Assembly (NCBI GenBank): GCA_951406725.2 | Contig: OX597824.1 | Span: forward strand, 92,504,001-92,568,000 | Direction of reading: 5' to 3' | DNA length: 64,000 nucleotides | From: Octopus vulgaris | Lineage: Eukaryota | In this document: piece after piece, positions 1 to 64,000 of the stretch | Layout of the letters: each line of letters starts with the position of its first letter | Position numbering within the stretch: the stretch's first letter is position 1 | Program-made: the position numbers and the translations under genes | The notes under the pieces: generated by a model | What the model was told of the DNA's origin: nothing | The model's database searches: none | Seen by the model: only the letters and a program-made list of their open reading frames with translations

Positions 1-175
1 CAACAACAGGGAGGACGTGGAACAAATATAATATTATTGGACGCTCAGAAAAGAAGGAAAGAAGGAGGGTTTAACGTTTCGAGAGAAGCTCTTCGTCGGA
101 AACATAGAAAAAGGAAAGATCCAGAGAAGAGAAGACAGAGGAAAAAAATCGCCAACGGTACAGACGCGGTCACAT
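1..175 (-). mobile_element. ~200-bp non-coding HHR-bearing repeat (family H1), copy 1, cut by window edge
   Basis: Reverse complement of 46359-46567 and 61048-61249. Minus strand reads GTTT-CCGACGA-A-GAGC..TCTC-GAAACGTT-AAAC (HHR core with U4C). Abuts (TA)n. Confidence 0.85.
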
Positions 176-197
176 TTATATATATATATATATTACT

Positions 198-1146
<949 letters not shown>

Positions 1147-1153
1147 AGTAATA

Positions 1154-1198
<45 letters not shown>

Positions 1199-1214
1199 TA
1201 CTTATATTCGAAGA

Positions 1215-1420
1215 AATAAATTGTAAAGAAAGCCATGCTTCGACATAGGGGAAGATCAAATCCCAACCATCACAGAAAAGCCGAAAAATTGTTTGTTAAA
1301 GGTTTTCAACTACGTCTGATGCGCTCTGAAACCATTAAGGAAAGCAAACTAGACACGCAGTGCTGGTTGAGAGCTGTAGAGAGATGTAGACTGGGATTTA
1401 GACACTTGGGATCTGGCAGA
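1215..1420 (+). pseudogene. Degraded non-LTR retrotransposon RT-region fragment (Hero/R2-group-like)
   Basis: Frame-shifted translation CFDIGEDQIPTITEKPKNCLLKVFN...WLRAVERCRLG resembles the F.I.GE.IPT..EKPVK.LG...WL..VD.S.LPG segment of Hero-type RTs (from memory). Confidence 0.5.
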
Positions 1421-2352
1421 ATACAAATGGTATGGTCCATAGAGCACATGGGGAGTATGTTGGACTACAAGGTAGGATAATTAACTAATATTTAAAATGT
1501 TGTTTTATGGCCAAGATCCAAAGTAGGTTTCACAGCCAAATCTTCAGACCCTTTTCTCCACTTTAGAAATCCCTAATCTTTTATGGGTTCAGCTCTTTTG
1601 CTTTTATCTTCCCAGCTGGCCATTGTCGTTTGATCGAATTTCAATATATCACTGTTTTAGAGAGAATTAGGGAACGAGAAAGAGAGAGAGAGAGAGAGAG
1701 GGGGGGAAAGAGAGAGAGGGGGGAAAGAGAGATAGTAGGATGTGCGCTAATCTATTGAGGTAAGACAGGTCTAACGAATACAACCACGTGCCACGTGACA
1801 GGTTGTCATGGATAGTGTTTTGTCTAATCCGTACATCTACTATATTGATATGCACCTACTTCCGTCGGTTCACTGATTCAGGTACTATGGTGTAGGTCAT
1901 TGCAGGTACTATGGTGTAGGTAGTATGGCGTAGGTCAGTTTGTTCCCTCAACAAATTGAGTATAGAAATTGTTTATTTCGTGCAGAGAGAAAAAAATTCA
2001 GATTGTATTCAACACTACGGTACACCGTGTACCTAGTTTCATATGGAAGTGTGGCGGTAAATAAGAATGGTAAGATTAAGCAGTATTATAAGACAAGCCA
2101 TTTCAATGTCGGCGAATTTTCTGAGAGAAGAAGGAAGAACGAGTGGCGTTATATGAGCCTAATCATCATGCAATATTCTCGTTTGTTTTCATCTTTCCAT
2201 GAGAAGATGTCACACCATAGGGAAATATTACGTTGCTTATGAAGAGGAAACTTCTGACAACTGTAAGGCCATCTGTCCATCGAAAATATGCCTCAATGAA
2301 TTCCATCTGACATATGCATGTATGAAAAAACATTGAAATGATAGCAACGTGT

Positions 2353-2417
<65 letters not shown>

Positions 2418-2418
<1 letters not shown>

Positions 2419-2639
2419 GAGAATGAGCTGAACAGTTCCGGGCTTACGGGAAAAGGAAAAGAAAATACAGGATGATCACTTAATTATGGTTTTATTCAAC
2501 TCATTCCCCTCCCAAACTAACACACATATTACAGCGGATCTTCAGTTTTTTTAAGCCTTGTCAGAGAACTCGGAAGGTTGGCTCCCCAACAAGGTCTTTC
2601 GCGATACCCTTAAAGCCAAGAAATTCTCTGCATCACTCG
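2418..2639 (-). mobile_element. Mariner-derived MITE
   Basis: Degenerate TIRs CGAGAATGAGCTGAACAGTTCCGGGCTT / AAGCCAAGAAATTCTCTGCATCACTCG flanked by TA. Homologous (reverse) to 32261-32450. Confidence 0.7.
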
Positions 2640-2645
2640 TATATA

Positions 2646-2701
<56 letters not shown>

Positions 2702-2841
2702 ATTTATTTATCTATCTATTTATATTGGGTATGGTAGTTAAGTTCAGCAAAAATTTAGATTCAGATGAATATGGCACGTAATTTGAGGCACCAGAATTTA
2801 ATATAGTATTATCCTTACAATTTCATAGTAAGGTGATTAAA

Positions 2842-3040
2842 ATCAAAATAAGCAACAAGGATATCGAGAGGTAATGCAGTACGATCCGTTCATGCAACTC
2901 CATTTAATTCAACAAGGCAATCATTGCATCAATTGCTCTGTATTTTAAATTGGTGCAATGATTGCATTGTTCAATTAAATGGGATTGCATGAAACGATCG
3001 TACTGCATTACCTCTGGATATCCTTGTTGTTTATTTTGAT
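2842..3040. repeat. Long inverted repeat (93-bp arms, 13-bp spacer); likely Penelope-type inverted end
   Basis: 2842-2934 is the imperfect reverse complement of 2948-3040. Ends in (TA)n. Contains GAAA-CGATCG-TA at 2991-3002. Confidence 0.85.
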
Positions 3041-3049
3041 ATATATATA

Positions 3050-3345
3050 TATGACTTTGATAACTTTTATAGGTTTCGACCAGTAGAGGCACAGGTCATG
3101 ACTAACTTAATAGCACCACCTGGTGAAGTCTTTTCGTCATATATAGGGCACCAAGCCCTACTCTAACAAAGAGTTATTATTTTAGGAGACATATCCGGGT
3201 GTAGGAAGTTGGTCCGAGATTTTTTGAAGAAAATTGTCCAGTGAACTTTTGAATTTTATGGGATCCGTTTGCGTTTTGACGTATTTTGGTATGGTATTAA
3301 AAAGGTCTGGACCGGTTGAGGTACAGTAATTGCGATGCCAAACGC
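3050..3345 (-). mobile_element. 3' end of CR1/L2-type LINE (RT C-terminus + 3'UTR)
   Basis: GPDLFNTIPKYVK...FKSSLDNFLQKISDQLPTPGY is a typical CR1/L2 C-terminal signature. Related to the peptide at 19612-19790. Confidence 0.65.
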
Positions 3346-4656
3346 ACACAAAGAAACACACACAGCAATACATATGTATGTATAAATATATGTGTTTATC
3401 TGTATATGTATATATAAATACGGAGATGTACTTGCATAGCAAGTGAGCTGATCTAGGATACAGCACAGAATTTTGTCAGTGAACAGGTCGCCGTCTGAAG
3501 GTGACGAAAATATTTTAACAAATTAAATTTAAATGTTGAAGTGAATCTAACGGATTTTGTGTGTTTCTTAAATGTGTTATAAACACCTTCCACGCTGCAA
3601 TTTTTTATATATATAATAGACATTAGAAAACAAAATAGAATGGACATTGGTGCTGTTTCAGAGTTCGGCTAACGGTAACGATGCTGGTTTTCACAGATTG
3701 TAATTGCGTGAAAATGAATTTAAAGATCATCATAAACATAAGCTTCACGAGATTAACAGCACTAGCCCTATCAAGAACGGTTACATGTAAAACAGAAATA
3801 AAAAGTGGGTTTGCAAAGGGACACAAAAGATCACTGAAATTATATTTCTGGCTCTTCTTCAGAGCGTTAGACGAGAAGGGAGATTCTACAAACATAATTA
3901 AGTTTACGAAGTATATTATGTAAAGACGTTTGTTCCAAACTCGTGAATCAAGATAGCCCATGCTATAGCGTTCATGATTGACCCTTAGCGCCTGTAACAC
4001 AGTTACAACGGTGGAAATTCTAGGTGCTCACATACCGTGACGTCGCGTAAGTGGTGCGGGTTTCTACACGGTGGTTTGACTGGAACAATAGCGCGGAATA
4101 TTGGTATTAAAACACTGATAAATACATATAAGATTTTTGCTTGTTTTGTAGCATAATGATAATGAAGAAATTGTATATGTTGTTACGACAGACTCGCTTT
4201 TAATCCCTGTCAGATTTCGGCACAAATAGTTCGGGTGAGAATACACAGGATCAAGTGGCGCCAAGCAGATCAGGGTTCGAAAGGTTAAAGGGTTTTCAAA
4301 TCCGCTTGATGTAGGAAAAGACAAGTACCATAATATTGCCATTAGCTTGGTTTTAGTAGAATTCTTTTAATGCAAGAAATCTCTTATCGAACCAAGGATT
4401 CTCGTAACTTCCCACACAGATCAATCAACGGAGAAGAAAAAAAGAAAAAGAAAAGGAATTAATTAACTATTGAAGGCGTTCGGTCGCATTCATTCGTTAC
4501 AAGTACCATTACTTTCTTTCTTTTTATTTTTGTTTTGGAATAATGAAATATACGAAAACCAAATTCAAAACTGGAATTATTTCTTGGTCATGAAGATTCA
4601 CACAAAATGTAATCTGGCAGTGAAAAAAAATTTCGAGCAGGAAAGCAGCACTTAGC

Positions 4657-4975
<319 letters not shown>

Positions 4976-5554
4976 GCAGAATTTGTGATGACGATTTTTC
5001 TTCAAGTGACTCATCAACAAACCATCCTATTAATTATTGATTAGCAGCAATGCGATCAACACACACAAATGCCATTATCATAATAGCCATCGTTATCATT
5101 ATCGGTATCGAAATCGTAATCAATATTCGCAACAAGATAATTATCAGGATTTCTAAACATCATCATTGTTTCGAACACACCAATCATGATGAGGGTGGCA
5201 TCTTCCTTCTGAAACAAATTTTCAACAAACTTTCGCATCATCGACATCGTCGTCGGTTTTTTGCATCGGGTCTCCTTCATGTAGTTCTTCGTCGTTGCTA
5301 TCATCTTCGTTGTCGATATCAGCATTGACATCGAAGTCATCATCACCATCATCATCATCATCTTCCTCATCAACATCATCATCATCGTCATAATCATCAT
5401 CACCATCATCATCTTCATCTTAACCTTTACGCAATATTCACGTGTGCAGATGGCGTAGATGTTAAGAGCGCGGGCTACTAACCCTAAGATTCCGAGTTCG
5501 ATTCCAGGCGATGACCTGAATAACAACGACGACAACAACAACAACAACAACAAC

Positions 5555-5638
<84 letters not shown>

Positions 5639-5639
<1 letters not shown>

Positions 5640-5929
5640 GCGAAAGGGGCTGATTGCTACCTAACTCAGATACCAGGAAACCTCAAAATGGCAGAAATTC
5701 AAAAGATAGTGCTCATGGGAATTGCTCATATCCTACGCAAAATACTTTCTATGTAATCTCATGGTTTAAAACATACATAATTTTCGTTTTTTTTTCATTT
5801 TTGTGGACATTCACTAGTACAGCACCAAAAATAACAACAACATGAACTTCCAACCTGTTGTCTTTTGAGGTCTGTGGGTAAGACTTGGAGCCAACATGTA
5901 CAAATATAAAGCAAAAATCAAACATACAA

Positions 5930-5931
<2 letters not shown>
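5639..5931 (+). mobile_element. 5'-truncated Dong/R4-clade non-LTR retrotransposon inserted in (TAA)n
   Basis: Translation AKGADCYLTQIPGNLKMAEIQKIVLMGIAHILRKILSM* (stop 5754-5756) matches the IQK.VL.GTAHILRK.L C-terminus of R4/Dong proteins. Flanked both sides by (AAT)n, the known Dong target. Confidence 0.8.
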
Positions 5932-6021
<90 letters not shown>

Positions 6022-6022
6022 C

Positions 6023-6054
<32 letters not shown>

Positions 6055-6111
6055 CAACAACAACATCTAAAAATACTTAGGAATGAGAACCCAGGTTCGA
6101 AATTTCCCCAT

Positions 6112-6157
6112 GACACCTGATGAAAGCTGGAGAGTATATCAGCCGAAACGCTGTGCT
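6112..6157 (+). ncRNA. Minimal type I hammerhead motif (mutated at U16.1)
   Basis: GACAC-CTGATGA-A-AGCTG(GAGAGTATAT)CAGCC-GAAA-CG-CT-GTGCT. Sister copy 25755-25800 supplies GGCTG and TT-GTGTT. Confidence 0.65.
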
Positions 6158-6245
6158 TACAACCAACAAGATGAGAACACATATCCGTCAAATGTAAATA
6201 ATGTAAATAATGTACATAATTCCTCATCTCTTAAACATAGAACTG

Positions 6246-7440
<1,195 letters not shown>

Positions 7441-7619
7441 TACAACGGCCACTTCCATTAAATAATATTGTTTTCTTTTTTACTCTCGAAAAGAAAAAGA
7501 AGAAAAAGGAAAGCCGTGAGGTTTCATTTTAATCTTAATTCTATTTATGTATTTATTTATTCTTTCATATCCTTATTAATTTATTAGAATATTACTACGG
7601 AGATTAGACAGTATGAATT

Positions 7620-7896
7620 ACAACAACAATAACAACAACAACAACAATAATAATAATAATAAAATCACTTTTGTAGTAATAACAAAAATGCTAATAATAA
7701 TACAAGAAAAGCAACGACAACAACAACAATAATAATGATAATAATAATAATAGTAATAATAAGTAGAGTAATAATGATAATAATAATGTTGAATATAATC
7801 GTTAAATTACGAACAACAAAATTTGTAATAATAAAGTTGACAATATGAACTTGAATAGCAAATACAATGTCAAGAGTAACAAAAAAAGCAATATAT

Positions 7897-7965
<69 letters not shown>

Positions 7966-7980
7966 TAATAATAATGAGCG
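7620..7980. repeat. Degenerate (AAT)n/(AAC)n microsatellite
   Basis: Direct reading. Confidence 0.85.
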
Positions 7981-8129
7981 CAACATCAATAAAACAAATG
8001 TGCTATAAGGGAAGCCATTAAATGCGGAACGAATTTCCAATTTAAAAAAAAAAATTGCATTCAGACGTCATTTTTTTTTTAATATCTGTGAAATGATATC
8101 ATGAAAGAGGCAGATGGGGAGAGAGATGT

Positions 8130-8168
<39 letters not shown>

Positions 8169-8704
8169 AGATAGAGTGAAAGAAAGAATGAAAGAATGTA
8201 AGTGAGAGAGAAAAATAAAGAACCAGAGCCAACAAGAAGGGTCCGAGAGGGAGGCAAGACTATATATCACCTCATAGTAGCCTTTGTGTGTTCTGTAGTT
8301 TTAATGACATTGGTAATGCATCGGAGAAACGAGACAAAACAAAATTAAAATAAAATATTGATGTCTTACACATTTTAATATTGATAATGTTGAGGGCAAC
8401 AAAAGGGCAGAAATTGTGGAACTCCAGACTGAATTAGTAATAATCTGCTTCAAACTCTCTCCGTTGAAAATTCGACAGGTTTTGCTTTGTGTATTTCGCA
8501 TACCCAAGAGCTTTAAAATAATTACCTGTGTAATAAGGACGCTGCAAATTATTGACACACTAACCCTCGGACCTCATCTATGCATTTTTTTTCATCGATA
8601 AGGTATTAAATTTTGTAAAGGACTGATTCAATGATTGCAGGTTTTCAGTAGGTTTCTCACCACCTCCATTTCTTTTTTGTCAACGGGAACATCAATGGCA
8701 GAAT

Positions 8705-8968
8705 TATTCGAAGGGCAGAACCCGAGGAACCGGCTTTGTACAGTTTCCCCACCTGGACGGGACACCGGTCCGTTGCAGGTGAGCTGCAAGATGCAGGAGG
8801 AAAGAGGGAGAAAAAGTTGTGGCGAAAGAGTCAGCAGAAGTTGGCCATTACTTTTAGTCGGAGCCGCGTGGAGCTTAGGTGTTTCGCTCATAAACACAAA
8901 CACCATCCGCGTCTGAGATTCGAACCCGTGATCAGCTGCTCTAACCACTGGGCCTTTTGCTTCCACAC
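8705..8968 (-). mobile_element. Diverged tRNA-derived SINE (family A)
   Basis: Reverse complement begins GTGGAAGCAAAAGGCCCAGTGGTTAGAGCAGC..GGGTTCGAATCTCAGAC. Homologous to 45821-46138. Confidence 0.75.
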
Positions 8969-10586
8969 ATAAATACATATATACACATGTAATTACGATT
9001 CTGTTCAGTTAGTTCGCAAACATCAGCGATATAATTTGAATATTGAATATCAAGATACTGTGTAGGGGTCTTTGTACCTAATATTTCTATCTTGTGTGCA
9101 GACAAAACAACCCAGCTAAGTGAAAATATCCGCTCTTGGTAATTCAGACAGGTACTTTTTATAAAGGTAATTTCTATAGTGTTTCTGAAGAGCAGATTCC
9201 AAATTAGGTGAACAGAATATAATTAAGCAACAAATATGTACAAGTGTCAATACATTACGGCCGTTTCAAGCCGCTTGAACCAGGTCTCGTGTCGAAAAAA
9301 AAATGTGTTCACAACAAAAATAAAGGAATACATTCCCACTGGATAGAGTTATGGTTAAATTCATATCGAAACATTGTTTTAGTATTTTGTTGAATTTGCA
9401 TCTTCAGGCCATCGGTTACAATATCTTTTACCAAATGTATTACTGCGGTAGATAATATGTTTTATATTATTTTAATTTCATTTTTTACTCTTTGCCATTC
9501 ATTCCAGATCCTTTAAGAAAAAAGCGGTATGTAATTTACGATTATTATCTGGGGCCACGGTGTAAATGCATCCATATAGATGTAATATCTATGCAATATG
9601 TGTAAAATGGCAAACATCACACATTTCACTAAAACGTTGCTGTTTCTGTTTAGCCGTCCTCAGCTCTAAAATTATCGACGTATGATAAAAATGAACATCC
9701 GCTTCATCATTATCACATTTTTGTCCATACACGGCTTGCCTATCAACAGGTTATTTATCGTGCAATTGAGTGAATTATGTCCCCTACATCTAAGGGTAAT
9801 CTAACGAAAACTTCTTCAATGACGCACAGGCTGTCTTAAACAATGCTTGGTACTAAAATATGGTGGATTTTGGTCATTTATTCCAGATGTTTAACTTTTA
9901 AGAATTAATAGAATGTCAAGGTCAAAGGGTTATATATAATGTCTCTTGTCCTACAGTTTATACAGAGAGTTACCTGGCTTCTATGGTGTATGAGCGAAAA
10001 ACATCACCACAGTCCTCCTGCACGGGACAGGATTCCATGAAAAGGTTACTGTTTTAGCGTTGAGTTGACTGTCACCGCGTGACATACAATGGTTTTCTGA
10101 AGATCACAGCCGATGTCAGATACCAAGAAATAAAATAAGAATTTCGCGACAGTGAGTGCAACACAATTGCTACTTTGGTACGACCCTTTCATAACATTTT
10201 ATATAACCTCCAAGAGAATACGAAACATGATTAATACTACCAGCAACACGGTTATCTGTATAACGGTAAACTCTGAATATTGCGACAGTTAATGAAACCA
10301 TTTACTGCGCTTAATTTCCAGCTAAAAGCTTCATTACTTTCTATACACAATGGCCCCGTTCATCCAAAGTAAAATAAGCAGGATAAATGTCTAAGACATA
10401 ATGGCTTATCGTCAGATGCAGTATTACTTTAATCTCGGTCAGTCTTCAAATCACTTCAAATTAATGCATGTCTTCATTTCTCATCGCATTTGTTCCTATA
10501 GTTCATTCCATTTCCCAATAATTAACGCCATTCACTTTTTCACCGTTTCACATCTCCATTACACCAGCATTCTACTACCAACACAC

Positions 10587-10691
<105 letters not shown>

Positions 10692-10858
10692 TGCATTCTT
10701 TCTGCGCCTTCTGCTCCTTATTTCTCTATATTGCATTTCTCACAATCTCCACTTACTTATCCGCGCACAAATACACTCTACAAAAGCACGCACACGCACA
10801 CACACAATATAATTAATTTCATAAATGCGCACATTCACACACACACGCACACGCAGAT

Positions 10859-10951
<93 letters not shown>

Positions 10952-11008
10952 GATAATATACATATATGTATATATGTGAAATATGCGTTGACATGCGATA
11001 CACACACA

Positions 11009-11049
<41 letters not shown>

Positions 11050-11101
11050 TCACTATGAGGTATGTTTTATAGACACACACACATACACACACACATATAT
11101 G

Positions 11102-11181
<80 letters not shown>

Positions 11182-11191
11182 TCTTGATAGG

Positions 11192-11228
<37 letters not shown>

Positions 11229-11770
11229 CGATAGAAAGATAGATAGATATAGATATATATTTTCATACATATACGTGAAGAGTTGTGTTAGGTGTGCCCA
11301 TGTACAGTATCAATCTGGTCTCACATGTTAGAAGCTGTATACGTTTATAAAGCTTGTGGCACACGAAAGGCCACATCTAACGCACCAACCACACTCTCAC
11401 ACATAGATACATTGAAATGTGCATTACTGGAATGTGTAGGTATATGTGTATTCGCGCACATGTCTTTCAATAGGTGTGCTTGCAGAATCGTTAGAAGACC
11501 GGGTAAAACACCTTTCCCGCCGTCCTCATGTTGAGAGTTCAATCTCCGCTAAGGCCAATTTAACATTTCGTAATTTCAGAATCGATTACATAATTACCAG
11601 CTGAGAAATAGGGTCGATGTAATCGACTTAAATATCCCTAAGTTCGACTACGAATGAAAAACTTCTGCAACCCCGTGCTAAGCCATGTGAGGCCAGTATG
11701 GTAGATTATGCTCATCAAACCTGTACGATCTAATTCATTCTTATACACACACACACACATATATATATAT

Positions 11771-12036
11771 ACACCAATTAAGGACTGAATACGGAAAATG
11801 GACAGTCAACATGCTAGATATAGACGTCAAATCGCCACTCCACAAAGATTATGTTCTCAAATTTGAGAACATAATCTTTGTGGAGAATGGCGATTTGACG
11901 TCTATATCTAGTATGTTGACTGTCCACTTTTCGTGTTCAGTCCTTTATTGGTATATATAAATATTTTAATCTTCGGATTCTTTTTAATATTCTAGACCAC
12001 TGGTTTTAATTGACTAATATCAATTTCTAGCCTTAA

Positions 12037-12042
<6 letters not shown>
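11771..12042 (+). mobile_element. Spacer-less ~180-bp palindrome plus 90-bp tail in (TA)n; truncated Penelope-type insertion with inverted 5' end
   Basis: Centre CAAA|TTTG at 11861/11862. Inner 24-bp arms perfect, ~89-bp arms overall. Ends CCTTAATTAATTA+(TA)n, similar to the 261-1031 element end. Confidence 0.7.
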
Positions 12043-12068
<26 letters not shown>

Positions 12069-12196
12069 CGAAAACAACGTTATTTTATTCTACACGGGTA
12101 GAAATATAGGAATAATAGAAGTAGAAAAATGCGCGGGGCATAGTTAGAATATAGGGAAACTGAAATAAGCCCTTTAGTTTTATATATATATATATA

Positions 12197-12979
12197 TGCA
12201 AAAAGGGTGAAATATAATTAATTTAATAAAATTAATAAATTTCACCTAGTAGATTTTTCGGTATGGAAAATAGCATATTTGGTAAGAATTATATTAATTA
12301 TAATGATGGGTTAATTGCAACAAGTTGCTCAAAACCACATACCGAAAATGTTAGAAATAGCAGCCAAATAGATCAATGGTTTTGAGCAACTTGTTGCAAT
12401 TAACCCTTTATTATAATTAATATAATTCTTACCAAATATGGTATTTTCTATACCGAAAAATCTACTAGGTGAAATTTATTAATTTTATTAAATTAATTAT
12501 ATTTCACCCTTTTTGTATATTGAATACTATTTCTCCCATACAGTAAATCTGCGAAACTTCGTTTCGTTGGTAATGTTTTTGTAACTCACGTGGTAATTTT
12601 GGAGGGAGATACGAATTCGCCTGTCTATACAAATGTAGAGATGCTGGCGGACCGTTAGATCGTTCGATGTCGCCTGATTGAGCTGGTGTAATGGGTGAGT
12701 TTTTTCCCTAGCATTTCTAGATTTAGAGGAAATATTATATTGACAAGGAAATGAACTTTGGGTTCTAATCCAGAAACGGATTCGTCTATAATTAATCCAA
12801 TAGGCTGGGATTTCGTTATTTTCTTTCTCTTTACTATATACGGGTTACAAATTCTGTTTGTTTGTGGAGACTTTTTTTTTTATTAGTAGGAGAAATAGTG
12901 ATCTATTTGGCTGCTACATCTAATATTTTCGGTATGTGGTTTTGAGCAACTTGTTGCAATTAACTCTTTATTATAATTA

Positions 12980-12982
<3 letters not shown>
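12197..12982 (+). mobile_element. 560-bp-unit non-coding element with inverted 5' arm and terminal direct repeat (Penelope-like architecture), decayed HHR
   Basis: 12197-12375 is the reverse complement of 12899-12980 continuing into 12377-12518. TGGTTTTGAGCAAC at 12377 and 12937. Flanked by (TA)n. Confidence 0.8.
12734..12792 (+). ncRNA. Degenerate type I hammerhead motif
   Basis: ATTATA-TTGACAA-GGA..GAAC(TTTGG)GTTC..TCC-A-GAAA-CG(GATT)CG-TC^TATAAT. Stems I-III and GUC triplet present; core differs from CTGACGA by two transitions. Confidence 0.6.
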
Positions 12983-13048
<66 letters not shown>

Positions 13049-13243
13049 TATATGTATGAATGTAAAGAACGTCAGAGTCTTCCTGCTTACCATGTGACCA
13101 CGAGATGGCTGTACATTTCCGCCCTCACTACCTCATGATTCATTGATGACGTGGTAATCATTCAGCAGACCCGAAAATGTTCATTAGACGAGGCCTAATC
13201 GATTAAACAAACAAATACTTGTGCCCCTAGTATTAAATGAGAG

Positions 13244-13276
<33 letters not shown>

Positions 13277-13306
13277 GATAGATAGATAGATATATACATA
13301 CATACA

Positions 13307-13344
<38 letters not shown>

Positions 13345-13363
13345 CATACATATATACATACAA

Positions 13364-13398
<35 letters not shown>

Positions 13399-13785
13399 TG
13401 TATGTATGTATGTATGTATGTATGTATGTATGTATGTATGTATGTATGTAGCCAGCACAAAGTTGCTTTCTCTCTCGAACCTTGCATTGAAAAATAACAC
13501 TGAACCGCACCTTAATACTTACATTATATAACTGTGATATTCAATATTTCATTGTGTTTTTCAGCTTACAAAAACGACACTTTTCATACTCACCACCATT
13601 GTTTTGTCTTATATTGCTCAACAATTTTTCTCTTCTTCCATTCTTCCAATATATTCTCTCGAAGAATCCAATAAACCGGAAGTAAACGTTTCAGACGTTA
13701 TGCCTCATAACACGAAGTTGTAGGCGAAGAACGAGACGACGTGTGACATTATTGGCTCTCAGTCACGGAACACACATACACACAA

Positions 13786-13826
<41 letters not shown>

Positions 13827-14550
13827 GCATACGTAGCATACATGTGTATATATGTACATAAATATATATATATGTATAAACACACACATACATATACACA
13901 CACACGCGTGTGTATGTTTATGTGTGAATAAATGTATATATCTAAGTACATAAATTTTCTATGAATTTCCCCCTCCCCCGCCAAAAAAAAAAAACTAACC
14001 GAAGCCAAACCATACGTATGAATAAATAACCATTTGTACAGCAAGTTTATATGAAATTTCTTAATCTTCAGGTAAACCTGAACGAGAACTAAGTAATACA
14101 ATGACCCAACTATAACCTGTAGAAAACAGTTCTTTTCTCCTATATATTACTCACCATTCTTATTCTTCTTCTCCACCTTCTCTCATCTACTTATATTTGG
14201 CTTCACGGAAATATAATATTATAAATCAGTTTTGAATGCTGAAATCGAAATAAGATAATAAACAGAGCAAAGGATATTACAGAATCGCTGCTATTGATGT
14301 GTCTCCCCTACTTTTTCTTCCGCCAACTCCACCTCCTGACATTCCAATATGCTCTGCATATTCTTTGTTATTGATTGAATATATTTTTTCTCCCTAAACG
14401 TAACAACTTTGAATACAATTTGGATTGAATGCCCTGCCACTGATACTACTGGCTGAAGCCAAGAAACTTTCCAGAATTTCTTTCCCAATCACTATACAAA
14501 CTGATTCTCATTCAATTTATACTGCGATATCGATCTATACATATTATATT

Positions 14551-14931
14551 GTGGCGCAATGGCCCAGTGGTTAGGGAGAGGGTCACGCAATCGTAGAATT
14601 CGCGGTTTTGATTCCCAGACCGTACGTTGTGAGTGTTCATTAAGCGAAAACAGCTAAAGCTCCCCTAGGCTCCAGTAGCGGGTAAAGGCGAAGCCCGTTG
14701 TACTCTTTCACCACAAGTTGTTCTCGCCGTTTCTTCAGGTTTCTATTGTACTTGTATTTTAAAGGGCCAGCTTTCTCACACTCTGTGTCACGCTGAATCT
14801 CCCCGAGAACTACATTGAGGGTACACGTGTCTGTGGAGTACTCAGCCACTTGCATGTTAATTTCACGAGCAGGCTGTTCCGTTGATCGGATCAACTGGAA
14901 CTCTTGCCATCATAACTGATGGCGTGCCACG
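14551..14931 (+). mobile_element. tRNA-derived SINE (family A, long tail)
   Basis: GTGGCGCAATGGCCCAGTGGTTAGGG head. Colinear with 26631-27013. Confidence 0.9.
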
Positions 14932-14959
14932 ATACATATTGTACCGAGATATATCGATA

Positions 14960-15011
14960 GATATATAGATAAGTAGATATATAGATAGATAGAGAGAGAG
15001 AGAGATAAATG

Positions 15012-15064
<53 letters not shown>

Positions 15065-15110
15065 TTAGGCACACAGATAGACACACAGACAGACAAAAAG
15101 ACAGACAGAC

Positions 15111-15165
<55 letters not shown>

Positions 15166-15174
15166 CAGACAGGC

Positions 15175-15258
<84 letters not shown>
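14960..15258. repeat. (GATA)n/(GACA)n microsatellite
   Basis: Direct reading. Confidence 0.95.
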
Positions 15259-15260
<2 letters not shown>

Positions 15261-16003
15261 CAATGTTTTTCATATCATATCTCCAGACCCTCCATCACTC
15301 CAACACTATTCCCCTGAAATATTATCTCTTGTTCACATCGATATATACAACACTTATAACGCCAGTCGTTGCGTTTCCCTCACAGAGACATATAGACGCC
15401 GAGATACCTAATATATGCTAAATCATAATCATATTTGGAAAAAAGAATTCCTTTAATCAGAGAATTCTCCCTCGAACATACATCATTCATGAATAGATAT
15501 TTTGCACAATATTGCAAATATATTTTTAATTTACGCAATATTCGCCATATTTCAAGTATCTGGTTTGTTCCGTATTAAGTATAATATTTATTTTAGGGGA
15601 ATTATTGGAAGAAATATTACCTATGAATTTTATAAATAATGTTTATGTACTTATTGATTATTTCAAATAAATTAAAAATTTTTAATTTGTTTCTTCTTAT
15701 TTTAATGTAAATAGATTGAGTACAAGACTACAGTTTCGTTGCTTTTTTTTCTTCCTCTTTCCATGCTGTTATTTGGATTTCCATATGTGAATACTGTGCG
15801 CCAGCATCATCTGTCTGTATGCACAGATGCATGTACGTATGAATGTATGCCTGTAAGGGTATGTATGTATGAATATGCACACGAGGGCATTTGTGTAGAA
15901 GATATGCATTAAGCAATTTTCAAACATCTATACACATATACATCTTTTCAACCTTATGCATTTATATATAGTTGTAATTGTGTGTATAAGGCATGTATAT
16001 ATG

Positions 16004-16048
<45 letters not shown>

Positions 16049-16080
16049 GCATATATATATATGCATATATATATATATAT

Positions 16081-16132
<52 letters not shown>

Positions 16133-16178
16133 GCAGACAGATAGATATACACATATATATATATATATCATATATATG

Positions 16179-16223
<45 letters not shown>

Positions 16224-17340
16224 TTGTGGTTGTGTATGTGTGTGCATGTGTTTGTGTATATATATTGTACATTTGTGTACATATATGTATATATATATAC
16301 ACGTACACACATATAAGCACATTCACATATGCGTATATATATATTGTTTTTTTCTGTGAGTATTTGAATTTTGTGACTGTGTGTTTTCAGTTACACATAT
16401 ATCACCCCGGCCTGTGTTGCACCAAGTCTTGGTTGCAATGTTATTCCTGATACACGACAATTTTGAAATGCAAAAACTTCCTAAAACTATCAATAGATAT
16501 CTATTTACAAATGAGATATAAGTAATTACAAGAATGTTATAACGACGGTAAATATATTGTATGTATATTTCTATGTCTTATTTTCAGCAAGCATCAACCA
16601 TTTTCTCTGTGGAAATGTCATTCTCATTTTATTTTATTTTATTTTATTTTATTTTATTTATAATTATCACTCGCCAAATGCATTCTCTGAAAAATGTACA
16701 ACGGAGCATTGTGTACATATGTCTTTTTAAAGAGTGTTTTTAAATGTCTTTTTAAATAATCCTCGGTTCGCTCTGTGTCTCAAAGAAAGAGTGTCAAGGG
16801 ACAATCACTTTGGTTTAGATAAAATAAATAGCGTTTTGTTTGTTATTTGACAGAAATACTTCGGTCAATAATATATTTTGTGATTGAGCTTGGTCTTCTG
16901 TTCAAGATGTTTCTCTTACGTTTATAATACCGTAGTCTGTGTTCCGTGTGCCTGAGCGAAATAGTTCATTTCCCGTTGCTGTAATCTACTCAGTGGTAAT
17001 TGAGGTCTAGCTGTAACTTCGAAGTTCATCCTGCGACGGATTGGCTGTTTTAACTTTTATTACTCACTATTGTGATTTAGAAACTGGGTTAACCCTTATG
17101 GGTCCTATGGTTCGTGCCAGACCAACATGTAGTCTAATGTAAGTAGGCTTGGCAGTTTGATTAAGAATCTCAATTTCGGGTTCAGCCCCATTAAGTAAGA
17201 AAATTCTACACTAACCCTGGAACAATAAATGTCTTGTAAGTGAATTTGGTCGATAGAAACTGTATTAGGACGACCGTCGTAAACACATACACAATTATAT
17301 ATATATATGAGTGTGTGTGTGTGTGTGTGTGTGTACGTGC

Positions 17341-17494
<154 letters not shown>

Positions 17495-18396
17495 ATAGAG
17501 AGAGAGAGAGACTTAGATATATGTTGGTATCTCTATTTTGAGAGATTTAGATATGTGGGTACTACTGTTTTGTATTTGTCACCCCAAATGAAGTCAATAA
17601 ATTAATTACCAGACTTTAATATTGTGGTCGATTTGTTCGACTAAAAGTCTTCAAGCGAGTTCCTCAACATGGCTAATCCTTCAATCTCTGTAACAAGATA
17701 AATTTTTTTTTAAATTATGTCTATATCCCATATGTTTCGCTACATTTTCTACTTCGATATTCTGCTCACAAAACATTTTTATATCCGTGACAAGACAAAG
17801 TGACAAACGGAGAGCTGAAATATAGGACACCGTGTTACGAAGGAAGTACTTTTAAATATATATTGCGCTATAATTTATTAAAAAAATATTGCACTATAAT
17901 TCTAATATATATCTCTGTCAACAGAATTTCACATTTGCCCATTTTATACTACTGGGAGGACGAAAGATGTTCTTCGCTAAACTTTCATTTATATTTAATA
18001 CGAAAATAATTTGCTTTCACTAAAAGCCTCGTGAAATAATATATGAGACACAATTTACTGACCTGAATATATCTACCAACCTATAAATATCTACAAAGAC
18101 AGATCGGGCTTATAGCCGAGATATCATTATCATGAGAGAAAGCTTCTTCAGAATTATAATTCAAGAATCCCACTTTTTTCTATGTCTCCTTCTTGTGGAA
18201 TTGGTAACAATAATTGGCCATAATTTAATGGCATCAGTCGAATAATCTTTGACCTATATTCTAATTACATGCGCCGGTGTGTATTTACACACACACACAC
18301 ACACATACATACACCCATAAATAAACATGCATGTACACACATTCACAAACACATACACACAGACACGTTCATGCAAACGCACATATACATATATGC

Positions 18397-18548
18397 TGGC
18401 TATGTGGTAAGAAACTTGCTTCCCAAGTTCATGGTTCCGGGCTCAGTCCCACTGCGTGGCACCTCCTACAAGTGTCCTGTACTATATTCTCGGGCCGACC
18501 AAGGACTTGTGAGTGGATTTGATAGACGGAAACTGAAATAATCTCGTC

Positions 18549-18552
<4 letters not shown>
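18397..18552 (+). mobile_element. SINE family B, 5' half
   Basis: TGGCTATGTGGTAAGAAACTTGC...GGATTTGATAGACGGAAACTG then (TA)n. Matches 63088-63240. Confidence 0.85.
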
Positions 18553-18591
<39 letters not shown>

Positions 18592-19073
18592 TGTGTGTGT
18601 GTATTATAATGGGATAATTACTATGAAGCATTGTGCAGAATATATTGTATAATAGATCGTAGGTAAAGCCAAAACAGTGCGAAGTAAACGTAAGGTAAAT
18701 CACAACTAAACGTCGGAAACATTCGTCAATTTCTTGAAAACTCCGAAATATTGAATACAAAGTAACTCTACATTGATTCACATATTTGTTTTCTTGTAAT
18801 TTACCTTCCATTTACCTTCGCATTTACTCACGCTCTTTTATATGCATGTATGTATGTATGTGTGTATGTATGTATGTATGTATGTATGCATGTATGTATG
18901 TATGTATGTATGTGTGTGCGTTTGTATGTATACATGTATGTATACATGTAAGTATGTATGTATGCATGTATGTATGTATGTATGTATGTATATATATTTG
19001 CGTGTCTGTATTTGTCTCCCACACCGGTGTTGGTGTGTTCACGTCCCCGTAACGTAGTAGAATAAGTACTAAA

Positions 19074-19262
19074 CAGGCGACCCCTGTTGTACTCTTTCGC
19101 CACAACTTTCTCTCACTCTCTCTTCCTGTTTCTTGAGTAACGCTGCGATGGACTGGCGTCCCGTCCAACTGAAGGGAACACACACGCCACAGAAACCGGG
19201 AAACCGGGCCCATGAGGCTGGCTAGGTTTGAAAAGGCACATAAATAAATAAATAAATATATA
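19074..19262 (+). mobile_element. 5'-truncated SINE family A (short-tail subfamily)
   Basis: Matches 45958-46138; (TAAA)n tail. Confidence 0.85.
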
Positions 19263-19611
19263 CTTAGCCAGATTTATTCTTTCACACAAAAGTCCTGACA
19301 CCATAACAATTAATCTCTGCTGTTTATCCTTTCCTACACATATTGATTATTTTTCTATTAATTTTCTTTCGACCATTGCTAGTATTTTATATTAATTATC
19401 CAATACTCCAGAAGAGAATTGACTTAACATATCTGATAATTCCTGTATCTAATTTTTGTATCGGATATTTTCCACGTAACATTTTCCTTAACAATTTTGA
19501 TAAATCATCAACTACATATTATCACAAGATACGCACCAATACCATTATATCAATATACCTTCTGCATATATTCAATTCTCTACCATATATATATATATAT
19601 ATATATATATG

Positions 19612-20215
19612 CCGCTACCCTCATTTGCACCTCTTGTCAGGAGGTAGGTTCATCTACAATTCTCGACAGGAAGAGGTCCAATTGTGATTTGAAAAAACCT
19701 ACATCCACTTTGTGTAGGTCTCTCAGGCTCTTTGGGAGAATATTTTAAAGTTGTTGGTCCCTGAAACATAGGCTGTTGCAATGACTGGTCCTCAAGCGCA
19801 ATGGCATTGTTGGAATCTTTGTCACTGTGCAGTGCCCACTCGATCTCCATTTGTGTAGCGTTCTATGACAAAATTTGGCACAGTTCCTTCCACGATCTTC
19901 CAAATGTATAATACTACTGCATACATCTTCCGCCATCGATCCCGGGAGAAGATTCTTAGCTATTTCAGCCTTTCTCAGTAGCTGAGTTGTTGCAATAAGT
20001 CGATCTTCTTTATGAAGCTTCTCTGGATTGCTTCAAGGCCCGCTGTTAATTTTACACTGTTGGGTGACCATAGCTGCGAGCATGAGTCCAGGCAACCGAG
20101 GAGGAATTTCCTCCAGAGGGCCATCACAGTTTCCTTCTCTCTTGTTCTGAACATTATCAGGATCCATCCAGTCAGTCGTCTGACTTTGTCCTTATCCTGG
20201 TAATGTGCACATGGA
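19612..20215 (-). pseudogene. Degraded CR1/L2-type LINE RT C-terminal fragment
   Basis: Frame-shifted translation ..LTGWILIMFRTRE..LDSCSQLWSP..LEAIQRSFIKKI..LSY*ERLK*L..YIWKIVEGTVPNF..NILPKSLRDLHKVDVGFFKSQLDLFLSRIVDEP. Confidence 0.85.
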
Positions 20216-20537
20216 AAGAGGGATTATCACTCTTATATATATATATATATGTGAGTGTGTGTGTGTGTGTGTGTGTTCATTTGTATAAATATCTTTGTGT
20301 ATTATTTAATACAGTTAGTTCTTTTAATAATAAATTTAAAATATTGTTATAATATCACTATACCATACCTATAAATCTTTATATATGTATGTGAATGTAT
20401 ATATTTGTGTATATGTATTTATCGGTTTAAACTAATTTATGTGTACTTCTAATCATAAGGATCCTATGTAGATGTAAATGTGAGTACATACGTTTGTTTG
20501 TACGAGTATAAACTAACATACACAAGTTTCTTCATTA

Positions 20538-20608
<71 letters not shown>

Positions 20609-20649
20609 GTGAATATGCATATTTTACGTATGCGGGTAGACGTATATCT

Positions 20650-20890
20650 TTCTCTCAAAGAGCCTGAAGAATCTATACAAAGTGGATGTAGGAGATTTCA
20701 AATCAAAACTGGACCTTTTCTTGTCAAGAGTCCCAGATGAACTTACCTCGTGGCAAGAGGTGCAAATAAGAGTAGGGACATCAAAATTCCTTATTCAGCA
20801 AGTGCCACATATTAGAGAAGGCTCTCAATGATAACGGTACAGCAAAATGGCGGTCCCCAGCATGGCCGCAGCTTTGAGCTGAAACTATAA
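20650..20890 (+). mobile_element. 3' end of the same CR1/L2-type LINE (ORF end + 3'UTR stem-loop)
   Basis: Homologous to reverse complement of 19612-19740 and to 54076-54235. Ends CAGCATGGCCGCAGCT-TTG-AGCTGAAAC. Confidence 0.8.
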
Positions 20891-20895
20891 TATAA

Positions 20896-20934
<39 letters not shown>

Positions 20935-20992
20935 TACTTACACACACACACGCACACAAACACACACACACGCACACAAACACACACACACG

Positions 20993-21026
<34 letters not shown>

Positions 21027-21364
21027 CGGAAGTATGCGCGCATAAATAATTATTTTATTCACTAGATGTCTGAATAATTTCAGGATTGGTTAAATATTTC
21101 ATTATCTTTTTTATTTTTTATGATAATCTAGAATTTTAGATAAATTAAATTTCACTGAATTTCATTTTATGATCAGTGACCAATATTATTCACTTCCTGA
21201 CTCAATAAATATCATTTTATCTAGTACCATTATTATTATTTATGATAATCTAAAATTTTAGCTGTCATAAATTTATTTCAATTATTCACATCCACAGTAA
21301 TTTAACAGAAACTAAGTTATAAAGGGAAAATATATCATATGTATATATATATATATATATGTAC

Positions 21365-21437
<73 letters not shown>

Positions 21438-21540
21438 TATGTGTATGTGTGTGTGTGTTTAGATATATGTAGGTATTCGTGTATGTGAATATATATATAT
21501 ATGTATGTGCATGTGTTTGTACGAATATATATATACATTA

Positions 21541-22385
<845 letters not shown>

Positions 22386-22404
22386 TCCACTAGCAATTCA
22401 TCAG

Positions 22405-22792
22405 GCAAACAAGGACAAACAAACGGATTAAGTCGATTACATCGACCCCAGTGAGTAACTGGTACTTAATTTATCGACCCCCAAAGGATGAAAGGCAAAG
22501 TCGACCTCCGCGGAATTTGAACTCAGAACGTAACGACAGACGAAATACCTATTTCTTTACTACCCACAAGTGGCTAAACACAGAGAGGACAAACAAGGAC
22601 AAACAAGGACAGACAAACGGATTAAGTCGATTACATCGACACCAGTGTGTAACTGGTACTTAACTTATCGATCCCGAAAGGATGAAAGGCAAAGTCGACC
22701 TCGACCGAATTTGAACTGAATACCTAAGGGCAGACAAAATACGGCTACGCATTTCGCCCGGCGTGCTAACGCTTCTGCCAGCTCGCCGCCTT
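22405..22792 (-). mobile_element. SINE family C, partial tandem dimer
   Basis: Head GGCGGCGAGCTGGCAGAAGCGTTAGC at 22792. Central GCCTTTCATCCTTTCGGGATCGATAAGTTAAGTACCAG (recalled as a Meta-SINE-like domain) present twice. Confidence 0.9.
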
Positions 22793-23625
22793 ACACACGC
22801 ACATATATCACCTTCAGATGAATTTTGCGTGCAATACTTCATGCGATTGACTATATACATGACAATATCCGTAACGGCCATCTTAGCACTTGACTGTAAT
22901 TTTTTGTACCGTTTCCTCAGTTTGCGAAGCTAAAAACACTCTCGTCGCAAACGCTGCGCTATTTCAATTGATTTTTATAACGACTTCAGTAAGATACACA
23001 AATTAAAGACGTGTTCTTCGTTTTTCATTTCATTTATTAACAACTTTATTAAATTAATCCGCTTGTAATCCATGTCAATTCTAGGGTAAAGATTCTGACA
23101 TAAAACAGAGAGAAATACTTGACATGGTAATCCGATTGCTTGCATAAATTTTATTAGTTCGTCATGAATTATTCGAAATTCATTAAACACGTTCTATGAA
23201 GTATTCTCTCTTTCGGGTAGTTCTTGTATCAGATATTTGAAATTTTAATGGACTTTTCAATAATTTACGGTAATAAATATAGAATCAACTGATTACATTC
23301 CATTTGATGGCAACAAAATTTAATCATTAATTTGTTGGGGTTTTTTTTATCTCATGCAGTCGCCGTCTTCGTTATCAGAAAGCTTGTATGAGTGTTGTGC
23401 GTGAGTTGCTTTTAATGCTAAGATTAATTTTTATAATGAATAAAATTATTCTTTTACCTTTCAAGATTGCGGTCATACTGGAGTATAGCCTTCGAGGCTG
23501 ACTGTCAAACACTATCAATCCTATACTCGCTTCGGAATTTTGTATTTTAACATCGGTTTTTATTACTTTAACGGTAAATATAGAGTACATTAATATGCAT
23601 ATTATAAACACATACAGACAAGCAA

Positions 23626-24400
<775 letters not shown>

Positions 24401-24884
24401 GCAAGCATACACAAACACACACACACATATATTTGTATGCATGTATGTATGTTTGTATAAGATGGAAGTGTGTCTGTGAGTAACAATGACTTCGAAGTGT
24501 ACTCCTGTCAGCTTTTGTAGAATTATATAAACGTCCGACTAAAACCTAACAAAACGACATTTCGAAGTTACTAACAGCAACCTTCTAAAGCTATAATAAC
24601 TATATATACTAGAAAATGTCCTTCCGGTATTCCTTCAGTTTAATGTAAAATTGTGTTTATTTAACTCTATATAAACGCAAATATTAATATATATATATTA
24701 ATATTAAAGTTTGCTTATTTATATAAATTTGTATAAAAATATGAGCATTTATTTGAAGGATCACTGAATATTTTTAATAGAATTTACGTATTTACTAATT
24801 TGTACAAGGAAAAATTTGACATTGACTTGTAAATTTTGACTATCTGACTGCTGTTTACTGTAGTTTCCTACCCGTATATCTATA

Positions 24885-25445
<561 letters not shown>

Positions 25446-25465
25446 AAATCCAAAAAGAACAAACA

Positions 25466-25526
<61 letters not shown>

Positions 25527-25544
25527 CACTACGCCATATGCCCA

Positions 25545-25619
25545 CGGACATATGACCTAGTAGTAAAGAGCGCGGGCCACTAACCCCAAGATTCCGAGTT
25601 CGATTCCAGGCAGGTATAT

Positions 25620-25707
<88 letters not shown>

Positions 25708-25855
25708 TCGAAAAATACTTTAGCAATGAGATCCTAGGTTCGAAATATCCCCAACAACCCTGATGAAGGCTGGAGGGTATATCAGCCAAAGTGTTGTGTT
25801 AACAACAAACAAGATGAGGAGAAATATCCGTCGAATGTAAATAGTGTAAATAATG
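25545..25855 (+). mobile_element. tRNA-headed SINE with (AAT)n spacer and decayed HHR tail (family H2), uninterrupted copy
   Basis: Head ..GAGCGCGGGCCACTAACCCCAAGATTCCGAGTTCGATTCCAGGC, then (AAT)n 25623-25706, then tail with CTGATGA-A-GGCTG..CAGCC-AAAGT-GTT-GTGTT at 25760-25800. Confidence 0.8.
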
Positions 25856-26630
25856 GAGAAAATAAAAATGGTAAAGAATTAGTTTACTCAGGCTTCTTTT
25901 CAATTTTCAATTACAACAGGGTGTGATATATGAAGATTTTGGCTGTTATATTTAGTCAGATTTAAATCTCCAGTTAGGCATCGTTCATCTTAACTCTAAT
26001 GCTTATATGTTATAGAAACTCGGTAGGAAACAATATTTTGACATTTATAATACATGAAATATTTAATATGAAACGTCCTCCATTTTGTCCTTTGAAGTCT
26101 GGTAGAACATTCTAGACTAGAAGTTGATTTAAAGATGCGGTTGACGTGTTCACTCAATTTGATTTGGACAAGGTAATTTAATTGCATATTTATTTTCACT
26201 GTTATCTACTACATACAGATAGCATGTATACAAGTCGCTATGTCCTTAATATCATTTAATAAATGATGTACGCCTTGGCCACCAAATAGAATGAAATTTC
26301 GGTTTCTTATGCTGCTACAAATAACATTCAAACTCTTTGAAATCGCGTCTAATTTGTTTTAAATTTATTATGAACAACAGAAAAGGTAGTATGAGATAAA
26401 TTTCTTCTGAACAAAGGGGGAAAAAGCGAAATTATAACTCTAGAATACTTGTTAGATATTTTCTCCATCCGGGATTTGTCGAACTCAAAAAGACTAGAAA
26501 CAAGTGTCAAATTTCAGCCCCATATTCTAAATAACTGTGAATAACAGGCTTTCCATTGGATGCTTTGCTTTAACAAACCCTTGGAATTTGACAATAATAA
26601 CTAATAATTTAGTCGATATGGTTTGCTAGT

Positions 26631-27013
26631 CGTGGAGGCGCAATGGCCCAGTGGTTAGGGCAGCGGACTTGCGGTCGTAGGATCGCGGTTTCGATTCCCA
26701 GACCGGGCGTTGTGAGTGTTTATTGAGCGAAAACACCTAAAGCTCCACGAGGCTCCAGCAGGGATAGTGGTGATCCCTGCTGTACTCTTTTACCAAAACT
26801 TTCTCTCACTCTTACTTCCTGTTTCTGTTGTACCTGTATTTCAAAGGGCCGGCCTTATCACTCTCTGTGTCACGCTGAATATCCCCGAGAACTACGTTAA
26901 GGGTACACATGTCTGTGGAGTGCTCAGCCACTTACACGTTAATTTCACGAGCAGGCTGTTCCGTTGATCGGATCAACCGGAACCCTCGTCGTCGTAACCG
27001 ACGGAGTGCTTCC
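26631..27013 (+). mobile_element. Full-length tRNA-derived SINE (family A) with 13-bp TSD
   Basis: A/B boxes (TGGCCCAGTGG, GTTTCGATTCC). TSD ATGGTTTGCTAGT at 26618-26630 and 27014-27026. Confidence 0.95.
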
Positions 27014-28189
27014 ATGGTTTGCTAGTATTAAATAAAAGTTGTGTTTCTTTTGGCTTACTCGAATTCGAAATTAAATAAAATAAAATTCTGTACCAGTAAT
27101 ATACTTCGAAGAAATGAACTGTTTATATTAAACACTTGAAAAGTGTTTAGTATACACTTCTTTTCGTCGGCATTTTTCTTCTGTTGAAGATAGAATATAC
27201 CTGTTAGCAAAATTCTCCGTTTAAGTTATAATGAAGATATATATTTCCACCTCCCTCCAGTTTCCTTCTTCCAGTTCTCTTACATCGAATATTACGTTAT
27301 TTTTTCAGTCAAAAATTCTAAATAGAAATTTAATATCGTTAAAATGAAAATGTTTTGAATTCCATTTTCTGTTCTTCTTAATGTTAAGATATTTTGTTTC
27401 TATTTTATCCATGAAATTTTATATTAATAAAAAGATACAATTAAAACCACTCTATTTCTTATTTCCTTTATTCGTTTTTGCTCAATATGACAATTTCAAT
27501 ATTCCACACGTTTCTCTGCTTCTACATAAAATGCGTATTCAAATGAAACGTTTAAAATATATTTCAACAACGATTTAAGCTTTATTTTTATTGTATTGTG
27601 GTTTCGGCGGACATTTCTATTAGATATATTGTTGGCCAATGCAAAATATTTTCTCTTTTCTACAATGATTTCAGATAGACATATTTGTCAGCTTACAGAC
27701 AGAAAGAAGAAGATACCAATACAGAGATATTAAGTGATAAATGATGTGTTCTGTCAAGATATATTCGGAAGTAGCAGATCTGATGCGTGTAGCGCAGTGA
27801 TGTAAGCAACGTCTGTACATGCTACAGTTACTAGCAATCGGAATTACTCGTAAGAGTAATAATCAAAATTGCAATGTCAGCCATATTCATGAGACCATTG
27901 CTACAGTAACGAGAGCATAATATTGGTGTAGTTTTGTAATTGCCGTATAGTCGAACTAATTGACACGGAGATAGAAACGAAGTGTTGCAATAGAAAATAA
28001 GTATATTTTATACAGTTTTATGTAAAACTCAGACATGATTTACAGAGAACAATACTTAGAGATCACTGTGAATTAAATCTCTATATATATAAACGGCAAA
28101 ATATCTGTCTGAGTGTGTGTCCTTTATACATATCCACAATGAGTAGGCGAAAGAATGAGAAAAATGGTGGTTTCGAATTTTTGCACAAG

Positions 28190-28382
28190 GCCAGCAATTT
28201 TAGAGGAGATAATCGATTACGTCGACACCAATCTTCAAATGCTGCTTATTTTATCGATCATCAAATGATGAAAGACAAATTAAATTTCGACGGAATTTCA
28301 GCTCAGAATGTAGAGAGTCTAAATAAATACTGCTAACCATTTTGCCCGTCGAACCAAATGGTTCTGCTAGCTCTCAGCCTTA
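28190..28382 (-). mobile_element. Old SINE family C
   Basis: Degenerate match to 47282-47497. Confidence 0.65.
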
Positions 28383-29567
28383 GAAGGAATAAAATATTAA
28401 AACGAAAGAAATGTTAAAGCGCCTGATGTTCAATAAGTCAGCACAGAATCAGCTACGCCAAATAAGTGGCGCCACAACGACTGTGCCAAAACGACTCGTA
28501 CCGCACGGCATTGCCAGCGAATTACAGCAATCGAAACTGCTGAGCTTTTTCTTAGATAACTAACCATATTTTGGAGGTGGAAGGCTTGCATGAGTGGACT
28601 ATTGCCAGCCTTTGTCTAAATATCTTGCCAAGGAATATGCGCAGAAATGAATATACAAGGATAATCTTAATCAATAAAGGTCTGATCTGTTTAATATCAG
28701 TGAAAAATCAGAGAGAGGGAAAGGTTAAAACAGCAACGCACATGAGAAAGTCCATCGACTGCGATGTTCACTTCTCTAGGATTACATTTGCGCATACATT
28801 ACAGAAATCTTATTTATCAAGAATATTTCGAGATAATACGATTATAATTTTTGAACTATTAATCTCATTTTTAGAGTTTCACAATTTTGTTGTTGTTGTT
28901 GTTTTCAAAGATATTTATATTTTTACTAAGTTTGATATCTGATCCTCCGGGATATCTTTACATCTAAAAATAAGACAATTCTATCAGAGATCAAACTCAT
29001 TGATATCTAGTGCAAATAATATCATCTGAAAAGCTAAGCTTAATAATCTGAAATGTCATAATCATATTAGCAAAAAAACTTCTCTGAGACTTTTCAGATA
29101 TTCAGTTATAACAAAACAAATAATTATTAGATTATCGTCTTTTCTTAAATATGATACAAATAGAGAAATGCGTTTATGAATGATGGCATTCAATGGTTAG
29201 AAACGCTACTCGACATGGTATTCATTCACCCAGCGCTAGATTAACTATGAAGCAAAATAAGCAGGTGCTGCGGGCATCAATGGAAGTTGGGAGCACAACA
29301 GAAATGGTAAATGGATTACGGTACAAAAGAAATCACTTTAAACTTGCTAAAATAATGTTCGGGATACTTTTATCTCTATTAAGTATAGATGCAGATGTGT
29401 TACCTAAAATTAATTTTGAGGAGGAAACTTTTCAAATACAAATAAAGTGGAAGTAGAAAAAATAAACATTATTTTCGCATCTCACTGTTTTGTTTCGTTT
29501 TGAAACATAATCAAAGTATTTTAAGTGCCCAGGGCCTCAATGGGTGTTAATCCGACCCTGCCCTCAT

Positions 29568-29794
29568 CTCTTTTACTCTTTTACTCTTTTACTTGTTTCA
29601 GTCGTTTGACTGCGGCCATGCTGGAGCACCGCCTTTAATCGAGCAACTCAACCCCGGGACTTATTCATTTTGTAAGCCCACTACTTATTCTATCGGTCTC
29701 TTTTGCCGAACCGCTAAGTAACGGGGACATAAACACCAGCATCGGTTGTCAAGCAATGCTAGGGGGACAAACACAGACACACAAACACCACACG

Positions 29795-29863
<69 letters not shown>

Positions 29864-30027
29864 GACGGGCTTCTTTCAGTTTTCATCTACCAAATCCACT
29901 TATAAGGCTTTGGTTGGCCCGAGGCTATAGTAGAAGACACTTGTCCAGGGTGCCACGCAGTGGGACTGAACCTGGAACCATGGGGTTGGTAAACAGGCTA
30001 CTTACCACACAGCCACCCCTGCGCCTA
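29568..30027 (-). mobile_element. Full-length SINE family B
   Basis: tRNA-like head, internal (TA)n/(CA)n, tail GGCGGTGCTCCAGCATGGCCGCAGTC-AAAC-GACTGAAACAAGT(AAAAGAGT)n. Confidence 0.95.
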
Positions 30028-30029
30028 TA

Positions 30030-30063
<34 letters not shown>

Positions 30064-30387
30064 CATACATACATACATACATAAGCATATAATAACAGTA
30101 GGCAGTAATACTTTCTCTCATACGTACCCGTTATGTTACTGAAATAATTGTGACTTGTAATGTAGACAGAAAAATCTTCAAATTTGGAAAATGCGTAATT
30201 GTGTATACTCAGTTTATGTAAAGGCCAGTATTTCCTTACTACTTTGCTTGTCGAGCAAAGAATAATGATGCCTGTCAACATTGTAGGCATTTCAATTGGA
30301 AATCGAAACCGGTGTAAATAGTTACTATATATATAATTTCTTAAGGTTTTACTATATTTCTTACTATATATATAATTTCTTAACATA

Positions 30388-30605
30388 AGGCTGCGAGCTG
30401 GCAGACACGTTAGCGCGCCGGACGGAATGCTTAGCGGTATTTCGTCTGTCGTTACGTTCTGAGTTCAAATTCCGCCGAGGTCGACTTTCGGGGTCGATAA
30501 ATATAAGTACTAGTTTCGCACTGGGGTCGATGTAATCGACTTAATCCCTTTGTCTGTCCTTGTTTGTCCTCTCTATGTTTAGCCCCTTGTGGGCAATAAA
30601 GAAAT
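30388..30605 (+). mobile_element. SINE family C (small internal deletion)
   Basis: GGCTGCGAGCTGGCAGACACGTTAGC...GAGTTCAAATTCCGCCGAGGTCGAC...TTAGCCCCTTGTGGG. Confidence 0.9.
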
Positions 30606-31252
30606 ATATATATATATAATGTCTTACTCGATGCACCGATTCGTCTCATCTGGAGTCATTTTCAGTTAAATAATATTAGTTCTTAATTTCGGCACCCAAT
30701 TTCAGGGCATGGAATTATTGATTGGCAAGTTATTATTTCATTTTGTTCGGAAGGGTGTAAATCCAAATAGAACTTGAAAGGGATTTAGAATTAGAAGGTA
30801 TGACAAAGAATCGACGAATAACGGGTTGCATTTTGATTATTTGTTCATGGATTTCGCTAATACGCTGACTCAATATCTACAACAGTATCTACAAGAAAAT
30901 GGATAAGTGTAAGAAAAAAGAAAAGTAAAGAGAATGCATAGGAAACACATATAAAATCCGAGCGACAGAATTAAACGTTACAATATAATACATATCGAGG
31001 TCATAAAAGTGAAAAATAGACACAATGCGATATTTAGAGTAGCAATTTAAACAATAGTGACATTGGTGTAAAAGCGACTTATTTGAAAGGAAATAAATAT
31101 TTAGTACACGACGGTGGATTACGGCCGCTAGCTGAGAAGAGAAGGAAATTATGTAATCAAAGAATGAAATATTAGCGAATGGTAAGTCGGATGAAGCATC
31201 TAGGAAATACGTCATTTCTTGCGAAGACGCCACTATATAAATTGTACATGCA

Positions 31253-31330
<78 letters not shown>

Positions 31331-31424
31331 CATATACTTATATATAAATATATTTATATATATATATATATATGAATGTATGTATCTATCTATCTGTCAC
31401 TCTCTCTCTCTTTCTCTCTCTCTC

Positions 31425-31463
<39 letters not shown>

Positions 31464-31572
31464 ATACTTATATATAAATTTATATATAATATATATATAT
31501 ACATATACATATATATATATATATATATATGTGTGTGTATATGTATCTATATATACATATTTACATATATCA

Positions 31573-31623
<51 letters not shown>

Positions 31624-32260
31624 CGTTGGAGGGGGGTGTTTCATCGATATTAATTTTATGATCTATTTGGGAAGGGAAAGGAGATATCTGCGTAGAAACT
31701 GTTCTCTCCAACTGTTTCCTGGTCACACGTATACGTACGTCAGCTCAAGTTTATATTAAACAACGCATATAATGTCGTAAGAAAGTATTCAGTTTCTATC
31801 TACAGATACACGTTTATACTTCTATTAAACCGTTTTATTACTCTGCGTTATATTTGCTATTCCAGTTATGGCTGTTTCTATATCTGGGAACAAATAGGAA
31901 ACTGAATCTGGCAAGCTTCCACATCCATTGGCTTTTGCTTTAGGAAACGTAATCTTTATCAGTTGTCGAAATTCTTTTGAAATTATTTCGCTAAAGAATG
32001 ATTGAATAAAATGCTATAGTGAGACGATTTTACCGGAAATTCATGAACCAAATTCTAGAAATAAATCAAAACCCGATACAAAAGACTTTTCTTATTTTAT
32101 TATTTATTTATATTTCATATATAATGCTGGGAAAACGACAGCGTAGTACATCTTGATTTCTTTTAAAGCGACAAGAAGATGCGTGTGGTTTTGTTAATTG
32201 TTTATCAGGGCAATATAATAACGATCGTACATTTTCCTAGATTATTGAAAGTGTAATTTA

Positions 32261-32450
32261 CCGAGGGGTAACTGAAAAGTTTCGTGTGTTAAAGCTATCG
32301 CAAAAGGCCTTGTTGGAGGCCCAGATTTCCGATTTATTCTTCATAGGGCTTAGAAAAACTGAAGGACCGCTGCAGTAAGTATGTGAATCTGAGATAGGGG
32401 ATATGTTGAATAAAATCCTAATTATCTGATCCTCCTGTTTTCTGTGCCCC
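32261..32450 (+). mobile_element. Mariner-derived MITE, second copy (one end lost)
   Basis: CGAGGGGTAACTGAAAAGTT TIR. Internal remnant GLEKLKDRCSKYVNLR..YVE* resembles a mariner transposase C-terminus. Homologous to 2418-2639. Confidence 0.65.
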
Positions 32451-32649
32451 ATTATATTGATGATATTTTACCTGTACATTTAAGGTGGTTTAGAGTCAGA
32501 TTCTGGCTGCTATTTTCAACATGGCGGTATCTCGTAGATACCCTAAATTATAACTTTAATAATAATTATTAACTGTGAAAGTCTTTATTTCCATGCTGGC
32601 TACTTGATAGGATCGTTATTTAATTTAAATTAACGATCTTATCCTTATA

Positions 32650-32706
<57 letters not shown>

Positions 32707-33010
32707 TGTTTTGAAGAGGTCAGATGAAAAAATCAATCCAATTACACATTTTTTTTGGTTCTTGGTGGGGGAGGGGAATCCGGTTCTTATTGTATCGATA
32801 GTTTTGTAGAATCGCTAAATTATCGGGTAGATATACAAACAAACTGTAGTTGTTAAAGAGTTGCGGGGAGACAAACACACACACACACACATACACGCAC
32901 CCAAACATATATACATATCTATAGCTATATCCAGCTACATCTATATTTATCAATCTATCTATCTCTCCGTCTCTCTATCTATCTATCTATCTATCTGTAT
33001 GTATATATAT

Positions 33011-33599
33011 AAAATTGTCAAGAAGGCCGAGGGTGTCTTGGCATCACTCAGCAAGACTTTTGTTAGCCGCTCTCCAGCCATCTATTTAAAACTGTATACA
33101 GCTATGGTACGACCACACTTGGAATTTGCATCATCAGTTTGGAATCCCTATCTTGCTCAGAACATTGACCTCCTGGAATCTGTCCAGAGACGTGCAACCA
33201 AACGCATACCCTCCATCAGACACCTACCATATTCTGAGCGCCTTGTTTCCCTGGGCATGGATTCACTGAAGCTCCGGCGTCTGGCGACGGACTTGGTAAA
33301 CACACACAAGGTTATCAACCACCTCACCAACAACAACACTGAACACCTTTTTGATCTCCATGTGTCTAACACACGTGGACATGCCTACAAAGTCAGAAAA
33401 CAACACAGCTCCCATGACTTTCGGAAACATTTTTTCACGCTCAGAGTTGCTGAAGCATGGAATAAACTGCCTGCGTCAGTTGTTGACTGCCATGACACTG
33501 CATCCTTTAAGGCCCTCATGCTTTCCGAAATCCGCCGAAACTACACCTGATTATATATACACTTTAGATGAGTTGTAGTGCACCTGAGCACTGTACACA

Positions 33600-33632
<33 letters not shown>
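33011..33632 (+). mobile_element. 5'-truncated young CR1-clade LINE (uninterrupted RT C-terminal ORF to 33550, 3'UTR, (TTA)n tail)
   Basis: LYTAMVRPHLEFASSVWNPY..LESVQRRATK..YSERL..L..RRL..DL..TRGH.YK..RKHFFTLRV..WNKLP. No stops in ~180 codons. Confidence 0.95.
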
Positions 33633-33634
<2 letters not shown>

Positions 33635-34694
33635 TACAGACAGTAGACGCAGAGAGAGATACTGAGAGACATACATATAAATAGATAGATAGATAGATGG
33701 ATAGATAGATAGATTGACAGATAGATAGATAGATAGATAGATAAATAGAGGATATAAATACATGCGACGAGCTTTAGTTAATTTTCGTCGACCATTCTAC
33801 TCACAAGGGTTGGGTTGTCCCTGAGTTTTAGTAGAAACACAAGATTGTTACCACAGCACCAGCCACGACTGCTCCTCTGTATGTACAAGCATACGTATAT
33901 AAAATCTAAAGAAGTGTAAATAGCTATACAAAGTGAAATGTTTCGCAGCTGTTATATATATTGTGTTTACATTGTTTGAGCCACATTTACATTACTTAAC
34001 ATTTCACAGAGGTGAGAAAAATTCATCTTTCTGTGCGATCTCAAAATGTATGTGATTGATCAAGATCATTTGGCGGATAAACAGAGTCGGAGAGACATCT
34101 GTGGTGATTATTGGATAATGACAGCAGTGAACACCTGCGCCCGGCTTCGAGGAATTGCTTTCTTTTATATTTTTTTTATATCGTAGCTTTTACTGAGCTA
34201 CTGGCCTGAGGCATGCGTAAATTTCATTTGCGCTTCTGGTCTAGCAATTTTATCAGGTTTTCAGTGACGTCCACAGACCGAGCGATGCAATCTATAGAAC
34301 ACCAAAATCAGCGTTTTCTCGAGCGACAAATGAAATTATTTGCGACGATGGACTGAAAAAGTTTCTGGTTGGTGACGTGGACAGATGTTTGCGGAAATTT
34401 TAGTTGAGATTTTAACGAACAAATCCCAAATTACCTGGATTTGTAGTACACCAAGAGTTAGATATTGTCGCTGCCATATAGCAGTACATTCAGCTAGGTC
34501 TATTTAGTAAGTATTTAGAGTGCTGTGTAGACAAGAGAGCGCAAAGAAGGATTGCTAGATCAGGTTATCAGATAATGATAAAATCGGTTTGGTTAGGTCC
34601 TCCTCATCCTCCCTCGACTAACCCTACAGATTTTTGCGTTCCAATAAATAATAAATAAAGGGAAAATATGTGGCTGATTGGCTGCTGCTGTCTC

Positions 34695-35006
34695 AGTGTC
34701 TGTATGTGTGTGCGTACAACTGTGCGAGGCTGTGTTTGCGTGTGCTTCTGTGTGTGGTTGTGTGTGCGCGTAACATTATAAGATTCTGTGCGTATATGTG
34801 TGTACGCGCGCGTTCAAGGGTATGAAACTGTGCTTGAGTGTGTATGCGCAACTGTATGAGACTGTGTGTGGTTGTGTGAGCGCATAACTTTATAAGACCC
34901 TGTGTGTGTATGTGTGTGTGTATGTGTGTGTGTATGAGTGTGTGTATGCGTGCGCGTTATACTGTACGAGACTTTCCATGTGTGTGGATGCGCCTAACTT
35001 TACAAG

Positions 35007-35050
<44 letters not shown>

Positions 35051-35760
35051 TGTGTGTGTGTCTATTTGCGCGTGCAACTGTATGAAACGTTGCTTGGTTG
35101 TGTACGCGCAAATGTATGAGACTGTGTGTCTGTGTTTATGTGTGTGAGGTTGTGTGTATGCGTGCGCGTTGTACTTTACGAGACTTTGTGGGTTTGTGTG
35201 TATGGATACGCATAACAGTATGAGGTTCTGTGTGGGCGCGCGCGCGTATCTGTACGAGAATATGTTTGTGTGTGCGCGCGTAACTAGTTGACTCTGTGGG
35301 TATGTGTGATCATGTGGCGTGCACGCGTATCTGTATGAGTGTGTGTATGCTTTTGTGTGTGCGTGTATCTGTATGAGACAGTGCGTGCGTGCATGTGTAC
35401 GCGCCTACCTATGAGACTATGTGCGTTTGTGTGTGTGCGCATAACTGCATGAGACTCTGTGTGTGTGTGTGTGCGTGTGTGTGTTTGTGTGTATCCATGT
35501 GTGCGCGCGTACGTAACTGTATGACACTGCGTGTTTGTGTGTGTGTGTGTGCGTGTGTGTGTGCGTGTGTCCATGTGTGCGCGCGTACGTAACTGTATGA
35601 GACTACGTGTTTTTGTGTGTGTGTGTTTAACAGTAGGAGACTGTGCGTGCGTGCGTGTGTACGCGCCTACCTGTATGAGACTATGTGCGTTTGTGTGTGC
35701 ATGCGTGCATGCTTGCGTGAGTGTGTGTGTATGTGTATGTTTATGTGTGTGTGAGTGTGA
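34695..35760. repeat. GT-microsatellite-embedded minisatellite with core (GCGT)AACTGTATGAGACT
   Basis: Core recurs >20 times at ~30-60 bp spacing, separated by variable (GT)n/(GC)n. Confidence 0.85.
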
Positions 35761-35944
35761 AGCAGTAACTGAATGCGTATGTTGGTATTTGCATGCTTAA
35801 CATACAATCTGCGAGTAGAAACTCTGCTGATGTCTGTGAGTGGGAGTTGTTATCTGTGAACGTTTCTTTAACAATATAAGACTATAATTGTCTGGTGGTA
35901 TCTGTGCTTAGATCTGTGTGTGAATATAATTGTAACGCTTTCAC

Positions 35945-35966
35945 GTAGTAGTAGTAGTATTAGTAT

Positions 35967-36014
<48 letters not shown>

Positions 36015-36174
36015 CAGTAGTTGTAGTAGTAGTGTTGGTGGTGTTGGTGGTGGTAATAGTAGTAGTGGTGGCGGAAATAGTAGTAGTAGTGTTGGTGGTG
36101 TTGGTGGTAGTGGTGTGTAGTAGTAGTCGTGTTGGTGATGTTGGTGGTGGTGGTGTGTAGTAGTAGTAGTTGTG

Positions 36175-36237
<63 letters not shown>

Positions 36238-36290
36238 TTGGTTGTGTCGGTGGTGGTGGTGGTAGTAGGTAGAAGTATTAATAGTAGTGG
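35945..36290. repeat. (TAG)n/(TGG)n microsatellite
   Basis: Direct reading. Confidence 0.95.
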
Positions 36291-39200
36291 AACTGAACCC
36301 GGATACACTTGGTTGCAAATCGCGTTCTTAATACCACACAGCCATCTCTGTGCGTATTTTATCATTGAAAGGCAATGAACTTTCTAAATCTGTGCAGTCA
36401 GTCACAAAATAACGATTTTACAATATTAAACTGTGCCTTTATGTTAATGAAATTCAATACTAATGACATCATAATAGCATCATAGATAATTTGACGATGG
36501 GGATATTTAAGTCAAATGTTGAATATCGCGTTAGTTTTTATATTATCTTGTCGGGCATCCGGCCCCAATGTTATACACTACTAAAAAAATTATCATACTT
36601 CAACAATTAACCTAGATGTCTTTATCAGTAACGGTAAAGATTATTACGAAATCGTGTGCTGTTTGCTTAATATATATTAACAAAATTATATATAAAAAAA
36701 AGATATCCTGAAACAGTAAATATATTGGAATTTATATGTTGATGCATAATGCATGAAATATATTAAATATAAAATAAATTTGAAATCCATAATTTCTGTC
36801 CAGGCAGTTCATATCACTTCTATGAAGTTCTTTGTATTACTGTGTCCACACACATTCGGCATTCTGAACACCAACTCTTAGTATATCCTTGTCTGTCAAC
36901 AGATTCAAATTCTCTAGCCGTAAAGTCGCAACTAGTGAAAGGGGGAATTAACTGCGTTAGTCTTACTGACCTCAGGACATACGATGGCAATAAACATTGT
37001 CTTTTCTTCGGAGTATATAAATATATAAATAAATTGAGGATAAACAACGAAGAAGCATAGGTGTGTATTTCAATGACTATTTGATCGAGAATTAAAATTC
37101 CTTCCGCTATACTTTGATCAGTTTTCATAGCAAAAATTGATTGGCATATCTGCACTGCAGCTATTAAATTTATAAAATACAGCAGCTTCAGTTGAAAATA
37201 GTCAGTTCGCAGATATTTTTGGTTTCCAGTACTATTTGACAGCCATTATTATCTCCTGTCGTTGAGCATTAAGACAAGACTCAAATCCGTTCATCTTGAT
37301 GTCAAAATACTTTTTCAATTTCTATTTACATACGACCTTTTGTGCCCTTGATTCGCGGATAATTACAGCGTGTTGACGTTTGCCTTCTGCCGGTGCATTG
37401 TACAGATGATCAGAAATTGTATTGATTTTGTGACCTACATCATTCAATTCAGGTTGAGTCAAATTTATTATGTCAATCTTTTAAGCTTCGAACGAAGAAA
37501 GATCGTATAAACTTGGAGATATTCGAAATTTCGATTTCTGTATATAATGTACAATAAATGTAAATTTTATATATAGATGTATTAAGAATAATTCGCGTAG
37601 TTGAATATTTTAGAGAAAAAATAAAAACATTATTTCGGGAATTGGAATAGATTAGAACTATTTAAAATATTTTCTTTCAAGTAGCTTTTATTTTAGGAAA
37701 AAATTATAAAACGACAGAAAATGACATATATTTCCGCTTGCTTGTTTTAAGCCTCATATGTTTAAAAAATCTTACTGTAAGATCATTTTGTCGATTTTAG
37801 GCATTGCGCTCTCCTCAGGACTATATTAGAACATTATTTGTTCTTGTTTTTCTTTTTAAAATGTATGCATTAGTGCGTTCTATTTAGTACTGTTTCACGA
37901 ACATTCCATTACACCAAAGGTGCTCTTTCCTCGACTGTCACGTCACGGATGAGGGACGGTAAGGGGCAAAGTTTTTATCAATGATTAACCACCATCAGCG
38001 GGGAGGTGACGGGATTTTAAATAGCACAGGATATATTTTTAGAATTAGTATTTAGTCTCAGTGTCTAACCTTGCTCCCATTAATTATCGCTTGCCAAAAT
38101 TTCTCTTTAAGTTCTAAGTATTTATAGATTTGCCGAATATTCAGTAAACTTACCAAACTTCAGAAAAGAAATTTTTAAGTAATATCTATGACTGAAGATA
38201 ATTTGGCGTCACCTATCGATAAAATCTACGAAAACTAAAAACAAAAAATGAAAATAGCAAAATATTATTCTTGTGTACAAAAGATGTTTCGTCGAACTCT
38301 GTACCTGATATTTCGACACCATTCCTCGCGTTCTTTCTCAAATATTACTGTACAAGTCAGTGGGATCGTATTTAGAGGTTTGTTCGCATGATTTACATAA
38401 TATTTTCTTCTCTCTGGAGTCCGCTAACAATATATTGTCCAGGTACTGAAACCTGTCTTTTCGAAATGCAGTAAGTCTGCATCATGTGAGGTATTTGTCG
38501 TTTATCTTTTACTCAAGAGAGAGGGTAGTGACCATGAAGCATTGTAGGTCTTCGAAGTAAGGAGGGAGAATGATATTCTCATACTGGAAAACACAATCGA
38601 ATTTTTTGTAGCAGTGTGGAATACTCAAGACGAAATGTGTCAAGTGCTAAGTTTCCCTTTTATATAGACCATGGAAGGATTTTAAATTAGAACGGGAGGA
38701 CATGTGGCTGAAAAAATTAACTCAAGGCATTCAATCTGAAGTCCTAAGAGTTTCAACGATCCAGGGTTTTGGATCATTATTTGTTACTGACTCGTAAAGA
38801 ATGGAAACTAAAATAGTCATTGTGTGTAATTTGAACACAGAACGCGAGGAAACCGAACAAATTCCATGCGAAATTCTTCCTGGCTCTGTAACGATTTTAC
38901 TGATTCGCCGTCTTATTCGGTCAGCAGTGAACGTAATGTTCTGGAAAGCGAGGGGAACAAAGTGTCCCATCTTATTGAGAATATTATCGGTAACAAAGAC
39001 AGGACAGTAGGAATTCAACTACTCCAAATCTCTTAACACATTCCTCCATTGGAATATTTACCCGCCTCTCTCTGTTAAGAAAATGGCGCTTTATAAGTTC
39101 TTTAATATCATCACATTACGCTGTTTGTGCTAATGTGTTGTGTTACACTGCGCTCGTTAGCTATTCATCGCTTTCGAGCGTGATGGTCACTTGTTTCAAA

Positions 39201-39754
39201 TTATACGCCGCACTTTCGGCCATACAAAGAATGTTGACCATTTCCAAATCATATTCACTGACTTATCTTGAAAACTAAATGTAAGGCACTCACACCTCTT
39301 TATAGGATTTCACAGCAAATTATTTACTAATCTATAAATCTAATATAACATTGGAAAACGATAAAGGTACATTTTCAGCTGAATCTATTTGTATCCTAAA
39401 TTATCAAATTAGCCACGGCGAACTGCATCAAGAACCTTCACGTTTAACCCCACTTAAAAACAAGACCCAGGATTGGTTATAAACAATCTTTATCACGTAT
39501 GTTTGTTTATTATTATAGATAATTATAGATTGCTTCCACACTTCTGTGAGAGAATAAAGCTTCGAATCAATGTTCAGTTCCTGCTGTAAGTCAAAGCTGC
39601 AATAGCAATCAATAGCTTAAAACCACCTATGATGACGTATATTAAAGATGAAGTAGACACATATTCTGCTTACGTTCAATATGGACGATTTCCAGCGTTG
39701 CCATCGAAGTCATAGGCGTAGGAATGGCTGTGTGGTAAGCGGTTGACGATCAAC

Positions 39755-40101
39755 TGCCAGCATGCCTCGACACTGTGTCGGTGGGAAGTGTGCCACTGAC
39801 AGAGGGAGCAGAGGCCCATCTCAGAAGGAGGGAAGATGAATTTGTCGTATTCTTTCTGAAGGAAGGTTCGATAGAAAGCTTCCTAAGGAAGCGAGGCTTG
39901 ACAGAGGAGCTCTTAGCCTGGACCGAAGGCAGGAGTTGGCCGTTGCAAGTGACTGCGAAGGTCATATTGGAGGTCGACATGGCCATGGCGGTGGGCTCCT
40001 TTATGAAGGGCTTGTTCAGAATCGAGTTTTGGGACCCCTACTGGGATCGGGAGCAGTACCTATGGGCAGCCCACAGCCTGGTCGGGGGCGAAAAAGAATA
40101 G
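39755..40101 (+). other. GC-rich open reading frame of unknown origin, probably a retrotransposon ORF fragment
   Basis: About 110 stop-free complex codons with visibly higher GC than flanks. No ATG start or clear splice sites. Directly follows a truncated SINE-B head (39712-39750). Confidence 0.4.
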
Positions 40102-40499
40102 GCTTAGCGCCGTAATATGTAAATACGCATTAATATTCTGTAAGAGGGTTATTACCTCAAGATGTGTCTTTTTAAAGAACACTGTTATGGAGAAGCAAAG
40201 GGTCGACGGGCGCTTTCTGTCTTCTCTCATCCTCATCACCCTGTATTATTATCATTCCTCTCATCAATGTCTTGTCCAGCCCGCAAAGCTAGCGTTGAGT
40301 AATTTTATCTCTCTCGAACCTATGCTGAGAAAATCATTATTCGGTAAAGAAAAAGGATTATCCGTAGAAAATGTTTGACGAAACTTCAGACTGCTTTGCA
40401 GACCTCTATCATTTAGGCCATTATTTGAGGTTGGTGTAGTTACGCGTTTCTTTCTATATTATTATGAATATGATTATAATGATCTTTATTGTGGTTGTT

Positions 40500-40539
40500 A
40501 GCTTTCGTCGTCGCCGTTGTCGCCACCGTCGTCGTCAGT

Positions 40540-40587
<48 letters not shown>

Positions 40588-40588
40588 G

Positions 40589-40623
<35 letters not shown>

Positions 40624-40672
40624 GTCGTCTTCGTCGTCGTCATCATCATCATCATCATCATCGTCATCATCG

Positions 40673-40704
<32 letters not shown>

Positions 40705-40753
40705 GTCGTCGTCGTCTTCGTCGTCATCATCATCATCATCATCATCGTCGTCG

Positions 40754-40787
<34 letters not shown>

Positions 40788-41101
40788 CATAATCTCGGCA
40801 TCATCATCATCATCACCATCATCATCATCATCGCGATCATTCTACGTTTCATCATTGTCTTCCACGTCGTTAGTCTTCATCACCAATACAACCAACACCA
40901 TCACAATCACCACCACCATCACCATCATCATCATCATCATCATAATCACCATCGTCATTGCCGTTGTCGTCATCACATCTTCATCGCCATCATTCATCAT
41001 CAGCTCCGTTTTCCTCACCACTATCATCACCGTCGTCATCATCGTCATCGTCATCACATTATGATGATGATTACCATCTCAATCATCATCATCACCATCG
41101 C

Positions 41102-41159
<58 letters not shown>

Positions 41160-41172
41160 GTTGTCGTCATCG

Positions 41173-41204
<32 letters not shown>

Positions 41205-41211
41205 GTTGTCG

Positions 41212-41261
<50 letters not shown>

Positions 41262-41274
41262 GTTGTCGTCATCG

Positions 41275-41309
<35 letters not shown>

Positions 41310-41322
41310 GTTGTCGTCATCG

Positions 41323-41357
<35 letters not shown>

Positions 41358-41391
41358 GTTGTCGTCATCGTCATCGTCATCATCATCATCG

Positions 41392-41441
<50 letters not shown>

Positions 41442-41460
41442 GTTGTCGTCATCGTCATCG

Positions 41461-41501
<41 letters not shown>

Positions 41502-42115
41502 GTCATCATCATCATCATCATCATCATCATCGTTGTCGTCATCGTCATCATCATCATCAACTCCGTTATCCATGCTCATCATCCTTGTTATCGTCACAAT
41601 ACCTCATCTGCTTCTTCTTCCTCTTCCATTTCCTGAATCATCATTGTCAGCGTTACCATCTTCATCACCCACATCCATCCTTTCCCCCTCTCCTCCTCCT
41701 CCACCTACTCTTCCTCCTCCACCTACTCCTCCTACTCATTATCATCGCCTTCGTCGTCGTCAACACCATCATCATCATCCTCATCTGCATCATCATCTGC
41801 ATCATCCACTCTCTCTCTCCTCCTCCTCCTCCTCATTATCACCATCGTCATCACCTACATCATTGTCTGTATCATCCACATCCCCTTCTTCTACCTCATC
41901 ATCACCACCACCATCATCACCATCATCATCATCATCATCATCATCGTCGTCACCTACATCATCGTCTGCATCATCCACATCCTCATCCCCTTCCTCCTCA
42001 TCTTCCTCATCACCATCATCACCATCATCACCATGATCATCATCATCGTCATCATCGTCGTCGTCATCATCATCTACAGCAACATCATTATCTTCCCTCA
42101 TCAGCGCCATCTTCG
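40500..42115. repeat. Very long (CAT)n/(CGT)n compound microsatellite
   Basis: Includes a higher-order unit CGTTGTCGT(CAT)n repeated ~7 times in 41160-41560. Confidence 0.95.
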
Positions 42116-42445
42116 TGATTTTATTTTATTACCAAACATGGAAGACGGAATTATTATCGCATTTATCTTCATTTCCATTGTCTTTGAAAAATCAGACCTT
42201 TGCTATTAATTTGTCATCGATTCTGGATGGGCAATGTTGTTGTGCTCCTCCTCTCTCTAATCGAACGAGTTCTTCGATTGGCATATAGGTTCTTAACTTA
42301 CAAAGCAATCGGCCATAACATGGCGAAATTTCTTTTATGATTTGAGAGAGGAATGTGATAATTTTACAGCCAAATACAAGCATCCAGAATATTCTTGCAT
42401 GTACACTTTAATGTATGTTATACAGGTCATTGTGCTTGCTGTTGC

Positions 42446-42459
42446 TATTATTATTATTA

Positions 42460-42526
<67 letters not shown>

Positions 42527-42540
42527 CATCATCATCATCA

Positions 42541-42592
<52 letters not shown>

Positions 42593-42688
42593 CATTATAA
42601 ATGATAATAATGATAATAACAGTATTAGTTATACTGGCGGCAGAAGTTCTAGAAATTGTGGAATGATATCCATGGACCTCAGTTATGC

Positions 42689-42756
<68 letters not shown>

Positions 42757-42759
42757 CAT

Positions 42760-42791
<32 letters not shown>

Positions 42792-42850
42792 ATACTACTA
42801 TTATTATTATTATTATTATTATTAGTAGTAGTAGTAGTAGTATTGCTACC
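42446..42850. repeat. (TTA)n/(CTA)n microsatellites
   Basis: Direct reading. Confidence 0.95.
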
Positions 42851-43710
42851 ATCATCAATGTCATGTCCATTACGAATATCATTATTATTATTAAAATAGA
42901 TGAAGAATCGAGGTACATCATTTGCGATAGATCATTTGAATCATTGCACGTTACATTGATCTAAATTATAGAGAGAATCCGCAGATACCGTTTGAAATGG
43001 CAAAATGGCGGATAGTCATTTAGCGATAGATTGGTTTATAATTTCAGTGGAAATGAAACAAGGTTTAATGACGTAAAGGTTTAAGAGACTCCTTTATTAA
43101 TGAAGTAACTTTATAAACATTGTCTTGTCTTAATGAGAGGAAAAGCGAAAGAGAAATTAGAGTGACAAAGAGAAAGCGCGAAAGTGATGAAGCGCGGGGG
43201 GGGAGGTAAATTGAGGAGTTGGAAGGAAATACAACTGGCGTAAATCAAGCGAGTTAAAGGTAGAAGGCTATTACGAATGCCGTAATAGCATAATAACGAA
43301 AGTGAAAGTGAAAGAATGAGCGAAACAGTGAATGTGACAAGTTATCTATAAGAATAATATGGCGGTTATATCAGTTGTGCGGGTGATGGCGGTTTATAGA
43401 CGTAGTGGTATATGATGAGAAGGAAGAGAGAAGAAATAAGACTGGAGTGAAAAACGAAACGTGAAGATGGAAGCGGCAAACGTGAAAGTAAATAATCTGT
43501 GTGTTAGTGTCAATGTGTGACTGTGTATGTGTACATGTGTGTGTGTGTGGATGGCAGAGATTAATGAGTTTGGTGGAGTCAGCCTCTTTCTACTCTGATT
43601 ATCTATTTCTCTATCCAACAAAATGTCAGCCTATGCAACTTAACTTTGTGTATGTTTGTATGTGTGTGCGCGTGTGTGTGTGTTTGTGTATGTATATATA
43701 TATATAAATA

Positions 43711-43794
43711 CACACACACTTACGGGAGTAGGCGCATAAATGCAATACGAGGGGGAAAAATTATAGTACTCGAAGAACGAAGGTACACTATATA

Positions 43795-43862
<68 letters not shown>

Positions 43863-43953
43863 CATATACATATCTCTCTATATACATACATATTCGAGTA
43901 CTATAATGTTCCCCCTTATATTGCATTTATGCGCCTACTCCCGTATGTGTGTG
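43711..43953. repeat. Inverted repeat (~60-bp arms) around (TA)n
   Basis: TACGGGAGTAGGCGCATAAATGCAATA..TATAGTACTCGAA vs TTCGAGTACTATA..TATTGCATTTATGCGCCTACTCCCGTA. Diverged third copy ~44315-44378. Confidence 0.85.
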
Positions 43954-44039
43954 TATTTATATATATATATACATGCATATATATATATATGTATATATGA
44001 ATATATATGTATGTATACATACATACATATATAGATATA

Positions 44040-44110
<71 letters not shown>

Positions 44111-44114
<4 letters not shown>

Positions 44115-44300
44115 AGTGTTAACGAAAAAAAACAAAGGACGAAGACAGGTGGTGTACAAAACAAACAGATGTATTAGTATAACGCTCAGGAATAGACAAA
44201 GTCTTTTACGTTTCGAGCCTACGCTCTTCTACAGAAAGGGACACAAAAAAACAACGAGGAGAGGAACAAGGAGTGGAAAAATATGTGTAGTGGCTATCCA
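44111..44300 (-). mobile_element. ~190-bp HHR-like repeat related to family H1
   Basis: Minus 44238-44203: CTTT-CTGTAGA-A-GAGC(GTAG)GCTC-GAAA-CG-TA^AAAG. Downstream TTCCTGAGCGT..TAATAC shared with H1. 3' end abuts (TA)n. Confidence 0.7.
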
Positions 44301-44530
44301 TCTATCTAAATGCACACATACACGCGAATAAGCACATAAAGGCAAAACAAGTTCGAAACTCGTAGTACTCAAATATGTATGTATGTATATGCAGTCTTGA
44401 TGGCAGTTGAAATCTACTTGAGGCACATGCAAACACGCAAGAGAGCTTTTCAGTCTAAATTTTGTCATGGAGGAAATTTCTCACTGTACACAGATAGGTG
44501 CAAGCACACCATGGCAGTTCTAATGCTTAC

Positions 44531-44591
44531 CTTTTCAGACTGTTGGGTGCTGGCATTTCGGATTGATTGTCTCCTCCTCAGTATGAGACAC
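44531..44591 (-). other. Possible 61-bp spliced exon
   Basis: ctttcag|GTG...AAG|gtaagc. One frame open (CLILRRRQSIRNASTQQSEK). Weak polypyrimidine tract. Confidence 0.25.
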
Positions 44592-45309
44592 CTGAAAGGT
44601 ATATGCTACTAACTCATAAGAGTGACAAGAAACACTTATTATATTTCTGGCATCGCTGTCTGACCCATCGACACTTAATAAGGTTACGGAAATAATTCGG
44701 ATTATGAGCTGATCAATGTTGAGTAGAAAAGAATTTCTCTATACGTACATACTATACATACATAAAAACATACTTACACACATGCATACATTACGTACAT
44801 ATATACGTACATGCAGGCATACTTATAAATATATACAAAAATACACACTCGCATGAGCACTAACATTCAAGCGTCAGTGTAAACGTATGTATTTATATAA
44901 TGATATAGATGTGTATTTGGATGTGCAGGTGAAAGTGTATATTTGCGTGTATAAACACATATGTCTTGTGTGTAGGACAGCTATACACCTTCTTGTTTTT
45001 GTTTGTTTTTTTCTTGTTTGTTGTTTTTATAAAGTATAGTTTTGCACAAACATTTAAGAACAACGTAAATCATAATGAAAAATAACAGAACAAAAATGTA
45101 AATATAAATATAAGGAGAGGAGAAACAAAAGAGAATTCTAGAAAAACATGAATAAGTTGAACAGCGCAAATTAAAATATAACATATCATCAAATATGCAG
45201 CGAGGGGGCCTGGATGAGCAGATGAAAGGAAGACTGACATGCAATCGTACGACTAATTGCAATTAGAAGCTGCTGCAAGAGAGACCAATCTCTAGTTAGA
45301 CTGCGATGC

Positions 45310-45348
45310 ATAAGTGTATATATGTGTGCATTTGTGTGTGTATGTATG

Positions 45349-45388
<40 letters not shown>

Positions 45389-45459
45389 CATATATATACA
45401 TATATATATACATATATATATACATATATATGTGTATGTGGTTGTATGTGTGTGTACGC

Positions 45460-45496
<37 letters not shown>

Positions 45497-45519
45497 TATA
45501 TACATATATACATATATAC

Positions 45520-45554
<35 letters not shown>

Positions 45555-45633
45555 CATATATACATATATATATACATATATATACATATATATATGTATA
45601 TATGTATACATATATATATATATATAGATATAT

Positions 45634-45670
<37 letters not shown>

Positions 45671-45692
45671 ACATATATATATGTATATATGT

Positions 45693-45723
<31 letters not shown>

Positions 45724-45815
45724 CCTGCGTACACACACATACAACCACACACACATATATGCCTGCATAAACACATACTCAAAGACACATGTTTATATAT
45801 ATATGTGTATATATG
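45310..45815. repeat. (TA)n/(TACA)n compound microsatellite with inverted symmetry
   Basis: GTGGTTGTATGTGTGTGTACGCAGGTA (~45438-45464) vs TACCTGCGTACACACATACAACCAC (~45722-45748). Confidence 0.85.
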
Positions 45816-45820
45816 AGACT

Positions 45821-46138
45821 TGGAGGCGCAATGGCCCAGTGGTTAGGGCAGCGGACTCGCGATCGAAGGATCGCAGTTTCGATCCCCAGACTGGGCGCTG
45901 TGTGTGTTTATTGAGCAAAAGCACCAATAAGTCCCACGAGGTTCCGACAGGGGTTGGTAGCGACCCCTGTTGTACTCTTTCGCCCCAAATTTCTCTCTCA
46001 CTCTTTCTTCCTGTTTCTTGAGTAACGCTGCGATGGACTGGCGTCCCGTCCGGCTGGCGGGGAACACATGCGCCACAGAAATCGGGAAACCGGGCCCATG
46101 AAACTGGCTAAGCTTGAAAAGGGTGCATAAATAAATAC
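45821..46138 (+). mobile_element. Full-length SINE family A (short-tail subfamily) with 12-bp TSD
   Basis: TSD ATATATGAGACT at 45809-45820 and 46139-46150. Confidence 0.95.
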
Positions 46139-46358
46139 ATATATGAGACTCAGCTGCTACAGAAGGATTGAGTAAGACATTTATTTTTGCTCCGATTTAC
46201 CATCGCCGCTTTTCCATTTACCATGCACCCAATTTTTCTGCCACCGATTTGGGGCTCCCACTGTCATATACAGTGATGAAATAATCTGTGCGTATGTTTG
46301 CACGTGAATGTGGCTGGGAGAATACTTACACACACACGTATGTATACATATATTCAAA

Positions 46359-46567
46359 ATGTGACCGCGTGTGTACCGTTGGCGATTTTTTTCCTCCGTC
46401 TTCCCTTCTCTGGATCTTTCTTTTTCCTTTGTTTCTGACGAAGAGCTCCGCTCGAAACGTTAAACCCTCCTTCTTCCCTTCTTTCTTGAGCGTCCAATAA
46501 TACTATATTTGTTCCACGCCCTCGCGTTGTTGTGTTTTCTCTTTGTGTTTTCATGTTTGGATTAACT
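46359..46567 (+). mobile_element. Family H1 element, copy 2
   Basis: ATGTGACCGCGT...TTTGGATTAACT+(TA)n. Same termini as 61048-61249. Confidence 0.9.
46431..46465 (+). ncRNA. Minimal type I hammerhead ribozyme, intact core
   Basis: GTTT-CTGACGA-A-GAGC(TCC)GCTC-GAAA-CG-TT^AAAC. Palindromic AACGTT in place of stem III. Confidence 0.75.
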
Positions 46568-46823
46568 TTATTTATATATATATATATATATGTAACTTTT
46601 ACCGTTTACCTGCTTCATGCATTAGAGTGCGGTATTTCTGGCGCAAAGCCTTGTGAAATTTTACTCGAAAGAACCGACCCAAGTGCCTATTATTCTTGAA
46701 GTTTTAGTGCCTATTCAATCTCGGCCTCTTCTGTCAAAACGCTCGGATAAGGTAATGCAAACACACCAACACACAAAGCTTTGGCAGGGTTGGGGAAGGA
46801 GCTTGTGAAATAACTACAATATA

Positions 46824-47498
46824 AATATTTTGGTACAATGTCGGCAATTTCGTTACAGAGAGCAATTCGATTAAATCGACTCCAGTGCTCAAATGGTACT
46901 TATTTTACTAACTTCGGAATACAAAAAAGTTGAAGTCGACCTCGGCAGGATTTGAACTCAAAATGTAATGTGAAATTTCTGCTAAGCGTTTTGCCTGCCA
47001 CCGTAAGGACTCGACCAAACTAGCCGCCTTACAAACTAGATATATTCTTTTCTACTCTAGGCACAAGGCACGAAATTTGGGGGGAGAGAGATGGGGTCAG
47101 TTGATTACACCGATTCCAGGAGGCACCTGGTACTTAATTTATCAACCCCGAACGGATGAAAGGTAAATACGATCTCAGCGGAATTTGAACTCAGAACACA
47201 AAGACAGATGAACTACCGCTATGCATTTCGCTCGGCATGCTAACGTTTCTGCCAGCTCGCCGCCTTCCCAACTAGAAATATGCTTTTCTACTCAAGGCAG
47301 AAGGCAGAAAATTTTGGGGGAGGGGACCAGTCGATTTGATCGACCCCAAGATGCAATGGTACTTAATTTATCGACCCCGAAATTATGAAAGGCAAAGTAA
47401 ACCTCGGCGGAATTTGAACTCAGAACGTTGCGACCGTCGAAATGCAGCTAAGCATTTCGTCCGGCGCGCTAACGTTTCTGCCAGCTCGCCGCCTTACA
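46824..47498 (-). mobile_element. Three head-to-tail SINE family C copies separated by a repeated 13-bp target-like motif
   Basis: Copies ~46824-47030, 47046-47268, 47282-47498. Motif TAACTACAATATA / AAACTAGATATAT / CAACTAGAAATAT / CAACTAGAAATAT at 46811, 47033, 47269, 47499. Confidence 0.85.
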
Positions 47499-48534
47499 CA
47501 ACTAGAAATATTGACGGAAATTTTGATCTGAGTATGCTTTGAATTGAAACCTTAAGTGATGTAAGTATATCTACGTTTACTTCATCCGTACTTAAGAATA
47601 TTGGTAAGTGGAATTGAGCAAGCAGCAGAAAAGCATTGAGATGGTAAAATTTTGACATTGTATAGTATTCTTAGCTAAGTTAATATATTTTCCAAAAGCG
47701 CTTCCATCAGCATACATATCGATTTTCTAGACACTCAGCATGAGATTTCTCAATCACTGGACATGATACATATAGAATATATTTATGTATTCGTGCTAAT
47801 ATACGCACAAACGCATAAATACGTTAACACACATATATGTACACACACAGACATACACGGACATACACACACATATATACATATATTTATAAATATGTAT
47901 ATATATACAAACATCTGTATATATATTCACATGTTTACTTGTATATACATATATATATACGTATATGTATACTCACATATATGTTGTATATGCATGTGTG
48001 TGTATGTGTGTGTGTATGTGTAATTTTGTGTGTATCATTTTGTTATGGCTATTATTGATAAGAAAATTTCATAGCCCCAGGTCAGCAACGAACGCACAAA
48101 TTTATTAGCAAATACACCCCCAACGCCCTGCATCATATCAAATATTATTTACCTATTTCTCGAGGTATCTCGTCGTGCCACCGTGATTTTTGAAATTTTT
48201 AAAGTTTGACATATCTGGTGCTATTTTAAGAAGAACTTGGATCCTATTCCCAAACAAGTCTGAGAACCAATTCGAAATTATATCTTCCAATCTTGAAAAA
48301 AAATAGGATTTCACTATAGTGAGAATTAAATATATTCTGAACTATTTTAAAATATGGCCGAAATTCCTTACTTTTTGGGAGAAAGACATAAAGTGTTGTC
48401 TTCTACGAATGTTTTCACAAAAGTACAGCGTAATTAATCAACTAATTGGTAGAGAAGGGGAGGAGGAGGAGTAGGAGGAGGTGGTGGAGGAGGAAAGAGG
48501 GTCAAAGGGAGAGAGAAATAGAGGTAGTGAATCA

Positions 48535-48832
48535 GTTAATGAGAGAGTGAGTGAGTGAGTGATTGAGTAAATGAGTGAGTGAGTAGGTGAGTGAGAGAGT
48601 GAGGGTGTGAGAGAATGATTGATTGATTAAATGAGTGAGTGAGTGAGCGATTAAATGAGTGAGAGAGTGAGCGAGTGTGTGAGTGAATGAGTGAAGGCGT
48701 GATTGATTGATTAATAAAATGAGTGAGCGAGTGGATGAGCAAATGATTGAGTGAGTAAGTGAGTGAGCGGGTGAGTGAGTGAGTAAGTGAGTGAGTGAGT
48801 GAGTGAGTGAGTGAGCGAATGAATGAGTGAGT
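48535..48832. repeat. (GAGT)n microsatellite
   Basis: Direct reading. Confidence 0.9.
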
Positions 48833-49788
48833 GTAGTTTCGCCAATGTCATTTTTGCGATGTGTGGTCTGGCGTTGTCTTGCAACAAAATAGGAGTAGAT
48901 CTATTGACTATCTAGGCTGTTTTCTGTAAGTTTCTGCATCATTGGTTCCAGTTGACTACAGTATCCTTCGGACGTGATTGATGAACGAGGTTTAATGAAA
49001 TCATAATAGATCACACCTGCGTCAGACCACCGAACGCACACCATCAGCTTGTCTTGATGAATTTTGCTTTTTACACTGTGTTTTGATTGCTCGTCTTTGT
49101 CCAACCACTGTGCTGAATGTTTACAGTTGTTGTATTGGATCTATTTCTCATCACGTTACAATTCGATTAAAAAATTATTCAATTTTGTGACGAGAAAGTA
49201 GCATAATGCAGGCTTCCAAACGCTGTTGCTTCTGATATTCCTTGATTTCATGTGGAACCCATTTATCCAACCTTTTCCCTTTACCGATTTGAACTAGTTG
49301 AGTCAATAATGTTTGCTTGGTAACACCAAGCAACAACGATAATTCACGGACATTTTGAAATGGATCTGACTCAACGGTGGCTTTCATTTCGTCAGTATCC
49401 ACCTTTGTTTCTGGTCGACCGCGATGCTCATTTGTGAGGTCAGTGTTACTAGAACGAATTTTTGCAAACCACTTTGATACTGTCTGCTGTGTAAAAACAT
49501 GAGAATGAAATACTCCATTAATATTCCGAGCTGTCTGTGATGCTGTATTTCCAAGAAAGAACTCATATTTCAAAACTGCACGAATTTCCAACAGCCATCT
49601 CTAAACAAAAATAGCAAAGAACGATTTATAAATACTTTATAATGCGCAAAATGAGTTAGAATAAAGAAATAGATGTGTCAGCTTTCTAACAAATAATAAA
49701 GTTTGTCAAAATATAATAATGGCGCAAAATGAGCAGCAGTCAAATTTTACCATATAAATTACTACGTATTTCATACTTGACGACCTTA
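48833..49788 (-). pseudogene. Defective mariner (Tc1/mariner, DD34D-type) transposon, 3'-truncated
   Basis: EIRAVLKYEF..HTH..GRP..KWVPHEI; RIVT-DEK*I.Y.N; KLMVCVRWS..GVIYYDF; PILLQDNARPH. Frameshifts and stops. 5' ITR TAAGGTCGTCAAGTATGAAATACG next to TA (49789-49790). Confidence 0.95.
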
Positions 49789-50134
49789 TATATTATGTCA
49801 TGTTCTACATGATCTCATGTGCTTCTCCCCTATTAGAATATTAGGGTGTAATGTGAGTGGGTTTTTACTGCTATTTCTAGTTGTGTGTGTTGTTGCTATT
49901 GTTGTTATGGTTGATGGTGTTGTCTACTCCCAGTACAATCCATATCAAGTAGGATAATGATCAAAATGCATTCCACCTGTGAGCGTCACGCCTATATGGA
50001 CACTTTCTGGTCTGTGATATCCAATAGGACTTTACTTACTGAATGCGGTACGGTGTGATTTGATGGGGTTTGAGCTGCTATTTCAAGCAGATCAAGTCAC
50101 CTTTTATTTGCTGTCTATGTCATTTCATTGATAT

Positions 50135-50482
50135 TCTCTCTCTTCTTCTCTCCTTTTCATTCTCATTCTCGTTCACTTTTTCTCTTTCCCTCTCTCTTTC
50201 TCTCATTTTCCCTTTCTCTTTCTCTCTTCCTCTCTCATTTACATATTTCTTTCTCGCTCTCAGTTTCTCTTTCTAAGTCTCTTTCTCTTAATCTCTCTGT
50301 TTCACACTCTCCCTCTATTTCACTCAGTCTCTCTCTTTCTCTCTCTCTTCTGTCTATATTTCTCTCTCTCTGTCACCCTCTCTCTTTGTCTCGCTTTCTC
50401 CTCTCTCTGCCTCTTTCTCTTCTTTCCATCTTTCTCTCTCTCTCTCTTTCTCCCCCTCTCTCTCTCTATCCCTCTCTCGCTC
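50135..50482. repeat. (CT)n-rich polypyrimidine tract
   Basis: Direct reading. Confidence 0.9.
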
Positions 50483-52359
50483 ACTCAGTTCAAACCGCTT
50501 GTTTTGTTCACTAGTCTTTGTTCTTTATGCATTAACGAACAAACATAAATTTTTCAGCTATCAGACACAAACCATCAGTCAACATTCAAACATGTTTTGA
50601 TCTACTTGAAATTTCCTCCATTTTCTCTGCTTAAAAATGTGTTTATCCATGTGAATTTATTTTCGGCATACTTCAATAAAATTCTGAAAATTGGATTTTA
50701 AATTTTTGTTTGGAATTAAACATACTCGTTTAATGATAGGTTCCTTCAGACGTCTCCTATTTGTCGATCGATTAAGCATCCATTTCAATCATGGTTTATT
50801 CTTAAAGAGCATACTTTCTGTGCGCGCTTATTTTATTTTATAGTACTACTTGTTTGTATTTTATGTTGTTGTTATTGTACATATCCTAATTAGTTTGGCA
50901 TAATTTCCCTTCTACTCTCTTATAGAATATTTATAATTGTTTGTTTGACGATTGTAATAGACGGAAGTTGTCTGTAATTGCAATATACTAATGATCCTTG
51001 TTGATTTGAGATCGTGTCTTGTTTGAAATAATTTTAATCTACATTTCTTGCTATTATCCTTACAGGTCGATTCATCAATTAAAAGTGATAATAAGCGATA
51101 TTGATTGATGTCTTTGGCACCGGAAAATATTTTTAATGAAGGACTATTCTATCGGATTGAATTGGTCATAATTCTCTGTTAACCCTTTGTGTGCCCTGTA
51201 GCAGTTGTGATACTCAGGGCATATTTCTTAGGGGTCCATGTATCAAGTATAATACTTATTCCTGATCATTTCAACTACCAGTTTAATTAGGGGCTTACGA
51301 AAGGAAAGCAGTATTTTATGTACGGAACAAGGGACACCTAAAAGTCTGAAAACGAACACAGACGGCCAGGACAAGCTTATGAAAGGGATTTGGACAGGAC
51401 AAGGGATAATTATTCTTACGAGGTAGAAATGGAATACACAATAGCCTTTATAATTCAATCAGAGCATGGGTAAATATTATGCAAAAAATTGTAAACGTTA
51501 GGAAGCCTAGTATTTTAATTCAGAGCTCACGGAGACGAATTTGAGCTGCATGGAGTTTTAAGATTGAGATCCTTCTCGGAGGTTCTATGCATTCATGTAT
51601 AGCAACACGATCATTCCCACATAAATGATATCTTGGGTTTGGACAAAGAAAAGTACCTGTCTTGGGATATGACTTAGATCTATATATCTCGACATATGGA
51701 ATATTGAGGAAATATAATATCCCCTTCAAAATTACTACCAATAGTAAGAATATCTATAGACAATTTCTTGAAATCTAACGCTTGTTAACTTTCATTATGA
51801 ATAAGTTGTATATCAATAATCATTGGAACTCTTGGTTACATTGAGAAAAGATTAAGCGATAATCGCCAAACCCTAAAAATTCAATGCAAAGAATGATATT
51901 GGCAAACGTGGATTTCACGGTTTCAATCTGCTGAAGAATAAAACTGTGCAAGATTTTTTAATGCTGATTATGTAAAAAAAAAAAAAAATATATGAAAAAG
52001 CAGTTCCGTTTCCACAATGAATATTAATTGAATAATTAGCCACACACACAGACGCACACACAGACACACACATCACACATGCAGACGTGCAAGCACATAC
52101 ACAAAAGCGCCCGGATGCACGTACACACAGACATACAAACAAGCAAATATATATATACAGAGAGAGAGATGGATATATACATACATATATATATATATAT
52201 ATATAATATATACATATATATACATATACGTTTGCCTTTTAAGTGCTTTGGTTTTACTGGGATTTCCCTTTTAAGTAGAAAGAATAGCGAAAACTTTTTG
52301 ACTGCTATTTCGAAATTCGGTGTGTGGTGAGGCAAATCGTTGCTGAACCCTTAATTACT

Positions 52360-52449
<90 letters not shown>

Positions 52450-52935
52450 CTGAGAAACTGGCTGTATCATTTTGAGACGGTTTCCATAAAACATGCAAGA
52501 TCACGCATGACTGTGAGATTACTGCTCCAAGTCATAAGGAGAACACATTTAGGCTGTGATTAGTGCATGTACAAAAGCATTACTGTCATGTTCATGTGGA
52601 GACGTATATATGTTGGTAGATGCAGGTCCACAGCTGGACTGGAACCAATGACTATCGCAAAGAGTACGTGTGTACATATGATTGTATATATACACGGGGT
52701 ATGTATTCATGCCTACATACACAACTAACTCTTTGGCGATTTATAAATTCCAGTGGAATAGTCGTGTTTCTAAGGTAGAAACCGGTCATATCGCAATTGG
52801 TGAGAAATTCAAAAATACGCCTGCATTATTCACATTTATATATTAAGATATCAGAGCGTATTTCACTTAATGCCGCGTCGGAGCCGAATCGCTAACGAGT
52901 TAGAAATACTTATAATAGACGTGTCAACTACTCAC

Positions 52936-53058
52936 AGCTGACAATGAAATATATTCCGGCTGGATTACTACGTTTATTGATTTTCATTCGGCCGAACTTG
53001 ATCATGCTCAGCGCACAGACTTCAACAGATTCAGCAGAGACATGCGATGATTGTAGAC
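52936..53058 (-). other. Candidate 123-bp host exon
   Basis: Strong acceptor tttctcctttctacattttcag| and donor |gtgagt. Length divisible by 3. Phase-1 frame open (LQSSHVSAESVEVCALSMIKFGRMKINKRSNPAGIYFIVS). Unique sequence. Confidence 0.45.
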
Positions 53059-53340
53059 CTGAAAATGTAGAAAGGAGAAAACATGAATAAAAATTCTCTA
53101 TTGTCAAATAGCAATTACGATACATCTTTGTGCATTGCATTATGGAAGTTATAAGAGAAAGTTCAGTAATGTTACAAATATGGAATGACAATTGCAGAAT
53201 GGAGGAGGGGATTGCTTATAACCTACATCTAGATGAAACACATTTACACGATATAGTATATTCTATATATATATATATATATATATGTAAATATATATAT
53301 AAATATATATATATGTATAAATATATATATATTGTATACA

Positions 53341-53415
<75 letters not shown>

Positions 53416-53431
53416 ATCATATATATATATG

Positions 53432-53465
<34 letters not shown>

Positions 53466-54036
53466 CTTATGTGTACGTTTATTTGTGTCTACATATTATG
53501 TATATGTATATGTGTTGGTAGCTATATCTCTCTATCTATATATAACTATATCTATGTATGTATCTATTTATACACCCATCTATTTGTATGTATGTGTGTC
53601 TGTGTGTCAGTGTGTGTGTAAGCATGTATGTTGATGTGTGTATACATACCTACGTGCATTTAGGCTGATGCATTTGTGTCTATATCTGGGTATGTATTCC
53701 TGTGTATAATAGTTTTAAAAGTGCGAAAGTAAAACAACAGTTATAAAACATTAAGCAAAGCAAAATAGTCAGTGTCGTATTTTGTAAAAGCAGCTGGCCT
53801 TTTCTTATTACTGAAAATAAATATTAATACGAATAACTATATGAATATGATATGATCATCAAACAGCTGGTCGGCAATATTTCGATTTTATTATCTTAAC
53901 CCCCACCCTCGAGCACCACCAAGATGATTTCAACGCAACCTCATCTATTGTTTTAAATGTACATAGAAACAGAAACTCAGACAAACACCCAGCTGATAAC
54001 ACATATAAGTAAAACAATTATTCTACATATATGTAT

Positions 54037-54075
<39 letters not shown>

Positions 54076-54080
<5 letters not shown>

Positions 54081-54238
54081 CCTACCTCACGGCAAGAGGT
54101 GCAAATGAGAGTAGCTGTATCAAACTCCATTCTTCACCAAGTGCCACATATTAGACGAGGTTCGTCGTAATAACAGTGTAGCACAAAACGCCGGTGCATC
54201 AGCATGGCCGCAGCTCTGAGCTGAAACTAGAAAAAAAG
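54076..54238 (+). mobile_element. Short 3' end of CR1/L2-type LINE
   Basis: Matches 20738-20890. Ends CAGCATGGCCGCAGCT-CTG-AGCTGAAAC. Confidence 0.8.
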
Positions 54239-54342
54239 ATATATATATATATATGTATATAGGTACTGTAAATTTAGGGTGAATACTTGATAAGTGTAAG
54301 CATCTGTATACGCCAGCTATTTCATTTTATTTTATTTTATTT

Positions 54343-54380
<38 letters not shown>

Positions 54381-55154
54381 GTGTATATAAATAGATTTGC
54401 GTATTTTCCATTTGTTAATAATTAACAAGGAAAAACAGATAAATATTTACCAAGGTAACAAAACATCACATAAGTAAAAAGGGTGTAACCTCTTGTTTTT
54501 AATGGTAGAATCTCCGACTTTACGCGAAAGATTTTGTGTAATATACTGAATGAATAAATAAATAAATAAATGGAGTTAAACGCAGGTGTTATTCAAACTG
54601 TTTTACGTTCGACACATGTTTCGAAGATATCACGGGTATTATTCCAAAGGAATAAAGTGTGGTAAAACAATGTAATCTTCTCTTTAGCTATATTCATATT
54701 TAGACGCGATAAAGTTTTAAAACAGTAGCAAAATAGGACAGAAAGGACGGGACTGTATTTTACAATTTCTGTCGCAGTACCTGCAGGTGGAGGCTTTATC
54801 AGTGAGAACTTGAACAGTTTAATTGCTATATATATATATATATATTGTTTTACTTGTATCCTTCTCCACCATCCGTCTTCGGTGATGCTGAAACACCGAG
54901 CTCGTTTCGTAAATTTCCTTAGTTTAGGTTTTTTCACAACACCACTCCTGTATATGCCTTTGTTTCAGCAGTTTACCCAAACGTCTTGCTTGCTTACACA
55001 TCTTTCTTTACATATATATCATATAATGATTAAATCATGAAATCCAAGGAGATTGAATACCACATAAAACACTTCAAATTCTATAACAGCCCCGGTCAGC
55101 GTCACATTGTCAACCGCACGTCAACTTTATATCTCTGGGTTCAGTCACACTTCG

Positions 55155-55479
55155 GGACCCCCTCCGGTCACGACACTGACCATGGGATTGCACCTAGAAA
55201 GTTACCCTCCTAGTCACAATTCTGGGCAATGTGGTTTATGGAAGACCAGCAGTCGCCCATGCATACCGGCCTCCCCTCTCCACATCATCAGTGTTATCCA
55301 AGGGAAAGGCAAGGGGGCCAATACAGCTTGGCACCCGTGACGTTGCAACTCATTTCTACAGCTGAGTTAACTGGAGCAACGTGAAGTAAAGTGTCTTGCT
55401 CAAGAACACAACACGCAGCCCCGTACGGGATTCGAGCTGACAACCTCGACCCTCTAACCACTCAGCCATGCGCCTTCAC
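55155..55479 (-). mobile_element. tRNA-derived SINE (family D)
   Basis: Minus strand GTGAAGGCGCATGGCTGAGTGGTTAGAG..CTCGAATCCC..TTCTTGAGCAAGACACTTTACTTCAC (CORE-like). Very degenerate relative ~9960-10180. Confidence 0.8.
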
Positions 55480-55485
55480 ATCAAT

Positions 55486-55558
55486 CACACTACCATCAGT
55501 AATATTAATTCAATTTAGGGTCACACTACCATCAGTAATGATAATTCAACTTAGGGTC
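55486..55558. repeat. 36-bp tandem duplication
   Basis: CACACTACCATCAGTAAT..TAATTCAA.TTAGGGT twice. Confidence 0.85.
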
Positions 55559-56633
55559 TAGCTTCGATTTAAATTAGCTGTATTTAAAAATCCCTATAGA
55601 CTGAACAAATCTGTATATTTTAGTAGAGATTTGAGTCGAAACAGGAAAGAGTCGTGCGAGACAGAATTTTACGAATAGTTTTGTTGATTTAGTGTATTAT
55701 GTCATCGAAATTTTAGTGCAAGATGTTACCAGTAGAAAAAAAGTTTAGTTTTTATTTTGAGGATATGAAAGGAGTCTAGGTTTGCGTAGATGAATATGTG
55801 GTGCAATAAAAATGACTGAAACAAAGGAAATGGTATCGGTGACACAGAGACATGAAGATATCAAGCCAAAAATTTAAAAAAGGAAAACAGATTCAATGAA
55901 TGAATAAAAGTCCAATAATCTGACAGAAAGTCTTTATAACTCGAAATATAAAGACATATAGAAACAAATAGGTACACCCAGCGGAAAAGACAAGCAACTT
56001 TCGAAAGAGAGACAGCAAAAAAATGAATAGAACGTAAGCAAGAGGGGAGACAGTTATATGGAACGAGAAGGAATAATAACAGTCGCATAAATTTTTTTGT
56101 ATTTTTAGAAAGAAGAGAAGAAAAATCAATCACTGTAACATAAAACGTAAATCACGAAAAAAAGCCAGAGAAATCGGGCAGTGACAAACGGTTTGAATGA
56201 AGCGAAAGGAACTAAATGCCAGACAAATTGTATTGATGCATCGATTGCGTTAGTAAAATAGAGGTTATCTTTATAATATTCATGTTGGCTGCAAAGCATA
56301 ATAGTTATGGTGTTTTTAGCTTTTATTAGTATTCTGACTCAGATAATGTGGACGAAGTTTGTATGGCAACAGTGTTTGAAGTGCTAGGTTTTTGGTGTTT
56401 CTAGGGAGCGGTATAAAACGATAAAGTTTTTAGGAAGAAGAACTGGCATAGATTTTTAGAAAGCAGTATTTTAGCTTGATCGAGTGTAATTTGATAGGTT
56501 GAATATATTTATAAAGAAATCATATTGACAGTGACGAGAAGTACGAAGATGGAGAAATACAGAAAGTCAGTGGTGAATCATAGGATCGATTCTAGATAAT
56601 AACATTTATACTCAGATATTTGTTTTTTTTGTA

Positions 56634-56932
56634 GTAAAGATTGTTTGCCAACATAACATGGCAGTCCTGGTTTAGGACGAATGTTGCAGTAATTTAGCCC
56701 CAGGAGACATCGTCTCCAGCAGGCTATACGACACGATCTGTGTCCTTATATTTTCAAACATGGGAATCTAACACTCCTACTCAGCACAAAACAATATGTC
56801 TGTGTCGCGATTTCCGGGTTATTTACCTTTCATCAGCACAGAATAATTTTTCGGCTAGAGGTGGCGCTGCCAAATTCCCGTTCGAAATATATAAACCAGT
56901 ACTGCCATGTTATGTTGGCAAACAATCTTTAC
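56634..56932. mobile_element. MITE, 41-bp TIRs, TA target duplication (Tc1/mariner-type)
   Basis: TA|GTAAAGATTGTTTGCCAACATAACATGGCAGTCCTGGTTTA ... TAAACCAGTACTGCCATGTTATGTTGGCAAACAATCTTTAC|TA with one mismatch. Confidence 0.9.
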
Positions 56933-58004
56933 TACAAAGGACTGTTGCTGAATATCTCACATTGTGAGATTCAAAAAATAGTAATTTTCTTACTCATTTT
57001 TTATTGCGCAGACAGTGTAGGAGGTGAAAGACGGTGAGGTATTTCAAGGATTCCGAGACGTGAAGCAGACAAGTGAACGATATCAGGAAATCAGACACCT
57101 ATCTCAAACTTTTACAATTGAGCAGAGTCGGATGAAAAGTATCCTGAGAAATAATGATGAAGCTTACCCAGGAGAAGTATGACTTTGCAGCGTTATATAC
57201 ATTGGGGTATAGCTACCATATTTTACATATTTTATATATTATTCTAATAGTAATTCATTATAGTGTTATCATGCGACTGTCTCATCTATAAGCGCACCAA
57301 TTATTGTTTGTATGAGATCAATGTGCTTACGAAACTGAATTATTTTTCAAACAATTGCGGAAGATCTCAGGGGGTGCTTCATATCTCGTAATGAAGCTTT
57401 TCTTTTTTAAATTCTTTGTGAGATACCCCTATGAAGATATGCATCAAAACTTGTTTTATAATGTATAGGAGTTTTGAAATATAATAAGAAAACTGAACGA
57501 TGCACCATTTCGCGTATGATATCAAAACATTAGATTTTTGCATTCAATTCCCTTGAGCATATCACATATCGTATAACATAGAGTCTTCATATATAATTAG
57601 AATGTTGGAAATTATTAAACCACAATTACAGGAGTGTTTAAACTTGATGAGTGTGCCTTTTGCGGAGAAGGTCGGCGTGTTATATGTATCAGAGAGTCCT
57701 ATCGTTTCCTATCTTGACATGTGACAGAATAAAAAAAATATTGCGGAATGTCTTCGTTGGTTTTGTTGCTTTCTTTCCAAGATGAGACCGTGTCTTCTGA
57801 CCGTTGACGATTTAGGCAATAATGATGAATCGACCCGGTGATGTTTGGGCGGGGCGTAGAGGAAATGTCGCGAGTTCAAGCTCTTAACGAGCTTACTTGG
57901 AAAGCATTCCTATGATTAATATCGGCCGCACCCCTACTGCCACTCTCGCAGAGATATCAAAGTCAACAAATAATGTTCAATGAAGATCAATAAATAACGA
58001 CGAT

Positions 58005-59240
<1,236 letters not shown>

Positions 59241-60081
59241 GTGTATTATTACGTTTCGAAAATCAGCTCTTTTTATCGACTAGATCACTTGACCAAATCT
59301 CAGACTATGAGAATTGCAGACGCACCAATGTCGAAAAGCTTGATATGGAATTAAGACATAAATGAGAAGCGGCATTGAATATGCGTGTCACACAGTCTTC
59401 GGTTCATATACTGGACTGAGTAGCGGGAGGATGCGAACGAGGGGTAAGCAGGAGAAATATGTATCAAGTGATGTAAAACTACATTAACATAGATGTCACT
59501 TGCGACAAGGTTGATGATAGGAAAAGCAGCTAACGAAATATGCGGACCATATTCCGGGCAGCCCCAAAATACAAGGGACAGTATGGATAGAAATATTAGT
59601 AAAATGGAGAGAGAGAGAAACAAAGAAAGATATGCAGCAGGAAAGAGAGAGAGAGAGACAGACAGACAGACAAAGACAGATAAATTGAAAATATATATCA
59701 GAAGGTACGTTGGCTTTGGGTAACTAGACTGGCAGTAAAGATTCCGTATACGGACATATGCTAATGAGTAAAGCAGTATGAGGCTTCGACAGGGATAGTT
59801 TTTGTTCAGTTACACATATTTCCTTATTTAATCCCTTTTCTTCCTATGGAGCAAATAACATAGACGCCTATCTCTTCTGTTCCCGACGCCGGGCTTTAAT
59901 TTCTGCTTCTCTCCAACTGGGTCTTTGCTGATTAAATGGTTCCTAGCTGATACGAGAATCTCTTCGAAGTCTTGTTGGCTTTGAATTGTAATCGATGCTT
60001 CCGTAAATTGGCTTTCTTCAAGATAGAAGAGATTCTCAACCCCAAACTAATCTTTACCAATGGCAAAAGGTCGTCTATATC

Positions 60082-60139
60082 TGTTTCTTTATTACCCACA
60101 AGGGGCTAAACATAGAGGGGACAAACAAGGATAGACAAC
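60082..60139 (-). mobile_element. 58-bp 5'-truncated SINE family C tail with 13-bp TSD
   Basis: TSD GGTCGTCTATATC at 60069-60081 and 60140-60152. Insert matches 22550-22620. Confidence 0.9.
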
Positions 60140-60995
60140 GGTCGTCTATATCAAAATGGTCTCTGTTTTGTCATTGTCCGGCTTAGGTTTCCCAGCAAAC
60201 AGCTTCCGATCTCCTGCCAAGGCTCTCAGGATCATTGAGATACACATGCGACTTCAGAGTAACTAGATATTGTGGTGGTATAAAAAAGTGGACTTCTTTG
60301 AAAATTTCCTATACAATTTCACTATGAAAATCCCTGAAGCAAAACTACAAAAAATGTTTCGGAAATTTTGAGAATAAAAAATGTGATAATTATTTGTAAT
60401 GGCAATTATGCTAATTAAAAAAATTAAATGATGTATATTGTTTTTAATAAGAGGTCATATATCATGAATTAGTGCAAAGTTGAAATAATATTTTGCAGCA
60501 TCAATTATTCAAACAGTAAGTAATATTTTATCGTTATACGCTTGGCTGTGTCGTCTAAGTATTTGAAACGGTTATTATTTGTTTGTCTATATATTTGAAA
60601 CGGTTTTTATATTTTATAGATAGGATTTTGTCAAATTATGTCGTAAAATCAAGTGGTTCTATATTCGTTACTTGTTTTCCCATTTTCAAATTTCAAGTGT
60701 GTGTGAGGCAATTAAAGTTACAAATAACTTATGACGAGTTATTGCTTAGGCTCAAGGATTTGTGAATCGTGTAGCGCAGATACACACACACACACACACA
60801 CACATAGAACTGGCATAATAATGAACGTTTATTCAATGCAGTTTTTGTGGAATATAGTAATTTACATTTGAGAGGGAATAGTAGCGAGCAACATGGATGC
60901 TTCAGCATGTTCGCCAGCCTATATGTAATTCTTGTATGCGCAAATACATGCAAATATATACACACAGATAAATTATATATATATATATATACTTC

Positions 60996-61047
<52 letters not shown>

Positions 61048-61051
<4 letters not shown>

Positions 61052-61249
61052 GACCACGTGTGTACCGTTGGCGATTTGTTTTCCTCTGTCTTCCCTTCTC
61101 TGGATCTTTCCTTCTCCTATGTTTCCGACGAAGAGCTCCGCTCAAAACGTTAAACCCTCCTTTTTTCCTGAGCACCCAATAATACTATATTTGTTCTACA
61201 TCCTCGCGTTTTTGTGGGTTTTTTTTGTGCTTTCATATTTGGATTAACT
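61048..61249 (+). mobile_element. Family H1 element, copy 3 (HHR core mutated)
   Basis: GTTT-CCGACGA-A-GAGC(TCC)GCTC-AAAA-CGTT-AAAC. (TA)n on both sides. Confidence 0.9.
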
Positions 61250-61727
61250 ATATATATATGAACTTATATATATATATTCAGAGAGAGAGAGAGAAAAAGA
61301 TAGAGAGAGAGAGAGAGACAAACAAACAAACCATAGCATTACATATCGTATTTCTATCTTTTATTTCCTTCTGTCATCAGATTGCCGCCGTGTGAGTACG
61401 ACACGGAAGTGACTCTGATCTGAGAGGAAGACATAAGTGTATAATAAATCCGAAAATACAAGTTACTGGTTTGCGCCCGTTTGTCAATCAGGCTGATCGA
61501 ATACGTAGGCAGTAGTCAGCAGGAAGAATGGAAAATTAACAAACTGTGAGTTTCTTGAAATATGTTTCAGACATGTTTTAATTTCTGAAGTAAATGCTAC
61601 AGCAATTTAGAGTGGAGAAAAATGTAATTCTCAGTTATGGTAAGAGGAGTAAACATAAAGCGACCTCTGTGGGTATCTCTCTCTTTTTCTCTCTCTCTCT
61701 CTCTCTCTCCCTCTCTCTCTCTATCTG

Positions 61728-61778
<51 letters not shown>

Positions 61779-61978
61779 GGTTTGGAGATGATGTACAAGT
61801 ATTTTATAATAGAAGAAATGAGCTACTCAGAAATTCGGATGGTTTCATATTTACAGATATTTACTTGTATATTACATGTTTTTATACATCATGTAACTTA
61901 TATCATATATCATATATTAGCGCTTTCGTCCGTTCTGGTGGAGTTTTCATATATATAAATATATATATATTATATATA

Positions 61979-62009
<31 letters not shown>

Positions 62010-62035
62010 AATAATATATATATATATACATACAA

Positions 62036-62088
<53 letters not shown>

Positions 62089-62109
62089 TATGTGCGTGTG
62101 TGTGTGTAG

Positions 62110-62268
62110 AGTGTGGCTGTGTGGTAAGAAGCTTGCTCCCAACTGCATGTTTTCGTGTTCAATCCCACTGTGTGGCAACGTGGGTGTGTGTCATGTAATA
62201 CAATCTCGGACCGACCAAAGCCTTCTCAGTGGATTTCATTGACGGAAACAGGAAGAAGCCCGTCGTAT
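62110..62268 (+). mobile_element. SINE family B, 5' half
   Basis: GTGGCTGTGTGGTAAGAAGCTTGC...GAAGCCCGTCGTATATA. Confidence 0.8.
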
Positions 62269-62318
62269 ATATATATATGCATTTCTATATGTCTGTGTGA
62301 GAAAGAGACAAGTAGAGA

Positions 62319-62394
<76 letters not shown>

Positions 62395-62922
62395 GTTTGT
62401 GTGTGTGTATGTGTTTATATATACTTACAGAGATAGAAATAGATAGAAATATATATGTGTTTATATATACAGCCCACGAGTCTTGGATTTGTATGTCTAA
62501 CTGCTCACTTATTAATATATTAATTAATTAATTTAATATTCCCTATTTCCCTATTTGTCAAATAATTCGGTAGCAATTATCTCGGAATGCTATGAAGTAT
62601 TATTCATTTCCGCTCTGATAATAATTAATAATATACAGTGAACAAATATATTTTCGGATGAAGCTGGTGATAACCGTCGGCTGCACTGCGCATAGCGTTG
62701 TGAATTGTGAGGTCAAATCAAGGAATGATCTGACAATACTACGCGATTCTCTGAAGTTATAAATCATTCCTTTTCATACAAAATGGATACACTTGCAAAG
62801 GGAATGTGTAAGGAATTTCCCTCCGATGCATCCATCATTTCCGAATTGTCTCTATTTCGCTCTATTGTAATTTTAATTATATCATGTACAGGCAAGTGGT
62901 GTAACCGCAACAGTAAAGAAAT

Positions 62923-63460
<538 letters not shown>

Positions 63461-64000
63461 GGCTAGATAATATATATACACACACACAAACACATACACA
63501 TACACATACACATACACATACATATATATGTAGAGAAAAATACGTATAAAGAGAAACAGAGTTGTGTTCAGGAATATATACGTTTACATGTGTGTATACA
63601 TGCATTTATCTACCAATCTGTCTATCTATATATCTCTTGCTATATATACCTACACATATAATAAATGCCCGCATGCATATACACTCGCACCCCAAACACC
63701 CCCTCCCTGCCACACACATATATATATATAACCACTTTGTAGCTTAGGAAGATCTTATTAGTATGGTCCCATAGTTACAAAAACTCACATTCTCTGGCTA
63801 CACCACAATATCGATCATCACTGATTCACGTCCATTTCCTTCTTTATTACATGTATTAGCTCTATCAGCCCTGATTATCACTCGCTTACCTCTTCGTCTT
63901 CTCATAAGTCATGTTTGCGTTAAAATTTTTTCTGTGCTAAAAGTCATTATCCTGTATTTCTCCTCTTGTTATTTGAGCATTGACATTGTCTCTCACAGTC

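What the first reader, a model, noticed from the sequence alone, without database searches (positions are those of the whole stretch)
46359..46567. Fixed-length ~200-bp repeat (3 copies in 64 kb) built around a minimal, dimer-type hammerhead
Seen: copies at 1-175 (minus, partial), 46359-46567 and 61048-61249 share the same 5' end (ATGTGACCRCGT), and the two complete copies share the same 3' end (GGATTAACT+(TA)n). There is no tRNA head, TIR or ORF. Copy 2 has an intact core; copies 1 and 3 share a U4C change (CCGACGA), implying a variant subfamily that spread. Known: HHRs whose stem III is reduced to a palindrome (AACGUU) are proposed to cleave as dimers. Inference: a high-copy non-autonomous Penelope-dependent element that targets (TA)n.
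Basis: partly seen in the sequence, partly recalled or inferred. Interest (0 to 1): 0.75.

Follow-up and report, generated by a model that had tools for sequence, protein, structure and literature searches.

The report
Penelope-type hammerhead solo terminal repeat
This is a real, scattered 200-letter repeat carrying the small self-cutting RNA motif already known from the ends of Penelope-like jumping genes; its one twist is that about half of the family carries a change that weakens the cutting site.

Summary
Confirmed: three copies (46359-46567, 61048-61249, 175-1 minus; 86-91% identical), one shared 5' end, 3' ends at (TA)n. Copy 2 holds a complete minimal type I hammerhead (0 of 30 shuffled windows give one) that fits the published Penelope-like element (PLE) min-HHR consensus. 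A fourth, divergent relative (44234 minus) has a compensated stem I. In 16 of 97 metagenome loci sharing this core and stem II, PLE protein sequence lies upstream. In public contigs the repeat has thousands of variants; U4C is 46-47% of depth, so it is a subfamily. Corrections: copy 3 also has G12A; within the family the ribozyme is not detectably more conserved than the rest (p 0.73); no tandem copy exists in the window, so dimer cleavage has no local partner. No PLE ORF was found nearby and no genome was available, so a non-autonomous master (my lean) cannot be told from short products of an autonomous PLE. Raw reads of two runs barely covered the repeat (unexplained). Verdict: new member of a known kind.

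The parts
46359..46567 (+). Copy 2, complete 209-bp solo repeat with intact minimal hammerhead
46431..46465 (+). Minimal type I hammerhead: stem I 46431-34/46462-65, core CUGANGA 46435-41, extra A 46442, stem II 46443-46/46450-53 with 3-nt loop, GAAA 46454-57, palindromic stem III 46457-60, H17 = U 46461, predicted cut 46461/46462
   Evidence: compared with the consensus
46567..46592 (+). AT-rich 3' flank with (TA)n run starting 6 nt after the end
61048..61249 (+). Copy 3, complete, U4C plus G12A (core 61125-61151), 8-nt deletion, (TA)n on both sides with a 12-nt low-complexity direct repeat that may be a target duplication
1..175 (-). Copy 1, cut by the window edge, U4C, stem II reduced to 3 bp; 5' end at (TA)n
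44112..44290 (-). Copy 4, divergent sister family (5' limit uncertain): hammerhead 44238-44203 with compensated stem I end pair, 4-nt loop II, H17 = A, core change A6U; 3' end at (TA)n
   Evidence: (nhmmer E 0.001)

Best explanation
The repeat is the terminal repeat (pseudo-LTR) of a Penelope-like retroelement, probably Neptune-type, that now spreads on its own as an ORF-less, SINE-like unit. A master copy is transcribed (promoter not identified; not Pol III), the RT/GIY-YIG protein of a partner PLE nicks AT-rich/(TA)n DNA and copies the uncleaved RNA from a fixed start about 105 nt 3' of the ribozyme site to a fixed stop about 100 nt 5' of it. The hammerhead is inherited from the PLE; the insert spans the cut site, cleavage is not needed for insertion, and the weakening U4C lineage could therefore reach about half of the family. 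Dispersed single copies are unlikely to cleave unless helped by the PLE protein or a second molecule. Shown: motif, boundaries, TA association, variant shares, same motif 3' of PLE ORFs in other animals. Inferred: partner, autonomy, transcription, mechanism. PLE origin as such I put at about 0.9.
For: Motif fits the metazoan PLE min-HHR consensus. Same core and stem II lie downstream of PLE coding sequence in 16 of 97 loci: L052 GIY-YIG end 100 nt upstream (Pfam E 0.0018, below the curated cut-off), L019 RT (RVT_1 E 5e-8) plus endonuclease region, both with a cysteine linker of the Neptune/Nematis type (PMC8557442 passages). Stem I, not part of the search pattern, pairs 2 bp or more in 18 of 29 distinct arm pairs versus 9.7 shuffled (p 0.0002). 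Same 5' end in 3 of 3 copies; no RT/GIY-YIG Pfam hit in 150 of 151 ORF pieces around the copies; tblastn of 3 PLE protein pieces against the window best E 0.5. 23,880 and 5,696 contigs laid, depth only on the repeat, U4C 45.7% and 46.8%. PAc study: RT starts at fixed internal sites, AT-rich targets, ribozyme mutants still insert, ribozyme is protein-assisted (PMC11167929). U4C lowers activity in vitro but supports viroid infectivity (PMC3088659).
Against: No partner PLE or master found; genome not held. Fixed 5' ends are not diagnostic: in the ORF-bearing comparison family 37 of 49 non-redundant copies also stop within -9..+1 of the core. Only 3 copies give both boundary facts. Raw DNA runs X21 and X22 laid only 2 and 17 of 12.9 million reads each, which does not show high copy number (filter or another organism, unresolved). 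Summed contig depth is not a copy number. None of 90 comparison loci has (TA)4+ after the motif, so TA targeting is not a property of this motif class. The active fold is weak: stem II 0.06 and stem I about 0.015 pairing probability in the full repeat.
Confidence: 0.5

Rival explanations
1. The copies are short products of an autonomous PLE: solo pseudo-LTRs made when RT starts just 3' of the first pLTR and runs off the RNA 5' end, or stops at a truncation hot spot. No separate non-autonomous master exists.
For: Most min-HHRs in animal genomes are single and were judged probably truncated PLEs (PMC4209133); solo pLTRs of about 190-220 bp are described in Adineta (PMC3846280); internal RT initiation near the RNA 5' end; clustered 5' ends in an ORF-bearing family, 37 of 49.
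Against: No ORF remnant upstream of any of 4 copies, whereas 16 of 97 comparison loci keep one; no 5' loose end at the boundary among the 12 best-supported loose ends (239 not shown, rows at repeats dropped).
Confidence: 0.33
2. A non-LTR retrozyme: tandem master arrays give multimeric RNA that cleaves as double hammerheads, circularises, and seeds dispersed monomers.
For: Palindromic stem III allows a double-hammerhead fold (-5.7 kcal/mol for the dimer versus -3.8 for the open monomer); one contig in run X11 (RNA is only a guess) joins the 3' part back to 46369, depth 9.8 (table 5c); retrozyme monomers are dispersed in Xenopus and many families match pLTRs (bioRxiv 10.64898/2026.07.22.740005).
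Against: 0 of 4 copies in the window is tandem; the joint is one low-depth contig, not listed for X1; the cofold minimum-energy structure is not the double hammerhead; described animal retrozymes mostly carry canonical hammerheads; U4C at about half of depth.
Confidence: 0.12
3. A solo LTR, MITE or tRNA-type SINE that happens to contain a hammerhead-like string.
For: Fixed length and ends; the neighbouring 289-bp direct repeat starts and ends with similar few bases.
Against: No TIR, no TG..CA ends, no tRNA or A/B box, early T7 run; motif absent from 30 of 30 shuffles, compensated in copy 4 and tied to PLE ORFs elsewhere.
Confidence: 0.04

Closest known systems
Minimal hammerheads (min-HHR) in pLTRs of metazoan Penelope-like elements (Cervera and de la Pena 2014, PMC4209133; dimer cleavage also in Lunse et al., seen only as cited in PMC6765202)
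   Same: Type I, CUGANGA plus one extra base, G10.1-C11.1, GAAA, palindromic C-G stem III, U at H17 as in several listed families, short stem I, U-rich 5' flank, mostly single dispersed copies
   Different: Stem II only 4 bp with a 3-nt loop; both ends fixed; about half of the family has U4C, a core not seen in the rows of their alignment that I read (part 2 of 3 of supplement file 2); no linked ORF found
Non-LTR retrozymes and their dispersed monomers (PMC7229834; bioRxiv 10.64898/2026.07.22.740005)
   Same: ORF-less, a few hundred bp, type I hammerhead, proposed PLE derivatives
   Different: Defined by tandem units and circular RNAs; here only monomers are seen and the ribozyme is the minimal form
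Neptune-clade PLEs; Naiads; non-autonomous Chlamys elements such as MRC1 (PMC8557442)
   Same: Microsatellite, (TA)n, insertion bias; non-autonomous pLTR-forming derivatives exist
   Different: Naiads and most Chlamys lack canonical hammerheads; two short motifs of this repeat were not found in that paper's supplement; clade of the partner is inferred only
Schistosoma hammerhead SINE-like repeats (as reviewed in PMC6765202)
   Same: Short ORF-less interspersed repeat with a hammerhead
   Different: Those are Pol III-transcribed and often tandem; here no Pol III boxes

Membership tests
Metazoan PLE min-HHR | CUGANGA core plus one unpaired base before stem II, G10.1-C11.1, GAAA, NUH site | tested here: met
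   Copy 2, versus consensus; copies 1, 3, 4 carry core changes
Metazoan PLE min-HHR | Stem III reduced to a palindrome; short stem I | tested here: met
   4-nt palindrome and 4-bp stem I in copies 2, 3 and 4; both intact in copy 1 by alignment
Metazoan PLE min-HHR | Stems supported by covariation | tested here: met
   Stem I end pair compensated in copy 4; C-to-U at 46465 (12%, 8%) keeps a G-U pair; 18 of 29 arm pairs in other animals, p 0.0002
Metazoan PLE min-HHR | Lies in a pLTR flanking an RT/GIY-YIG ORF | tested here: inconclusive
   No ORF near 4 of 4 window copies; 16 of 97 loci with the same core and stem II in other animals have one, but share no homology with this repeat beyond the motif; genome not held
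Metazoan PLE min-HHR | Self-cleavage, weak, as dimer or protein-assisted | not testable with these tools
   No raw RNA reads laid; contigs cannot show ends
Non-LTR retrozyme | Two or more tandem units each with a hammerhead | tested here: not met
   0 of 4 copies tandem in the window; one tail-to-head contig joint; rest of genome unseen
Non-LTR retrozyme | No coding capacity, unit of a few hundred bp | tested here: met
   209 bp, no Pfam hit in frames over it
Non-LTR retrozyme | Monomeric linear and circular RNAs | not testable with these tools
   No raw RNA run was listed
tRNA-derived SINE | tRNA-like head with A and B boxes | tested here: not met
Naiad PLE | (TA)n insertion bias | tested here: met
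   5 of 6 ends within 6 nt of a (TA)4+ run; 7.9% of the window lies in or within 5 nt of such runs
Naiad PLE | Lack of a canonical hammerhead | tested here: not met
MITE / solo LTR | Terminal inverted repeats or TG..CA ends | tested here: not met
   Sequence ends; self-comparison

The most novel reading that the evidence does not exclude
A very abundant, ORF-less, Pol III-independent SINE analogue made only of a PLE pseudo-LTR, with two co-amplified lineages of about equal size that differ at ribozyme position 4 (U versus C). It would be a natural in vivo experiment on the open question of whether PLE hammerheads matter for transposition, with U4C either a tolerated loss or a change that relieves a misfold (in copy 2 the U4-C7-G8 segment pairs with the stem III palindrome, -7.7 kcal/mol, and stem I forms only in the U4C copy 3 fold).
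Probability: 0.3. Interest if true: 0.5.

Novelty: new member of a known kind. Interest (0 to 1): 0.27.

Why it matters
Mostly for annotation: such pieces are easily filed as unclassified SINEs or unknown repeats while they mark a Penelope-like lineage. The U4C half of the family offers a cheap test of whether ribozyme cleavage is needed for PLE-driven copying, a question left open in print (PMC8557442; PMC11167929 found it unnecessary in vitro).

Tried and rejected
No genome held, so no direct copy count, boundary census or partner search. Rfam: no hammerhead family among the 150 of 327 rows shown for the window or the 2 rows for the repeat. The repeat finder was swamped by microsatellites. 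Exact 24-nt motif: 0 hits in viral and metagenome contigs; looser motif 0 in viral contigs. No RNA holder listed; run X11 is RNA only by guess. Raw reads X21/X22 gave 2 and 17 laid reads and no molecule ends. Global fold of the repeat is not unusual (z -0.79). Pfam on 12, 150 of 151, and 124 of the remaining 303 ORF pieces found only a mariner remnant. Literature: full-text search for the 20-nt motif 0 papers; two motifs absent from the supplements of PMC8557442 and PMC13282606 (the latter holds no consensus library); no listed paper combined U4C with Penelope or retrozyme (15 of 21 rows seen); searches listed no paper on this family. Lunse et al. (PMC5785218) not held; file 1 of the PMC4209133 supplement not searched; bioRxiv supplements closed; Repbase/Dfam not available, so the family may already be in a library. 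PMC3376415, PMC8967140 and PMC12602865 passages added nothing decisive. My first reading of the 289-bp neighbour as an inverted repeat was wrong (direct). Earlier notes by sequence and place: none.

Full report
Observation. The repeat is real. blastn and nhmmer find 46359-46567, 61048-61249 (85.7%) and 175-1 on the minus strand (90.9%, cut by the edge), plus a weak fourth hit at 44165-44242 minus (E 0.001). The three close copies start at the same base and the two complete ones end at the same base. Five of six ends tested lie within 6 nt of a (TA)4+ run, while 7.9% of the window lies in or within 5 nt of such runs; the exception is the 5' end of copy 2; copy 3 has a 12-nt low-complexity direct repeat on both sides that may be a target duplication. 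Targeting and later TA growth cannot be told apart here. The window is AT-rich, microsatellite-rich animal-type DNA; it looks like octopus DNA to me, which is recall and was not tested.

The ribozyme. A descriptor scan finds one perfect minimal type I hammerhead in the window, at 46431-46465, and none in each of 30 shuffles: 4-bp stem I, CUGANGA, one extra A, 4-bp stem II closed by G10.1-C11.1, GAAA, a 4-nt palindromic stem III, H17 = U. This matches the consensus for metazoan PLE min-HHRs (PMC4209133: main text parts 1-2 of 4; supplement file 2 part 2 of 3). Copy 1 has U4C and a broken stem II pair; copy 3 has U4C and G12A; copy 4 has A6U, a compensated stem I end pair, a 4-nt loop II and H17 = A. 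Against copy 4 the ribozyme is the best kept part (28 of 35, versus 34 of 72 upstream and 24 of 51 at the 3' end). The active fold is weak in isolation (pairing probabilities 0.06 and about 0.015 for stems II and I); Rfam does not call it.

Family size and variants. No genome was held. Twenty-one of 24 listed runs, from 11 studies and 4 organism labels, hold words of the stretch. Laying 4 of these 24 runs: 23,880 contigs of X1 and 5,696 of X11 fit, with depth only over 46340-46560 and none on the flanks. This shows many variants but is not a copy number. The raw-read runs X21 and X22 gave only 2 and 17 of 12.9 million reads, which I cannot explain (the tool's human-likeness filter or a different organism under the label) and which counts against a firm high-copy claim. 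U4C makes up 45.7% and 46.8% of depth. Other core changes are low and CpG-like (G8A 4.3/1.1%, C11.1U 3.0/1.0%, G12A under 3%), similar to CpG decay outside (4.8-8.8% in X1). Sites polymorphic at 10-90% in X1: 2 of 35 inside the ribozyme, 9 of 106 outside, p 0.73, so no within-family excess conservation. Of the two inside, one keeps a G-U pair and the other is U4C, described as lowering activity in vitro while allowing viroid infectivity (PMC3088659 passages). One X11 contig of depth 9.8 joins the 3' part back to 46369; no such joint is listed for X1.

Link to PLEs. A looser motif (core plus the same stem II) gave 97 metagenome loci that share nothing with our repeat beyond the motif; I take them for animal host DNA. 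L019 has RT (RVT_1 E 5e-8) and an endonuclease region upstream, L052 a GIY-YIG end (E 0.0018, under the cut-off) 100 nt upstream, both with a cysteine linker of the kind given for Neptune/Nematis, which was hypothesised to drive microsatellite bias (PMC8557442 passages). With these 3 pieces tblastn hits 16 of 97 loci, upstream and in the motif's orientation, but nothing in the window (best E 0.5). Stem I, not in the pattern, pairs in 18 of 29 distinct arm pairs versus 9.7 expected. None of 90 of these loci is followed by (TA)4+, and 37 of 49 non-redundant copies of the largest family stop within -9..+1 of the core (several beside an inverted copy), so clustered 5' ends also occur in ORF-bearing families. 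Pfam found no RT or GIY-YIG in 150 of 151 ORF pieces around our copies, nor in 124 of the other 303.

Mechanism. Shown: motif, ends, variants, PLE association of the motif class. From print: a purified PLE protein cuts AT-rich DNA, starts reverse transcription at fixed internal RNA sites, uses uncleaved RNA, inserts ribozyme mutants equally well, and assists the ribozyme (PMC11167929 parts 1-2 of 4). Inferred: the repeat is a solo pseudo-LTR copied by such a protein; since each insert spans the cut site, cleavage is not required and U4C could spread. Whether the template is an ORF-less master (0.5) or the autonomous element's own RNA (0.33) is open; a tandem/circular retrozyme cycle (0.12) has one contig in its favour. 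The dimer model is the standard proposal for this motif class (PMC6765202 section 11 part 2), but no window copy has a tandem partner.

Known or new. Single dispersed min-HHRs judged truncated PLEs, solo pLTRs (PMC3846280 passages), retrozyme monomers related to pLTRs (bioRxiv 10.64898/2026.07.22.740005 parts 1-3 of 5; PMC7229834 passages) and non-autonomous Chlamys elements are all described; Penelope-like repeats are 6.83% of one octopus genome (PMC13282606 passages and supplement search). I found no paper on this family or on a U4C PLE subfamily, but repeat libraries and several supplements were out of reach. Three earlier AI notes on other genomes reach the same class verdict; they are not independent support. 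Verdict: new member of a known kind, interest 0.27.

Noticed in passing
window 261-1031: 771-bp ORF-less element in the same TA tract as copy 1: 289-bp direct repeats (261-549, 743-1031; 1 difference) around a 193-bp spacer, (TA)n on both outer sides, no hammerhead by my descriptor, no obvious primer site or polypurine tract by eye. Read on the minus strand its first and last few bases resemble those of the 209-bp repeat, without other homology. Looks like a young non-autonomous partial tandem.
   Followed up: partly
window 191-200 and 1143-1153: The same 10-nt AT-rich word closes the TA tracts on either side of the 771-bp element in inverted orientation.
   Followed up: no
window 46393-46409 and 46466-46482: A 17-nt pyrimidine-rich direct repeat (16 of 17) flanks the hammerhead on both sides inside the element.
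   Followed up: no
runs X1 versus X11: CpG decay is 2 to 6 times lower in X11 than in X1 at core and non-core sites alike, while U4C is equal; younger copies may be enriched in X11 (RNA only by guess).
   Followed up: no
window 48904-49600 minus: Mariner transposase remnant (PF17906, PF01359).
   Followed up: no
window 45820-46135: SINE-like repeat with 5 more hits in the window; tRNA-like head by eye, not called by ARAGORN.
   Followed up: no
window 32831-33550 plus; 3182-3475 minus: Frames resembling the C-terminal part of a LINE ORF2 (recall; no Pfam hit).
   Followed up: no
L008, L013, L015, L047, L065 and others: In the largest comparison family the motif is often preceded directly by an inverted copy of itself, and 5' ends pile up at the ribozyme.
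   Followed up: partly
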